From the NCBI GenBank assembly GCA_963783075.1, contig CAWAMF010000008.1, positions 72,543 to 136,542 on the forward strand: a stretch of 64,000 bases of DNA. The letters run 5' to 3'. The first letter of the stretch is position 1. Each line of letters starts with the position of its first letter. Shown in pieces: positions 1 through 64,000 of this stretch. The position numbers and the translations under genes were made by a program. This DNA comes from an uncultured Gammaproteobacteria bacterium (GTDB lineage Bacteria; Pseudomonadota; Gammaproteobacteria; Xanthomonadales; Rhodanobacteraceae). The notes beneath the pieces were generated by a model that did not search any database, was not told the DNA's origin, and saw only the letters and a program-made list of their open reading frames with translations.

Positions 1-719
1 CCGCGCTTGCCGTCGCTGCCGCAGTTGTTGTTGCCGTAGGTGTCGATGCGCTGCGCGATCGCGTAATTGAACGGGATATAGAGCTGCGAGGGGTCGGCGA
101 ACGCGTTGCCGCTGAACATGTCGAAGAAGCGTGGCTTCGGATCCCAGTTCTCGGTGACGCCCACGATGCGGTATGGCCGGTCATCCAGCGTGATCTGCCG
201 ACCGACGCTGTTTTCGCCCGCAAAAAGTTTCTGGTTGAGGCTGCGGCTGATCACCACCACCGGCTCGCGTGACTCGTCCTGCTCGGCACCCCACGCGGCG
301 CCGTACTGGAACGGCACATCGAACATGCTGAAGAAGTCGCCGGTGGTGGCATAGCCGGTGGCCTTGAACGGCATCCGGTGGGCGTCATCAGGCATCACCG
401 ACAAACCCACCATGAACAGCAACGTCTGGCGCACCGCCTTGTGCGCGCGCAGCAGTGCCATCGCGTCGGTGTAGTTGAGCGCCTCCGGCGGCTCGCCATG
501 GCGATTGTATTGCGGGCCGCGGTTATCGATTTGCGGCACGAACAATTGCGAGGACTTCTGCGGTATCGGATCGCCCGACACCGCACGAAACACTGCATAA
601 GTCACCATCGACGCGGCGACGCCAAATCCAATCGACATGATCATCAACGCAGTCAGCAGCGGATTGCGCCGCAGGCTGGATGCGCCCAGTCGAAGGTTAT
701 GGATAAACATGCCACTCAT
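1..719 (-). CDS. ABC transporter permease, FtsX/MacB family (N-terminal ~240 codons only; gene continues past the left edge)
   Basis: The minus-strand frame stays open from the window edge to ATG 719 (alternative ATG 710). It is absent from the ORF track because it runs off the edge. The N-terminus MSGMFIHNLRLGASSLRRNPLLTALMIMSIGFGVAASMVTYAVFRAVSGDPIPQKSSQLFVP is, by eye, a close paralog of the 2033-3346 permease, including the ...YGNNNC... periplasmic segment. Confidence 0.8.
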   Translation of the reverse strand, partial: MSGMFIHNLRLGASSLRRNPLLTALMIMSIGFGVAASMVTYAVFRAVSGDPIPQKSSQLFVPQIDNRGPQYNRHGEPPEALNYTDAMALLRAHKAVRQTLLFMVGLSVMPDDAHRMPFKATGYATTGDFFSMFDVPFQYGAAWGAEQDESREPVVVISRSLNQKLFAGENSVGRQITLDDRPYRIVGVTENWDPKPRFFDMFSGNAFADPSQLYIPFNYAIAQRIDTYGNNNCGSDGKR

Positions 720-788
720 GACCACCTCATTGCGTCCACGGCCTCCGCCATTGCCCAACTTTCCTTGAGTCGTTCGCTCGGCATCGCC

Positions 789-2021
789 TCAGACCGACCG
801 CGTGGCCTCAACCGGCGGCACGCGCGAAGCGCGCATGGCCGGCGCGAGCACGGCACCCTGCCCCAGCAGCAACAGGGCCACCACACCCGCGAGCACATAA
901 ACCATCGAGAGTCGTGCCATCTCAAACTGCGTGACCAGCCACAGATTCATGCCAATGGCGAGCAGCGCGCCCACCACCACGCCGCCGATGCCGATCAGCA
1001 GGTTCTCGGTAAGGAAGTAGCTGAGGATGTCGCGCTGCGTTGCGCCCAGCGCGCGTCGCACACCAATTTGCTTGCGACGCTGACCCACCCAGAAACTGGT
1101 GAGGCCCACGATGCCCGCGGCAGTGATGCCCAGCAGCACCAGGCAAACCACGCCCATCAGGATCGCCATGCCACGGTCGCTCTTGTAAGCCTGCGCACGC
1201 ACCACGTCGTACGTACGTATGCCACGCTCCGACGGAATCACGCGCATGCGATTGAGCTTGTACAGCGCTTCGGGCACCGACTTGGTAATGGCGGCCAGTT
1301 GGCCAGGCTTGCTGCGGATCAGGTAGGAGGTGCCGCCGCCGGTAAGCTGATACGGCTCCAGCACGGCGTTGTCCAGGAACGTATCGGACCAGGTGCTGTT
1401 CCACGGCACTTCCAGCCGCTCGACGATGCCGATGATGGTGCTGGGGTTCGTGCCGTCATCGACGTACACCACCTTGCCCAGGCCCGACCCATCGGGGAAT
1501 AGTTTGTCGGCCAGCGTCTTGCTCACGATGATCTGCGGCGCCGACACCACGGCCTTGGGATCAATCTCCTTGATTTCGTCGGAGCGGAAGTTGCGACCGG
1601 CCACCAGCTTCACGCCCATGGTCGCCAGTGCGTGATCGTCGACGAAATACTGCGTGGTATGCGTCTCGGACTTCTTCGCGTCGGGATTGATGCGCACACC
1701 GGTGGACCAGCCGCCACCGCGCAGCGGGTAGGAGTTGATCGAAATCGCATCCTGCACCCCGGGCAGCTCGCGAATTGCCTGCACGTCGGCACGCACCAGC
1801 GGGCCGGTTTTCTCGTCGTCTACGCCCACCCAGCGGTTCTGGATGGTCAGCAGGTTTTCCTCGGTCAGCCCGGTGGGCCGTGCAATGCGATCGAGACGCT
1901 GCTGGATGATGAACAACGCGTTGCACACGATGGCCAGGGTCAGCGCGATCTGGAGCGCGATAAGAATCGTACCGGCCTTGTGACGCTTGAGCGCGGCGAG
2001 AATGGGCTTGATCTGCAGCAT
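789..2021 (-). CDS. ABC transporter permease, FtsX/MacB family
   Basis: The ORF is 789-2054. The preferred start is ATG 2021 (MLQIKPILAALKRHKAGT...), 12 nt after the upstream permease stop, with GAGG about 10 nt upstream. It has an N-terminal TM helix, a large periplasmic domain and a C-terminal FtsX-type helix bundle (GVRRALGATQRDILSYFLTENLLIG). Confidence 0.8.
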   Translation of the reverse strand: MLQIKPILAALKRHKAGTILIALQIALTLAIVCNALFIIQQRLDRIARPTGLTEENLLTIQNRWVGVDDEKTGPLVRADVQAIRELPGVQDAISINSYPLRGGGWSTGVRINPDAKKSETHTTQYFVDDHALATMGVKLVAGRNFRSDEIKEIDPKAVVSAPQIIVSKTLADKLFPDGSGLGKVVYVDDGTNPSTIIGIVERLEVPWNSTWSDTFLDNAVLEPYQLTGGGTSYLIRSKPGQLAAITKSVPEALYKLNRMRVIPSERGIRTYDVVRAQAYKSDRGMAILMGVVCLVLLGITAAGIVGLTSFWVGQRRKQIGVRRALGATQRDILSYFLTENLLIGIGGVVVGALLAIGMNLWLVTQFEMARLSMVYVLAGVVALLLLGQGAVLAPAMRASRVPPVEATRSV

Positions 2022-2032
2022 GGTCAAAAGCC

Positions 2033-3346
2033 TCAATTGGATTTCAGCTGCCACGCAGGTTGTACCTGCGCCGCCCGCCAGGTGGGATAGAACGCCGCCA
2101 GCATGGTTGCCAGCACGGCGACCAGCAGGGTCAGGGCAATCAGCGAACCGTTGAGCGTGGCTAGCCGCGCGATATCCGGATCGAATACCAGGGTCACGCC
2201 AAGCACGCCCACGCCGGTCAGCAGCAGACCGAGCAAGCCGCCGGCCAGACCCACCGTGCCCGCCTCGATCAGGAACTGCGCGTAGATTTCGTTGCGCGAT
2301 GCGCCCAGCGCACGACGCACGCCGATTTCAGGCGCACGCTTCATGAACTTCGCCAGCAGCAAGCCCACCGTGTTGACCAGGCAGATCAGCAGGAAACCCA
2401 GCGACACCAGCAGCGACACCTTGGCCTCCTGTGGCACCACTTTCTCGTGCTCCAGCCATTTCGGCACGTCGTACAAGCGCACGTTCGGCGCCCAGGTGAA
2501 GCGACCGCTGCGCCGCTGTTCGGCGGCGTAACCACGCAGGTATTGGCGGAAGGTGTCCGCTTCGGCGGTGGACGGCAGCTCCGCCCAGTACTGGATCCAC
2601 ACGCATTCGGATCGAACCCAGGCGTCCCAGCCCTCACCCGAATGCTTGTTGCAGTTGTTGTTGCCATTGGTCGCCATCTTCAGATCGATGGCGCGGGTAA
2701 ACGGGATGAACATCTGCACGGGGTCGCCAAAGCCCGAGGTATTGACCGGATCGAAGAACAGCGGCTGCGGGTCCCAGGTATCCATCACGCCGGTTATGCG
2801 GTAGTTGCGGCCGTCGAGATTGATCTCGCGACCCACGCTGTTGGCACCTCGAAACAGCTTGTCGTTGAGCGTGCGACCAATCACCACCACCGCAGCATGG
2901 GCGTTGTCATCCGACGCCTGCCAGCCGCCGCCATACAGGAACGGAATCTCGAACATCGGAAACGCATCGGCGTAGACCGCGTAGCTGTCCTCGCGCACCG
3001 GCAGCATGCTGGCGTCAGCCGGAATCACCGAAGGTGCCACCGGGTATAACGCAGTCTGCCGCTTGGCGCGGTGATCGCGCATCAAGCCCATCGCATCGGT
3101 GTAGCTCATCGCTTCCGGCGGCTCGCCCTTGTTCTGCGCGGCATCTTCTGGTCCCCAGTTGTCGATCAGCGGCACGAACAGCTGCGAGGACTTGTTGGGG
3201 ATGGGGTTGTTGGAGGTGGCCCGGAATACCGAGTAGGTGGTCATCGATGCGGCCACGCCGCAACCGATCGCCATCACCATCAGCGCCGTCAGCAGCGGAT
3301 TCTTGCGGAGACTGCGCAAACCAAGCTGGAAGTAATAGGCAAACAT
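2033..3346 (-). CDS. ABC transporter permease, FtsX/MacB family
   Basis: This is a 437-aa ORF with an ATG start. It has an N-terminal TM (LRSLRKNPLLTALMVMAIGCGVAA), a ~250-aa periplasmic domain and a C-terminal FtsX module (GVRRALGASRNEIYAQFLIEAGTVGLAGG). Confidence 0.85.
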   Translation of the reverse strand: MFAYYFQLGLRSLRKNPLLTALMVMAIGCGVAASMTTYSVFRATSNNPIPNKSSQLFVPLIDNWGPEDAAQNKGEPPEAMSYTDAMGLMRDHRAKRQTALYPVAPSVIPADASMLPVREDSYAVYADAFPMFEIPFLYGGGWQASDDNAHAAVVVIGRTLNDKLFRGANSVGREINLDGRNYRITGVMDTWDPQPLFFDPVNTSGFGDPVQMFIPFTRAIDLKMATNGNNNCNKHSGEGWDAWVRSECVWIQYWAELPSTAEADTFRQYLRGYAAEQRRSGRFTWAPNVRLYDVPKWLEHEKVVPQEAKVSLLVSLGFLLICLVNTVGLLLAKFMKRAPEIGVRRALGASRNEIYAQFLIEAGTVGLAGGLLGLLLTGVGVLGVTLVFDPDIARLATLNGSLIALTLLVAVLATMLAAFYPTWRAAQVQPAWQLKSN

Positions 3347-3412
3347 CGTGATCCGCTCAGGAGGTGATGACGACCTCCCGCCGAAGCGGGAGGTGCGCGA
3401 TTTATGGCTGCA

Positions 3413-4135
3413 TCAGGCCGTCGTGTTGGCGCGTGCCGACGTCACCGCGTGATGGAAGCGCGGGTCTTCCGCCAGATCCACCACCTGGCCGTCGATGATG
3501 TGCACGTTGCGCTGCGCGCGCGCGGCCAGTTCCGGGTCATGCGTCACCATGACGATGGTGGCGCCCTCGCGATGAATCTCTTCGAGCAGCTCCATCACGC
3601 CACGGGCCATCTGCGTATCGAGGTTGCCGGTCGGTTCGTCAGCCAGCAGCAGGCGCGGCGAACCAGCCAGCGCGCGGGCAATGGCCACACGCTGCTGCTG
3701 ACCACCGGAGAGCTCGGCCGGATAGTGCTTGGCACGCGAGGCCAGGCCCACGCGCTCGAGCGCATTCATGATGCGCTCCTTGCGCTCGGCCGCCTTCATG
3801 CCGCGATAGCGCAACGGCACTTCGACGTTGTCGAACACGTTGAGGTCGGGAATGAGGTTGAACGCCTGGAAGATGAAGCCGATCTTCTCGTTGCGGATGC
3901 GCGAACGCTCGTTGTCGTTGAGGTTGCTCACCTCGACGCCGTCCAGGTGGTACTGACCACCCGTGAACGTTTCCAGCAGGCCGGCGATGGTGAGGAAGGT
4001 GGTCTTGCCCGAACCGGACGGACCGGTCACGGCCACGAACTCGCCTTCGTTCACGTTGATATTGAAATCGCGCAGTGCATAGGTCTCCACCACTTCGGTG
4101 CGGTAGACCTTGGACAGGTGGGTCATCTTGAGCAT
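3413..4135 (-). CDS. ABC transporter ATP-binding protein (MacB/LolD-type)
   Basis: It carries Walker A GPSGSGKTT, ABC signature LSGGQQQRVAIARAL, Walker B LLLADEPTGNLD and H-loop VTHD. Confidence 0.95.
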   Translation of the reverse strand: MLKMTHLSKVYRTEVVETYALRDFNINVNEGEFVAVTGPSGSGKTTFLTIAGLLETFTGGQYHLDGVEVSNLNDNERSRIRNEKIGFIFQAFNLIPDLNVFDNVEVPLRYRGMKAAERKERIMNALERVGLASRAKHYPAELSGGQQQRVAIARALAGSPRLLLADEPTGNLDTQMARGVMELLEEIHREGATIVMVTHDPELAARAQRNVHIIDGQVVDLAEDPRFHHAVTSARANTTA

Positions 4136-4160
4136 GGTTGTTCCTCAGTGGTGGTTTTTA

Positions 4161-4230
4161 CCCCTCCCCCTGCTCGCAGGGGGAGGCTGGGAGGGGGTGA
4201 AGACCCTCCCCTGCAAGCAGGGAAGGGAGA
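4161..4230. repeat. Intergenic G/C-rich palindromic repeat, family B (CCCCTCCCCTGC...GCAGGGGAGG type)
   Basis: The hairpin cccctccccctgctcgcagggggagg is followed by ctgggagggggtg...ccctcccctgcaagcagggaaggg. Related copies lie at 8268-8300, 20633-20730, 21772-21885, 32986-33013 and 40813-40945. Confidence 0.7.
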
Positions 4231-4235
4231 ATTCA

Positions 4236-5549
4236 CTAGTTGCTGATGGCGACGCGTGCGGCGCCCTTGAAGCTGTCGGTGCCGGAGATCACGATGTTGT
4301 CGCCTGCCTTCAGGCCATCGAGAATTTCAACCTTGTCGATGCTGCTGGCACCCACGCGGATCGGGTGCTTCTCCGCGACGCCGTCGTGGACGATGTAGGC
4401 ATAGCTGCCACCGGATTCGTCGACGAACGAGCCGCGCTGCACGGTGAGCACGTTGTCGCGCTTGTCGAGCAGGATGCGCACCGACAGGCGCTGGTTCTGA
4501 CGCAGCTGCTTGGGCGTGGCGCCATCGAAGCGTAGGCGCGCGGCCACTTCGCCGTTGACCACCTCGGGCGAGATGGCGCTGACCAGGCCCTTCCAGACGG
4601 TGCCGTTGCCGCTGATCTCGCCGCCCATGCCGATGCCCAGATCACGCGCGAAACTTTCCGGCACCTTCATTTCCACTTCCAGCGCGGACAGGTCGATGAC
4701 GCTGAGCAGCTGGGCGTCCTTGGCCACAGTGGCGCGCTCGGCAATAAACAGTTGGCCGACCTGGCCGTCCACCGGCGACTTCACGTTGAGGTCGTCCACC
4801 TGGCGCTGCAGGTCTTTCACCAGCAGCAACTGGCGATCGTGCGCGAGCTTCTTGGACTGGATATCGAAGTTGAGGCTATCGGAATTGGTGGCCAGGTCAG
4901 CCTTGGCATGCACCAGCGTGATGCGCGACTTTTCCAGCTCGTCCTTGGCCTTGTCCACGTTCATGCTGGGCACGGCGCCCTGGGTGAACGCCTTCTGGTA
5001 GCGCGCGAGATCACGTTCGGCGCCCTGCTCGTCGATCTGGGCGTTGTCGTAGGCCTTCTGCAGCTCGCCGCGCGCCTTGGTCGCGTCGATCTGCGCGCGC
5101 ATATAGTCCACCTGCATGGCGTCGGCGGCGCTCTCTTCCTGCGCCAGCTTGTTGGTGAGCTCGGGGCTGTCGATGACGGCGAGTACCTGCTGCTTCTTCA
5201 CCGCGTCGCCCGCATGCACCTTCAAGGTCACCGCACCGCCATAGGTGGCGTACAGCGTCGGACTCACCGCGGCGACCACCTTGCCCTCGGCTGCGATATC
5301 GCGCACGAACGGCCCGCGTTCCACCGTGGCAAACGCCAGGCGCGAGCTGCTCACCGAGGCATCAGCGGAAAACAGCCTGCCAATGTGCGGACCGAACAGC
5401 GCAAGCAACGCCAGCACGGCCACGCCGCCGCCGATCCAAAGCATGCGGCGCTTGCGATTGGGTTTGACCTCGACCAGGCGGTCTTGAGCGGAGGTGTCGC
5501 GAATCATCGATATGTCCCTGGCCGCGGACAGTGCGGCCCCTGGGTCCAT
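4236..5549 (-). CDS. Efflux periplasmic adaptor (HlyD/MacA-type membrane fusion protein)
   Basis: This 437-aa ORF has an N-terminal membrane anchor (MLWIGGGVAVLALLALF), a long coiled-coil-like middle (QVDYMRAQIDATKARGELQKAYDNAQIDEQGAERDLARYQKAF) and a beta-rich C-terminus. It is the first gene of the exporter operon. The start could also be ATG 5507. Confidence 0.85.
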   Translation of the reverse strand: MDPGAALSAARDISMIRDTSAQDRLVEVKPNRKRRMLWIGGGVAVLALLALFGPHIGRLFSADASVSSSRLAFATVERGPFVRDIAAEGKVVAAVSPTLYATYGGAVTLKVHAGDAVKKQQVLAVIDSPELTNKLAQEESAADAMQVDYMRAQIDATKARGELQKAYDNAQIDEQGAERDLARYQKAFTQGAVPSMNVDKAKDELEKSRITLVHAKADLATNSDSLNFDIQSKKLAHDRQLLLVKDLQRQVDDLNVKSPVDGQVGQLFIAERATVAKDAQLLSVIDLSALEVEMKVPESFARDLGIGMGGEISGNGTVWKGLVSAISPEVVNGEVAARLRFDGATPKQLRQNQRLSVRILLDKRDNVLTVQRGSFVDESGGSYAYIVHDGVAEKHPIRVGASSIDKVEILDGLKAGDNIVISGTDSFKGAARVAISN

Positions 5550-5680
5550 GTCAGCAAGCCGCGTGCCAACTGAAAATCGATGATTTATATGTTTGGTTTT
5601 AGGTACTTAGAGTTGACCCCGCGGACCGCAGCGCTGTCCGCGGACACCTTCACGGACAGACGGACAAGCGTCCGGACGAT

Positions 5681-6271
5681 TCAGCCTGGAAACGGCTCCA
5701 GCTCCACCGCCGCCGCCCGGGCAGCCTCGCGGGCCACGCCGCAGCCCACGGCCGACAAACGTCCCAACGGCGTGGCCTCGAGCAGGTCGAGCCCACCGAG
5801 CCGACGGGTGCCAAAACACACCAGTTCCGCGCTGGCCGCGCGGCAGGCCAGCCGTTCCGGTTGCAGCGGCGCGGACGGCAACGCCCTGCCCTGGGCAAGC
5901 AAGGCATCCCAGGCCAGGTAATCGGTGTCGGGCAGCAGATGCAGCCGCGCGCAAAAGTGGCCGTTGGCATCCATGCAGTCGATCCATTCGCGCGGGCCAT
6001 CGGCGCCAATCATGCTGGCCACCAACAGTTCATGCGTATGCAGCAAGCCGATCAGTTCACGCCGCTCCACCACCCAGCCGGGCGGTACGGGAAGATCGAG
6101 CTGGGCCGGCGATCGCGCCGGCAGGTACAACACACCGCCGAGCACCGGCAGGCGGGTCGCCAATTCGGGGCCGGTCATGGGCACCGAGCAACGACTGATG
6201 GCGCAGCCCGCCGCATCACTGGATGACCGGGCCGAGGCAAAGGCATGGGCGAGCCAGCCGAGCATCGTCAT
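5681..6271 (-). CDS. Hypothetical protein, possible single-domain HemS/ChuS/PhuS-like heme-binding protein
   Basis: The ATG has an AGGAG just upstream (a second ATG at 6265 is better spaced). The segment IDCMDANGHFCARLHLLPDTDYLAWDALLAQG resembles, from memory, the conserved ...FDHQGDALHKVYV..TD.PAWEALLAQF segment of HemS-family proteins. The gene lies directly downstream of hemP. Confidence 0.45.
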   Translation of the reverse strand: MTMLGWLAHAFASARSSSDAAGCAISRCSVPMTGPELATRLPVLGGVLYLPARSPAQLDLPVPPGWVVERRELIGLLHTHELLVASMIGADGPREWIDCMDANGHFCARLHLLPDTDYLAWDALLAQGRALPSAPLQPERLACRAASAELVCFGTRRLGGLDLLEATPLGRLSAVGCGVAREAARAAAVELEPFPG

Positions 6272-6410
6272 TCTCCTGACTGAAAGGCGACCTGGCTGGC
6301 GTTCCGCAGGAACCGCGTGGCGATAGGCCTCGAAGGGTGTTCCGGCGTGCAGGCCGGCGATGGGAGGCGGGCGTCCTTGCCCATGAAGCAGTCCATCGGG
6401 GGGAGCCGCA

Positions 6411-6632
6411 CTACTTGGTCAAAATCAGCTTGTCGTTGCGGGTAAGGCGCAGGTGGTACTCGCTGCCCTCGTGCTGGATCACCAGCTCGCGCTCACCCTT
6501 CAGCAGCAGCTGGCTGGAAACACGCCGGACGGCCGGAGCCTCGGGCGCCAACGCCTGCTTCAGGCTGAGCAGTCGGAAAGTACGGGCCGGTGCCTCGGCA
6601 CCGAGCGGCAAGGAGAGGACGCTCGTCGTCAT
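6411..6632 (-). CDS. hemP: Hemin uptake protein HemP
   Basis: This 73-aa ORF ends in the typical HemP C-terminus ...LLLKGERELVIQHEGSEYHLRLTRNDKLILTK. GGAG lies 9 nt upstream of the ATG, and a Fur box overlaps its promoter. Confidence 0.85.
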   Translation of the reverse strand: MTTSVLSLPLGAEAPARTFRLLSLKQALAPEAPAVRRVSSQLLLKGERELVIQHEGSEYHLRLTRNDKLILTK

Positions 6633-6663
6633 GGTGGCGCTCCACAGTCGGTAGTGACGACTT

Positions 6664-6692
6664 GATGATAATGATTCTCATTTAAGTGTCAA
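6664..6692 (-). promoter_or_regulatory. Sigma-70-like promoter overlapped by a Fur box, upstream of hemP
   Basis: On the minus strand the sequence reads TTGACA (6692-6687), a 16-nt spacer, then TATCAT (6670-6665). The segment 6667-6685, GATAATGATTCTCATTTAA, matches the Fur consensus GATAATGATAATCATTATC at 14 of 19 positions (counted by eye). Confidence 0.6.
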
Positions 6693-6720
6693 CTACCCTC
6701 CACTGCGCCACCCAGCCGGC

Positions 6721-7617
6721 TCAGCGCGAGGGTTTTCCCGGCTCAACTGGCGCTGCCCTCTCCTTGGCGAGGCGAGCCTCCAACTTCGCGCGTCCCTCTG
6801 CCGCATAGCTGCGACAAGCGCCGGTATCGATCACCCGGTCAGGCCGCACGCCGGCGTCACGTCGCGCCACCCTGTCCAGGAAATCACTCTGCTCGGGATG
6901 CGGCGTGATCAGGATGTCGCACGGCAACCCCGCAATGACGTCGATCCCGTGCTGGAAATCCTCCACTCGATGCGGATGGGTTGCGTCATCCGTGAAATGG
7001 AAACCGTCTGCACTGATTGGAGAAAGGCTGTCGGCGTACACCATGTTCTCGCAGCGACCGGCGTCGCATGCCTGCCACGTCCAGGTCGTACTGCCTGGCG
7101 TATGTCCCGGTGTGTAGTGCGCGGTAATGGCCAACTCACCCACGCGCACTACACCGCCATCGCGAACTACCGCAACATGGGCCACCGGCGGAAACAAAGG
7201 CGCTTCGCCGTATTGCGGATCTTGTGGATCGGCACCACCCAACATCAGCGCATGCGCCCCCGCTTCACTCGCCTCCACGCGTGCACCACTATCGCGAGCC
7301 AGCGCAGCGATGGCACCCGCATGATCGGAATGCGCGTGTGTGTTGAGGATCAGCTTTACATCCGCGAGACGAAAACCAAGCGCCTTGATATTGGCCTCGA
7401 TCTGCGGCGCGTTGTCCGGCAGCGTGCCGTCGATCAGCACGAGGCCTTGTGATGAGGTAATGAGAATGGCGCTGAGTCCACGTGTACCGACGTAGTACGT
7501 GTTGCCGTAAATGCGAAAAGGCTTTTGCGGCTGAGTCCACTCAGGGTTTCCGGCGTATGCGGATGACATCGTCAGCGCGGCGAGACAGGCGGACAAGGCG
7601 ACGGTGAGTGGCTTCAT
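6721..7617 (-). CDS. Subclass B3 metallo-beta-lactamase
   Basis: The ORF track gives 528 aa, but the upstream ~230 codons read through intergenic repeats. ATG 7617 gives a signal peptide MKPLTVALSACLAALTMSSAYA. B3-type zinc ligand motifs are present: NTHAHSDHAG (HxHxDH), YTPGHTPG and ITPHP. Confidence 0.85.
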   Translation of the reverse strand: MKPLTVALSACLAALTMSSAYAGNPEWTQPQKPFRIYGNTYYVGTRGLSAILITSSQGLVLIDGTLPDNAPQIEANIKALGFRLADVKLILNTHAHSDHAGAIAALARDSGARVEASEAGAHALMLGGADPQDPQYGEAPLFPPVAHVAVVRDGGVVRVGELAITAHYTPGHTPGSTTWTWQACDAGRCENMVYADSLSPISADGFHFTDDATHPHRVEDFQHGIDVIAGLPCDILITPHPEQSDFLDRVARRDAGVRPDRVIDTGACRSYAAEGRAKLEARLAKERAAPVEPGKPSR

Positions 7618-7764
7618 GCGTGAGGTCTCTTTGTGGTGCGTGAGTGTGGGCTGTCGATGCGGCGTGGGGATCGGGTTCTGCAGGGTGAGGGGTGGTTTGG
7701 TGATGCTGACGGGCGGGGTTGGGGCGGGATGCGGGCGGGGTGTGGCATGGGCGGGGCGCTTTAG

Positions 7765-8658
7765 CTCGTCATCCCTGCGGAGGCGCGACAAGCACGCAGC
7801 GCGCTTTTGATCGTCATCCCTGCGAAAGCAGGGACTCAGCGCCTTTGCTCTCGGTTGTGGCGTTATCGCCAGGATGCCGCTTACGCAGCGGGCGTTTCGA
7901 TCGACTGCCGTCGCTCGAGTCACTTTTCTTTGCTGGCCCACGCACGCGCAGGAGCGCGTGCGAACGGCGAAGCCGGCCCGAAGGGCGGAAGGCAGGATGC
8001 CCGGAGTTAAGAAAAGTAACCCAAAGAAATGGCCTTTAGAGCAACGGTAGCGTTGCGTGGGATAGGAGCCAGAGAAGGATCCGGAGCCCGGATTGCGACC
8101 GTCTTCGCCGCCACATAGCCGCTTCACTGCAACGCGCCGGGGCGGAGAAGGCTTAAAGCAGGTGTCGCCGTGACTTGGGTTTGCGTTGCACGTGGGGTTG
8201 ACCGCGCGAAGTTCATGGCTCTGATGGTTACTGGGGCTAGATTGACCCCTCACCACCGTAAAGGTGGCAATGCCCCAGCCCTCTCCCCGCAGGGGAGAGG
8301 GAGCCAAGGCGTGCAGCGCTCCGCTTTAAGTCCTACGCGCATGGGTGCTTTGCAGTGAAGCGGCTATGTAGAGGCGGAGGCGTCCCGCACCGAGGCCCTA
8401 AAGACCGTTCCGGCCTGTATCCAACCCTTTGCCGCGAGCTCCTCAGGCCATTTTCTTTGGGTTACTTTTCTTTTGGGCCAGCAAAAGAAAAGTGACTCGA
8501 GCGACGGCAGCCGATCGAAACGCCCGCTGCGTAAGCGGCAACCTGGCCATAACGCCACAACCAGAGCGCGCAGGCACTGGATGACCAGCTTCGTTGTTGT
8601 AAAGCGCCTCCTGCTTCCGCAGGGATGACGAGTCGAGCGCGCTGCAGGGATGACGAAC
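7765..8658. repeat. Composite nested inverted-repeat block (families B, C and D) filling the MBL-AKR intergenic region
   Basis: The arms 7849-7939 and 8475-8566 are reverse complements over ~90 nt with only a few mismatches by eye. The pairing extends to 8005-8035 vs 8440-8466. The inner pair is 8108-8135 vs 8349-8380. The outer pair consists of gtcatccctgcg motifs at 7768-7840 vs 8610-8658. Confidence 0.8.
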
Positions 8659-8682
8659 AAAGGAACGGCTACCGCGAGCCCC

Positions 8683-9651
8683 TCACCCCACCACCCCAGC
8701 AATTCTCCCCATCACCCCCGCATCCAACTTCCCCACCACCTCAAGCGCCGCCAGATTCTGCTCCAACTGCTCCAACTTGCTTGCCCCAAGCATCACCGTC
8801 GACACATGCGGATTAACCAGGCACCACGCAATCGCCATCTGCGCCATCGACACCCCAAGATCGGCGGCAATCGGCGCAAGCTGGCGGACCTTTTCAATCC
8901 GCTTGCCGTCATGTTCCAGCATCGCATCGCGCAACCACTCATAGCCCGGCTGTGCCAGGCGCGCATCCGCAGGCACGCCGTTGTTGTACTTGCCGCTCAA
9001 CAAGCCCGAAGCCAACGGCGACCAGATGGTGGTGCCCATGCCATAGGCGTCATATAGCGGCGCGTATTCCTGTTCTACCCGTTCGCGATGCAGCAGGTTG
9101 TATTGCGGCTGCTCCATCACCGGTGCGTACAAGTGGTTTTCGCGCGCTGCGCGATGGGCTTCGATGATGGCTTCGGCCGGCCATTCGCTGGTGCCCCAAT
9201 AGAGCACCTTGCCTTGTCGCACCAGCGTGTCCATGGCGGCCACGGTTTCGACAATCGGCGTATCCGGATCGGGGCGGTGGCAGAAGTACAGGTCCAGGTG
9301 CTCGACCCGCAGACGGTGCAGCGCTTGGTGACAGGCCTCGATCACATGCTTGCGTGACAAACCACGTTGCGTCGGCAGCGGACTATCCACTGCGCCGAAG
9401 TACACCTTGCTCGACACGCAATAGCTGTCGCGCGGAAAGCGTAGATCAGCGAGTACGTCGCCCATTAGCGTTTCCGCCACGCCGTTGTTGTAGGTCTCGG
9501 CGTTGTCGAAGTAATTGACGCCACGATCGTGCGCCATCGCCAGCAGGTCGCGCGCCAGTGACCGGCCGACTTGTTGGCCGAAGGTGACCCACGCGCCGAA
9601 GGACAGCGCGGACAGCTGCAGGCCGGATTTTCCAAGACGTCGATATTGCAT
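8683..9651 (-). CDS. Aldo/keto reductase (Kv-beta-subunit-like subfamily)
   Basis: This is a 322-aa ORF, MQYRRLGKSGLQLSALSFGAWVTFG...GVNYFDNAETYNNGVAE. It has the typical AKR N-terminal and active-site Asp/Tyr context. Confidence 0.9.
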   Translation of the reverse strand: MQYRRLGKSGLQLSALSFGAWVTFGQQVGRSLARDLLAMAHDRGVNYFDNAETYNNGVAETLMGDVLADLRFPRDSYCVSSKVYFGAVDSPLPTQRGLSRKHVIEACHQALHRLRVEHLDLYFCHRPDPDTPIVETVAAMDTLVRQGKVLYWGTSEWPAEAIIEAHRAARENHLYAPVMEQPQYNLLHRERVEQEYAPLYDAYGMGTTIWSPLASGLLSGKYNNGVPADARLAQPGYEWLRDAMLEHDGKRIEKVRQLAPIAADLGVSMAQMAIAWCLVNPHVSTVMLGASKLEQLEQNLAALEVVGKLDAGVMGRIAGVVG

Positions 9652-9808
9652 GGCAGCGCTCCGGTTTTATGGGGGGGGATGGGTCAGCATGCCAAGAGCA
9701 CATGTCCGGCGTCTATCGCTGCCGTCGTTTACATGGCACCGACGTATCACTGATTACGCTGGCGCGTCCTCGACGCTCGTTTTACCTATCACCGACGGAG
9801 CCAAAGCC

Positions 9809-10825
9809 ATGTCACACATGCAGGGTTGGGCAGCGCAGGAGGCGGGCAAGCCGCTGGTGCTCACTGAGTTCGATCTTGGCCCACTGGGCGCCGAGGAAGT
9901 GGAAGTTGAGGTCGACTATTGCGGTGTCTGCCACTCCGACCTTTCCATGATCGAGAACGAATGGGGTATGTCGCGCTTTCCGTTCGTGCCGGGGCACGAG
10001 ATCATCGGCCGCGTTACCGCGCTGGGGCCGCAGGCCAAGGGGCTGAAGATGGGCCAGCGCGTCGGCATCGGCTGGAGTGCTTCGAGCTGCATGCACTGCA
10101 AGCAATGTCTCTCGGGCCACCAGAACCTGTGCAAGCAGAACGAGCCGACCATTGGTAGTCATCACGGCGGCTTTGCCGACAAGGTCCGCGCCCATTGGGC
10201 CTGGACCATCCCGATGCCGGAAGGTATCGACCTGGCCAGCGCCGGTCCACTTCTCTGCGGTGGCATCACGGTGCTGAAGCCGTTCCTGGCCTACGACATC
10301 AGCCCTACGGCGCGCGTGGGCGTGGTTGGCATCGGCGGTCTGGGACATATGGCGCTGAAGTTCGCCAGGGCATGGGGCTGCGAAGTCACCGCCTTCACGT
10401 CCACCGCGGCCAAGGCCGATGAGGCGCGTGGTTTCGGCGCGCATCATGTGGTGGCCAGCCGCGACGCGAACGCGATTGCGGCGATGGCCGGCTCACTCGA
10501 CCTGTTGCTGGTCACCGTCAATGTGCCGATGGACTGGAACGCCCTGCTCGGCACGCTTGCGCCGCGTGGGCGCATGCATGTGGTGGGCGCGGTATTGGAA
10601 CCGATCCCGGTGCCTGCTTTTTCCCTTATCGTCGGGGAGCTCGATGTTTCAGGCTCGCCTTCTGGCGCACCAATCGATATCGCCACCCTGCTCGACTTTG
10701 CCGCCCGTCACGACGTGCGGCCGCAGGTGGAGATGTTTCCGATGGATCAGGTCAACGAAGCGCTGAAGCATCTCGCCGATGGCAAGGCGCGTTATCGCAT
10801 CGTGCTGAAGGCCAAAGGCCGCTGA
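9809..10825 (+). CDS. Zinc-dependent NAD(P)-alcohol dehydrogenase (YahK/cinnamyl-ADH-like)
   Basis: ATG 9809 has GACGGAG upstream; the track ORF start at 9515 overlaps the divergent AKR. The motifs are the catalytic Zn site CGVCHSDLS and GHEIIG, the structural Zn cluster CMHCKQCLSGHQNLC, and the Rossmann segment VGIGGLGHMA. Confidence 0.9.
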   Translation: MSHMQGWAAQEAGKPLVLTEFDLGPLGAEEVEVEVDYCGVCHSDLSMIENEWGMSRFPFVPGHEIIGRVTALGPQAKGLKMGQRVGIGWSASSCMHCKQCLSGHQNLCKQNEPTIGSHHGGFADKVRAHWAWTIPMPEGIDLASAGPLLCGGITVLKPFLAYDISPTARVGVVGIGGLGHMALKFARAWGCEVTAFTSTAAKADEARGFGAHHVVASRDANAIAAMAGSLDLLLVTVNVPMDWNALLGTLAPRGRMHVVGAVLEPIPVPAFSLIVGELDVSGSPSGAPIDIATLLDFAARHDVRPQVEMFPMDQVNEALKHLADGKARYRIVLKAKGR

Positions 10826-10830
10826 AAAGA

Positions 10831-10872
10831 CAGGGTGACATCGGCCAAACCATGGGCGCCGATGTCACCCTG
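10831..10872. terminator. Strong hairpin between convergent ADH and cupin genes
   Basis: cagggtgacatcggc / gccgatgtcaccctg forms a perfect 15-bp stem with a 12-nt loop. On the minus strand it is followed by TCTTTTC, so it looks like an intrinsic terminator for the cupin transcript. There is no U-tract on the plus strand. Confidence 0.5.
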
Positions 10873-10952
10873 AACGCGCAAACTCCTCACACGGCATCCG
10901 AGCGCGTCGCCGAGGTGGCGGTGAGCAAACTCAAGCGTATGCCTCGAGTCGA

Positions 10953-11330
10953 CTATTTAGCCGATTTCACCTCGACCACGATGACCTTGGTCGCGGTCGC
11001 ACCGACATTCTCGTTGCTGTGCGTGACGGGATCACTCCAGATCACATCGCCTGGCTTGTGGGAACGTTCGGTCACCTTCCCATCCGCTGTCGTCGTCTTG
11101 GTCTTTCCACCGCTGACGAAGTACACGACATTGCCCGGGTGGGAGTGCATCGGGATCTTGCCTCCCGGCTTCACGTTGACCTCCAACACCCTGACCTGCG
11201 CGTTGTCGAGCAGCACCTTGGTGACACCTGGAGCTGCGGTTGCCATATCCTGCGCCATCGCGGTTCCCGCACAGGCGAATACCAGCGCAGCCAACACCCA
11301 TTTCGTATGACGACGATCTACGATTGCCAT
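10953..11330 (-). CDS. Secreted cupin-domain protein
   Basis: It has a signal peptide (WVLAALVFACAGTAMAQD) and the cupin motif PMHSHPGNVVYFVSG. Confidence 0.8.
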   Translation of the reverse strand: MAIVDRRHTKWVLAALVFACAGTAMAQDMATAAPGVTKVLLDNAQVRVLEVNVKPGGKIPMHSHPGNVVYFVSGGKTKTTTADGKVTERSHKPGDVIWSDPVTHSNENVGATATKVIVVEVKSAK

Positions 11331-11698
11331 GAAACGTCCTCCACAGTTGCGTTGAGGTCATCGGGCGTCCGTGACGTCTGATCGCACGACCAGCGCCCGA
11401 TCCAATGGGCAATCCCGTAGAAGGCGGCAGGCTTGCGCTCCGCCCATGCCGATGCGTTGGCCCCGGTGGCCGCATCGGTCGATACCCTGTTTTCACGGCG
11501 TACGATCGCCACGCTGGTGCTCGGGCGGAGGCTGCACAGCGTATTGGCCATCGAAGGAAAACAACGAAACGCTTGGCGGAATCGCCACGACGCGCGATGC
11601 GACGCTACGCGCCCCTTGCAAGGGCGTCAATCATGCGGAAGGCCAATAGATTCCTGCCGGCGCGGCAGATGGGGATAGGCAGCCCAGCTTGGGCCAGG

Positions 11699-11731
11699 GA
11701 CCCCGCGACTCACAGCGTGAGCAGCGGGGTC
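11699..11731 (-). terminator. Hairpin downstream of the 11764-12225 gene
   Basis: On the minus strand gaccccgctgctcac-gct-gtgagtcgcggggtc forms 8+5 bp with one internal mismatch pair. There is no U-tract. Confidence 0.3.
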
Positions 11732-11763
11732 GGTCACTCAAAGCGTCTTAACCTCGACGGCAA

Positions 11764-12225
11764 TCAACGCTGATAGTGCGCGTCGTTGATGGCGCCTTCC
11801 ACCGCGTGCGCTGCACCGTCGACATGCGCGATGGCGCGATGCTTCAGCTCGCGCGCCATCGGATCGTCTTCCTCACGATCGATGTCGTGGTGAACGCGAC
11901 CGAGCATGTCGAGCGCGGCATGCAGGCGACCGGGCTGGTCCATCGGACGATCAACCGGCGGGTGATCGTTCAGATCCTTGCCGTCGTCGATCGAAGCACG
12001 CTTGATCTCATCGATGGCGTGATCGATTTCGGTGATGGCAACATCTTCCTCGCTACTGATGGCGGCGTCGCCCGATCGATGCTCAAGCATCCAACGCGCG
12101 GCGCGAAGATCAGACAGCGCATGCAAATAGGCGGGGTGGTTACCCGGCATATCGGCCTGGGCCGACAACGGCAACAGCACACCCAGTCCAGCGGTCAAAA
12201 TCATGCGCTTGAACAGCAATTTCAT
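11764..12225 (-). CDS. Secreted hypothetical protein (His/Asp-rich, helical)
   Basis: This is a 153-aa ORF with an ATG start and signal peptide MKLLFKRMILTAGLGVLLPLSAQA. I recognise no family. Confidence 0.6.
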   Translation of the reverse strand: MKLLFKRMILTAGLGVLLPLSAQADMPGNHPAYLHALSDLRAARWMLEHRSGDAAISSEEDVAITEIDHAIDEIKRASIDDGKDLNDHPPVDRPMDQPGRLHAALDMLGRVHHDIDREEDDPMARELKHRAIAHVDGAAHAVEGAINDAHYQR

Positions 12226-12312
12226 GCGACTCTCTCACGTGTAAATGTGTCGGCATGATGTGGTGCCTCGCTTGCGTTTCGCTTGCTTCACCAGGTCCTG
12301 CAGCACCTGCAT

Positions 12313-12981
12313 TCAGGCTGCAGATGCCTTGTGCAAGGCCACGCGTTCCAATGGCTCGAACGCGGCGCCCGGCGAACGCTCGACGCAGATGGTCAGCGCG
12401 TCGATACGGGCTTCGGGCAACATCGCGGCCCGCATCGCCAGCCAGCGCTGCAACGCCCGCTCTTCGTCGATCGTGGCCGGGGCAGACAGTGTCATATGAA
12501 AACGATAGCGATCGAACACGTAGGGGTATCCGTAGCGTTGGAGATAATGGGTTTCGATGGCGTCGAGCCCGCTGGCGCGACGCTGGCTTTCGGGTTCGGC
12601 CAGGGGCGCGCGCAGCGGCTCGATAGCCTCGGTACAAGCGGCGGCCATGGCATGGAGCGCGCCACATTCACTCGTTGGGCGTAGCGCGGGAAAACCGCCC
12701 AGGCGGCTGAGCCGCAGCGCCACGTTCATTGGCGCGCACTTCTGGGCCACGCCGGTGAGCGCGCGCCGCAGGTCGTCCAGTTCAATATCCGGGCCCAGCG
12801 TGAACGGCGAGCGCAAGGTGGCGTGCCAGCCATAGCGGCGCACGTCGGCCAGCAACGCATTCCAGCGCGGCAGCGGAATACCCGGAATGCCGTCGCGCGC
12901 CAGCGTGGTGCTTAGCCAGTCCCGCCCCATCGCCGCCAGGGCGCTGGCGGGTGCGGGGCAAAAATAGACCGCGTAACGCAT
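12313..12981 (-). CDS. DUF1045-type putative phosphonate-metabolism protein (2H phosphoesterase superfamily)
   Basis: The preferred start is ATG 12981 (MRYAVYFCP...). Two HxT motifs typical of 2H phosphoesterases are present (GWHATLRSPF and RFHMTLSAP). Confidence 0.7.
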   Translation of the reverse strand: MRYAVYFCPAPASALAAMGRDWLSTTLARDGIPGIPLPRWNALLADVRRYGWHATLRSPFTLGPDIELDDLRRALTGVAQKCAPMNVALRLSRLGGFPALRPTSECGALHAMAAACTEAIEPLRAPLAEPESQRRASGLDAIETHYLQRYGYPYVFDRYRFHMTLSAPATIDEERALQRWLAMRAAMLPEARIDALTICVERSPGAAFEPLERVALHKASAA

Positions 12982-13442
12982 CAGTCGTCGGCCATCAGCG
13001 CAAGCTGCGCCCGCTCGCCACAACAGCGAGGACGTCGCCGATCTGCTTCCACGGCGCCACGCCGCACTCCCGTTCGATCTTGCTCATGCCTTCTGTCCCG
13101 ACTGTCCATTCACCCTCACGGCAGCACGGGGCTGTGGAGGGTTTTCATCACTGAGGGCCATGCCCCGGGCCGTCTAGATAACTAGACCTTTGTGACAAAA
13201 CCGGGAATCCGCGTGGACGGCCCGCCGCATGGCACCCCTCCCGGCTGCCAGCCGCGTGGTCGCAAGGGCGCAGTTCAACATGAGCGAAGGCAACGTGACG
13301 CGATGCAGTGTGCAATTTGACGTGCACATCGGCCGGGAGGACAGCTTCCAGCGGAACCGCACGCCGGAAAGACGACCAACGCCACGAGGCCACCCGTGCA
13401 ACCGGTGGCCCCGTCCTTGCCGACATCCGACAAGCTGTCGGG

Positions 13443-14015
13443 TTACGGAATCAAATGGACGTCCATTCGACCGGCGATGCCATCATCGGCCTCCGGATGA
13501 AACAGTCCATTGCGGACGTTGTCGCTGGTTCCCCACGCTTTGAGCGCGGAAACTACGGTGTCGTCCTGGGCATCCGTCTTGATAAAGAAGTCCAGATGGC
13601 GAACATCATCGCACTGGCTTCCGCAATGGAAGCTGGAAATGCCGACGGCTTCGATCTGACCGTACTCGTTGAGAATCACCGCGGCGGCATTGCCTCGGCA
13701 ATCGTGGGACGGGCAACCGGAGAACAGGTAACGCTTGCCATCCAGCACCACCACGTTGGCCGACTGCCCGGTCAAGGCGGATGCAGCCTGCTCGCTCAGC
13801 GAGCGATCTGCCTTGAAGTAGCCCACCTTGGTGCCTTCCGCAAAATGCCCCAGCGCCTGCACGAAACCCGATGCGCGCACCAGCTCGCTGGTCGTGGAGC
13901 AGGTCGACGGATCGATCAGCCGGCAAGGCCCTGACGGCACCGATCCTGCCGCCGACGCTGCGAACGGCGCGATCAAAAGCGCCAGCAGACATGCTGCTTT
14001 GATAAGCCTGCGCAT
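13443..14015 (-). CDS. Periplasmic hypothetical protein, possible Ivy-family (lysozyme inhibitor) homolog
   Basis: It has signal peptide MRRLIKAACLLALLIAPFAASAAG. The segment YLFSGCPSHDCRGNAAAVIL resembles the Ivy loop region YQVMSACKPHDCGSQRIAVMW (E. coli Ivy, recalled from memory). Confidence 0.6.
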   Translation of the reverse strand: MRRLIKAACLLALLIAPFAASAAGSVPSGPCRLIDPSTCSTTSELVRASGFVQALGHFAEGTKVGYFKADRSLSEQAASALTGQSANVVVLDGKRYLFSGCPSHDCRGNAAAVILNEYGQIEAVGISSFHCGSQCDDVRHLDFFIKTDAQDDTVVSALKAWGTSDNVRNGLFHPEADDGIAGRMDVHLIP

Positions 14016-14091
14016 AACATCTCTCCCCTGTTGGAGTGATTCAAAAGCCTTGAGCCCCCGCGTCGCGCCATGCGACCCGCTGCCGATACGC

Positions 14092-15252
14092 TCAGTTCAC
14101 CCCGGCGCTGGCGCTCGGCAGCGCACCAGCTTCCGGGTTCGACCGGCGTGTGCGCGACGAGTTCAAATAGCGCTCACGCAGCCGAAGGAAGGGACGCTCG
14201 ACGCCGTGATGCAACAGCGCACCGACCAACAGCACCGCCCCTGCGTAGCCGGCAAAGGTCAGTACACCGTGGCCGTCCAGCTTCGCCCCCACGCTGGATT
14301 CCACCCCATGAAACACCGCTTTGTGTGACAGGTACAAGCTGTAGGAGGCCAGCGCCAGCCAGCTGGCGCCCGGCACTTTCAGCCGAGCCAGCACACAGGT
14401 TGCGTTGGCACCTGCCAACACCAGCAGTCCCATGCCAAACGACAGCAGCGGGTAGCCCAGCAGGGTGGGAAGAAAGCCCGTTCGATCCTGGAAAAACCAG
14501 ATCGAGAGGCCCACCACGACCAACCCTGCAAGCAGGATGCGGTCGGCGTACAGGGCCCAGCGTGCCCACAGTGTGGGCCGGTACGTCCTGATCGCCGCCA
14601 GCATCACGCCGGTCAGCAGGCCGTCCAAGCGCGACCATGTGGGGTAGTAAATGCCTTCCAGGAAGTACTTTCCATAGGAATTTTGGTCAACATCCCTGAT
14701 CGGCCCCATGAAGTGCAGCCATACGTACCCGCGCACCAGCAGCCCGAGCGCCACCACCGCGACACACAGGGCGGCGAACTTCGCCGGCGAAGGGCGGCGC
14801 GTCAGCCACCAGGCCAGCAACGGAAACAGCAGATAGAAATGCTCTTCCACGCACAGCGACCACACGTGCGAGAAGGCCAGGTTGTGCTGCACGTCAATCA
14901 GCAGGTTCACCGTAAAGGTGAGGAACTGCCATGGCGGCTGGATGCCCGGGTATTCACGCATGGATGGCCAAAGGAAGTAGACGGCCACCACCAGCAGGTA
15001 CACCGGCAGGATGCGAAAGGCCCGACGCAGATAGAAATCAGCGAAGGAAAAAGCTCGCCCTTCGGCCAGTGGCTTGAGCACCTGCGAACCGATCAGGTAA
15101 CCGCTTAGCACGAAGAAGAGGTCCACGCCCATCCAGCCGATCTTGTCCATGCCGGCGAAGTGGCCCCAGCCACCGATGATGTAAGAGTGAAAAATCATCA
15201 CCCACACGATCGCGATCGCGCGCAGCAGATCCAGGCCCGGCAAACGGTTCAT
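14092..15252 (-). CDS. Acyltransferase family 3 membrane protein (OafA/OatA-like)
   Basis: The preferred start is ATG 15252 (MNRLPGLDLLRAIAIVWVMIFHS...), which is the typical acyltransferase-3 N-terminus. The protein has about 10 TM segments. The upstream part of the track ORF reads through a family D repeat. Confidence 0.85.
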   Translation of the reverse strand: MNRLPGLDLLRAIAIVWVMIFHSYIIGGWGHFAGMDKIGWMGVDLFFVLSGYLIGSQVLKPLAEGRAFSFADFYLRRAFRILPVYLLVVAVYFLWPSMREYPGIQPPWQFLTFTVNLLIDVQHNLAFSHVWSLCVEEHFYLLFPLLAWWLTRRPSPAKFAALCVAVVALGLLVRGYVWLHFMGPIRDVDQNSYGKYFLEGIYYPTWSRLDGLLTGVMLAAIRTYRPTLWARWALYADRILLAGLVVVGLSIWFFQDRTGFLPTLLGYPLLSFGMGLLVLAGANATCVLARLKVPGASWLALASYSLYLSHKAVFHGVESSVGAKLDGHGVLTFAGYAGAVLLVGALLHHGVERPFLRLRERYLNSSRTRRSNPEAGALPSASAGVN

Positions 15253-15303
15253 CGACTCCCCCTTGGTTGTTCTATCGTTCCATCGAAAACGACGCGCATG
15301 TCC

Positions 15304-15334
15304 CGTCATGCCAGCGAACGCTGGCATCCAGCGT
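15304..15334. repeat. Family D palindromic repeat (gtcatKCCnGCGaaaGCnGGMatccagcg type)
   Basis: cgtcatgccagcgaacgctggcatccagcgtc is related to the units at 28822-28902, 7768-7840 and 8610-8658. Confidence 0.5.
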
Positions 15335-15374
15335 CTTTCGTACTCCCCCACACCCGACGCGGTGACGACGGCTG

Positions 15375-15869
15375 CTACACCCGCTGCAACACCGCCAGCA
15401 CAATGGCGGCGAACACACCGGCCACCACGTCATCCAGCATCACGCCCATGCCACCTTTCAAGCGACGATCCAGCCAGCGGATCGGCCAGGGTTTCCACAC
15501 GTCGAACAGGCGAAACAGGGCGAAGCCCACCACCACGATCCACCACGGGGCCAGCAAGGCGGGGATCAGGGCTATCCACAACCCCACGAACTCATCCCAC
15601 ACGATGCAGCGGTGATCGTCCACGCCCAACGCACGTCCCGCGATGCCACAGGCCCATACGCCGATGACAAAAGCCACGAGCAGGCTGAACACGTATAGCT
15701 GCAGCGGCAGCGTTCGCAGCAGCAGCCATGGCAGCACCGCCGCCAGCGAGCCGAAGGTGCCTTGCGCGACCGGCGCCAGCCCGGAGCCGAAGCCGCAGGC
15801 CAGCCAGCCGGCAGGCGTCGCAAGCAACAAGCGCCGTTGCTCGGAAGTGAGAGTCTTCTTGTCGCTCAT
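15375..15869 (-). CDS. pgpA: Phosphatidylglycerophosphatase A
   Basis: The motifs are GFGSGLAPVAQGTFGS, WDEFVGLW, FDVWKPWPI and GGMGVMLDD. The ATG at 15869 overlaps the thiL stop (ATGA). Confidence 0.85.
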   Translation of the reverse strand: MSDKKTLTSEQRRLLLATPAGWLACGFGSGLAPVAQGTFGSLAAVLPWLLLRTLPLQLYVFSLLVAFVIGVWACGIAGRALGVDDHRCIVWDEFVGLWIALIPALLAPWWIVVVGFALFRLFDVWKPWPIRWLDRRLKGGMGVMLDDVVAGVFAAIVLAVLQRV

Positions 15870-16843
15870 GCGAAATGGTCCCAGCCGCGATGCGTCGCTT
15901 CCAGCCATTGTCCGCGCTCGTCACGCGCGCGTACACCGTGGCCTTCCACCATGCGGCCAATGCGCGTGGCGCCGCAGCCCATGCGCGCAAGATCGGTCTG
16001 CACTTCGGCCACCCGTGATGGCGGTACGGTGAAGCACAGCTCGTAATCGTCGCCGCCGGCCAGCGCGAAATCGCGCGCGGTGGCTTCGTCGAAGGCGCCG
16101 AGCAACATGGATGAGCGCGGCAACAGCGGTGCATCGATCTCCGCGCCCAGCCCGCTGGCCTCGCAGATATGGCCGAGGTCAGCCAGCAACCCGTCGGACA
16201 CATCAATGCAGGCGCTGGCACGCTCGCGCAGGGCGAGCCCTGCCGCCAGACGGGGCGTGGGGCGGTTGAGACGTTCGATCAGATAGGCCGCGCGCCCGTC
16301 CCCTTCGTCGATACGCGCGCCCTGCTGCAACAGTTGCAGCCCTGCCGCGGCATCACCCAGCGTGCCGGTGACCAGCACCGCGTCACCGGCGCGTGCACCC
16401 GCGCGAGTCAACGCCTTGCCCGGTGGCACGAAGCCGTGCACGGCGACGCTGACCGTGAGCGCGCCGCGCGTGGTGTCACCTCCAATCAGCGCCAGCCGGT
16501 GGGGCTGGGCCAGTTGGGCGAAACCCTCAGCGAAGCCGTCGATGAATTGCTGCACCTGCTCGCGCGATTGCGGCGGCAAGGTGAGTGCCAGCAGCGCCCA
16601 GGCCGGGCTGGCACCCATGGCGGCCAGGTCCGAAAGATTGACCGCCAGCGACTTCCAGCCAATGTCGGCCGGCGCGGTGCCCTGCGGAAAATGCACGCCC
16701 TCGACCATGGTGTCGATGGCAATGGCCAGCTCTTGTCCGGCTGGTGGCGCCACCAGTGCGGCGTCGTCGCCAATGCCCAGGCGCACGTCTTCGCGGCCTT
16801 GCGCGGTGCGCTCGCGGATGCGGTCGATCAGGCGGAATTCCAT
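15866..16843 (-). CDS. thiL: Thiamine-monophosphate kinase
   Basis: The 325-aa protein MEFRLIDRI...GIGDDAALV...AIDTMVEGVHF has an AIR-synthase-like fold. It sits at the conserved position after nusB. Confidence 0.9.
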   Translation of the reverse strand: MEFRLIDRIRERTAQGREDVRLGIGDDAALVAPPAGQELAIAIDTMVEGVHFPQGTAPADIGWKSLAVNLSDLAAMGASPAWALLALTLPPQSREQVQQFIDGFAEGFAQLAQPHRLALIGGDTTRGALTVSVAVHGFVPPGKALTRAGARAGDAVLVTGTLGDAAAGLQLLQQGARIDEGDGRAAYLIERLNRPTPRLAAGLALRERASACIDVSDGLLADLGHICEASGLGAEIDAPLLPRSSMLLGAFDEATARDFALAGGDDYELCFTVPPSRVAEVQTDLARMGCGATRIGRMVEGHGVRARDERGQWLEATHRGWDHFA

Positions 16844-16883
16844 GGCTTGCGACCTGTGTGGATCAGGAACGTCGCCGCCGATG

Positions 16884-17423
16884 CTACCGGCTGAAGACGA
16901 TGGTGGGGCTACCGTGATAGGTGGTTTCCTGCCAGCGCGTGAAGCCCATCTTTTCAGCCACGCGAATCGACGACAGGTTTTCCGGGTCGATGATGCAAAC
17001 GGAACGCAGTGTCGGCAGGTGCTTGTCGGCCCACGCCATTACCGCGGTGACAGCTTCGCTCGCATAACCGTTGCCGTGCGCGTGCGGCGCCAGCACCCAG
17101 CCGAACTCCAGCATGCCTTCCAGCGACGGCTGCATGTCACGCTTGAAGTCGGCAAAACCAATGTCGCCGATATATTGGCCGGTGGCCTTTTCCTCCACCG
17201 CCCAGTAGCCATAACCGAGCAGGGTCCACAGGCCGACATACTGCAGCAGGCGCTTCCAGACCTCTTCGGCGGTAAACGGGCGGCCACCAATGTGCCGCGT
17301 GACCTGGGCATTGGACCAAATCGCCGTGCAGGCGGCGTGATCCTCCGCACGATGCGCACGCAGGCGCAGCCGCTGGGTTTCGAGTACGGGAACCGGGGAC
17401 AGCCGCTCCGTGGCGTCGCTCAT
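16884..17423 (-). CDS. GNAT family N-acetyltransferase (RimJ/RimL-like)
   Basis: The 179-aa protein has the characteristic ...YWAVEEKATGQYIGDIGF...LEFGWVLAPHAHGNGYASEAV... acetyl-CoA binding region. Its ATG overlaps the nusB stop by 1 nt. Confidence 0.85.
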   Translation of the reverse strand: MSDATERLSPVPVLETQRLRLRAHRAEDHAACTAIWSNAQVTRHIGGRPFTAEEVWKRLLQYVGLWTLLGYGYWAVEEKATGQYIGDIGFADFKRDMQPSLEGMLEFGWVLAPHAHGNGYASEAVTAVMAWADKHLPTLRSVCIIDPENLSSIRVAEKMGFTRWQETTYHGSPTIVFSR

Positions 17424-17869
17424 CAGCCGCGCTTTTCGGGTGCGCGCAGTTCGGCTGCCAATTTGTCCAGCACGCCGTTGACGTAGCTGTGGCCGTGATC
17501 GGCGCCGAATCGTTTGGTGACTTCGATGGCCTCGTTGATGATCACGCGGTACGGCACATCCGGGCGATATTTCAGCTCATACGCAGCCAGGCGCAGCGCG
17601 GCGCGCTCGATCGGGTCGATCTGGCCCACTTCGCGATCCACGTAGGGCTTGAGGCTCTCGTCGATGGCGTCGACGTGCTTTTCCACGCCGTGCAGCAGAT
17701 CCTCGAAGTATTCGAGGTCGGCCACTTCCATGTCCTGCTCGTGGCGGAACTGGTCGATCACCGCGTTCATGTGGCTGCCGCTGAGCTGCCAGGCATACAG
17801 CGCCTGCAACGCGCGGCGACGGGCACGCGAGCGTGCGGCCAGATCGAGGCCTTCCGGACGCTGGCTCAT
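17423..17869 (-). CDS. nusB: Transcription antitermination factor NusB
   Basis: The preferred start is ATG 17869 (MSQRPEG...ARRRALQALYAWQLSG...), which overlaps the ribH stop by 1 nt. The C-terminus YVNGVLDKLA is typical. Confidence 0.9.
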   Translation of the reverse strand: MSQRPEGLDLAARSRARRRALQALYAWQLSGSHMNAVIDQFRHEQDMEVADLEYFEDLLHGVEKHVDAIDESLKPYVDREVGQIDPIERAALRLAAYELKYRPDVPYRVIINEAIEVTKRFGADHGHSYVNGVLDKLAAELRAPEKRG

Positions 17870-18330
17870 CACAGCTGTCCGTACAGGTTGACCATCTCGA
17901 GCGCGGCCAGCGCCGCGTCGGCGCCCTTGTTGCCGGCCTTGGTGCCAGAACGCTCGATGGCCTGCTCGATGCTGTCCGTGGTCAGCACGCCGAACGCCAC
18001 CGGCACGCCCGAGGCGTACGCCGCCTGGGCCAGGCCCTTGGCGCACTCGCCAGCCACGTAGTCGAAATGCGGGGTGGAGCCGCGGATGACCGCGCCCAGC
18101 GCGATCACTGCCGCGTACTTGCCCGAGTTGGCGACCTTGTGGGCAGCCAGCGCGATTTCCCAGGCGCCCGGCACGCGGATCAGGTCGATCGCGTCGTCCT
18201 TCACGCCATGGCGCACCAGCACGTCGCGTGCGCCGGCCACCAGCGGCTCGACGACAAAGCCGTTGAAACGGCCGGCGACGATGGCAAAACGGCCTTTGGG
18301 CGTGGCGAAATCGCCTTCGATGATCTTCAT
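17869..18330 (-). CDS. ribH: 6,7-dimethyl-8-ribityllumazine synthase
   Basis: The preferred start is ATG 18330 (MKIIEGDF...[18 protein letters not shown]...VPGAWEIA...[16 protein letters not shown]). Confidence 0.95.
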
Positions 18331-18376
18331 TGGGTGCGCTTCCTGAGGGCTCGGTGGCCCATGCGGGCCGGATATT

Positions 18377-19336
18377 TTACGGGATTTGGGGCAGCGTGCC
18401 CGGATCGGGGCGGGAAACGGCTGGGGAAAGGTGCGGATGGCCGCCAAACCGCAGGCTGGCCTGCCCCGCCATCACGCGCAGGCGGGCCAGTGCACCGAAC
18501 GGCAGGGTGAATTTGTCCGGCTCGTGGCCAAAGGGCATGCCACGCACCACGGGGATGTGCGCTACCTGGTTGATATGGTCGAAAGCGGCGTTGGCGTCGT
18601 AGCCGTTGTCGTAGCTATGCGGCCGGCAATGGGTGAAGTGCCCCAGCACCAGCGCCCGCTGGCGATCCAGCACGCCGGACAGGTGCAGCTGGTACAGCAG
18701 TCGCTCGATACGGAACGGCGGCTCGCCCACGTCTTCCACGAACAGGATGCCGCCGTCGATCTTGGGAAAGTACGGCGTGCCGAGCAAGCTGCACAGCATG
18801 GCGAGGTTGCCGCCCCAAAGGGGGCCTTCGACATCCAGCTCGGCGGTCGAGGGCGTGGCCCAACTGGCGGTGGCCTCTGGTTCACCCACGGCGCGCCAGA
18901 AGTGTTCCCACATCAGCCCATTGAGCTCAGGGGCGCCGAAATCCGGGCCCAGCATTGGGCCGCCGAAGGTAGTGAGCCCGCTCTTCACGTAAAGCGCCAT
19001 CTGGATAGCCGTGAAGTCGCTGTGCCCGACCAGCAGCGTGGACGCGCCCGCCAGCCGCTCGCGCAGCGCGCCGTAATGAATGTGTTCGAGCAACCGTGTG
19101 GCGCCGAAGCCGCCGCGCACCGCCAGCGCGATATCCGGCAGGTGCGGCGCGATGGCGAGACGGTTGAGATCGTTCACGCGCTCGGCATCGCTACCGGCAA
19201 AGCGGTGCTCGGTGCGGTCGAGCACGTCCAATCCGTCCACCGTGCAACCAGCCGCTTGCAGACGCGCGACGCCACGCATCATGGCGTCGCGATCATGGGG
19301 GTAACCGGAGGGGGCGATCAGGCGGATTCGGGTCAT
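18377..19336 (-). CDS. LD-carboxypeptidase (peptidase S66, LdcA/MccF-like)
   Basis: The motifs are [10 protein letters not shown], the nucleophile context [25 protein letters not shown] and MPFGHEP. Confidence 0.85.
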
Positions 19337-19415
19337 GGCGCTCGGTCGTTTTTGGGAAAGCCGGAGTATGTCGACACCGATATGGCATCAGCATAGCCGC
19401 AGCGTGCAAACCCTC

Positions 19416-19509
19416 TGTAGGAGCGCACCCTGTGCGCGACCGGTCGTCCACAAGGCTCGACGTCGCCGAGCGCCGGGACGCCGCGGTAGCGCACAGGGTG
19501 CGCTCCTAC
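19416..19509. repeat. REP doublet, family A (TGTAGGAGCGCACCCTGTGCGCGAC inverted pair)
   Basis: tgtaggagcgcaccctgtgcgcgac (19416-19440) and its inverted copy ggtagcgcacagggtgcgctcctac (19485-19509) are separated by a 44-nt spacer. Each unit is itself a GCGCAC/GTGCGC hairpin. Confidence 0.85.
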
Positions 19510-19519
19510 CTTTGAAGGG

Positions 19520-20611
19520 TCATACGTATTCGACGACCTCAAGGCCAAAGCCACCCAGTCCCACCATCTTGCGCGGCGTACCCAGCACACGCAGCTGGCG
19601 GATGCCCAGGTCGGCGAGGATCTGCGCGCCCAGACCCAGTTGACGCCATTCCTGCTGCTGGGCTTCCTCTGGCGCCTGTGTCGACGGCTGACGATTGAGG
19701 CGACGAAGCAAGGCGTCGGCGGTGTCCTCACCCGAGAGCACCAGCAAGGCGCCACGACCTTCGTCACCAATGCGGCGCAACGCTGCCGTCACCGTAAGAC
19801 CCAGGTCATCACGCTGCAGATGGAGCACGTCGGAAAGCGTATTGCGCACATGAACGCGCGTGAGCACCGGCTCGCCGTCGTGCACGGTGCCGCGCACCAG
19901 AGCGAAGTGCAGGCCCTGGCGAATGGCATCGCGGTAAGCCACCAAGCGGAACGGGCCGAACTCGGTCTGCACGTCTTCCTCGTACACGCGCTGCACCGTC
20001 TTTTCGGTTTCCAGGCGATAGCGGATCAGGTCGGCGATGCTACCGATCTTCAGGCCATGCTTCTTCGCAAAGATTTCCAGCTCGGGGCGACGCGCCATCG
20101 AACCGTCTTCGTGCAGGATCTCGATCAGCACCGCCGACGGCTCCAGCCCCGCCAGCGCAGCAAGATCGCAGCCCGCCTCGGTGTGGCCGGCGCGCGTGAG
20201 CACACCACCGGGCTGTGCGGTGAGCGGGAAGATATGGCCCGGTTGCGAGAGATCCTGCGCCTTCGCATCCGACTTCACTGCCACCTGGATCGTGCGCGCG
20301 CGATCGTGCGCCGAGATGCCTGTGGTGACGCCTTCGGCCGCCTCGATCGAGACGGTGAAGTTGGTCTGATACGGCGAGGTGTTATCGACCACCATCGGCC
20401 GCAGGCCCAACTGGCGCGTGCGCTGCTCGGTCAGCGTGAGGCAGACCAGGCCACGCGCCTCGCGCACCATGAAGTTGATGTCTTCCGGCCGCACCATCTG
20501 CGCGGCCATGATGAGGTCACCCTCGTTCTCGCGGTCCTCGTCATCGAGGATGACGACCATGCGGCCGGCGCGGATGTCTTCGAGGATCTCGGGGATGGTG
20601 TTGAATGACAT
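19520..20611 (-). CDS. ribBA: Bifunctional 3,4-dihydroxy-2-butanone-4-phosphate synthase / GTP cyclohydrolase II-like protein
   Basis: The preferred start is ATG 20611 ([33 protein letters not shown]...). A DHBP synthase N-domain is followed by a GCH-II-like C-domain. Confidence 0.9.
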
Positions 20612-20632
20612 GTAGTTATCTCGTCGGAATGT

Positions 20633-20730
20633 TCTCCCTCCCCTGCATGCAGGGGAGGGTTGGGGAGGGGTGCACGCTTGTCGCAAAGCGCCACCCCTCC
20701 CAGCCTCCGCCTGCAAGCAGGAGGAGGAGC
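20633..20730. repeat. Family B palindromic repeat
   Basis: ctccctcccctgcatgcaggggagggttggggaggggtg ... ccacccctcccagcctccgcctgcaagcaggaggagg lies between ribBA and ribE. Confidence 0.7.
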
Positions 20731-20736
20731 CATAAA

Positions 20737-21378
20737 TCAGGCAAAGCCGTGCTGCTTGAGAAACGCCTCATCGAGCTTCGGCGCATCGCCACTGGCGAGC
20801 AGTCGCTCGATATAGCGCGCCACCACATCCACCTCGAGGTTCACCGAATCACCCGCGCGGCGCGCGTGAAAGGCCGTGCGTTCCACCGTGTGCGGAATCA
20901 GGTTGACGCCGAAGCGATGCCCCGCCACTTCGTTGACGGTGAGGCTGGTGCCATCGATGCAGATGGAACCCTTGGCCGCGATATAGCGCGACAGCGCAGT
21001 CGGCACCTCGAACACCCAGCGCAGCGAACGGCCGTCCGGCGTGATCGACACCACCTTGCCCACGCCATCGACGTGGCCGGAAACAAGATGGCCGCCCAAA
21101 CGGTCAGCCAGTCGTAGCGCCTTTTCCAGGTTTACCGGATCGCCGGCCTTGTGCTTGCCCAACGTAGTGAGCGACAGCGTCTCGTTGGACACGTCCGCAC
21201 TGAAGCCGCGTGGATCCAACGTCACGGCGGTCAGGCACACACCGGACACGGCAATGCTGTCGCCCAGCTGCACGTCGGTGAGATCGAGGTCAGCCGTATC
21301 GACATGCAGGCGCACGTCACCGCCGCGGGGTTCGAGCCGTGCAATGCGGCCCACGCTCTGGATGATGCCGGTGAACAT
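20737..21378 (-). CDS. ribE: Riboflavin synthase
   Basis: The preferred start is ATG 21378 (MFTGIIQSVG...). There are two lumazine-binding repeats (GDSIAVSGVCLTAV and GSICIDGTSLTVN). Confidence 0.9.
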   Translation of the reverse strand: MFTGIIQSVGRIARLEPRGGDVRLHVDTADLDLTDVQLGDSIAVSGVCLTAVTLDPRGFSADVSNETLSLTTLGKHKAGDPVNLEKALRLADRLGGHLVSGHVDGVGKVVSITPDGRSLRWVFEVPTALSRYIAAKGSICIDGTSLTVNEVAGHRFGVNLIPHTVERTAFHARRAGDSVNLEVDVVARYIERLLASGDAPKLDEAFLKQHGFA

Positions 21379-21458
21379 CAGCGCACCTCCGATGCGAAGG
21401 TGGCGAGACCAATGTAACGATGCTTGGACATGAAACGTTTCCCGCGTTGAAAAGCATG

Positions 21459-21481
21459 CGAAAAACGCCCCAAGGCGTCTG
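21459..21481 (-). terminator. Possible expression-platform terminator of the FMN riboswitch
   Basis: On the minus strand AGACGCC-TTGG-GGCGTTTTTCG gives a short 5-6 bp stem plus a T-run, about 35 nt after the aptamer. It is weak, so RBS sequestration is an alternative mechanism. Confidence 0.3.
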
Positions 21482-21514
21482 GCAGGCACACGCCCGTGAA
21501 GGCCTGCACCGTAC

Positions 21515-21675
21515 CGTCTTCTCTCATCCGGACTTTCTGGAAGCCATCGCTGGCTGCCAACCGTCGGCTCCGGCATTGGACCGGATCTGCTGACCTTCCT
21601 ATGTTCCGGAAGCGCTCGCGGGCTCATCCCGAAGGGCCTACCGCCGGTGGGGAGTCTCACCCCGCCCTGAAGACG
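21515..21675 (-). promoter_or_regulatory. FMN riboswitch (RFN element)
   Basis: The minus strand reads CGTCTTCAGGGCGGGGTGAGACTCCCCACCGGCGGTAGGCCCTTCGGGATGAGCCCGCGAGCGCTTCCGG...GGTCAGCAGATCCGGTCCAATGCCGGAGCCGACGGTTGGCAGCC...AGTCCGGATGAGAGAAGACG. All conserved RFN blocks are present, and the P1 stem CGTCTTC/GAAGACG closes the aptamer. It lies ~135 nt upstream of ribE. Confidence 0.9.
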
Positions 21676-21771
21676 TCGTTGTGGTTTTGCCGGCGAACCG
21701 GCTGGGGGAGTTTAGCACCAAGCCCAGCCACGTCCCGCCAAGGATCGTGCACCACGGTGCACACTGCGTCC

Positions 21772-21885
21772 TTCTCCCTCCCCTGCTCGCGGGGGGGGGG
21801 GGCCGGGGAGGGGTGCTCTGCAACCCACGATCGCCTACGGAGATCGCCCCCTCCCAGCCTCCCCCGGCTACGCCAGGGGACGAGC
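21772..21885. repeat. Family B palindromic repeat containing a G12 homopolymer
   Basis: cttctccctcccctgctcgc-G12-ccggggaggggtg ... gccccctcccagcctcccccgg. The uninterrupted G run spans 21791-21802. Confidence 0.7.
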
Positions 21886-21897
21886 GAAAGCGCCACG

Positions 21898-22914
21898 TCA
21901 GCGGCCTATTTGCTGTCCCGTCTTTTGGCGATAATCACGCAACACCTGATCCATCACCCAGCTGGTGCGCGCCCCGCTTTCCGCGGTGGAGGGGCTGGCA
22001 CCGGCCTGCCCGGTCAATTCCGCCACGATGGTTTCCACCAGAGGCTGCTGGATATGCCGAGGGTTCTCCACGCGGTATTCCTGCATGCCATCGGCGTTTT
22101 CCACGCGGATGGGGCCGTCGCCAAAGGTGGCAAACGAGATGCGGCCGCGATCGCCGATTACGTCGATATTGTCGTGGTGCTTATAGCTGTCGAAATTCCA
22201 CAGGCCGGTGCCCAGCACGCCGCTGCCGAAGGCGAACGACATGGCCACGGTGTCCTCCACGCCGTAGGCGCCGAGCTGATTGCTGGCATGACCGCTGGCC
22301 GAGACGATGGGGCCGAACAGCCAGTCGAGGATATCCAGTGTGTGGCAGCCAATGTCCATGAACACGCCGCCACCGGAAATCTCCGGCTGCACATGCCACG
22401 GCAGGTTCTTCGGATCGTGATAGCGCGGGTGGTGCGGCTCATGCAGCACCGTATGGACGATGCGTGGGGTGCCAATCACCTGCTGACCGAAGATCAACTC
22501 GCGCACCTTGAGGAAGCGCGGCAACGCACGACGGTAATAGGCCACGAATACCGGCACGCCAGCCTCACGACCAGCGCGAATGATGGCCTCGCATTCGGCG
22601 TGATCCAGCGCCATCGGCTTTTCCACATACACGGGCTTGCCCGCGGCGATGCTCATCAGCGCGTATGGCTTGTGCGTGGATGGTGGTGTCGCGACGTACA
22701 CCGCGTTGACTTCCGGGTCGGCGATCAGCGTGGCCGCGTCGTCATACCAGCGGGGTACGCCGTGGCGCTGCGCATAGTCGCGTGCCTTGTCGCCGTCGCG
22801 CCGCATCACGGCTACCAGCGCGGAATTTGGCGTCTTGCTGAACGCCGGGCCGCTCTTTACCTCGGTGACGTTACCGCAACCGATAATGCCCCAGCGTATG
22901 GCTGCCGTCGTCAT
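21898..22914 (-). CDS. Gfo/Idh/MocA family oxidoreductase
   Basis: It has the N-terminal Rossmann segment IRWGIIGCGNV and the typical EKPMAL motif (VYVEKPMALD). Its ATG overlaps the upstream gene stop (ATGA). Confidence 0.85.
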   Translation of the reverse strand: MTTAAIRWGIIGCGNVTEVKSGPAFSKTPNSALVAVMRRDGDKARDYAQRHGVPRWYDDAATLIADPEVNAVYVATPPSTHKPYALMSIAAGKPVYVEKPMALDHAECEAIIRAGREAGVPVFVAYYRRALPRFLKVRELIFGQQVIGTPRIVHTVLHEPHHPRYHDPKNLPWHVQPEISGGGVFMDIGCHTLDILDWLFGPIVSASGHASNQLGAYGVEDTVAMSFAFGSGVLGTGLWNFDSYKHHDNIDVIGDRGRISFATFGDGPIRVENADGMQEYRVENPRHIQQPLVETIVAELTGQAGASPSTAESGARTSWVMDQVLRDYRQKTGQQIGR

Positions 22915-23780
22915 GTGGTCTTGAACTCCTTGGCCAGAAATTGCTGATGGTAAGCGTGAAACACGTTGACCTCCGGATGGTGCGCACGCTCCACCAGATG
23001 TGCGCGCAAAGCTTCGCGCACGCAGGGCGCCAGCGACGAGAGATAGTCCACCGTGTATTCGGTGTGGTCGAGCACGCCGAAATGCAACGTGGGTGCATGC
23101 TCGGTGGAATGAAAGCCCAAATGGATGGTGATGCGACGATCCTTCAGCACACCGCCGTAGCCGCGATGCACGGCGTAGTTGTTGTAGAACACCGCCTCGC
23201 CGGGTCGCACCACGATCTGTTTGCCGCCCGCGAGTTCAGGTGCGTCTACCGGCGCCATCTTCTCGGTGTTGCCGAAGATCGCCCGTTCCTGTGCATTGAG
23301 CTGACGACGGTGACTACCCGGCACGATCCACAGGCAACCATCCATGGTCAGCGGCATATTCATCTGCACGTAGTTGTAATGGTAGTCGTCGCTGAACCAG
23401 TGCGGGTCCACCTGCTCGTCGGGCACCTGCAACACATCGCGATGCCAGCCTTGCCGATAGTCGACGCCGGCATCGGCGTAGAACAGCGAGGCGCCGTCGA
23501 TCACGATGCCGCTACCGAGCAGATCGCGACAGACTGCAAGCATGTCCACGTTGCAGATGATGTCCTGGATGCCGCGAATGGCCTTGCCCGGCTGCAGGAA
23601 TTGCAGGTTGCTCATGCGCTGCACATCACCTTGCTCCCGATGGGACTCGTCCACTGCCGCCACGTAGCGCGCCACGCTGGCGTCATCGAGAATCTTGCGG
23701 ATCAGGTAGCCCTGATCGCGGAACGACGTACGCTCGGCCTCCGTCAATACGGTGGTTTGCGTCAGCGGCGAGGTTGTCAT
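22911..23780 (-). CDS. Phytanoyl-CoA dioxygenase (PhyH) family Fe(II)/2-oxoglutarate oxygenase
   Basis: The 289-aa protein has an HxD iron motif in GWHRD and a distal His/Arg region (AVHRGYGG...RRITIHLGF). Confidence 0.8.
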   Translation of the reverse strand: MTTSPLTQTTVLTEAERTSFRDQGYLIRKILDDASVARYVAAVDESHREQGDVQRMSNLQFLQPGKAIRGIQDIICNVDMLAVCRDLLGSGIVIDGASLFYADAGVDYRQGWHRDVLQVPDEQVDPHWFSDDYHYNYVQMNMPLTMDGCLWIVPGSHRRQLNAQERAIFGNTEKMAPVDAPELAGGKQIVVRPGEAVFYNNYAVHRGYGGVLKDRRITIHLGFHSTEHAPTLHFGVLDHTEYTVDYLSSLAPCVREALRAHLVERAHHPEVNVFHAYHQQFLAKEFKTT

Positions 23781-23820
23781 GCCTGGTGCCTTGGGTCAGC
23801 AGTGCGAAGGAACCCTGCGC

Positions 23821-24921
23821 TTACGCCTCTGGGCGCAACAGCAGGCGCATATCATCGCCAATCACCCGGCGATCCACCGTGCGCAACCTCCAGCGTGCTG
23901 CCATATCCGCCAACGGTGGAAGATTCAGCAGTGGCCGCGCGGTGTCGCCGAGCAACAAGGGTGCAACGTAAATCAACAATTCATCGACCAGCCCGGCAGC
24001 AAACAACGCACCGCACAAGGTCGGACCCGCCTCGACGTGTACTTCGTTGCATTGACGACGCGCCAGCTCCTTCAGCGCTTCGGCAAGGTCGATGGCCCCG
24101 CCACGCATGCCAATGACGGCCAATTCTGCCTGCTGCAGGCGCGCATCGTGCGCCCGCGCCTGAACATCGTGCAGGATCAGGGTGGGTGCCGTGTCATCAA
24201 GCACATGGCTATCGGGCGGCGTGCGTAGTCGGCTATCGAGCAACACGCGCAGCGGTGGCGCGAAGGCTTCGCCTTCCGGCAGCCGCACGGTGAGCCGCGG
24301 GTTGTCCGCGGTGATGGTGCCGTAGCCGGTAAGAATGGCCGAGCTGCGTGCTCGCCAGCGCTGTACATCGGCGCGCGCGGCCTCACCGGTGATCCATTTG
24401 GACTGGCCATCCGCCAACGCGGTGCGGCCGTCCAGGCTCATCGCCAACTTGACGCGCACCCACGGCCGACCGCGCTCGATACGGCTGAAGAAACCGATAT
24501 TGAGTTCGCGCGCCTGTTCGCGCAGCAAACCCGTTTCCACCGTGATACCGGCATCGCGCAGCTTGCCGATGCCACGGCCGGCAACTTGGGGAAACGGATC
24601 CTCGGCGGCAATCACCACGCGAGCCACCCCGGCGGCAATCAGAGCATCGGCACATGGCGGCGTGCGACCGTGATGGGCACATGGCTCCAACGTGACATAC
24701 GCCGTGGCGCCACGCGCCCAGTCACCGGCGTCGCGCAACGCGAATACTTCAGCATGAGGTTCACCGGCTCGCTGGTGGAAACCCGTGCCGACCACTTGTT
24801 CGCCGTGGGCGACGACGCAGCCCACGCGGGGGTTAGGCTGCGTGGTGAACAGGCCACGCTCGGCCAGGCGCAAGGCGCGCGCCATATGGGTGTGGTCGTC
24901 GGCGGTGAAAACGCTGGTCAT
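23821..24921 (-). CDS. ribD: Bifunctional riboflavin biosynthesis deaminase/reductase
   Basis: The deaminase zinc motifs HAEVFAL and TLEPCAHHGRTPPC are followed by a C-terminal reductase domain. Confidence 0.95.
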   Translation of the reverse strand: MTSVFTADDHTHMARALRLAERGLFTTQPNPRVGCVVAHGEQVVGTGFHQRAGEPHAEVFALRDAGDWARGATAYVTLEPCAHHGRTPPCADALIAAGVARVVIAAEDPFPQVAGRGIGKLRDAGITVETGLLREQARELNIGFFSRIERGRPWVRVKLAMSLDGRTALADGQSKWITGEAARADVQRWRARSSAILTGYGTITADNPRLTVRLPEGEAFAPPLRVLLDSRLRTPPDSHVLDDTAPTLILHDVQARAHDARLQQAELAVIGMRGGAIDLAEALKELARRQCNEVHVEAGPTLCGALFAAGLVDELLIYVAPLLLGDTARPLLNLPPLADMAARWRLRTVDRRVIGDDMRLLLRPEA

Positions 24922-24976
24922 GAAGTGGCCGTGTCGTTTTGCTGTAGCGCCAGTCTATGGGCTAGTCGAGCTTTTC

Positions 24977-25059
24977 TGTAGGAACGCACCCTGAGCGCGA
25001 CAACCTGATGGAGCGGTAACGACACGGCGCCGCGGTCGCGCACAGGGTGCGCTCCTACA
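24977..25059. repeat. REP doublet, family A
   Basis: tgtaggaacgcaccctgagcgcgac (24977-25001) and gtcgcgcacagggtgcgctcctaca (25035-25059) are separated by a 33-nt spacer. The doublet lies between nrdR and ribD. Confidence 0.85.
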
Positions 25060-25074
25060 CGGACGGTGTGGTGC

Positions 25075-25593
25075 TCAGGACTTCTTTCGCCCCGCCACGC
25101 TTTCGCCCAACAGCGACAGCTGCAGTGCTTCCAGCTCTGGCAGATCGCGCTCCAGCTTCTCGATCTCTTCGCGGAACGCCTGCACGTCCTCGAACTTGCG
25201 ATAGACGGAGGCGAAACGCACGTAGGCCACCTGATCGAGCTGCTTGAGTTCGCGCATGACCAGCTCACCGAGCTGACGCGAGGGAATCTCGCGCTCGCCA
25301 CTACGGCGTAGGTCGTTGATGATCTCGCGCACGGCCGAATCCACCGAGGGCGTCGGCACCGGGCGTTTCTGTAGCGCGCGCTCGAAACTCACCCGCAGCT
25401 TGCGCTCGTCGAACGGCTCGCGCCGCTCGCCGCTCTTGACGATGGTCGGCAGCTTCAGCTCGGCGGTTTCAAACGTGTTGAAGCGCTCGGCGCACTTGGG
25501 ACACTCGCGGCGACGACGCACCGTGGCGCCGTCCTCCGCAAGCCGCGAATCGATGACGCGAGTGTCTTCGTGCTGGCAAAACGGGCAATGCAT
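25075..25593 (-). CDS. nrdR: Transcriptional repressor NrdR
   Basis: [17 protein letters not shown]...RRRRECPKC forms a zinc ribbon, followed by an ATP-cone. Confidence 0.95.
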
Positions 25594-25678
25594 GCGTCAG
25601 CAGCCCGTGCGCAGCAGCGGAAAACGAGTGGCGATGCCTGTGCTCACTATCGCCTCTCGTCCGCCCAATGCCCGGCGC

Positions 25679-26932
25679 TCAGCCGTACACCGGGAACTTG
25701 TGGCACTGCGCCGTGACTTTCTCGCGCACCTTGGCGATCACTGCTTCATCGCCCGGCGCATCGAGCACGTCGCAGATCCAGTTCGTCAGCTCGATCGCGT
25801 CCGCTTCCTGGTAGCCGCGGGTGGTGATCGCCGGCGTGCCCACGCGCAGGCCCGATGTGACGAACGGCTTGCGCGGATCGTTCGGCACGGCGTTCTTGTT
25901 GACCGTGATGTGCGCCTTGCCCAGCGCCTCTTCTGCGTCCTTGCCGGTGACGTCGCGGCCGATCATGTCCACCAGCATCAGGTGGTTTTCGGTGCCACCG
26001 GAGACGATCTTGTAACCGCGCTCGATAAAGGTCTTGGCCATCGCCTTGGCGTTCTTCACCACCTGGGCCTGGTAGGTCTTGAACGACGGCTCCAGCGCTT
26101 CCTTGAAAGCGACTGCCTTGGCGGCGATCACATGCATCAGCGGGCCACCCTGGATACCCGGGAACACGATCGACTGCAGCTTCTTCTCGATCTCTTCGCC
26201 AGCGTCCTTGGCCACGATGAAGCCGCCGCGCGGACCGCGCAGGGTCTTGTGCGTGGTGGAGGTCACCACGTGCGCATGCGGCAGCGGGCTGGGGTACACG
26301 CCTGCAGCGATGAGGCCGGCAACGTGGGCCATATCGACGAACAGGTAGGCACCGACCTTGTCGGCGATAGCGCGGAAGCGCGCCCAGTCCATCACCTGAG
26401 AATACGCACTGAAGCCGGCCACGATCATCTTCGGCTTGTGCTCGACGGCAAGGCGCTCGACTTCGTCGTAATCGACCAGGCCCTGCTCGTTCACGCCGTA
26501 CTGGATGGCGTTGAACAGCTTGCCCGAGACATTGACCTTGGCGCCGTGGGTCAGGTGGCCGCCATGGGCCAGGCTCATGCCCAGGATGGTATCGCCCGGA
26601 TTGAGCAGCGCCAGGTACACGGCCTGGTTGGCCTGCGAACCGGAGTGCGGCTGCACGTTGGCATAGGTGGCGCCGAACAGCTGCTTCAGGCGCTCGATGG
26701 CCAGGCGCTCGGCGACGTCCACGTATTCGCAACCGCCGTAATAGCGCTTGCCCGGGTAACCCTCGGCGTACTTGTTGGTCAGCACGCTGCCCTGCGCTTC
26801 CATCACGCGGGGGCTGGCGTAGTTCTCCGAAGCGATCAGTTCGACATGATCTTCCTGGCGACGCGCTTCGTCGGCCATCGCCTGGGCCAGTTCGTTGTCG
26901 TAACCGGCAATCGTCTCGTGCTTCGGGAACAT
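25679..26932 (-). CDS. glyA: Serine hydroxymethyltransferase
   Basis: The preferred start is ATG 26932 ([12 protein letters not shown]...). The PLP-lysine motif is [15 protein letters not shown]. The track ORF 25679-27211 carries a spurious N-terminal extension. Confidence 0.95.
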
Positions 26933-27074
26933 CCTGACCTCGTGGAATGGCAAGCGGGCTTCGAACGGGAAAGTGTAGCTGTGATGTGTTATGGGGGCCA
27001 CCTTTGGGCACTTGCAGGCCAATTGCGTACAACGTACCGTACATCGCACGCTACCCGAACGAAGGAGCTGTCCG

Positions 27075-28169
27075 ATGCTGATCGAGCCCTTGCGCCCCAA
27101 GACGCGACTGCCCCGCCTGCTGCGCTGGCTGGCACCTGCCCTATTCCTGCTGGCTCCATGGGCGCTGGCCGCGCCAGCAGTCAGCGGCGTCGGCATTGCC
27201 CCGATCCGCATCCCGGACCCGGTCAGCGGCGGCCAGACCGATGGCTTCGTGTTTTACCCCTCGTCCGAGCCTAGCCCCGGCACCACCGCGTTCGGCCCCT
27301 ACGAGGTGGCCGCCCGCCTCGGCGCGCCCGCCATAGCCGGCGCCAAGCCGCTGGTGGTGATCTCGCACGGCAACGGCGGCTCGCGCCTGGGCCACCACGA
27401 TCTGGCCACTTTCCTCGCCAGCCACGGCTTCATCGTGGCCACACTCAACCATCCCAAGGACGATTTCGAAGACACCAGCGGCGTGGGACACGTGGAAGTG
27501 CTGGGTGGCCGCCCCGTGCAGGTGAAGTCGACCATCACCACGCTGCTGGCCGACCCGCATTGGAAAACCCTGATCGATCCGACGCGCATCGGCGTGGCCG
27601 GTTTCTCCGCCGGCGGCTACACCAGCTTGATGGTGGCGGGGGCCAAGCCGCGTTTGAACTTGTTCGTGGGCTTCTGCGACCGCTACCCGAAGGACGACAA
27701 CGTTTGCGGCCATCGGGCCGCGTTCACGGCAGAGGCTGCCAAGAGCGGCCTGACCCTCAGCCAGATGTTCCAGCAGACACAGGACCAGCTCGATCGCTAT
27801 GGCGACACTCACGACCCGCGAGTGAAGGCGGCCTTCGCGATGGCGCCGCTCAGCCTGATCTTCGATGCGCACAGCTTCGATGGGGTGACCATTCCGATCT
27901 ACCTGTATTACGGCCAGAACGATCACGTGCTGAGGCCCGAGGCGAACGCCCGCCACATCCAGCCGTTGATCCATACGCTGGCCGGCGTGACGGAGGTACC
28001 CAACGCCGATCACTGGGTATTCCTCGCCCCATGCACACCCGCGCTGACCACGCAGATCCCCGAACTGTGCAGCGACCCGCCGGGCGTGGATCGCAAACAC
28101 GTGCATGCCCAGATCAACGAGGACGCACTGGCCTTCTTCCGCAAGGCTCTCGACGTAGCGCAGCACTGA
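27075..28169 (+). CDS. Secreted alpha/beta hydrolase (dienelactone hydrolase / PAF-acetylhydrolase-like)
   Basis: ATG 27075 is preceded by GAAGGAG. It has a signal peptide ([21 protein letters not shown]), the nucleophile elbow [10 protein letters not shown] and a distal NADHWVF. Confidence 0.8.
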
Positions 28170-28786
28170 TGCCCAAGGCCCTCAGCGAGCAGGAAACCGA
28201 AGCCTTCCGCGAACGCATCTGCCAGGCGGCGGCGCAGCTCTACGTGGAGGAAGGCCCCGGCGCGGTCACCATGCGCCGCATCGCCGCCGAGGTCGGCTGC
28301 GGCACCATGACGGCGTATCGCTACTTCGCCAACAAGGAACAGATCATCACCGCGGTGCGCACGCGCGGCCTGCATCGGTTCTCCGAGGCGTTGGAGCGCG
28401 CACTGGAATCGCCGGGCGACGGCCGCCAACGTTCACGCGCCGTGCGCGATGCGTATATCGCGTTTGCGCGTGCGAACACCGCGACGTACCGACTGATGTT
28501 CGAATACCCGGAAACCCATCGCGATGACCCTGCTTATCGCCAAGCGCATGAACGCATGTGGCGCACCGTTGCCGCGCATGTGCAAGTGATGGTGACCGAA
28601 GGCGTGGTGGCCGCGGACCCTGCCATCCTGGGCCATCAGGTATGGGCCGCATTGCATGGCGCGGTGATGCTGGAAATCGCCGGGTTGTTGCCGGAAGGAT
28701 ACGACGCGGCGTCGCTGCATACGCGCACGGCCAGCACGCTTTTCGACGCCGCGAAGCCTGGAAGTTCCTCACCCCGGAGCGCCTGA
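28169..28786 (+). CDS. TetR/AcrR family transcriptional regulator
   Basis: The ATG overlaps the hydrolase stop (TGATG). The HTH region is VTMRRIAAEVGCGTMTAYRYFANKEQII. Confidence 0.85.
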   Translation: MPKALSEQETEAFRERICQAAAQLYVEEGPGAVTMRRIAAEVGCGTMTAYRYFANKEQIITAVRTRGLHRFSEALERALESPGDGRQRSRAVRDAYIAFARANTATYRLMFEYPETHRDDPAYRQAHERMWRTVAAHVQVMVTEGVVAADPAILGHQVWAALHGAVMLEIAGLLPEGYDAASLHTRTASTLFDAAKPGSSSPRSA

Positions 28787-28821
28787 TTAGCGTCGAATTT
28801 CAGCTAGCCTGTTTTTTGGCC

Positions 28822-28902
28822 CGTCATTCCCGCGAAAGCGGGAATCCAGCGTCTTTACCAACGACCAAGGCGCTGGATCCCCGCTTTCGCGGGGATGACG
28901 GC
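28822..28902. repeat. Family D inverted repeat pair
   Basis: cgtcattcccgcgaaagcgggaatccagcg ... cgctggatccccgctttcgcggggatgacg. Confidence 0.7.
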
Positions 28903-29169
28903 GTATTCAAAGGTTTCTTAGCTGAGATTCGACGCAGTCAGGCCCTCCGGGGAAATGACTGAGGTGAGCCACCTGAAGGTGGTGAAGGGCGGTGCTCGCG
29001 GGAAGGCTCGCTTGAACAACCCTCGTCGCAAGATTGGCATCTCAGCCTGCACTCTCTCCCATAGAGACTACCTTCGGGTCGCCCGGAGGGGAGAGGGAAA
29101 AGGGGCGCGGCACATGGCAACCATTCGTCCCGGGTGCACGATAAGAACTTTCCCCTGCGGAGCTCCCCC

Positions 29170-30165
29170 ATGAAGTACCGCACCCTCGGTCAACAGGGCC
29201 CCAATGTTTCCGCTCTCGGCCTCGGCTGCATGGGCATGTCCGGCATGTATGGCGCGGCTGATCGAAACGAAGGCATCGCCACCATCCATGCTGCGCTCGA
29301 CGCCGGTATCACCCTGCTCGACACCGGCGATTTTTACGGCATGGGCCACAACGAGATGCTGATTGGCGACGCGCTCGTTGGCCGCCCACGCGACAGCTAC
29401 CAGCTCAGCGTGAAATTCGGCGCGCAGCGCGGACCCGGCGGCGACTGGCTGGGCTACGACGCCCGCCCCGCCGCGGTGAAGACCGCGCTGGCCTATACGC
29501 TGCAGCGCCTGCGCACCGACTACATCGACATCTACCGCCCGGCCCGGCTGGACCGCAACGTGCCGATCGAGGACACCGTGGGCGCCATCGCTGACCTGCA
29601 GAAAGCTGGCTACGTGCGTTATCTGGGCTTGTCCGAGATGGGTGCCAGCACCATTCGGCGCGCCAACGCGGTGATGCCGGTCGCGGACCTGCAGATCGAG
29701 TATTCACTGATCTCACGCGGTATCGAGGCGGCCATCCTGCCCGCCTGCCGCGAACTGGGTGTTGGCATCACCGCCTACGGCGTGCTCTCGCGCGGCCTGA
29801 TCAGCGGTCACTGGTCGCCCGACCGCAACGCCGACGCTCGCGATTTCCGTGCACACAGCCCGCGTTTCCAGGGCGACAACCTCACCCACAACCTCGGCCT
29901 GGTCGATCTGCTGCGCGAATTGGCTGAGGCACGTGGCGTCAGCGTGGCCCAATTGGCGATTGCCTGGGTATTGGCCCAAGGTGAAGACATTGCCCCGCTG
30001 ATCGGCGCCCGCACCCGCACGCGCTTGCAGGAGGCCCTGGGCGCACTTGGCGTCTCACTGCGCGCAGAGGACCTGGCCGCCATCGACCAGGCCATCCCAC
30101 CGGGCGCGGCCGCCGGCGAACGCTACAACAGCCATGGCATGGCCTCGCTGGACAGCGAGCGCTAG
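29170..30165 (+). CDS. Aldo/keto reductase
   Basis: The start is ATG 29170 (MKYRTLGQQGPNVSALGLGCMGMSGMYG...LLDTGDFYGMGHNE). Confidence 0.9.
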   Translation: MKYRTLGQQGPNVSALGLGCMGMSGMYGAADRNEGIATIHAALDAGITLLDTGDFYGMGHNEMLIGDALVGRPRDSYQLSVKFGAQRGPGGDWLGYDARPAAVKTALAYTLQRLRTDYIDIYRPARLDRNVPIEDTVGAIADLQKAGYVRYLGLSEMGASTIRRANAVMPVADLQIEYSLISRGIEAAILPACRELGVGITAYGVLSRGLISGHWSPDRNADARDFRAHSPRFQGDNLTHNLGLVDLLRELAEARGVSVAQLAIAWVLAQGEDIAPLIGARTRTRLQEALGALGVSLRAEDLAAIDQAIPPGAAAGERYNSHGMASLDSER

Positions 30166-30217
30166 TACGCCGTCTGCGCGCGACAAACGGGCGATGCGGC
30201 ATCTACGTGACGCCGCG

Positions 30218-30242
30218 GTCGCGCACAGGGTGCGCTCCTACA
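30218..30242. repeat. REP unit, family A (second unit degenerate)
   Basis: gtcgcgcacagggtgcgctcctaca. A degenerate partner, gtacgccgtctgcgcgcgac, lies at about 30165-30190. This unit contains the TAG stop of the DUF817 gene. Confidence 0.7.
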
Positions 30243-31107
30243 CGACGGCGCGACGCTTCTGGGCCACCGCCGACACCAGCACATAGCTGATCACCATCAG
30301 CAGCAACCAGGCACCCAGCTTGCCCAGCGGCACCAGCGTCCAGCCGTGTCGCTGCACCGGGTAGCGCCACGCCGCAGCGAAGGTGCCGAGGTTCTCCGCC
30401 AGCCAGATAAACAGCGCCACCAGCACGAACCCCAGCAGCAACGGCATGCGTCGATGGACATGGCGTACGCGAAAGAGAATCCAGGTACGCCCGAACAGCC
30501 ATGCCAGCGCCGCAAACAGCAGCCAGCGCGCATCTGGCAGGAAATGATGCGCGAAGAAGTTGGCGTAGATCGCCAGCGCCAGCCACGCGGTGGCGGCAAA
30601 AGGCGGATGCCGCACGAAGCGGAAGTCGAACAGCCGCCACGCCCGGGCGATGTAGCTGCCCACCGCGGCGTACATGAAGCCCGTAAACAGCGGCACACCG
30701 CCAATGCGCAGCACGGAAGACTCCGGGTAGACCCACGAGCCCATCGCCGTCTTGAACACCTCCATCGCGGTGCCCACCAGATGAAAGCAAAGGATGACCC
30801 GCGCCTCATCCCGCGTTTCCAGTCCGCTGGCAATCAGCACCAGCTGCAAGGCAAGCGCCGCCAGCACCAGGAAGTCATAACGGGCCAGCCACGCGCCAGC
30901 CGGATACCAGGCCCAGGTGCCCAGCAACAAAGCAAGCATGCAGCCGCCGAACAGGCATGCCCTGGCCTGTTTCAGTCCAAAACAGACAAATTCGTGCAGC
31001 GCTATCGCCCACCAGCCGCGGCCGGAGGCCCAGCTTGCCGCCTGGTCATCCAGCACTGTCGCCATCCGCCATGCGGGGCTTGCTGCCGGCATGTCTGTCC
31101 GCGCCAT
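30238..31107 (-). CDS. DUF817 family membrane protein
   Basis: This 289-aa polytopic membrane protein has the segment ...FGLKQARACLFGG...FHLVGTAMEVFKT...GGVPLFTGFMYAAVGSYI..., recalled as DUF817-like. Confidence 0.7.
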   Translation of the reverse strand: MARTDMPAASPAWRMATVLDDQAASWASGRGWWAIALHEFVCFGLKQARACLFGGCMLALLLGTWAWYPAGAWLARYDFLVLAALALQLVLIASGLETRDEARVILCFHLVGTAMEVFKTAMGSWVYPESSVLRIGGVPLFTGFMYAAVGSYIARAWRLFDFRFVRHPPFAATAWLALAIYANFFAHHFLPDARWLLFAALAWLFGRTWILFRVRHVHRRMPLLLGFVLVALFIWLAENLGTFAAAWRYPVQRHGWTLVPLGKLGAWLLLMVISYVLVSAVAQKRRAVV

Positions 31108-31317
31108 CGGCCTTCTCCGGGGAAAAGGCCAGCCTGAACGCGGCCGCTGCCGTTTCAGGGGCGATGGATGGCACCAGACGGGCGCTGCGGTCGCAAAGTG
31201 CGGGCGGTGCCGTCACCGGGGCGTCCCCACAAGCCGCTATAATGCGCGGTTTAACACCCACTCTGATTGCACCGCCTGCCCTTCTCGGCCGGCGTCGTGC
31301 ACGCCGCCGGAGGCTCC

Positions 31318-32980
<1,663 letters not shown>

Positions 32981-32985
32981 CGCAC

Positions 32986-33013
32986 GCCCCCTCCCCTGCA
33001 CGCAGGGGGAGGA
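32986..33013. repeat. Family B hairpin, possible ettA terminator
   Basis: ccccctcccctgcacgcagggggagg lies 6 nt after the ettA stop. There is no clear U-tract. Confidence 0.5.
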
Positions 33014-33042
33014 GCAACATCCAACGCACACCGGAGACCACG

Positions 33043-33870
33043 ATGCACTTCATGCAATCACTGCAACAGGCATGGACCCGTAACCAGTCTCTGGTCTGCG
33101 TTGGCCTCGACCCGGAACCCTCGAAGTTCCCTGCCCATCTGCATGGCCACCCGGACGCGGTACTCGAATTTTGCCGCGCCATCGTCGATGCCACCGCCGA
33201 TCTCGTGTGCTCGTACAAGCCGCAAATCGCGCACTTCGCTGCGCTACGTGCCGAAGACGCACTGGAACGGTTGATCACCTATATCCACGACAACCATCCC
33301 GGCGTACCGGTGATTCTCGACGCCAAGCGCGGTGACATCGGCAGCACGGCGCAGCATTACGCCACCGAAGCATTTGATCGCTACGGCGCCGACGCGGTGA
33401 CGTTGAACCCGTATCTCGGCCGCGATTCCATCCAGCCGTTCCTCAATCGCGCCGACAAGGGTGTGATCCTGCTCTGCCACACCTCCAATCCGGGTGCCGC
33501 CGACCTGCAGGACCTCACCGTCAATGATGAAGACGGCCATGCCATGCCGCTGTACCAGCACGTGGCAAAGATCATCGCTCGCGACTGGAATGAACACGGC
33601 AACTGCGCGCTGGTGACCGGCGCCACCTGGCCGGAACAGCTGCGCGAAGTGCGTGCGTTGGTTGGCGACATGCCACTGCTGGTGCCTGGCATCGGTGCGC
33701 AAGGTGGCGACGTGGAAGCCGTCGTCAACAACGGCCGCACCGCGGATGGCACCGGCCTGCTGATCAGTTCGTCCCGCGCGATTCTCTACGCTGGCAACGA
33801 CGAACATTTCGCCGAGGCGGCACGCGCCGCCACGCTGGAACTGCGCGACACCATCAACTGTTATCGCTGA
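33043..33870 (+). CDS. pyrF: Orotidine 5'-phosphate decarboxylase (type 2)
   Basis: The motifs are [24 protein letters not shown] and [11 protein letters not shown]. Confidence 0.9.
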
Positions 33871-33880
33871 TTCCAGCTCT

Positions 33881-33961
33881 TGTAGGGGCGCACCCTGTGC
33901 GCGACCGTGCGCTGGGCGCTATCGCTTCGTAGGTTTGTCGCGCACAGGGTGCGCTCCTACA
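33881..33961. repeat. REP doublet, family A
   Basis: tgtaggggcgcaccctgtgcgcgac (33881-33905) and gtcgcgcacagggtgcgctcctaca (33937-33961) are separated by a 31-nt spacer. The doublet lies between convergent genes. Confidence 0.85.
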
Positions 33962-33962
33962 T

Positions 33963-35126
33963 TCAAGGGCTTTCGGCAAGCGCCATGGTCGGACGGGGTG
34001 CGCCTAGCCAACGTTGCCGCAACCAGTGCTCGGCAGGCGTCGACACGTAGCGTTCGACCAGCCAACCAAGCAGCCAGCACAACGGCAAAGCCGGCAGATA
34101 CCAAAGCACGCCTAGCGCGACGTTCCCGCCAGCCGCTTTGTAGAGCCGTACGAGCGCGGTCACCACGAACATGTGGGTGAGATAGATTTCGTAACTCAAT
34201 CGCCCCCAGGAACGCAGCCAACCCAGGCAAGGTACCGGCCGTCTGTCACTGCGCCAATGACTTGCCAGCACCAGGCACAACGCCGCGCCGGTCAGCACCA
34301 GCATGTAGCCATTGCGTAGCAGGCCCCAGATCGCGAGGCCATCGAGCATGACCCAACCCATGCCCAACACGCCAAGCCAGGCCAGCAGCAGCGACGTGGT
34401 TGGCGGCACTCTGGGATAACGAGCCGCGAGCATGGCACCGAGCACACCCGTGGCAATCGCCGCCATGCCGGGGAGATAAGCTTTCTCCTGCCAGATTTCG
34501 TTGGACTCGAGTGCGGCACGCGTGACAGGCAGCAACAACGCCAGCAGGATCAGCAACGGCACCAGCACCATGTTGCGCCGGATCAACAGGCACACCAACG
34601 GAAAGCCCAGATAGAACACTTCCTCGATCGACAGTGACCACAACACGTCCCAGTTGCCGGGGAGGTAGCCGGTCATGCCTTCGTACCAATTGAGGTGAAA
34701 ACCCAGCGCCGAGACGACCGCGCGTAACAAGGTCTGGCCCTCGCGGTGGATGACGTAATCCTGCACGCCCAACACGTGCAGCGCGCTCAACAACGCCACC
34801 AACAGCAACAGGCAAGGGGCAATGCGCGAAAAACGTCGCGCGTAGAACGCACGAAGATCCACTTGCGCCAGCGCCCCGTAGCGGCGCAACACGTTGCCGG
34901 CGATAAGGAAACCGGAGATCACGAAGAATATAAACACGGCCTCGTAGCCGTTGTAGTTCAGTGCGGCCAGCAGTTCCCTGGGCACGAACCCGGCAAGCAC
35001 GCCTTTCTTCAGCGGTATGCGCAACCCGATGTGATGCAACACCACCAGCAGGATGGAAAACCCGCGCAGCAGGTCGATGCCCGTATTGCGACCTCGTCTG
35101 CCTTCCTGGCAAGCAGCGCCGCTCAT
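33963..35126 (-). CDS. Acyltransferase family 3 membrane protein
   Basis: The N-terminus GIDLLRGFSILLVVLHH is followed by about 10 TM helices. Confidence 0.85.
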   Translation of the reverse strand: MSGAACQEGRRGRNTGIDLLRGFSILLVVLHHIGLRIPLKKGVLAGFVPRELLAALNYNGYEAVFIFFVISGFLIAGNVLRRYGALAQVDLRAFYARRFSRIAPCLLLLVALLSALHVLGVQDYVIHREGQTLLRAVVSALGFHLNWYEGMTGYLPGNWDVLWSLSIEEVFYLGFPLVCLLIRRNMVLVPLLILLALLLPVTRAALESNEIWQEKAYLPGMAAIATGVLGAMLAARYPRVPPTTSLLLAWLGVLGMGWVMLDGLAIWGLLRNGYMLVLTGAALCLVLASHWRSDRRPVPCLGWLRSWGRLSYEIYLTHMFVVTALVRLYKAAGGNVALGVLWYLPALPLCWLLGWLVERYVSTPAEHWLRQRWLGAPRPTMALAESP

Positions 35127-35133
35127 GCGTGAA

Positions 35134-35916
35134 TCAGGGCGTGGCGGCAGGCAGGTCGTGGATCATCTGTTGCGCCAATCCTTCGTAGTTGTAGTCGAAG
35201 TGATGGTCGCCGATCTTCTCGTAGACCTTGATCCATGCGGGCAGCTTTGGATCGGAACAGATGGTCTGCGCCTTGTCTTTGATGCCGTAGTAGCACACCA
35301 CCGGCGGGTGGCCATCCAAGGCTGCCAGCGGCGGCATGGCATCGTAGTGGCGCACCGGATTGAGCCACTGGAAGAAGTCCTGGGCATGCGTCTTCCACCA
35401 GCCCTCCTTCATATAGCCTTCCATCTCGATCTCGAAGTTCACGTCCTGGCTGGGCGAGAGCATCACGATCTGGGCAATGCGGCCACGCCCTTCGGGACTG
35501 AGGTGATCGACGATGGATGGCAACACGTCGGCGCCGAACGAAAAGCCGATCAGCCAGATGCGACGCTTGTCGCCTTGCGCCACGGTGCGCGCGATAAGTG
35601 CATCGAGGTCGGCCGCCGAATCGGCTACCGAACGCTCGCGCCAGTAGTACTGCAACAGGCTGACGCCCATCACCGGGATGCCATGCGATGCGATGATCTT
35701 GCCCAGCGACTGGTCCAGATCGCGCCAGCCGCCATCACCGGAATAGAAGATCGCCACCACGTCGTCGCGACCGGCCAGCGGCGTGACACCGGGCTGGGCC
35801 GGCACACTGACGATCGATTCTTCCAGGCTCGCATGGTGCCACGGCTGCCAGAGCCAAAGCCCGGCGGCACCGGCCAACACGATCACGAGCACCATCCACT
35901 TCCAAACTCGTTTCAA
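35134..35916 (-). CDS. AcvB/VirJ family lysyl-phosphatidylglycerol hydrolase-like protein
   Basis: It has an N-terminal anchor, then AIFYSGDGGWRDLD and the GxSxG-like LIGFSFGADV. The start is either TTG 35916, overlapping the mprF stop (TTGA), or ATG 35895. Confidence 0.8.
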   Translation of the reverse strand: MKRVWKWMVLVIVLAGAAGLWLWQPWHHASLEESIVSVPAQPGVTPLAGRDDVVAIFYSGDGGWRDLDQSLGKIIASHGIPVMGVSLLQYYWRERSVADSAADLDALIARTVAQGDKRRIWLIGFSFGADVLPSIVDHLSPEGRGRIAQIVMLSPSQDVNFEIEMEGYMKEGWWKTHAQDFFQWLNPVRHYDAMPPLAALDGHPPVVCYYGIKDKAQTICSDPKLPAWIKVYEKIGDHHFDYNYEGLAQQMIHDLPAATP

Positions 35917-38552
35917 CGACGCACCATGCCTGAAAGTCCACCCGAGATAAGGCTCGCCACATTGGCGAACACCAGCGGCAACGCAATGCCATTAGGCACC
36001 GCAAGATACCGGGGTTCCCACACCGGGTCGAATTTGTCCTTGTACTTGTGCAGGCCGCGAAAGTTGTAGAAGCGTTCGCCGCGACCAAACAGCATGGCGC
36101 CCAGTCGACTCCACAGCGGCGCGGCGCGGCGATTCTGCAGGCCCGAGAGCGGCGCCATGCCCAGGTTGAACCAGCGGTAGCCTTCCTGTTTGGCCCACAT
36201 CATCAGTTCCACGAACAGGAAATCCATGATGCCGGAGGTGCTGTCCGGGAGGTGGCGCATGAGGTCCAGCGAGGCCTCTTCCTTGTTGTCGGTGAGGAAC
36301 AGGTTGGCGAAAGCCACCAGTTCCTCGCCCTGCCACACCAGCGCCATCGGCGTGCGCTCCAGGTAACCTGGATCGAACGTACCCAGCGAGAAGCCCTTCT
36401 CGCGCACGCGCTTGTCGCGCATCCAGGCGTCGGAAATGTGCTTCAGGCGCGGCAGCAATGGCGACACCGCTTCGGCCGGCACGATCTCCAGCCGCAGCCC
36501 TTCGCGGGTGAGCTTGTTGATCGTGTTGCGCAACACTTTCTTGGACTTGCCGTCGAGATTGAAGCTGGCCAGCGCCACGCGCGCTTCCTCGCCGATCTTC
36601 AGCAGGTTCATGCCCACTTCGAGGTAGAGATCCAGATCTTCCGGACGTACCTGGTAGAACAGCGGCCAGCCGCCCGAACGCTCGCACAGGTCGCGAAACG
36701 TCCACACCAGCTCGCGTCGCGCCTCGTCCGACTCGCCCACCGGATCGCCCATGGCGACCCAGCTGCGGCCTTCCACGTCGTACATGATGAAGGCTTTGTC
36801 TTCGGGGTCAAACAGCAGCGTCTTGTCGCCCATCAAGGCCAGGTGCGCCTGGGCCGAGGAGTAGTTCTTGATCAGCGGCAGCGCCTTGCCCAACTCCGCT
36901 TCGTTGGGTAACCGCAGGTTGGGGCGCGCCGGACGGATCAGGTTGGCGAGTGCGAACAGCAAGCCCGCTGTCGTGGCGCCCACCAGCGCACGCAGCGCAC
37001 GTGGCGCGCCGCCGTGATAGAAGCTGAATTCCCACCACAGGTTGTTGCTGTATTCCACGTGCTTGTAGCTGAAGCCCACCAGCCAGCCGGCACAACCCAG
37101 CACGGCAACGATGGCGATGATCCATCCCCACGAGAAGCTCGCACTGAACAGCGAGGTGCGCCGGTAGAACAGCTTGTGCGCGGGCGCCAATGCCAAGGCC
37201 AGCAGCGACAGCAGCGTGGCTTCTTCGTAATCGATGCCCTTGAGCAGCGACAACACCGCACCGAGCACCAGCAATACCAGGGTGAGCACGTAGGCCGCAT
37301 CCAGTCGCCGCTGCAAACCACGGGCGAGGATCAGCAGCATCATGCCGACCACGCTGGACAGGAAATGGGAAACCTCCAGCACCGCCAGCGGCAGCACATC
37401 GCGCAAAATCGCCATGCGCGTCGGCAAGGCCGAGGTGGCGCCGGAGAACAGCAGCACCGCACCGGACACCATCGTCAGCCCGGCAAAGAACGGCGGCAGC
37501 AGCGCGGTGAACCAGGGCGCCAGCAGCGTCTTCTGGCGCAGTCCGCGCGCCTCACGCCACAGCACCACCAAGGTGGCCGCAAGCAACGGCAGGAAGTAGT
37601 AGATCAGGCGATACGCCGCCAGCGCGCCGAGGATCGGCGCTTCCAGGCCCTGATTGCCCTCGGCGCCGAAGCCCGCAAGCATCACCGCCTCGAACACACC
37701 CAGGCCGCCCGGCACGTGGCTGACCAGGCCAGCGATCTGCGCCAGCACGAAGATGGCCAGGAAATGCCCGAAGCCGGTGTCGACCCCGTCGGGCATCAGC
37801 AGGTACAGCACGTAGGCGGCCAGGCCCCAATCGACTGCACCTACCAGAATCTGTCGCGCTGCGGTCAGCGTGGACGGCAGGCTCACCCGCCAGCGCCAGA
37901 TGCGCAGCGGACGACGCAGCAACCGATTACCCATCAGCCACAACAGCGGAATCAGGGTGAGCACGCAGGCCACCGGCAAGCGCCAGCTGGCCAACGGCAA
38001 TGAGGGCGGCACCGGCACCAGCAGCAGGGTCACGCCGGTCAGCGCGCACAGGCCCAGCCAGAAGCTGAGCGTGCAATACACCACCACCTTGGCCACCTCC
38101 GCGGTGGACAGGCCGGCCTGGATATAGAAGCGGTAACGGATGGAACCGGAGATCAGCAGCGCCATGCCCAGCGCATTGCTGAAGGCATAGCTGATAAAGG
38201 AGATCAGGCTGACCTGTGGCCCTGGCAGGCGCTTGCCGATATAGGCCAACCCGAACCAGTCATACAGGATCATCACGCCGTAGCTGCCTGCAGTAAGCAG
38301 CACCGCCAAGGCAATGCGGTAGTTCTCCAGGCCGTGGACATAGCGGGCCACCTCGCGGTAGCTCACCTCGCTGGCAAGGCGGTGCAGCGCCCACAGCGCC
38401 AGACAAAGCATGGCCACCGAAAGCAGCGGACCGGCGAGCCGACGCAGCCTGGCCATCAGACTAGGACGGGCCAGCATGTCTCCGGAAATCGGGGCCTCCG
38501 CCCCTGTCTGCTCCACCACGCGTTTACCGCCTCCACTTCGACCGTCGCGCAC
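35913..38552 (-). CDS. mprF: Bifunctional lysylphosphatidylglycerol flippase/synthetase MprF
   Basis: This ~860-880-aa protein has an N-terminal polytopic flippase region and a C-terminal aminoacyl-PG synthase (DUF2156-like) domain. The start is uncertain: GTG 38552, ATG 38477 or ATG 38456. Confidence 0.9.
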   Translation of the reverse strand: MRDGRSGGGKRVVEQTGAEAPISGDMLARPSLMARLRRLAGPLLSVAMLCLALWALHRLASEVSYREVARYVHGLENYRIALAVLLTAGSYGVMILYDWFGLAYIGKRLPGPQVSLISFISYAFSNALGMALLISGSIRYRFYIQAGLSTAEVAKVVVYCTLSFWLGLCALTGVTLLLVPVPPSLPLASWRLPVACVLTLIPLLWLMGNRLLRRPLRIWRWRVSLPSTLTAARQILVGAVDWGLAAYVLYLLMPDGVDTGFGHFLAIFVLAQIAGLVSHVPGGLGVFEAVMLAGFGAEGNQGLEAPILGALAAYRLIYYFLPLLAATLVVLWREARGLRQKTLLAPWFTALLPPFFAGLTMVSGAVLLFSGATSALPTRMAILRDVLPLAVLEVSHFLSSVVGMMLLILARGLQRRLDAAYVLTLVLLVLGAVLSLLKGIDYEEATLLSLLALALAPAHKLFYRRTSLFSASFSWGWIIAIVAVLGCAGWLVGFSYKHVEYSNNLWWEFSFYHGGAPRALRALVGATTAGLLFALANLIRPARPNLRLPNEAELGKALPLIKNYSSAQAHLALMGDKTLLFDPEDKAFIMYDVEGRSWVAMGDPVGESDEARRELVWTFRDLCERSGGWPLFYQVRPEDLDLYLEVGMNLLKIGEEARVALASFNLDGKSKKVLRNTINKLTREGLRLEIVPAEAVSPLLPRLKHISDAWMRDKRVREKGFSLGTFDPGYLERTPMALVWQGEELVAFANLFLTDNKEEASLDLMRHLPDSTSGIMDFLFVELMMWAKQEGYRWFNLGMAPLSGLQNRRAAPLWSRLGAMLFGRGERFYNFRGLHKYKDKFDPVWEPRYLAVPNGIALPLVFANVASLISGGLSGMVRR

Positions 38553-38627
38553 GATTTCGCTGCGACCGCCTAGGATAGCCGGTCAGAGCGCACTCCTGTT
38601 CGATCGTGGCATGCAGGGATGACATTT

Positions 38628-38657
38628 GGTCGCGGCCGCTTCAGGCAGGCCGCGACC
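38628..38657. terminator. Hairpin after the OPT transporter gene
   Basis: ggtcgcggcc / ggccgcgacc form a 10-bp stem with a 10-nt loop. There is no U-tract. Confidence 0.3.
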
Positions 38658-38664
38658 CTCAAAT

Positions 38665-40851
38665 TCAGGCCTTGCTGTTCAGCCCGTTGGCCATCCGGGC
38701 CACCCAGCGATACAGCACAAAGACGATGGCGGCGAAGGCGATGCCACCGATCCACTCGGCGGCACGGGCGAAGCCGGGGCCAACCAGCGCCAGCGGTGCT
38801 TCCAAATTCTTGAAGCCCAGCTTGTCGGCGAATGCCACGATGGCAGCGATCAGCACGCCAACGATGCTCTCTCCCACGATCAGGCCGGAAGCGAGTAGCA
38901 CGCCCAACTGCTTGGTGCTCTCGGGCCTGGGGCCACGATCAGCGCGACGGTCGAAATACCAGCCCACCACCGAACCCACCACCACCATCAGCGTACTCAC
39001 TGTAGGCAGGTAGATGCCCAGACCCACCGCCAGCGGCGGAATGCGCACATGCTTGGTGGTGCGCGCCAAGATCTCGTCTGCCGCAATCACGGCAACACCG
39101 ATCCAGATGCCGGTGATGATCAAGCCCCAGTCGATGTTATTGGTGATGACGCCCTGTGCCAGCGCCGAAATCAGCCCGGCCTGAGGTGCCGGCAGCGCAT
39201 GCGCGCCCGCACCGGGTGCGCCAGCAAAGCCATACGCGTGATTGAGCAGATCGAGCACCGGCGGAATCACCGCCGCGCCAGCGATCACGCCAATGACCAA
39301 GGCCACCTGCTGACGCCACGGCGTAGCGTCCACTAACTGGCCGGTTTTTAGATCCTGCAGGTTGTTGTTGGCAATGGCCGCCACGGTGAACACCACCGAG
39401 GTGATGAACAGCGCGAAGGCCACCAGCGCCTTGCCCGCCTCCGGATCGACATACGGCTTGACGAAGGCCACCAGCAGCAGCGCCGCGGCGATGACGACCA
39501 GAATGCCCACGCCCGACAGCGGGCTATTGGACGAACCGATCAGGCCGGCCATGTAGCCGCACACGGTAGACACGAAGAAGCCCATCAGCACCACAAAGGC
39601 GACGCCGCCGACGGCCAATACCATCAGGTGGTCGCCCAGGCCGCTGATCGAGCCGAAGTAGCCGAGCAGCCAGGCGATCGGCACGAAGCACGCCAGCGTG
39701 ATCAGGCCCACGATGCCGATCGGAATGTCCTGCTCGGTGCGCGGCAGGCTATCGGCCTTGCCGGCCTTGCGCACGCGCGAAGCGGCCATAGCCGAGCTGA
39801 GGCCGCTGATCACGGGCTTCACCAGCTTGGCCAGCGTCCAGATTGCCGAGACACCAATCGCGCCGGCGCCGACAAAACGCACCTTGTGGCTCCAGGTAGC
39901 CTGGGCCAAGTCAGCCACCGCGCCGGAAGCCTGCGCCAGCAACGAATAATGCGGCACGCCCCAGCCCCAGCCGATCACTGCGCCGATCAGCATCGCGATA
40001 CCCACCGACAGGCCCACCAGGTGGCCGATGGCGAACAGCGCGAACGAAAGATTGAAATCGAAACCGCTCACCGCGCCCTTGTCGCCGACGCGGAAGTACT
40101 GCACCACGTCGGCCGCAAACACCTGGGTGGCTACTACCACGGCGAACACCGCCGAGACGATCGAGCCCCACAGCACGGCCAGCAGGCCGGCCTTGCCTTC
40201 CTCGACGCTGCCCGCGTTCTCGTCGTCACCGGCACCGACCTTGAGCACTTCGGCGCAGGCCAGGCCTTCGGGATACGGCAGGTCAGAATTAGTCACCAGC
40301 GCGCGGCGCAGCGGGATGGAATACATCACGCCCAGGATGCCGCCCAGTGCGCACACCGCAAACGAGGTCCAGAACGGAAACCCGGTCCACCAGCCGATCA
40401 TGATCATGCCGGGCAGCACGAAGATGATTGACGACAACGTGCCGGCCGCCGAGGCGATCGTCTGCACGATGTTGTTTTCCTGGATGGTCGAGTCCTTGAA
40501 CCCGCGCAGCAGGGCCATGGAGATCACCGCCGCCGGAATCGAGGTGGCGAAGGTGAGGCCTGCCTTGAGGCCAAAGAAGACGTTGGCCGCGGTGAATACC
40601 ACCGTGATCACCACGCCGAGGATAAGACCGCGAATGGTCAGCTCTTTGCGCGACTCTGCGCTGGGATGGTTGCCGCTCACGAGTGCATGCCCGTCATGAT
40701 GGTGGTTCCCCTGGTGGCCGCCCGAGGGCGACGTGAATGCCGTGGCCGCCGCTGCCGGCGGACCAGCGCGTAGGTTTGCCACATTTGGGGAATGACGCAA
40801 GGCTTTTAGTTCGCTCTCCCCGCAGGGGAGAGGGTTGGGGTGAGGGGGCAA
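38665..40851 (-). CDS. OPT family oligopeptide transporter
   Basis: This is a large polytopic ORF (...ELTIRGLILGVVITVVFTAANVFFGLKAGLTF...). The ORF-track start is a TTG inside a family B repeat, and no in-frame ATG lies upstream of the first TM. The true start is therefore uncertain; GTG near 40780 is one candidate. Confidence 0.85.
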   Translation of the reverse strand: MPPHPNPLPCGESELKALRHSPNVANLRAGPPAAAATAFTSPSGGHQGNHHHDGHALVSGNHPSAESRKELTIRGLILGVVITVVFTAANVFFGLKAGLTFATSIPAAVISMALLRGFKDSTIQENNIVQTIASAAGTLSSIIFVLPGMIMIGWWTGFPFWTSFAVCALGGILGVMYSIPLRRALVTNSDLPYPEGLACAEVLKVGAGDDENAGSVEEGKAGLLAVLWGSIVSAVFAVVVATQVFAADVVQYFRVGDKGAVSGFDFNLSFALFAIGHLVGLSVGIAMLIGAVIGWGWGVPHYSLLAQASGAVADLAQATWSHKVRFVGAGAIGVSAIWTLAKLVKPVISGLSSAMAASRVRKAGKADSLPRTEQDIPIGIVGLITLACFVPIAWLLGYFGSISGLGDHLMVLAVGGVAFVVLMGFFVSTVCGYMAGLIGSSNSPLSGVGILVVIAAALLLVAFVKPYVDPEAGKALVAFALFITSVVFTVAAIANNNLQDLKTGQLVDATPWRQQVALVIGVIAGAAVIPPVLDLLNHAYGFAGAPGAGAHALPAPQAGLISALAQGVITNNIDWGLIITGIWIGVAVIAADEILARTTKHVRIPPLAVGLGIYLPTVSTLMVVVGSVVGWYFDRRADRGPRPESTKQLGVLLASGLIVGESIVGVLIAAIVAFADKLGFKNLEAPLALVGPGFARAAEWIGGIAFAAIVFVLYRWVARMANGLNSKA

Positions 40852-40945
40852 CCTAGCGACAACGCTGAATAGAAGCTCGCTCTGGGAAGCCTTGCCGCGA
40901 GCACCCGCCCCTCACCTCAGTCCTCTCCCTGACGGGGAGAGGAAG
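40813..40945. repeat. Family B palindromic repeat pair
   Basis: ctctccccgcaggggagagggttggggtgaggggg ... cgcccctcacctcagtcctctccctgacggggagagg. Confidence 0.7.
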
Positions 40946-40956
40946 TAAAAGGCGGG

Positions 40957-41496
40957 CTACTCGTCCGCCCCCGGGTCCATCCCCGGGAACAGCACCTCGG
41001 TATAGCCAAACTTGCTGAAGTCGGTGATACGCGATGGATACAGGCGGCCGATCAAATGGTCGCACTCGTGCTGCACCACGCGCGCGTGAAAGCCATCGGC
41101 ATTGCGGTCGATGCGCTCACCCTTGGGGTCCAACCCCTGGTAACGGATCAGCGTGTAACGGCTCACCGCCCCGCGCAGGCCAGGCACCGAAAGGCAACCT
41201 TCCCAGCCTTCCTCCATGTCCTGCGACAGTGGCGTAATGAGCGGGTTGAGCAAAATGGTGCGCGGCACGGCTGGCGCATCGGGGTAACGCTCGGAGCTGT
41301 CGAAGCCGAAGATCACCAGCTGAAGGTCCACGCCGATCTGCGGCGCGGCCAGGCCGACACCACCGGCATCATGCATGGTGTCGAACATGTCGGCGATCAG
41401 CGCGTCGAGATCGGCGCTGCCGATCATGGCGTCGGGCACCGGCGGCGCGACGCGCAGCAGGCGCGGGTCGCCCATCTTGAGGATCTCGCGAATCAT
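40957..41496 (-). CDS. def: Peptide deformylase
   Basis: The preferred start is ATG 41496 ([14 protein letters not shown]...). The three signature motifs [18 protein letters not shown] and HECDHL are present. Confidence 0.9.
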
Positions 41497-41699
41497 GGAA
41501 AGCCTCGCTTCATGGCTTGTTCGCCACCCACCGTACACCCGTGTGGCCGAACCGCTAGTTTACGCACCGATCATGACGCAGGTGCACATGGCTCATTTGG
41601 CCATTCGACCAATAGCTAATATTTACGAGCGCACAATGGCATTGACCCCCGGCGCAACCGGGACGACCCTTGCGTGGGACTGCCAAGGAGCCATCACCC

Positions 41700-43778
41700 A
41701 TGTCTACCGCCGCTGCCGTTAAACCCAGTCCCGCGGGCAAGATCCTGTGGGTAGTCATCGCCATCGTCGGCGCCTGGTGCCTGGGCGTGGTGGCCCTGCG
41801 TCGCGGCGAACCGATCAATGCGATATGGCTGGTTGCCGCGTCCATCGCGGTATTCGTGATTGGCTATCGCTTCTACAGCAAGTTCATCAACGACAAAGTG
41901 CTGTGCATGGACCCGAGCCGGGCCACGCCAGCGGTATTGCGCAATGACGGCCTGGATTACGTGCCTACCGACAAATGGGTGGTGTTCGGTCACCACTTCG
42001 CTGCCATTGCCGGCGCTGGTCCGCTGGTTGGGCCTGTGCTGGCCGCGCAGATGGGTTACCTGCCGGGCACGCTGTGGATTTTGTTCGGCGTGGTGTTTGC
42101 CGGCGCGGTGCAGGACTTCATGATCCTGGGTCTGTCGGTCCGCCGCGATGGCCGCTCGCTGGGCAACATGCTGCGCGACGAGCTGGGCCCGGTGGCCGGG
42201 GTGGTGGCGATGTTCGGCGTGCTGGTGCTGATGATGATCGTGCTGGCAGTGCTGGCGCTGGTGGTGGTCAAGGCGCTTACGCATAGTCCCTGGGGCACCT
42301 TCACCGTGGCCTGCACCATTCCCATCGCCCTGCTGATGGGCGTCTACCTGCGCTGGGTGCGCCCGGGCAAGATTCTCGAAGTGTCGATTGTCGGCCTGGT
42401 GCTGTTGCTCTTTTCGATCTGGTTCGGCGCGCATGTGGCCGCCTCGCCGACATGGGCGGGCGTATTCGACTTCGACGCCAAGGCACTCGCCTGGCTGCTG
42501 ATCGCCTACGGCTTCTGCGCTTCCGTGCTGCCGGTGTGGCTGTTGCTGGCGCCGCGCGACTACCTCAGCACGTTCCTGAAGATCGGCACCATCCTGCTGC
42601 TGGCGCTGGCCATCTTCCTGGCTGCGCCCACGCTGCAGATGCCGGCCGTGACCAAGTTCATCGACGGCACCGGCCCGGTGTTCCAGGGCAACCTGTTCCC
42701 GTTCCTGTTCATCACGATTGCCTGCGGTGCGGTATCAGGCTGGCATTCGATCATTGCCTCGGGCACTACGCCCAAGCTGATCAGCAATGAGGGGGAGGCG
42801 CGCATGATCGGCTATGGCGGCATGCTGATGGAGGCTTTCGTGGCCATCATGGCGCTGATTGCCGCCTCGTCGCTGCACCCCGGCGTGTACTTCGCGATGA
42901 ACTCGCCCGCTGCACTGATCGGCACGACCGCGGAACAGGCCGCCACTACCATCAGCCAGTGGGGCTTCGTGGTGACGCCGGACGACCTGCTTACCACCGC
43001 CAAGAACATTGGCGAGCACAGTGTGCTCAGCCGTGCTGGCGGTGCGCCGACGTTGGCAGTGGGCATGGCCCAGTTGCTGCACGGGATCATTCCCGGCGAA
43101 GGCATGATGGCCTTCTGGTACCACTACGCGATTCTGTTCGAAGCGCTGTTCATCCTCACCACGGTGGATGCCGGCACGCGCGTCGGCCGCTTCATGATCC
43201 AGGAAATTGCCGGCCTGGTTTACAAGCCGCTGCAACACACCGAATCGTGGACCGGGAACCTGCTCGCCACCGCCATTTGCGTAGCCCTGTGGGGATACTT
43301 CCTGTATCAGGGCGCGGTCGATCCGCTGGGCGGCATCAACACGCTATGGCCGCTGTTTGGCATCGCCAACCAGATGCTCGCTGCCGTCGCGTTGATGCTG
43401 GCCACCGTGGTCACGGTGAAACTCAAGCGCGAGCGCTATGTGCTGGTACCGGGCATACCGGCGATCTGGCTGGTGGTGTGCACGCTTACCGCGGGCTGGG
43501 AAAAAGTCAGCGGCCCAATCAGCTTCACCGCCGCCGCGCAGAAGTACGCCCAGGCGCTGGCCGACGGCAAGCTGCTCGCCCCGGCCAAGTCCGCCGAGGA
43601 GATGCAGCGCATCATCACCAACAACTATGTCGACGCCGCACTGACCGGCATCTTCATCCTGTTGATCCTCACCATGCTCGGCTTCGCGATCAACGCGATT
43701 CTCAAGGCATGGCGCATCAACCACCCGACCGCGCACGAGGAACCGTACGTGGCACTGGGAAGCGTGCCCACCCGTTGA
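41700..43778 (+). CDS. cstA: Carbon starvation protein A (peptide/pyruvate transporter family)
   Basis: ATG 41700 is preceded by AAGGAG. The 692-aa polytopic protein has the typical CstA N-terminus (...INAIWLVAASIAVFVIGYRFYSKFI...FGHHFAAIAGAGPLVGPVLAAQ). Confidence 0.95.
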   Translation: MSTAAAVKPSPAGKILWVVIAIVGAWCLGVVALRRGEPINAIWLVAASIAVFVIGYRFYSKFINDKVLCMDPSRATPAVLRNDGLDYVPTDKWVVFGHHFAAIAGAGPLVGPVLAAQMGYLPGTLWILFGVVFAGAVQDFMILGLSVRRDGRSLGNMLRDELGPVAGVVAMFGVLVLMMIVLAVLALVVVKALTHSPWGTFTVACTIPIALLMGVYLRWVRPGKILEVSIVGLVLLLFSIWFGAHVAASPTWAGVFDFDAKALAWLLIAYGFCASVLPVWLLLAPRDYLSTFLKIGTILLLALAIFLAAPTLQMPAVTKFIDGTGPVFQGNLFPFLFITIACGAVSGWHSIIASGTTPKLISNEGEARMIGYGGMLMEAFVAIMALIAASSLHPGVYFAMNSPAALIGTTAEQAATTISQWGFVVTPDDLLTTAKNIGEHSVLSRAGGAPTLAVGMAQLLHGIIPGEGMMAFWYHYAILFEALFILTTVDAGTRVGRFMIQEIAGLVYKPLQHTESWTGNLLATAICVALWGYFLYQGAVDPLGGINTLWPLFGIANQMLAAVALMLATVVTVKLKRERYVLVPGIPAIWLVVCTLTAGWEKVSGPISFTAAAQKYAQALADGKLLAPAKSAEEMQRIITNNYVDAALTGIFILLILTMLGFAINAILKAWRINHPTAHEEPYVALGSVPTR

Positions 43779-43788
43779 GGCTGCGATC

Positions 43789-43983
43789 ATGAAAGCGAAC
43801 CTGCAAGCGTTCCGGAAATGGGCGGTGCAAACCGCCCGCCTCTGCTGCGGCGTACCGGACTACGACGTCTACGTGAAGCACCTGCGTGAACACCATCCGG
43901 ACCGCCCGGTGCCCAGCTACAAGGAATTTTTCCGCGAGCGTCAGATCGCCCGTTACAAAGGAACTGGTGGCCGCTGCTGCTGA
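43789..43983 (+). CDS. YbdD/YjiX family small protein (CstA-associated)
   Basis: The 64-aa protein ...LCCGVPDYDVYVKHLREHHPDRPVPSYKEFFRERQIARYKGTGGRCC starts 10 nt after cstA. Confidence 0.85.
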   Translation: MKANLQAFRKWAVQTARLCCGVPDYDVYVKHLREHHPDRPVPSYKEFFRERQIARYKGTGGRCC

Positions 43984-44126
43984 CTCGGCACCGGGTTCCA
44001 TCAGGCCATGTCCCGCAGGGGGCGTGGCCTTTCTTATGGCCGTTCGTCACGGCATGCTGGGCTTTGAGCCCCATTGCCCTCATTATCGTCCGGCACGCAT
44101 GCACCGCCTGCGCCACACGTTTCACT

Positions 44127-44642
44127 ATGACTGAACACCATCTCACCAAGCCCACTTCCGAAGTCGAAGCGCAGCACAGCATCGGCTTGCGCATCATCGC
44201 CATCTACAAGGCGATCAAGACTGTATGCCTGGTCCTGGTGGCGGCCTTTGCCTTTCACCTGGATCGCGAGCAGAACTTCGAGAAACTGGTGCACTGGCTG
44301 GAACATCTCTCCCTGACCGACAGCAACGGCCTGCGCTGGCGCCTGGTTCAGGTGCTCGAGGAATGGGGCCCGAGCAAGTTCGTTGCCATCGGACTGGTCG
44401 CGCTGGCCTATGCGGCCATTTTCGCGACCGAGGGTACCGGGCTGTGGCTGCGCAAGCACTGGGCCGAATGGTTCACGGTCATCGCCACCGGCTCGCTGAT
44501 TCCCCTGGAGTTCTACGAGACGCTACACCGCTTCACCTGGCTGAAGCTGGGGGCGTTGGTCGCCAATGTCGCCATCGTGGTGTATCTGGTAAGGATTGCG
44601 ATGCAGCCGAGGCCGGCGAAGGTTCGCGCTCCTAAGGGGTGA
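44127..44642 (+). CDS. DUF2127 family membrane protein
   Basis: The preferred start is ATG 44127. The segment ...LRIIAIYKAIKTVCLVLVAAFAF...GLVALAYAAIFATEGTGLWLRKHWAEWFTVI... is recalled as DUF2127-like. Confidence 0.7.
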   Translation: MTEHHLTKPTSEVEAQHSIGLRIIAIYKAIKTVCLVLVAAFAFHLDREQNFEKLVHWLEHLSLTDSNGLRWRLVQVLEEWGPSKFVAIGLVALAYAAIFATEGTGLWLRKHWAEWFTVIATGSLIPLEFYETLHRFTWLKLGALVANVAIVVYLVRIAMQPRPAKVRAPKG

Positions 44643-44767
44643 GGGTGGTTTTGCTCGCCATTTGTGGGCGGGAGATGCGCCCAACGGCGAAGCAAGCCCA
44701 GTGCCTTATCGCTGAGTTGTCGCGTTATCGCCAGCGTGCTCGCCTGCGGCGGGCTTCCGACAGCCGG

Positions 44768-44801
44768 GTTACTTTTCTCTGCGTGGCCAGAGAAAAGTAA
44801 C
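44768..44801. repeat. Family C short hairpin (GTTACTTTTCTCT...AGAGAAAAGTAAC)
   Basis: gttacttttctct-gcgtggcc-agagaaaagtaac is a perfect 13-bp stem. The same termini flank the long family C copies at 7907-8025 and 45995-46100. Confidence 0.6.
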
Positions 44802-44846
44802 GGCGGTTTCTAAACTCAAGTGCATCACCTGAGCGAAGGAACCCCG

Positions 44847-45716
44847 ATGGGCCAGCACTACGACCAGCTGAGCGCCGAAGAGCGCGGCACGATCATGGCG
44901 ATGAAACTGGGTCACGCCAGTGGCCGGGCGATTGCGCGGACGCTGGGCCGTTCGCCCAGCACGATTGCCCGGGAACTGTGCCGCAACGGTTATCAACCAC
45001 CGCAGGCGTGCGGCCCGCTGGGCCGTCCACGGATTGCCGGTGGCTACGACGCCCGTCGCGCGGGTCAACGGGCGCGGCGCCTGCAGCGCAAGCGGCGGGT
45101 GACACGCAAGCTGCACCGCGAGGGCGGGCTATGGCGCGATGTGCACTCGCGCTTGCAGCTGCGCTGGGCCCCCGAGCAGATCGCCCGCACACTCAAGGAA
45201 CGTTATCCCGATCAGGCCGCTTGCCGCGTGTCGCACGAAACCATCTACACCGCGATCTACGCCATGCCCCGGGGCGAACTGCGGCGCAAAGTCATTGCGC
45301 TGTTGCGCCAGGCCCGCGGGGTTCGTCGGCGTACGCGGACCGGTCCGGAGACCCGCGGCAAGCTGCCGGACCTGCCGAGCATCCACCTTCGCCCGCCGGA
45401 GGCGAACGAACGCTTGCTGCCGGGCCACTGGGAAGGCGACTTAATCATGGGCGCCTACAACCGCTCGGCAGTGGGCACCCTGGTCTGCCGCTACAGCCTG
45501 TTCGTGATGCTGGTGAAGGTGGAGGACACCACCGCCCATGGGGTGCTGGAGGGTTACTGGCGCACCTTCACGCCGTTGCCGGAGGAGTTGCGTAAGACGC
45601 TGACCTACGATCAGGGCAAGGAAATGGCTTTGCACCGCAAGCTCAGCGAACTGACCGACTTGGCGATCTACTTTGCCGACCCGCACAGCCCGTGGCGCTG
45701 CATTGCTCTTCTGTAG
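44847..45716 (+). mobile_element. IS30 family transposase gene, 3'-truncated remnant
   Basis: It has the N-terminal HTH (LSAEERGTIMAMKLGHASGRAIARTLGRSPSTIAREL), the DDE region HWEGDLI ... LTYDQGKEM, and ends at ...YFADPHSPW. The expected continuation with the catalytic Glu is missing. The frame runs into a REP unit that supplies the TAG stop. Confidence 0.8.
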
Positions 45717-45794
45717 GAGCGCACCCTGTGCGCGACCAACCTACACAGCGGGAACGACCTATCTCCGCGGTCGCGCACAGGGTGCGCTCCTACA
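45712..45794. repeat. REP doublet, family A
   Basis: tgtaggagcgcaccctgtgcgcgac (45712-45736) and gtcgcgcacagggtgcgctcctaca (45770-45794) are separated by a 33-nt spacer. Confidence 0.85.
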
Positions 45795-45982
45795 GGGCTG
45801 CGTTTGCTCGTCCGCCTTTCTGGCCCCCTATGGCGCGGCGGGTGGGTGGAGGAAAAGCCCGCAGGGTGGCTCGCGGGGATGCGAGCCAGTTTGGCGTCAG
45901 GGCATGGATGCCCCGTCGTCAAACCTCCGTAACCCGCACGCGCACCTGGAGGGCGTTAGCCCGCAAGGCGCGCCATCGGGGT

Positions 45983-46164
45983 GGCCTTTCTCTTGGTTAC
46001 TTCTCTTTACTCCGGGCATCCTGCCCTCCGCCCTTCGGGCCGGCTTCGCCGTTCGCGCGCGCTCCCGCGCGTGCGTGGCCACGCAAAGAGAAGTGACCCG
46101 GGCCGCGGCAGCGGCTCGGAAACCCGCCGCAGGCGAGCCAGGTCGCGATACCACGACAATCGAG
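45983..46164. repeat. Family C long repeat (~180 nt)
   Basis: ggcctttctcttggttacttctctttactccgggcatcctgccctccgcccttcgggccggcttcgccgttcgcgcgcgctcccgcgcgtgcgtggccacgcaaagagaagtgacc... is colinear with the reverse complement of 7849-8035. By eye about four fifths of positions are identical. Confidence 0.7.
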
Positions 46165-46297
46165 GGAACCGTCGCCGACTCCCTACCCACAAAGGGTAGA
46201 CGACCCAAAGCCCCACCCTGAAACCCGTCAAAACACCCCCACCTAGGACAAGGTAAACTTGGTCGTTTCCGTCACTGCGTACGAGCTTCGAATCCCG

Positions 46298-48067
<1,770 letters not shown>

Positions 48068-48091
48068 CATCGGCATCACAGGGAGAGTTAC

Positions 48092-48649
48092 ATGCTTCGT
48101 CTACAGATCCATCTGACCCTGCCGCCCTGGATTGGCGACGTGGTTGATTCCAGCAAGCGTTACGTCACCGACGAGGACCGCGTGGGTCTGGCCATCGAAC
48201 TGTCGCGCCACAACGTTGAGCATGCCCACGGCGGACCGTTCGGTGCGGCCGTGTTCAATGCCGAGGGCCGGCTGGTGTCGGTGGGCGTCAATCGCGTGGT
48301 TCCGCAGACCTGTTCGGTGGCGCATGCGGAAATGATGGCGTACATGAGCGCCCAGCAACGCCTGGCGAGTTTCCGTATCAACGAGGACGGTGGACGTTAC
48401 ACGCTCGCCACCAGCGCCCAGCCGTGCTGCCAGTGCTATGGCGCCACCGTGTGGGCGGGCGTCGATGAACTGCTGATTGGCGCACGCGCCGAGGATGTGG
48501 AAGAGCTGACCGAATTCGACGAGGGTCCGTTGCCCGCCGACTGGGTGGGCGAACTCGAGCGCCGCGGCATTGCCGTGCGTCGCGACATCCTGCGCGAGCA
48601 GGCACGCGGCGTGCTGGCTAGCTACGGCCAGAGCGGGCAGCACTATTGA
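48092..48649 (+). CDS. Nucleoside/nucleotide deaminase (CMP/dCMP-type zinc-binding domain)
   Basis: ATG 48092 is preceded by GGGAGAG. The zinc motifs HAEMMA and PCCQCYG are present. Confidence 0.85.
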   Translation: MLRLQIHLTLPPWIGDVVDSSKRYVTDEDRVGLAIELSRHNVEHAHGGPFGAAVFNAEGRLVSVGVNRVVPQTCSVAHAEMMAYMSAQQRLASFRINEDGGRYTLATSAQPCCQCYGATVWAGVDELLIGARAEDVEELTEFDEGPLPADWVGELERRGIAVRRDILREQARGVLASYGQSGQHY

Positions 48650-49389
48650 GCCGCCTGCGCGCCGCGTTGCCGCTGATCCTGCTGGTTATCGCCGGCATCG
48701 TGCTGTTCAGCTCCGGCGTGCTCGATCGACTGCATCCGGAGCAGTTGGTCACCCATCAGACGCAATTGCGCGCCAATATCGCGGACGCGCCGTGGCTAAG
48801 TCGTATCGCCTATATCGGCCTGCTCACCCTGGCCATGTCCACCGGTATCCCGGGGACAGTGATCATCATCATGGCGGGTGGATTCGCCTTTGGTGCGGTG
48901 GAAGGAAGCATCTATTCCTCCATCGGGCTGACCATGGGCACGCTCATCCTGTTTCTCGCCAGCCGCTACGCGTTTGGCGCTGGTAGCAAGCATCCGCCCG
49001 CGCTGGTGGACAAACTGCACCACGGCTTCGAGCGACACCCGACGGCCTACACCATGTTCTTGCGGTTTGTGCCGGTGGCGCCGTTTGGGCTGGTTACCGT
49101 CGCGCTGGCCTGGCTGCGCTGCCCGTTGTGGCTGTTCATGGGAGCCAGCTGGCTGGGGGGCACCGTCTCCCTGATCTTCGAGACGTCCATTGGCGCCGGC
49201 CTGGGCGAGGCCCTGGCCCGCAGTCACGGGCACTTTGGCCTTTCCCTGCTGATGCAGCGGGCCGTGTGGCTGCCACTGGCGGCGATCGCCGTGCTGGCCC
49301 TGCTGCCCCTGCTAGCTGAGCGGTTCAGTCGCCGCCTACGTGAGGCCGCACATCGGGATCATCCAAATCCCAGGAAGCCGCAAGACTAA
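48646..49389 (+). CDS. TVP38/TMEM64 (DedA-related, SNARE-associated) family membrane protein
   Basis: The TTG start overlaps the deaminase stop. The segment ...GIPGTVIIIMAGGFAFGAVEGSIYSSIGLTMGTLILFLASRY... is typical of the family. Confidence 0.75.
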   Translation: MSRLRAALPLILLVIAGIVLFSSGVLDRLHPEQLVTHQTQLRANIADAPWLSRIAYIGLLTLAMSTGIPGTVIIIMAGGFAFGAVEGSIYSSIGLTMGTLILFLASRYAFGAGSKHPPALVDKLHHGFERHPTAYTMFLRFVPVAPFGLVTVALAWLRCPLWLFMGASWLGGTVSLIFETSIGAGLGEALARSHGHFGLSLLMQRAVWLPLAAIAVLALLPLLAERFSRRLREAAHRDHPNPRKPQD

Positions 49390-49483
49390 GGACTCGGCCA
49401 ATGAGCCAGCTGCCCCTACCCCGCGAATCGCGCTAGGCTGACCCGCAGCCCGGCGCGCGGAGCGTCGGATGGGGTGACGGCCA

Positions 49484-51391
49484 ATGGGTGCAGGGGCGAA
49501 CTCCCGAACGGTTCGGTGGTGGAGGCGCACGTCGCTGATGCAGCGGCTCGCGCTGGTTGCGCTCGTCCCTACGCTGGTGACGGCCGCGCTGCTGGTCACC
49601 ATGCTCACCCAGCACCAATTGGCCAGTCTACGCGGCATGGCGCAGAACACCGCCGATGCCATCGCCACGCAAGCGGCCTCGGTAACCGCCGCGCCGCTAC
49701 GTGACATGCAGCGCCGCGAACTGGTGCGCATTGCCGAATCGATCGGGGAGCTTCCCCACGTCGCACGCGTGCAGATTCGTGCCGCCGATGGCGAGATCCT
49801 GGCCGACGAACTGGGACGCAGCGGCGCCAACAACACCGACACGCTGACGGTGACGCGCGACGTGGTCGACAGCGATCAGGCGGGTCATCCCGTACTCGGC
49901 TCGGTGATGGTGGATGTCAGCCTCAGCGACGCCATTGCCGCCCAGCACGCCAGCCTGCAGCACGCACTAGCCGCCTTGTTGGTGAGCCTGCTAGTGGCCG
50001 CGGTGATCGGTTGGCAGGCTGCGCGCTGGATCAGCGCCCCGCTACGCCGCCTGGTTGCCGCCGTGCATCAGCTGGGCCGCGGCGATCGCCATGTCGAGGT
50101 GGAGGTTACCGACCAGAGCGAGATTGGCGAACTGCAACGTGGCTTCAACAGCGCGGCGCTGGCCCTTTTCGATGTACAGCGCAGCATGGAGAAGGAAATC
50201 GAGCACGCCACGGTGGAGCTGGCGCGCAAGAACGCGGCACTGGAAGCGGCCAGCGTTGCCAAGGCGCGCTTTCTCGCTGCGGCTTCGCACGACCTGCGCC
50301 AGCCGCTGTATGCACTGACCCTGTTCTCTTCGTCGCTGGCGGTGGACGAACGCGATCCGGTGCGACTCGATCGCATCGCGCATATCCAGGAATGCGTGGA
50401 AGCGCTCGATCACCTGTTCAGCGAACTGCTTGACCTGTCGCGCCTGGAGACTGGCGCCATGCAGATCGAGATCACCGAATTCCCGCTCGATCAGGTATTC
50501 GAGGAAGTCAGCCGCAACTTCCGCATGATTGCCGAACAACACGGGCTGCGCCTGATCATGCGCGCCACCAACCTGTGGGTACGCAGCGACCACACCATGC
50601 TCGCGCGCATTCTCAATAACCTCGTAAGCAACGCGCTGCGGTACACCAGCTCGGGTGGCGTGCTGGTGGTTGCCCGTCGCCGCAGCGACAACACCGTGCG
50701 CGTCGATGTATGGGACACCGGCAGCGGTATCGCTCCCGAACACCAGGCGCGCGTATTCGACGAGTTCTATCGGGTGGAATGTCATAACGGCAACGGCGAA
50801 CACGACACCGGTCCGCGCCGGGGCCTGGGCCTGGGCCTGGCAACCGTGCAACGCCTGGCCGAGCTGCTCGACACGCAGGTGCTGCTGCAATCCAGTCCCG
50901 GCCACGGCAGCGTGTTCAGTTTCCATCTGCCGGTGGTAGCTCCGCAGCAACTGTTCAACCCGGCAAGCGACGAGGCGCCGTTGGACGTGTCGGGCATGCG
51001 CGTGCTGGTGGTCGACGACGAGCCGGCGATACTCTCGGGTATCCGCTACCTGTTGCGCAGCTGGGGTTGCGAGGTCGCGGTGGCCGAGGATCGCACGCAG
51101 GCGCTGCAGGCTGCCGAGGAGTGGCCAATGCCCCCTGATATCGTCATCTCCGACCTCAGATTGCGCGATGGCGAAAGCGGCCTGGACGTGTTGGCTGCGC
51201 TGGACCAGCACTACCAGCGCGACGGCAATCCACCCTTCCCGCGCCTGCTCATCACGGGCGAAACGCGCAGCGACCGGCTTCGCGAAATCATGGCCGCCAA
51301 AATTCCGGTGCTGTACAAGCCGGTGTCGCCCGAGCAGCTGAAGGAAGCCATGATGGCGGCGTGGAACACCGCGCACGCAACCGTGGCCTGA
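49484..51391 (+). CDS. Hybrid sensor histidine kinase / response regulator
   Basis: Two TM helices flank a ~105-aa periplasmic loop. These are followed by a HAMP-like linker, the H-box FLAAASHDLRQPL, the ATPase motifs NLVSNALRYT, DTGSGI and GLGLGLA, and a C-terminal receiver (VLVVDDEP...ISDLRL...YKP). The start could be ATG 49538. Confidence 0.9.
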   Translation: MGAGANSRTVRWWRRTSLMQRLALVALVPTLVTAALLVTMLTQHQLASLRGMAQNTADAIATQAASVTAAPLRDMQRRELVRIAESIGELPHVARVQIRAADGEILADELGRSGANNTDTLTVTRDVVDSDQAGHPVLGSVMVDVSLSDAIAAQHASLQHALAALLVSLLVAAVIGWQAARWISAPLRRLVAAVHQLGRGDRHVEVEVTDQSEIGELQRGFNSAALALFDVQRSMEKEIEHATVELARKNAALEAASVAKARFLAAASHDLRQPLYALTLFSSSLAVDERDPVRLDRIAHIQECVEALDHLFSELLDLSRLETGAMQIEITEFPLDQVFEEVSRNFRMIAEQHGLRLIMRATNLWVRSDHTMLARILNNLVSNALRYTSSGGVLVVARRRSDNTVRVDVWDTGSGIAPEHQARVFDEFYRVECHNGNGEHDTGPRRGLGLGLATVQRLAELLDTQVLLQSSPGHGSVFSFHLPVVAPQQLFNPASDEAPLDVSGMRVLVVDDEPAILSGIRYLLRSWGCEVAVAEDRTQALQAAEEWPMPPDIVISDLRLRDGESGLDVLAALDQHYQRDGNPPFPRLLITGETRSDRLREIMAAKIPVLYKPVSPEQLKEAMMAAWNTAHATVA

Positions 51392-51397
51392 TCATGG

Positions 51398-53221
51398 TCA
51401 GGCCAGACGTCGTGCCAGCAGCCAATCCCCAGGCAGGAAGCGAACGAACAAGTCGTCGGCAAAATCGCCACCCGGCCTGCCGGCTTTTGCATCAGCGGTG
51501 AGGTAGAGGCCGCACCAGAGCAGCCGGCGTGCCACCACCGTTTCTCTCGCGAGCACATGATCGACAAACGTCTGCAAGCCACGCTGGAAGCTTGGCAGCG
51601 ACTGCACGAAGTCGAAGACCTCGCGTCGCCCCCGGGCATCGCGCTGTGCCGCAAGAACGGCCAATGCCGTCGTTTGCAAGCGCTCGATCAGGTCATTCAA
51701 ATGGACGTCCATACGTCCTTCGTCTTGCGTCGAAGCTGGCGTGCCGGGCGGGCGCACGCCAAGTGCCCGGTGCAGCACGGCCGATGGCAGTGTCGCCCGG
51801 AACGCGGCATACCCGGGCAGTGCGTCCAGCCCGGTCAGCACGATGTACAGCGGCAGTTGCAGCTGCATTTTGCTGGCGGCCTCGGCGGCCAGGTCACATA
51901 ACGTCGCCGCATATGTCGCAATGGTCGGTACCGGCTCCCACAGGCGCGTTGCCGCGGCGCAAAGCACGATGCCGTCGAGTGGCAGCTTGCGACGTTCCCG
52001 TGCCAGCAAGCCCAGCGCCTGTTCCCATGGCGCGTCATCGCCACGCGTGCCATCCGCGCCAGGCATAAGATGCGGCCCCGGCTCAATGGCGATCAACGAT
52101 CGAAAGACCCACCAGTGCCATGGCTTGGACAACTCTTCGCCGCTGAACTGGCGTGCATGCGGCGCGTGTGCCGCCGCGCGCAGCAGTCCGCGGACATTGG
52201 CCACGCTGTCGCCCATGAACAGCAACCAGGGATGCCGCGCCAGCCGTCGCCAGGTGCGACGCCGGCGAAACGGGTGAAGGATGGCGCCGCGCACGTGCCG
52301 CGCCGCCTCCATCAGGGCGGCCCACAGCTCGCCCACGCCATGGCCGGTCTCTGGATCGGTCGCCAGCCGGTGATGCGCACGCTTGAGCACGACTTCGTGC
52401 CAGACCATGGTCGCGCCCCAGCCAAGCGCTCCTGCGATAGCCATCGCCACGGCCGCTGCATACCAGGCCTGCGTCGACATCGCGCTGCTCAACGCGGGCG
52501 CGACAAACGCGAGCAGCACCAGCAACACCAGCGAACCCGCCACGAAGGGCGCAGGCCGGCCAGTCCATACCGCCTGCAAGGGATTCATCGGGAAGCCCGG
52601 CGCTCGATAAGGTTGGGTCGTAATCGCATCGCGCTGCAGGGACTGCAGAAGTGCCGGCGCATTCACACTGGGTGGACAGTGCAGGGCCTTGATCCGCCCC
52701 AGCTCGCCGTGGTCGCCCAACTCGTAGTAGTACTGCCCAACAAAGCCGAGCAGCAGCGCCATGCCGTAAACCTCGCGAACCTCCTCGGCATGGCCGCCCA
52801 GGCCGGCAAGGTGATCGAAGAATTCGCTGGCTGCGCCACCGGTGTGGAACAACGCCAGCTGCAGGGGCACCGCGTGATCCCACGCATCGTCGTGGCGCAC
52901 GACCATTTCGTCGAACCATGCCACCACCGCAAAGGCGGCCATCTCGACATCGGTCAGCGATTTCCCCTCGGCCAGCGCAAGCGTGCGCGCCTGCTCCAGT
53001 AGCGCCTGCATCCTGGCCTGCACCACGGCAACGCCATCAGACTCGACCTGCGCAGCCGCCTGTTCGTCGACAAGCAGTCCATACGAAAACAGGGGTGAAA
53101 AGCACTCCAGCAGCCGCATGGCGCCTAAGCCGGCCATGCGCGAGCGACCAGCGCCGCTTTGCCACATCGCGCTTGCTGGCTCGGGTAGTCGGTAATCTGC
53201 CGGTTCATCCACGCGTTCCAT
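51398..53221 (-). CDS. DotU(TssL)-like / IcmF(TssM) N-terminal-domain-like fusion membrane protein, nucleotide-binding motifs degenerate
   Basis: The ORF is 51398-53323, and the likely start is ATG 53221 (MERVDE...) or further downstream. The DotU-like block is AAFAVVAWFDEMVV...LALFHTGGAASEFFDHL...VYGMALLLGFVGQYYY. Two TM helices follow. The IcmF-N-like blocks are HPWLLFMGDSVANVRG, WHWWVFRSLIAIEPG, LPLDGIVLCAAATRL and LPLYIVLTGLDALPGYAAF. Confidence 0.7.
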   Translation of the reverse strand: MERVDEPADYRLPEPASAMWQSGAGRSRMAGLGAMRLLECFSPLFSYGLLVDEQAAAQVESDGVAVVQARMQALLEQARTLALAEGKSLTDVEMAAFAVVAWFDEMVVRHDDAWDHAVPLQLALFHTGGAASEFFDHLAGLGGHAEEVREVYGMALLLGFVGQYYYELGDHGELGRIKALHCPPSVNAPALLQSLQRDAITTQPYRAPGFPMNPLQAVWTGRPAPFVAGSLVLLVLLAFVAPALSSAMSTQAWYAAAVAMAIAGALGWGATMVWHEVVLKRAHHRLATDPETGHGVGELWAALMEAARHVRGAILHPFRRRRTWRRLARHPWLLFMGDSVANVRGLLRAAAHAPHARQFSGEELSKPWHWWVFRSLIAIEPGPHLMPGADGTRGDDAPWEQALGLLARERRKLPLDGIVLCAAATRLWEPVPTIATYAATLCDLAAEAASKMQLQLPLYIVLTGLDALPGYAAFRATLPSAVLHRALGVRPPGTPASTQDEGRMDVHLNDLIERLQTTALAVLAAQRDARGRREVFDFVQSLPSFQRGLQTFVDHVLARETVVARRLLWCGLYLTADAKAGRPGGDFADDLFVRFLPGDWLLARRLA

Positions 53222-53443
53222 CCATGCGCTGGCAACGCCACCGCCACGCTTCAAGCACGGTACGCATGAGCGATCCCCCATCGCAGAGCTTCGATTGTCC
53301 GGACCGCTTCCATGAGCAGCCATATCACCTTGTGACTAGACCATTCGTGGGCGCCGCACGGTTGCTGTACGAGCGGGCTGGGGCTATGTTGCGCAAGCGG
53401 GTGTGCGGCGATGGGAGCGCAGCATGACGCCATGGGGAATGAC

Positions 53444-54121
53444 ATGCGCATACTGATCGCGGACGACCACCGACTGATCGTCGAAGGGGTCAAGCTCAAG
53501 CTGGGCGAGCTGGGACCAAACACCGAATTTGTCATCGCCATGGACATGGCCGAGTTGCGCGAGGCCCTCCACGCACCGGAGGCGTCTTCGTTGTCGCTGG
53601 CCATGATCGACCTGGCGATGCCGGGCGTGCGGGGCAGCGAGCACCTCGCCGAAGTGGTCGAACGATTGCCTGATGTACCGGTCATCGTGCTGTCCGGGTC
53701 GGAAGATCCGAGCCTGATGAAAAGCCTGCTTGCGATGGGCGTGCAAGGTTTTATCCCGAAAGCCTATTCGCCTGATGTGATGCTGTCGGCAGTACGGCTG
53801 GTGCTCTCCGGTGGCGTCTACGTGCCTCCGCTATTGCTGCAGGAACGCATCGACGGTGCCGTGCCTCTGCCGGCGGCCGCCGCGGCAGCGGCCCCCCCGT
53901 CGCCCGACTCGCTCGAGGAACGCCTGCGCAAGCTACTCACCGAGCGCCAGATCGACGTACTGCGCCTGCTTTCGCAGGGCAAGCCCAACAAGCTGATTGC
54001 GCGTGACCTGGGCATCAGCGAGGGCACGGTGAAAATCCATCTGGCAGCCATCTTCCGTGCACTCAATGTACGTAATCGCGTTGAGGCGGTGGTGGCATCG
54101 CGGCGTATCAGCGGCATCTAA
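53444..54121 (+). CDS. NarL/FixJ (LuxR-type) response regulator
   Basis: The preferred start is ATG 53444 (MRILIADDH...). The receiver residues are DD, the MIDLAMPG phospho-acceptor, VLSG and FIPK. The C-terminal LuxR HTH is LTERQIDVLRLLSQGKPNKLIARDLGISEGTVKIHL. Confidence 0.9.
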   Translation: MRILIADDHRLIVEGVKLKLGELGPNTEFVIAMDMAELREALHAPEASSLSLAMIDLAMPGVRGSEHLAEVVERLPDVPVIVLSGSEDPSLMKSLLAMGVQGFIPKAYSPDVMLSAVRLVLSGGVYVPPLLLQERIDGAVPLPAAAAAAAPPSPDSLEERLRKLLTERQIDVLRLLSQGKPNKLIARDLGISEGTVKIHLAAIFRALNVRNRVEAVVASRRISGI

Positions 54122-54260
54122 GGCCCGCTGGGCATGTTTGTGCACCCCGGCTGTTTCACCTGACGCTAACGGTAGCCGCGTATCCTCGCCCACAAGACCG
54201 CACGCACGGCCCCACCGTTTTCGGCTGGGAGTATCCGGCGGCCCGGGGGGAGACATCACG

Positions 54261-55313
54261 TTGCCAAGGACATGGAGCCCAAGCCGTTGGCCCTGGCCGG
54301 TCAGGTCGGTATCGGTCTGGCTGCTTTGCGCCTGCCTGGTCGCCTCGGCTCCAACCGTCGCGGCCCCCGCGCCTGAAGGCGGCACGCATATTCGCGCGCT
54401 GACCTTCGGCATCCTGCCGATAGGCGGCCCGTCCGAATCGCTCGAAGCCTGGCGCCCCATGCTCGACGATCTCAGCCGCGTCCTGCACCTGCCCGTTCAC
54501 AGCCTTTCGGTGAGTACCTATGAAGGGCTTGGCCAGGCCATGGCTGAGGAGCGCGTCGATTTTGCGTTCGTGTCCGGGCGCCTGGCGCTCGACGCGGTGA
54601 CCCACGATCACATGCAGGTGATTGCCCAGCTGGCTCGCAGCAATGGCTCGCGTGGCTATTACTCGGTACTGCTGGTGGCGAAGGACTCGCCCCTGCGCAG
54701 CATCGACGATCTGTTCCGCCAGCCTGGCCGGCTCCGCTATGCGCGGGGCGAAGTGCTATCGGTGTCGGGTTACCTGGTGCCGGAAACGCAACTGTTCGCC
54801 AATCGGCGGCTCGATTCGGACACCTTCTTTACCAGCGTGAGCGTGGACAACCATCAGAACAACGCGTTGGCGGTGGCCAATAACGAGGTTGACGTAGCCA
54901 CCAACAACACGGCCGACCTGGAGCGTTTCTCCAAGCGCTTTCCCGATCAGTACGCAAAGCTGCGCGTACTATGGACGTCCAGCCTGATTCCCCACGCGGT
55001 CATCGTCATTCGCTCGGACCTGCCGGCGGATCTGCGCCAGCGGGTGACGGCCGCACTCACTACCTACGCCAAGGGTAAAAACGCCACGGCGGAGCTGGCC
55101 AAGCTGCAGCAGATCCACGACATCAGCGGCTTCACGCCCGCCGGCAATGAAACGCTGGTGCCATTTGCCGACATCGAATTCAACCTGGAACGGCGTCGCG
55201 CCTACAGCGCACAGTGGGTGAGCGATGCGGCCATGCAAGCGCGACTGCACAAGATCGACGCGGAACACGAGGCGCTGGTGAGGCGCCTGATGGCACCTCC
55301 CAGCCGGCCCTGA
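54261..55313 (+). CDS. Periplasmic substrate-binding protein, PhnD/phosphonate-binding-like family
   Basis: There is no in-frame ATG before the signal peptide, so I propose TTG 54261 with GGGGGAG upstream, giving (M)PRTWSPSRWPWPVRSVSVWLLCACLVASAPTVAA. The body ...LTFGILPIGG...STYEGLGQAMAEERVDFAFVSG...YYSVLLVAKDSPLRSIDDL...VSGYLVP... is PhnD-like. Confidence 0.7.
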   Translation: MPRTWSPSRWPWPVRSVSVWLLCACLVASAPTVAAPAPEGGTHIRALTFGILPIGGPSESLEAWRPMLDDLSRVLHLPVHSLSVSTYEGLGQAMAEERVDFAFVSGRLALDAVTHDHMQVIAQLARSNGSRGYYSVLLVAKDSPLRSIDDLFRQPGRLRYARGEVLSVSGYLVPETQLFANRRLDSDTFFTSVSVDNHQNNALAVANNEVDVATNNTADLERFSKRFPDQYAKLRVLWTSSLIPHAVIVIRSDLPADLRQRVTAALTTYAKGKNATAELAKLQQIHDISGFTPAGNETLVPFADIEFNLERRRAYSAQWVSDAAMQARLHKIDAEHEALVRRLMAPPSRP

Positions 55314-55326
55314 ACCTGTTCTTCGC

Positions 55327-55845
55327 TTAGTGCTGCATGTCCTTGATGTTCATGCTTTGCCCATTGGGCATCACCATGTCACCCGGCTTCTGGCCCGCCG
55401 CGCACTGACCCACCCAATGCCCCGTGCTGGTAATCGTCATGTCGCTGTGCCCCATCATGGCCGGGTCATACGTCATATGACCCTGGGTCTGGTAGGACGT
55501 ATCACCGTCGAACCTGGTTTCGCTGTGGCTGGTCATGCTGACCGGGCCGCTGGGACCATTCATCTTGCAGACGGCGTCGGACACCACCATCGTGCCCTCC
55601 ACGTGGATGTCGAACTTGCTGCACATGTGGCCGCTCATCTGCGCGCCCATTTTGTACATCGCCTGGTCGGTATCGGCATCGAGGCAAAGCTTCATTACCT
55701 GCGGCTGGCCGCCCATGCCGGTGGTCTGCATTTCCCACAGGCCGGCCTTGCGCTTGGGCATGTTGGCCGGAAGATCCTGCGCCAGGGCAATGCCGGTGAT
55801 ACCCAGCAGGGAAACAGCAAGCAAGCAACGACGACGTGCGGACAT
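55327..55845 (-). CDS. Secreted DUF3617-like protein
   Basis: The preferred start is ATG 55845, with signal peptide MSARRRCLLAVSLLGITGIALAQD. The body ...GLWEMQT...MKLCLD... is Met/Gly-rich and is recalled as DUF3617-like. Confidence 0.65.
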   Translation of the reverse strand: MSARRRCLLAVSLLGITGIALAQDLPANMPKRKAGLWEMQTTGMGGQPQVMKLCLDADTDQAMYKMGAQMSGHMCSKFDIHVEGTMVVSDAVCKMNGPSGPVSMTSHSETRFDGDTSYQTQGHMTYDPAMMGHSDMTITSTGHWVGQCAAGQKPGDMVMPNGQSMNIKDMQH

Positions 55846-56211
55846 GAGGGTCTCCAATCGGCCCGACGGGCCTGCGGGTGTGCAAGGTAGCGCCAAATCG
55901 GGCCGGCGTCATGCAGTGGCCTGGCGAGCGGCCTCGTGCCTCAAGCTTGCTCCTTGCCGGCAATTGCAGATAGGCCGTTTGCACTACGGCGCCAGGCGCT
56001 AGAACGAAGTGCTTATCGTCGACTCCGCTCCGATTCTCTAAAGTAACTGCCATGGCACGCTCCGCCGGAGCTGTGTCCTTAACGGCCGCTTCCTTTGCCT
56101 CACTGCCGCGGGTCCACCATCATGCAGCCGACTCACGTCATGCCCTGCCATCAGACGAGGTCTTGCGTTGGCCGGATGCCATCGTGTCAGCGGACGGCGG
56201 AGGCCTGAGGC

Positions 56212-57648
56212 ATGGAGTCGCGCGCCCACCTGCTCCCTCGCCTGTTCATCGACGTCGTGCTGCCAGGCACGATCGCCGCGCTGGCGCTCGTGCTGGCGCT
56301 ATGCGTCCAGCAGGTGCACAACCTGGGCGAGCGTGCCGATGCGGCCATCGCCCTGCGCACCGAACGCATTACTCACCAACTATCCAATGATGCGGGCGCC
56401 TCGCCGCAGAATGCACTCGATCGCGTCCTGCGCGACGGGCAGGCCGACCAATTGCTTCGCGTCGAACTGCACCGACTCGATGGCGGCGTCTGGAGCAGCG
56501 GCACGGCACCTGCCCAAGGTAGCGCCACCTACCGCAGTGAACTGGATCGGCGCGGCGATACCTCGTCCTGGTTGAGCCTGCAGTTCGATACCAGCCCCCT
56601 TCGCCGCGCGCAGGGCATGGTGTGGCTGCTGGGCAGCCTCTGTGCAGCAGGCATCATCGTGCTCGCATGGTTGGCCCGGGTCACCCTACGCCATCGTGTG
56701 CTCGAGCCGCTGTCGCATCTTCAGGCCTCGCTGCAGGAGCTGACCCAGGGCCGTCACCCGGGCACGGACATCACACCGGCCAGCGCGGAGTTCAGCGATA
56801 TCGGGCAAACCGTGCAGCAGTTGTTCGACACCGAGGAGGAGCAGCGGCGGGACTGGAGCGCCATGCAGCGCGACAATGCCGTCGAAGCACTCGATCGCCT
56901 GCGCCAGAGCCAGGCGGCCACGCGCAGCAAGTCGCAATTCATTGCGCTGGTCAGCCACCATTTCCGTCAGCCTCTGCAGGCGCTCGAGCTGTTCGCGGGA
57001 GGCTTCGATGCCCACGCCAACGACGAGCAACAAGCGCTGTTTCGCCAGGTGCGCGCCAGCATCACCTCGATGACGCGGCTGCTCGATGCGCTGCTGGAAA
57101 TCTCACGACTCGATGCCGGCGTCATCGCCGTCAAACCGGTAGGCTTCACGGCAGCCGAATTGTTTATGCGCGACCGCACCTCGCTCAATCACGAGGCCGC
57201 GCAACAGCATGTCGCGCTCGTGTGGCGCGGCAGCCACCATCAGCTGCACGGTGATGCGGACGTTGCCGCCAATCTGCTCTATCAGTTGGCCAGCAACGCC
57301 ATCATCAATGCGCCACAGGGTCGGGTGCTGATTGCGGCCCGTCGCCGGGGCCAGGCGATCCGCATCGAAGTGCGCGACAACGGGCCAGGCATCGCCGTCA
57401 TTCACCAGCAGCGAATTTTCGAAGAGTTCGTGCAGCTGCAGGGCGGCGAAAGCGAGCGCCGTAACGGCTACGGTCTTGGGCTGGCCATTGCCGAGCGGCT
57501 GGCGCAGTTGCTCGGCACGCGTATCGGCCTGCGTTCGGAACCAGGTCGCGGCAGCACCTTCTGGTTCGACCTGCCGCGCATGCCGGTGATGGAGATTCAT
57601 TCCAACCCCCGCAGCCGGCCTTCGGCCGCTTGGCGTCAGGCAAGCTGA
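56212..57648 (+). CDS. Sensor histidine kinase
   Basis: Two TM helices flank a ~115-aa periplasmic loop. The H-box is FIALVSHHFRQPLQAL, and the ATPase motifs are LASNAIINA, DNGPGI and GYGLGLAIA. There is no receiver domain. Confidence 0.9.
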   Translation: MESRAHLLPRLFIDVVLPGTIAALALVLALCVQQVHNLGERADAAIALRTERITHQLSNDAGASPQNALDRVLRDGQADQLLRVELHRLDGGVWSSGTAPAQGSATYRSELDRRGDTSSWLSLQFDTSPLRRAQGMVWLLGSLCAAGIIVLAWLARVTLRHRVLEPLSHLQASLQELTQGRHPGTDITPASAEFSDIGQTVQQLFDTEEEQRRDWSAMQRDNAVEALDRLRQSQAATRSKSQFIALVSHHFRQPLQALELFAGGFDAHANDEQQALFRQVRASITSMTRLLDALLEISRLDAGVIAVKPVGFTAAELFMRDRTSLNHEAAQQHVALVWRGSHHQLHGDADVAANLLYQLASNAIINAPQGRVLIAARRRGQAIRIEVRDNGPGIAVIHQQRIFEEFVQLQGGESERRNGYGLGLAIAERLAQLLGTRIGLRSEPGRGSTFWFDLPRMPVMEIHSNPRSRPSAAWRQAS

Positions 57649-57946
57649 TTCGCCGCGGGCGAGTGCCTGCGCCTACGCCGTCAGGCGGACCCGCAAAAGG
57701 TCGATCGTGCGGTTCCGTACCCGGTCTTTAGGCGCCTACACGGTGGATAGGACGGGACGACATCAAACAATTTTCCGCTTTCCGCATTCCGCCGTTTGAA
57801 CTGAAGCGAAGTTTTCAGCAATCGCATGCTTTTCAGCCGAACCAGCATCTGGTGCGGTGCAAAACAGCGAGGATGGCAAGCAAGGGGCGAAGCATGGCGG
57901 GTCAAGCCTCTTCGCGTCTGCGCGCTCTCTTGAGCAGAGGGCCGGA

Positions 57947-57979
57947 CAAAAAAAGGACTCGCGTTTCCGCGAGTCCTTG
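57947..57979 (-). terminator. Rho-independent terminator after tRNA-Lys
   Basis: On the minus strand AAGGACTCGCG-GAAA-CGCGAGTCCTT is followed by TTTTTTTG. Confidence 0.75.
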
Positions 57980-57986
57980 GATGCTT

Positions 57987-58062
57987 TGGTGGGCCGTCCA
58001 AGATTCGAACTCGGGACCAATAGATTAAAAGTCTACTGCTCTACCGACTGAGCTAACGGCCC
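57987..58062 (-). tRNA. tRNA-Lys (anticodon TTT)
   Basis: The minus strand reads GGGCCGTTAGCTCAGTCGGTAGAGCAGTAGACTTTTAATCTATTGGTCCCGAGTTCGAATCTCGGACGGCCCACCA. It folds as a complete cloverleaf with acceptor GGGCCGT/ACGGCCC, anticodon loop CTTTTAA, T-arm CCGAG/CTCGG and an encoded CCA. Confidence 0.95.
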
Positions 58063-58067
58063 AACAT

Positions 58068-58812
58068 TCAAAGGCAAGCCCGTAATTTTATGGGCTTGGC
58101 GCTCATGGCACAAGCGAAAGCGTTCAGATATAGCGGGTCGGGTCTGGGCAAACCGGCCGCCAGGAAGCCCTGCAAGCGCAGGCGGCAGGCGTCACAATGG
58201 CCGCAGGCACGGCCTTGCGCGTCGGCTTGGTAGCAGCTGACGGTTTCGGAGAAGTCGACGCCCAGGCGGCATCCTTCGCGCGCGATATCCGCCTTGCTCA
58301 TGCGCATCAGAGGCGCATGAATGCGGATGCCCGCCCCTTCCACGCCCGCCTTGGTCGCCACATTGGCAAGCTGCTGGAAGGCCTCGATGAAGGCCGGACG
58401 GCAGTCCGGATAGCCGGAATAATCCACGGCGTTCACGCCGCACCAGATGTCGGTGGAACCGAGCACTTCGGCCCAGCCCAGTGCAATGGACAACATGATG
58501 GTGTTGCGCGCCGGCACGTAGGTCACCGGGATGCCCTTGCCCGTCATCCTGATCGAGCGGCACATCGATATCGGCCGTCAGCGCCGAGCCACCGATGGTG
58601 CGCAGATCCACCTGCACCGTCTTGTGCTCGACGGCGCCGAGCGTGCGCGAAACACGCTCGGACGCTTCCAGCTCGGCGCTATGGCGCTGCCCGTAGGCCA
58701 CGCTCAGCGCGTGTACCTGGTAACCCTGTTCGCGGGCAATGGCGATGGTGACGGCCGAATCCATGCCGCCGGAGACAAGCACGACGGCCTTGCGGGGCGA
58801 TGATTGAGACAT
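58068..58812 (-). pseudogene. queC: 7-cyano-7-deazaguanine synthase QueC, one +1 frameshift near 58540-58560
   Basis: The N-terminal frame from ATG 58812 is MSQSSPRKAVVLVSGGMDS (PP-loop)...TADIDVP. The C-terminal frame is [17 protein letters not shown]...[10 protein letters not shown] (Zn cluster). The length is 3n+1. The likely extra base is a G/C in gacgggcaag. Confidence 0.85.
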
Positions 58813-58916
58813 GGGATACATCCACTCCAGGTTCAGGCCGGTGATCCGGCCGAAAAGCGCCAACGGCAACACAGGCCGACGCGCGGGAAACAATTGTCCG
58901 GGTTTTGCCCGCGCAG

Positions 58917-58979
58917 CTCGCGCACAAGGTGCGCCCCTGCAGGGCATGGCAATGTGTAGGAGCGCATCCTGTGCGCGAT
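58917..58979. repeat. REP family A units, divergent arrangement
   Basis: ctcgcgcacaaggtgcgcccctgca (58917-58941) and tgtaggagcgcatcctgtgcgcgat (58955-58979) lie between queE and queC. Confidence 0.6.
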
Positions 58980-58989
58980 CCAACCCGCC

Positions 58990-59684
58990 TCAGTGCCCCG
59001 CCGCGTCGTTCCACAGCAGCTTGTGCAACTGCAACTGAAAGCGCACGTCGAGCTTGTCCTCGATGATCCACTCCGCCAGCTCACGCGGCTCGATCGCACC
59101 GTGCACGGGCGAGAACAACACCATGCAGCGTTCGCCGATGCGATGTTCGGCCACCACCGCACGCGCCCATTCGTAGTCCGCGCGGCTGGCGATGACGACC
59201 TTCACCTGGTCGTGCGGCAGCAGGTGTTCCAGGTTCGACCACAGGTTTCGCTTGCTCTCGCCGGAATCGGGCGCCTTGAGGTCCATCACCTTGCGCACGC
59301 GCGGGTCGACCACGCGACACGTCGAGCGCACCGGAGGTTTCCAGCGACACCTCATGCCCGGCATCACACAAGCGCTTGAGCAGGATCAGGCAGCGCTTTT
59401 GCGCCAACGGCTCGCCGCCCGTCACGCAGACATGCTTGGCGCCATGCGAGGCCACCTCGGCCACGATGTCGTCCATGGCGCGCCAATCGCCGCCATAGAA
59501 GGAATATTCGGTATCGCACCACACGCAACGCAGCGGGCATCCAGTCAGCCGGACGAATACGGTACGCCAGCCGATCGGCATCGGCCTCGCCCTGGATCGA
59601 ATGGAATATCTCGGTAATGCGCAAGCGTTCGGTCGCGACTGGCGCAGACGTGGTGGGCGCCACGCTCGGGTTACTACCGCTCAC
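58990..59684 (-). pseudogene. queE: 7-carboxy-7-deazaguanine synthase QueE (radical SAM), two +1 frameshifts near 59578 and 59310
   Basis: Three consecutive frames carry RLRITEIFHSIQGEA | GWRTVFVRLTGCPLRCVWCDTEYS...GHEVSLETSGALDVS | VDPRVRKVMDLKAPDSGES...FQLQLHKLLW. The length is 3n+2. The apparent start is GTG 59684. Confidence 0.85.
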
Positions 59685-59694
59685 AACAACTACC

Positions 59695-60565
59695 TCAGTT
59701 GGCCGTCTGCAGCTGCAGGCGACGCAAACGCTCCTGGGCCAGGCTGGCGGCCTTGGAACCCGGGTACTTGGTGGATACCGCTTTCAACGTCGCCTTGCCG
59801 GCATCGACCTGCTTGAGCTCGATCTGGCTGTAACCCGCCTTGAGCATGGCATCGGGTGCCTTCTCGCTCTGCGGGAACTGGCTGAGCAGCGTCTGGAAGG
59901 CCTCCAGCGCCACCGGGTAGTTCATGGTCGCGTAGTACGACTCACCCAGCCAGTAATAGGCGTTGGGCAACAGCGGGCTATCGGGATACTGCTGGATGAA
60001 AGCACGGAAACCGCGCGATGCCTGCGCATAGTCACCGCCGCGCAACGACTTGAAGGCCTCGTCGTAAGCGGCCTGCGCGGTGGCGGCGTTGGCCGGGGCT
60101 GCGCCCTTGGCCGCCGCAGCCCCTGCGGCTGTCTTGGCGCCCTTGCCCGCATCCACGGCCGGCGCCGGTGCTGCGCTGGCGGCCGGTGGGGGATTGGTGG
60201 TGTTGGCCGCATTACCGGCGCGCCTGCCGCTGCACCGGCACCGCCTTCGAGGCGGCCCAGGCGCGAATCGAGATCCACGTACTGCGCCTTGTTCTTGTCG
60301 TTCGCTTCCTGCAGCTGGTGCTGGAGTTCTTCGATCTGGCCCTGCATCTGCTGAAGCTGGGACTGCAGCGCCTGCACCTGGTTGACCAGGGTCGTGCCGC
60401 CTTGGTTCTGTGTTTTGCGCCTGCTGCTCGAGCCGCGTGACGCGGTCGGCCAGGCTCAACCGGGAATCCTGCGCGAATGCCGGGACAGCCAAAAAGCATG
60501 GCGGACGCAAATGCGCCCGCCATGCCCATCCTGGCTGTGAAGCTGTTAGCCAGTTGCTTCTTCAT
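59695..60565 (-). pseudogene. cpoB: Cell division coordinator CpoB (YbgF), three frameshifts
   Basis: The pieces are a signal peptide frame (MKKQLANSFTARMGMAGAFASAML), a coiled-coil in two frames (AVPAFAQDSRLSLADRVTRLEQQAQ | TTLVNQVQALQSQLQQMQGQIEELQHQLQEANDKNKAQYVDLDSRLGRLEGG), then an Ala/Pro linker and the TPR C-terminus (YDEAFKSLRGGDYAQA...YWLGESYY...). The shifts are near 60491-60495 (A5 run), 60405-60417 and 60222-60235. Confidence 0.8.
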
Positions 60566-61071
60566 TACTTCGCCGTGTAGACGATCTCGACGCGACGGTT
60601 CTTGCTCCAGCAGTCTTCGTTGTGCTCACGGCACACCGGCTTTTCCTTGCCGTACGAGATCACGTTGATCTGGCTGGCCGAGCCGCCGTTCGACTGCAGG
60701 GCGCTGGACACGGCATTGCCACGACGCTCACCCAGGCCGAGGTTGTACTCGCGCGTGCCGCGCTCGTCGGTGTTGCCTTCCAGGCGGATCTGCGCCATCG
60801 GGCGATCCTGCAGGTACTTGGCGTGGCACGCCATGATCTGCTGGAACTCAGGCTTGATCTCGTCCTTGTCGAAATCGAAGTACACGACGCGCTGACGCAG
60901 GCAGGCATCGGTATCGAGATCGGCCGGGGTGTACTTGTGCTCGGTCTGAACCGGGGCGGTCATCGGAGCCTGCTCCGGAGCCGGCTGCGGCTTGACTTCC
61001 TGCTTCTTCGAGCATGCGGCCGCGCCAACGCAGAGCAGGGCGACCAGAGCGACGCGAACGGTCTTATTCAT
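60565..61071 (-). CDS. pal: Peptidoglycan-associated lipoprotein Pal
   Basis: The preferred start is ATG 61071. The lipobox is LLCVGAAAC. The OmpA-like domain is VYFDFDKDEIKPEF...LEGNTDERGTREYNLGLGERRGNAV...NRRVEIVY. Confidence 0.9.
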   Translation of the reverse strand: MNKTVRVALVALLCVGAAACSKKQEVKPQPAPEQAPMTAPVQTEHKYTPADLDTDACLRQRVVYFDFDKDEIKPEFQQIMACHAKYLQDRPMAQIRLEGNTDERGTREYNLGLGERRGNAVSSALQSNGGSASQINVISYGKEKPVCREHNEDCWSKNRRVEIVYTAK

Positions 61072-61320
61072 GGTGGACGTTCCTTCAAACGGGTTTGAGT
61101 TCCGACAGTCAGTAATGATTGCGGTTTCGGGACAGTGATCGCCGGTGAACCGGCTGTTATTTTGACATTTTGCTGCCGGCAGTGCGCTGTCTCGCAACCG
61201 CCTGACCTATCGTCCGCGACTGATTGCCGCAGGCGACAAGCTGTTTGATCCGGAGTGTCGTTTAAGGCTTCACGTCCGGATCACATGGCCGCGACGCTTG
61301 CACGTCACGACATGAACTGG

Positions 61321-62647
61321 TCAACGCTGCCGATAGGGACCCCATGCCGGTTCGCGGACGTCGCCGTCAGCAAGCACGAGTCGCTGCCTGACCAGACCAT
61401 CGGCGGACACGGCGTACAAGACACCGCGGCTTCCTTCGGAGGCGGCATACAACAGCATGCTGGCGTTGGGCGCGAAACTTGGAGTTTCATCGATCGGACC
61501 CGGCGAGATGAAGCGCACCTGCCCACCCAGACTGCGATCCATAATGGCAATACGATACACGTTCCCGTTGCCCTGCACCATCGCGATCTGCTTGCCGTCG
61601 TAGCTGATCGAAGCGTTAGCGTTGAACTGACCCTGGAAGGTGATGCGATCGGCTCCGCCACCGCCTGCCGGCATCTGGTAGAGCTGCGGACGGCCGGAGC
61701 GGTCGGACGGTGAAGATGATGCTCTGACCATCGGGCGTCCAACGCGGCTCGGTGTCGATCGCCAGGTTGTTGGTCAGGCGGGTCTCCGAGCGCGAGCCCA
61801 GATCCATGACGTAGATCTCCGGGTTGCCCTGATAGGACAAGGCCAGTGCCAGCTTGGAGCCATCCGGCGACCAGTTCGGCGCACCGTTGATACCCTTCGC
61901 ACGGGCAGAGACCAGCTGGCGCGAGCCCGTGGTGATGTCCTGCACATAGATGGCCGAGTTACCGCTTTCAAACGATACGTAGGCGATCTTGCGGCCATCC
62001 GGCGACCATGCCGGCGACAACAGCGACTCGCGCGAGCGGGCCACCACCTGCGGGTTGTAGCCGTCCGAATCGGCCACGATCAACGAGTAGGTGGTGTTGT
62101 TACCCAGGCCTACTGCTGTGATGTAGGCGATGCGGGTCCAGAACGCGCCTCGCACGCCGGTGACCTTCTCGTAGATGGCGTCGGCGATCTGGTGAGCCAC
62201 GCCGCGCAGGTCGCCGGCGGGCGCGGTGAACGCCTGGGCCAGCAGGCTCTGCTGCTTGTTGACGTCCCACAGTTCGAATTCGACACGCAGCATGCCGCCA
62301 CCGGCGTCACTGATGCGACCCACGGTGATGTAGTCCTGCTTGAGCAGGCGCCAGGTGGCGAAATTGATGTCCGAGCCCTTGGATGGGGTCTCGACAATTT
62401 CGCTCTTGGCCAGCGAGCGGAACTTGCCGCTGCGGTTGAAATCGTTGCGAATGACGTCGGCCACATCGGTGGGCAGCGGCGCCCCACCGGCCTGGGCAAA
62501 CGGCACCACAGCGATTGGAGTGGCCGTTTTCAGGCCACCGACAATGTCGACGTTAAGCGACTGGGCTGCGGCCGGGCCCGCGATCAACGCGGCCACGACG
62601 AGCAGGACGAGGGCGAGGCTTGTGCTCAATTTGCGCATGGGCTTCAT
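61321..62647 (-). pseudogene. tolB: Tol-Pal system beta-propeller protein TolB, one +1 frameshift near 61708
   Basis: The N-terminal frame (MKPMRKLSTSLALVLLVVA...WSPDGSKLALALSYQGNPEIYVMDL...[11 protein letters not shown]) continues in another frame ([17 protein letters not shown]...AWGPY). The length to GTG 62650 is 3n+1. The ATG at 62647 overlaps the tolA stop. Confidence 0.9.
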
Positions 62648-63594
62648 CACTGCGGCCTGAAAGTGAAATCGATATTGCGTTGGAACACGCTCTCGAAGCC
62701 CTTATAGGGCAACGGCTGCGCGCGCAGTACGGCGTTTTCGATGGAGCGTTTGCCGGCGTCGTCGTACGGACAACTGGAGTCCACCTTGGCGCTCATCACG
62801 TCGCCGCCTGGCAACTGCACGATGTGCACAATGCACGGCGTGTTCGGCATGTTATCCGGGCGAAGCCAATTCTGCGTGACCGAGTTCTGAATCGCCGCCA
62901 AATACTGGGCCAGCAGGCCGGCGTCCGGGCCATTGTTGCCGGTCTGCCGCTGGGCGGCCTCGGGCACGTTGGCCAGCCCGTTGTCCTGGGCGTTCTTCAG
63001 ATCTTCCATCTGCTGCTTGGCCTGTTTGGCCTTGCTGTCCATTTTCTTGGTCTGCTGGTCGGCGGCGTCCATCTTGGCGAACAGCTCGTCGATCTGCTTC
63101 TGTTTTTCCTGCTTTTGCTTGGCCGCCTGGGCGTCCAGTTCGGCGGCGCGCTGGCGCTGCTTCTCTTCCTGCTCCTTCTTGGCGTCCTCGGCCTTCTGTT
63201 CGGCCTCAGCCACCACTTTCTCCTGATCCTTGATGTCAGGGTGCTCAGGCGGGGGCGGCAGGGTCTTGACCTGGGGCGCCTGTTCCTGGGGGATCGGCGG
63301 CGGCACGCTGGGCGGTGGCGGCACGGTATCGGGCACCGGCTTGGCCTTGGTCGACTTCGGCGGCGGGGCGCCGGTAGGACCGACCAGGGTTGCCTCGATG
63401 ACCTCGCCGGCCAGCTGGATCGGCTTGGCGCAGGTGATCGGATTCCAGCTGGCGGGCAGGTGCAGGGTGGCGAACAGGCTCTCGTAGAACGAGCACGGCA
63501 CTACCGCGAGGGTCAGGAAACCCACGATGCCCAGATGCAGGATGGCGGAGAGGACGACCGCCTTGGAGGTACCGCGAGTGTTACGGTCGTCCAT
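62647..63594 (-). CDS. tolA: Tol-Pal system protein TolA
   Basis: It has an N-terminal TM (AVVLSAILHLGIVGFLTLAV), a Pro-rich segment, then a Lys/Glu/Ala/Gln-rich helical domain and a C-terminal globular domain (...YLAAIQNSVTQNW...). Confidence 0.85.
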   Translation of the reverse strand: MDDRNTRGTSKAVVLSAILHLGIVGFLTLAVVPCSFYESLFATLHLPASWNPITCAKPIQLAGEVIEATLVGPTGAPPPKSTKAKPVPDTVPPPPSVPPPIPQEQAPQVKTLPPPPEHPDIKDQEKVVAEAEQKAEDAKKEQEEKQRQRAAELDAQAAKQKQEKQKQIDELFAKMDAADQQTKKMDSKAKQAKQQMEDLKNAQDNGLANVPEAAQRQTGNNGPDAGLLAQYLAAIQNSVTQNWLRPDNMPNTPCIVHIVQLPGGDVMSAKVDSSCPYDDAGKRSIENAVLRAQPLPYKGFESVFQRNIDFTFRPQ

Positions 63595-64000
63595 TCTTCG
63601 AGTCCGACACCGGCGCGCTCATCAGGCCAACCTTGGACACACCGGCCTGCTGCAAATCAGCCAGCACCTGATAGACACCGTCGTATTTGCCGTCGCGATC
63701 ACCCGCCACCAGCACGCTGACCTCGGGGTTGGCTTTCACGAATGCGCCGACCTTGGCCTTCATGGTGTCAACGTCGATCGGCTGCCGCTTCTCGGTACCC
63801 AGCGTGAGGTAAAGCTGCCCGTTCTGGTCGACCGCGATGATGACCGGATCTTTCTTGTCCTGCATCGACTTGGCGTTGGCCTGCGGCAGGTTGATGTCGA
63901 CGTTCTTGTTGATCATCGGCGCGGTGACCATGAAGATGATCAACAGCACCAGCATCACGTCGATATAGGGGACGACGTTGATCTCGGATTTGAGCTTTAA
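63581..64000 (-). CDS. tolR: Tol-Pal system protein TolR (ExbD family), N-terminus beyond the right edge
   Basis: ...SEINVVPYIDVMLVLLIIFMVTAPM...VLVAGDRDGKYDGVYQVLADLQQAGVSKVGL... The frame is open to the window end, and the stop overlaps the tolA start by 14 nt. Confidence 0.85.
   Translation of the reverse strand, partial: LKLKSEINVVPYIDVMLVLLIIFMVTAPMINKNVDINLPQANAKSMQDKKDPVIIAVDQNGQLYLTLGTEKRQPIDVDTMKAKVGAFVKANPEVSVLVAGDRDGKYDGVYQVLADLQQAGVSKVGLMSAPVSDSKNGRP

What the first reader, a model, noticed from the sequence alone, without database searches (positions are those of the whole stretch)
51398..53221. Orphan TssL(DotU)-TssM(IcmF N-domain) fusion protein with dead nucleotide-binding motifs and no type VI secretion genes nearby
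One ~607-aa polypeptide combines three parts. (i) A DotU-like cytoplasmic domain: AAFAVVAWFDEMVV ... LALFHTGGAASEFFDHL ... VREVYGMALLLGFVGQYYY follows the remembered DotU pattern YALCA.LDE.V ... FH.E..GG..FF..L ... E.Y..CL.LGF.G.Y. (ii) Two TM helices. (iii) A region colinear with the cytoplasmic NTPase domain of IcmF/TssM. In that region HPWLLFMGDSVANVRG replaces the PWYL..G..GSGKT Walker A, and WHWWVFRSLIAIEPG replaces WWF..AVLIDTAG. LPLDGIVLCAAATRL and LPLYIVLTGLDALPGYAAF match the downstream conserved blocks. The protein ends before the third TM and the periplasmic domain of TssM. The 64 kb window contains no TssB/C, Hcp, VgrG, baseplate, ClpV or TssJ gene. A membrane-complex module that looks exapted and catalytically degenerate, sitting among signalling genes, is not a described system as far as I know.
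Basis: partly seen in the sequence, partly recalled or inferred. Interest (0 to 1): 0.75.

Follow-up and report, generated by a model that had tools for sequence, protein, structure and literature searches.

The report
Kept relic of a lost T6SS
This gene is the only structural piece left of a type VI secretion gene cluster: the cytoplasmic parts of two of its membrane proteins, fused into one protein that evolution has kept, together with the cluster's own signalling genes, in bacteria that no longer have that machine.

Summary
Window 51398-53119 (-) encodes one protein made of a TssL/DotU cytoplasmic domain, a TM hairpin and the TssM/IcmF cytoplasmic domain. It ends just before TM3, and the 64 kb hold no other T6SS gene.

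The context explains it. In related Rhodanobacter, Dyella, Thermomonas, Luteimonas and Pigmentiphaga genomes, a complete T6SS cluster lies between the same LuxR-type regulator (often with the PhnD-like binding protein) and the same convergent hybrid kinase. In the window everything is gone except tssL codons ~1-182, joined in frame to tssM codons 1-~391.

All 26 Dyella-type copies are intact, with dN/dS about 0.17. Dyella jiangningensis carries one and is reported to have no T6SS. Fusions with other junctions, and an unfused truncated pair in Rhodanobacter terrae, indicate repeated origins.

The "dead" P-loop is not a result of exaptation: every full-length TssM of this cluster type examined lacks Walker A and B.

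The origin as a retained relic is well supported. The function is only inferred. My best guess is a membrane-anchored cytoplasmic adaptor of the co-retained two-component system. I class it as a new variant of a known kind, of moderate to high interest.

The parts
51398..53119 (-). Coding sequence of the TssL-TssM' fusion (573 aa from the conserved Met of MRLLECF; the open frame runs up to 53323)
   Evidence: Searches identify the ORF and its domains. One search shows the conserved start. One search shows 26 intact Dyella-type copies of 570-583 aa, and one search gives dN/dS of about 0.17.
52589..53116 (-). TssL/DotU cytoplasmic domain (aligns to TssL aa 3-~182 of a related T6SS cluster, 50-57% identity); TssL's own TM helix and periplasmic DUF4384 domain are deleted
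   Evidence: Searches give the alignments. One search gives the hit to 3u66 and 6y4r, and the TM-score of 0.77 to 6y4r.
52400..52549 (-). TM1-TM2 hairpin inherited from TssM (PFVAGSLVLLVLLAFVAPALS / AWYAAAVAMAIAGALGWGATMVW). The former TssM start codon is Met at 52586-52588
   Evidence: One search aligns MNPLQAVWTGRP with TssM MSLTQKTWFRP. One search shows model helices 206-226 and 232-270.
51401..52399 (-). TssM cytoplasmic domain (IcmF-related_N, G-protein-like alpha/beta fold), ending just before TM3
   Evidence: Searches give the family hits. One search aligns it to TssM 1-391 at 36% identity. Searches give the model and fold matches.
52181..52231 (-). Position of Walker A, here PWLLFMGDSVANVRGLL (no GK[ST])
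   Evidence: One search shows the same degenerate motif in all T6SS-borne TssM of this cluster type.
52076..52120 (-). Position of Walker B, here WHWWVFRSLIAIEPG (no DTAG)
53317..53367 (-). Conserved non-coding element (..GCAAC..N..GAAnGGnCTAGnC....GTGATATGGC). In T6SS-bearing Rhodanobacteraceae it precedes the traB-tssK-tssL-tssM operon. It is probably the retained operon control region
   Evidence: Searches show the conservation. One search finds no canonical sigma-70 match.
53382..53392 (-). Second conserved intergenic motif, GCAACATAGCC (its reverse complement holds a TATGTT -10-like hexamer facing the regulator gene)
53411..54121 (+). LuxR/NarL-type response regulator, divergent from the fusion; ortholog of the regulator inside the T6SS clusters (72% identity)
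54057..55313 (+). PhnD-like periplasmic binding protein (true start probably near 54285); ortholog of the one in the T6SS clusters (62%)
49484..51391 (+). Hybrid histidine kinase (TM-HAMP-HisKA-HATPase-REC) with a NahK/ErcS-like core; convergent, and its stop lies 6 nt from the fusion's stop. It is the ortholog of the kinase that closes the T6SS clusters
56212..57648 (+). Second histidine kinase (HisKA-HATPase, NahK/ErcS-like core), conserved next to the module in all reduced loci

Best explanation
What is shown. The gene is a relic of a type VI secretion cluster that once lay between the LuxR-type regulator with its binding protein and the convergent hybrid kinase. Deletions removed traB and tssK, the TM and periplasmic part of tssL, the 3' two thirds of tssM, tssA-B-C-hcp-tssE, and (across the regulator) mltA-tssF-tssG. 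What remains is an in-frame fusion of the TssL cytoplasmic domain, the TssM TM1-TM2 hairpin and the TssM cytoplasmic domain. All globular parts face the cytoplasm. The fusion is kept by purifying selection across the genus Dyella and does not depend on having a T6SS. Its missing P-loop is inherited.

What is inferred. The fusion still sits behind the old operon control region next to the regulator. It most likely acts as a membrane-anchored cytoplasmic adaptor, or co-regulator, of the co-retained phosphorelay (binding protein, hybrid kinase, second kinase and LuxR regulator). This would reuse the protein-protein contacts that TssL and TssM cytoplasmic domains make in the T6SS membrane complex.
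For: Origin:
- Complete clusters with the order TssG-TssF-MltA | (binding protein) regulator | TraB-TssK-TssL-TssM-TssA-TssB-TssC-Hcp-TssE | hybrid kinase occur in about 45 loci.
- The window hits only the regulator (72%), the binding protein (62%), TssL 3-185 and TssM 1-391.
- Rhodanobacter terrae has an unfused truncated TssL' and TssM' in the same frame.

Selection:
- All 26 Dyella-type copies are intact.
- dN/dS has a median of 0.167, and is similar in both halves (DotU 0.166, IcmF_N 0.186), against 0.07-0.18 for neighbouring genes.
- Two reduced Rhodanobacter lineages that share a deletion junction still show 0.22-0.27.

Independence from a T6SS:
- D. jiangningensis is listed as having no T6SS and carries the fusion (L018).

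Repeated origin:
- Junctions differ between lineages: L~182::M1 in Dyella, L195::M48 in P0055, a further deletion in P0056, and a Variovorax-like lineage in P0209.

Link to signalling:
- The four cluster genes kept are the fusion plus the regulator, binding protein and hybrid kinase, in every reduced locus.
- The upstream element is conserved.
- Distances of the fusion co-vary with those of the kinases and the binding protein after correcting for GlnRS and VTT (partial r 0.66-0.80; this is weak evidence).
- Elsewhere an IcmF_N domain is fused to a nucleotide cyclase, next to a DotU-DUF4384 protein and a Crp-type regulator.
Against: - There is no direct evidence of any contact between the fusion and the kinases or the regulator.
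- The co-retention could equally mean that the fusion is a regulated target rather than a signalling partner.
- The fusion evolves two to several times faster than its neighbours (window versus L090: dN 0.060 against 0.002-0.013). The Dyella stem branch is long in the TssL and TssM trees. This fits relaxed constraint as well as a new function.
- No histidine or aspartate suited to phosphotransfer is invariant.
- The inter-domain arrangement in the model is uncertain (pTM 0.49).
- The absence of a T6SS in D. jiangningensis rests on one published table, and the window's own genome beyond these 64 kb is unknown.
- The mirror-tree correlations are inflated by shared phylogeny.
Confidence: 0.45

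Rival explanations
1. The fusion is a regulated output, not a signalling partner. The two-component system survived because it controls other genes. The fusion is kept as one of its targets, with a new membrane-associated job unrelated to signal transfer, such as an envelope or stress role.
For: The fusion lies directly behind the conserved control element that precedes the T6SS structural operon in relatives. It is under purifying selection. It evolves faster than the signalling genes, as expected if it is not locked into their complex.
Against: This does not explain why precisely the two mutually interacting cytoplasmic domains are kept together and repeatedly fused. Nor does it explain why the same four genes are co-retained in every reduced locus.
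Confidence: 0.25
2. It acts in trans on another T6SS. In genomes with a second T6SS (group 3 in D. japonica), the fusion would bind baseplate or membrane-complex parts as a modulator or decoy.
For: By general knowledge of T6SS, TssL and TssM cytoplasmic domains bind TssK, TssE and TssG. D. japonica A8 has a group 3 T6SS and an orphan VgrG about 11 genes from the fusion. RHS genes lie near the module in L090. In Variovorax a regulator-TssL-truncated TssM trio lies next to sheath and tube genes of another subtype.
Against: D. jiangningensis keeps the fusion and is reported to have no T6SS. T6SS subtypes are usually orthogonal. The window has no T6SS gene.
Confidence: 0.12
3. It is a slowly decaying pseudogene that merely looks intact, because stop codons are rare in GC-rich DNA.
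For: Its evolution was strongly accelerated relative to T6SS-borne orthologs: TssM part 35-42% identity against 78-86%, while the regulator is equally similar in both groups. Long spurious ORFs are common in this window. Several nearby genes carry frameshifts.
Against: dN/dS is 0.1-0.2 in close pairs, in both halves of the protein. No frameshift or stop is seen in 26 lineages that differ by up to 47% in protein sequence. There are 85 invariant columns. All independent junctions are in frame.
Confidence: 0.05
4. It is a relocated structural tssL/tssM gene serving a T6SS cluster elsewhere that lacks them.
For: None beyond the domain content.
Against: It lacks TM3 and the whole periplasmic channel-forming part of TssM, and it lacks TssL's TM and periplasmic domain. 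It scores 103 bits against the TssM cut-off of 388. The D. japonica T6SS is described as very similar to the complete X. citri system.
Confidence: 0.02

Closest known systems
TssL (DotU) and TssM (IcmF), inner-membrane core of the type VI secretion membrane complex
   Same: The N-domain has the TssL cytoplasmic fold (3u66, 6y4r). The C-part is colinear with TssM TM1-TM2 plus its cytoplasmic NTPase-like domain. It descends directly from the tssL-tssM pair of a T6SS cluster still present in sister species.
   Different: It is one polypeptide. It has no TssL TM or periplasmic DUF4384 domain, and no TssM TM3 or periplasmic domain, so it cannot build a channel or touch TssJ or the outer membrane. 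No sheath, tube or baseplate genes accompany it, and it is kept in a species reported to lack a T6SS.
TssM proteins without a functional Walker A
   Same: It lacks GK[ST] and DTAG. By my own recollection of the literature, the Walker A motif is required for Hcp secretion in Agrobacterium but is dispensable in Edwardsiella EvpO.
   Different: Here the loss is a fixed trait of a whole T6SS cluster type, in complete clusters of Rhodanobacter, Thermomonas, Luteimonas, Lysobacter and Pigmentiphaga and in the truncated TssM of Variovorax. It predates the fusion.
Full-length TssL::TssM fusions (for example P0303, 1288 aa)
   Same: A DotU domain joined to the N-terminus of TssM. This shows the junction is topologically sound.
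   Different: P0303 keeps the long C-terminal part of TssM. The window protein stops before TM3.
DotU-DUF4384 protein plus Guanylate_cyc-IcmF_N protein plus Crp-type regulator (locus L093)
   Same: A TssL-like and TssM-N-like pair occurs outside any sheath or tube context and is wired to signalling parts.
   Different: These are separate proteins. The output is a nucleotide cyclase and a cNMP-binding regulator, not a two-component system, and the TssL-like partner keeps its periplasmic domain.
Post-translational T6SS control through TssL (PpkA/PppA/Fha/TagF)
   Same: By general knowledge, the cytoplasmic face of TssL and TssM is a known docking site for signalling proteins.
   Different: No Fha, PpkA, PppA or TagF gene was seen in the window's main ORFs or in the called genes and mapped genes of the related clusters examined. 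These clusters carry a LuxR regulator and a hybrid kinase instead.

Membership tests
TssL / DotU (PF09850, TIGR03349) | Cytoplasmic DotU fold | tested here: met
   Pfam gives E=9e-19, 68 bits against a cut-off of 27. The family profile hits 3u66 at E=7e-11. Foldseek gives TM-score 0.77 to 6y4r. TIGR03349 gives 55.7 bits, below its cut-off of 89.95.
TssL / DotU (PF09850, TIGR03349) | Own C-terminal TM anchor, often followed by a periplasmic domain (here DUF4384 in the parent type) | tested here: not met
   The alignment to parent TssL stops at about aa 182, just before its TM. The next residue aligns to TssM Met1. There is no DUF4384 hit.
TssM / IcmF (TIGR03348) | TM1-TM2 hairpin plus cytoplasmic IcmF_N domain | tested here: met
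   PF14331 gives E=6.5e-32. The protein is colinear with TssM 1-391.
TssM / IcmF (TIGR03348) | TM3 and the large periplasmic domain that forms the channel with TssJ; full-length model score | tested here: not met
   The protein ends before TM3. It scores 103 bits against a cut-off of 388, covering only model positions 30-375 of 1168.
TssM / IcmF (TIGR03348) | Walker A/B NTP-binding motifs | tested here: not met
   The motifs are GDSVANVRG and AIEPG. They are also absent in all full-length TssM of the parent cluster type, so this does not discriminate here.
Functional T6SS locus | Co-located core genes (tssA-C, E-G, K, hcp, vgrG, clpV) | tested here: not met
   tblastn and Pfam scans of the window's main ORFs find none. 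vgrG, clpV and tssJ were checked by Pfam only.
Functional T6SS locus | A T6SS elsewhere in the same genome | not testable with these tools
   Only 64 kb of the genome is available. In the literature, D. jiangningensis has none and D. japonica has one group 3 system.
Accessory protein of a two-component system | Physical or genetic interaction with the kinase or regulator | not testable with these tools
   Only conserved co-retention and neighbourhood and weak rate covariation are available.

The most novel reading that the evidence does not exclude
The TssL-cytoplasmic and TssM-cytoplasmic pair is itself a signal-transducing module. In this T6SS type it would couple the membrane complex to the cluster's hybrid kinase and LuxR regulator. 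After the secretion machine was lost, the pair was kept, and repeatedly fused, as an indispensable co-sensor or scaffold of that phosphorelay. The same pair has been wired to other outputs elsewhere, such as a nucleotide cyclase with a Crp-type regulator. That would make it a previously unrecognised class of bacterial signalling adaptor derived from a secretion system.
Probability: 0.25. Interest if true: 0.8.

Novelty: new variant of a known kind. Interest (0 to 1): 0.6.

Why it matters
Losses of secretion systems are common, but relics that stay under selection are rarely documented with their intermediate stages. This case has four things together:
- the ancestral cluster, still present in sister species;
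- an unfused truncated stage;
- at least three independently fused end products;
- clear purifying selection.

It therefore gives a clean natural experiment on which parts of the T6SS membrane complex have a use beyond secretion. It points to a link, not seen so far in the papers I searched, between TssL/TssM cytoplasmic domains and a cluster-encoded two-component system. It also shows that a whole T6SS cluster type works with a TssM that has no P-loop. For annotation, it warns that hits to 'IcmF/TssM N-terminal domain' or 'DotU family' in Dyella do not indicate a T6SS.

Tried and rejected
- A plasmid tblastn found only ordinary TssL or TssM hits.
- One look-up of D. japonica A8 protein P0044 found no contig.
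- A TssC homolog search, meant to reveal other T6SS in Dyella genomes, listed only the closest 120 sheath proteins and none from Dyella. It did tie the cluster type to the Lysobacter gummosus cluster that Bayer-Santos et al. describe as divergent and as carrying a LuxR homolog. The question was answered from that paper's supplementary table instead.
- Literature searches for TssL/TssM remnants or DotU-IcmF fusions found nothing relevant.
- The sigma-70 scan found no canonical promoter upstream, so the conserved element is left unassigned.
- I looked for an invariant His or Asp that could serve in phosphotransfer and found none.
- A shared single 3' deletion for all reduced lineages could not be settled. 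R. terrae and P0055 share an identical junction, but the Dyella type ends about 10 codons earlier.
- Mirror-tree covariation is reported but not relied on.
- I did not use the metagenome scan, the third homolog search or the second structure job.
Full report
**1. The observation**

The open frame at 51398-53323 (-) has a maximum of 641 aa. It carries a DotU domain (PF09850, E=9e-19) and an IcmF-related N-terminal domain (PF14331, E=6.5e-32). The TssM equivalog model TIGR03348 matches only its positions 30-375 of 1168, at 103 bits against a cut-off of 388.

A profile of 24 family members hits the solved TssL cytoplasmic domains 3u66 (E=7e-11) and 6y4r (3e-10). An AlphaFold2 model built on 66 sequences (pLDDT 73, pTM 0.49) has an N-domain that superposes on TssL 6y4r (TM-score 0.77). 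Its alpha/beta C-domain weakly resembles G-protein folds such as G-alpha, FeoB and Arf.

The window holds no other T6SS gene. tblastn with 15 proteins of a related cluster hits only the regulator, the binding protein, TssL 3-185 and TssM 1-391. Pfam scans of the main window ORFs (chosen by third-position GC content) give housekeeping functions: a MacB-type ABC system, riboflavin genes, SHMT, NrdR, MprF, OPT, Def, CstA, GlnRS and the Tol-Pal genes.

**2. Where the gene comes from**

The protein has about 57 full-length relatives, nearly all from Dyella (Rhodanobacteraceae), at 53-89% identity, plus three at 36-42%. The next-best hits are 448-aa TssL proteins with DotU and DUF4384 domains from Dyella and Rhodanobacter.

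The context of one of these (L005) settles the origin. A complete T6SS cluster lies there in this order: TssG-TssF-MltA | PhnD-like binding protein, LuxR regulator | TraB/GumN-TssK-TssL-TssM-TssA-TssB-TssC-Hcp-Hcp-TssE | convergent hybrid kinase.

A scan of one genome per species, mapped with tblastn, shows the same architecture in about 45 loci. These come from Rhodanobacter, three Dyella species (tabacisoli, silvatica, S184), Thermomonas, Luteimonas, Lysobacter, Stenotrophomonas nitritireducens, Pseudoxanthomonas, Pigmentiphaga, Corticibacter and Hydrocarboniphaga. The regulator and the hybrid kinase, with the binding protein in many of these loci, are therefore built-in parts of this cluster type.

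In the window, in 22 Dyella species or MAGs (L010-L031) and in further metagenomic loci, the same frame contains only the fusion. The order is: second kinase ... binding protein - regulator <-> fusion -> <- hybrid kinase - VTT - deaminase - GlnRS.

**3. Anatomy of the fusion**

Residues 70-245 (641-aa numbering) align to TssL 3-~182 at 50% identity, ending just before TssL's TM helix. Residue 246, a Met, aligns to Met1 of TssM. Residues 246-637 align to TssM 1-391 at 36% identity.

So TssL's TM and its periplasmic DUF4384 domain were deleted in frame. Both TM helices are TssM's TM1-TM2 hairpin, and the protein stops where TM3 would begin. Every globular part is cytoplasmic. The stop codon lies 6 nt from the stop of the convergent kinase.

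The conserved start across the family is the Met of MRLLECF at 53119, not 53221 or 53323.

**4. The 'dead' P-loop is inherited**

Every full-length TssM examined in complete clusters of this type, and the truncated Variovorax TssM, has PW[ML]LF.GD..A.V.GLL in place of Walker A. They have WWFFKS.IAIE in place of the Walker B/DTAG block. The fusion has the same motifs. This trait predates the fusion and says nothing about exaptation.

**5. The gene is functional**

All 26 Dyella-type copies are uninterrupted ORFs of 570-583 aa. Nei-Gojobori dN/dS for 70 pairs with dS below 1 has a median of 0.167. By region it is 0.166 for DotU, 0.236 for the hairpin and 0.186 for IcmF_N. Neighbours give 0.07 (hybrid kinase), 0.11 (regulator), 0.09 (binding protein), 0.13 (second kinase), 0.10 (GlnRS) and 0.18 (VTT).

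The fusion nevertheless evolves faster than its neighbours. For window versus L090 its dN is 0.060, against 0.002-0.013 for the neighbours.

Relative to T6SS-borne orthologs it has diverged far more than the regulator has. The TssL part is 50-57% identical and the TssM part 35-42% identical to the L005 proteins. T6SS-bearing Dyella and Rhodanobacter show 85-91% and 78-86%. The regulator is about 70-75% identical in both groups. In NJ trees the Dyella fusions sit on a long stem for TssL and TssM but not for the regulator. This indicates a burst of change after the machine was lost, followed by steady constraint.

**6. Intermediates and repeated origin**

- Rhodanobacter terrae (L042) has the reduced frame with two separate genes: a TssL' (cytoplasmic domain, TM and a 20-aa stub) and a TssM' ending ...GRAGATSP*.
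- The metagenomic fusion P0055 (L001/L002) ends with the same ...GATSP* junction. It joins TssL ~195 to TssM ~48, loses the hairpin, and still has a TssK C-terminal remnant upstream. It is 88% and 79% identical to T6SS-borne TssL and TssM, and groups with T6SS-bearing Rhodanobacter sp. OK091.
- P0056 and P0057 carry further in-frame deletions.
- P0209 (L092), whose DotU part is closest to Variovorax TssL (59%), is another fusion, lying between a LuxR regulator and tssJ/tssA.

Neither the Dyella junction nor the P0055 junction can be derived from the other by further deletion. There are therefore at least three fusion events.

R. terrae and P0055, whose divergence is entirely after the loss, still show dN/dS of 0.27 and 0.22. 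T6SS-borne genes show 0.04-0.11 and 0.06-0.23.

All truncations end within about 20 residues after FLP.D..LA, the boundary before TM3. This is also true in Variovorax, where a separate 372-aa TssM' follows a full TssL.

**7. Independence from a T6SS**

Bayer-Santos et al. 2019 (PMC6653060, supplementary Table S1) list Dyella jiangningensis as having no T6SS. They list D. japonica A8 as having one group 3 system at HY57_13760, far from the fusion HY57_07160. D. jiangningensis SBZ 3-12 carries an intact fusion (L018). The fusion cannot replace a structural TssM in any case.

**8. Regulation and function (inference)**

A conserved non-coding element of about 50 bp (..GCAAC..GAAnGGCCTAGGC....GTGATATGGC) precedes traB-tssK-tssL-tssM in T6SS-bearing Rhodanobacteraceae. 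It is retained upstream of the fusion in most Dyella copies examined, including the window (53317-53367). A second motif, GCAACATAGCC, faces the regulator gene. Neither is a canonical sigma-70 promoter. The fusion thus probably still answers to the neighbouring regulator.

Both kinases have NahK/ErcS-like cores and the regulator is ErdR/NarL-like, all below equivalog cut-offs. Pairwise distances of the fusion co-vary with those of the two kinases and the binding protein after removing the GlnRS and VTT signal (partial r 0.66-0.80). Shared phylogeny inflates such values, so I give this little weight.

In an unrelated locus, an IcmF_N domain is fused to a nucleotide cyclase. It lies beside a DotU-DUF4384 protein and a Crp-type regulator, with no sheath or tube genes in 17 kb. 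This shows the pair can be wired to signalling.

On this basis I favour a membrane-anchored cytoplasmic adaptor of the retained phosphorelay (about 0.45 for the whole statement; the origin part alone about 0.9). The main rival is that the fusion is simply a regulated target with another job. Action in trans on another T6SS, pseudogene status and a structural role are progressively less likely.

**9. Novelty**

Databases name the family by its domains. I found no paper on it or on T6SS relics of this kind. It is a new variant of a known kind: a TssL-TssM derivative that has left the secretion machine.

**10. Caveats**

- The functional model is untested.
- Absence of a T6SS in the window's own genome cannot be checked.
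- The trees are simple NJ trees.
- dS is partly saturated for distant pairs.
- The window has several frameshifted housekeeping genes at 58-62.6 kb, which hints at local sequence errors. The fusion's colinearity with 25 other Dyella-type copies rules out an artefact there.

Noticed in passing
window 58140-62560: tolB, ybgF, queE (three frames) and queC are each split by frameshifts relative to orthologs in L007. The kinases, regulator, fusion and GlnRS are intact. This is either local indel errors in the assembly or real pseudogenes; the latter is unlikely for tolB.
   Followed up: partly
window 44820-45716: An IS30-like transposase (HTH_38 plus rve; the rve score is just under the cut-off) lies between the DUF2127 gene and GlnRS. 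Close relatives L090 and L091 have no gene there.
   Followed up: no
L076-L089 (Variovorax), e.g. L082 9066-16824: A conserved trio is present: LuxR regulator, full TssL (DotU plus DUF4384) and a TssM of only about 372 aa, ending at the same FLPADQPL boundary. It is followed by TssA-TssB-TssC-Hcp of a different subtype (46-50% identity), or by binding-protein and hybrid-kinase genes. A truncated TssM thus also occurs beside sheath genes.
   Followed up: partly
L093 6618-10326: A DotU-DUF4384 protein, a Guanylate_cyc-IcmF_N protein (P0274; P0293 is similar) and a cNMP-binding Crp-type regulator lie in a row. OmpA, AAA, Sel1-DUF4384 and TPR-CHAT genes are around them, and there are no sheath or tube genes in 17 kb. 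This looks like a separate exaptation of the TssL/TssM pair.
   Followed up: partly
P0303 (1288 aa; no locus fetched): A DotU domain is fused to a full-length TssM. Fusions of TssL to the TssM N-terminus therefore also exist with the long C-terminal part of TssM kept.
   Followed up: no
L092 4476-8801 (GCA_004173945.1): A third fusion lineage (P0209, 616 aa) lies between a divergent LuxR regulator and tssJ/tssA. Its DotU part is 59% identical to Variovorax TssL, while its IcmF_N part is only about 28% identical to any TssM compared.
   Followed up: partly
L090 1-5093; D. japonica A8 HY57_07215 (literature): RHS/YD-repeat genes and an integrase lie just beyond the second kinase in the closest relative's locus. 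In D. japonica A8 an orphan VgrG is listed about 11 genes from the fusion. These may be leftover effector islands of the lost system.
   Followed up: no
L005 and about 45 related loci: This T6SS cluster type carries TraB/GumN and MltA genes and a TssL with a periplasmic DUF4384 domain. It has a built-in LuxR regulator and hybrid kinase, and its TssM lacks Walker A and B throughout. Its sheath protein is closest to that of the Lysobacter gummosus cluster, which Bayer-Santos et al. describe as divergent.
   Followed up: partly
L001 4469-4738: A 102-aa ORF matching the last 90 residues of TssK (61%) survives upstream of the P0055 fusion. It marks a recent deletion.
   Followed up: no
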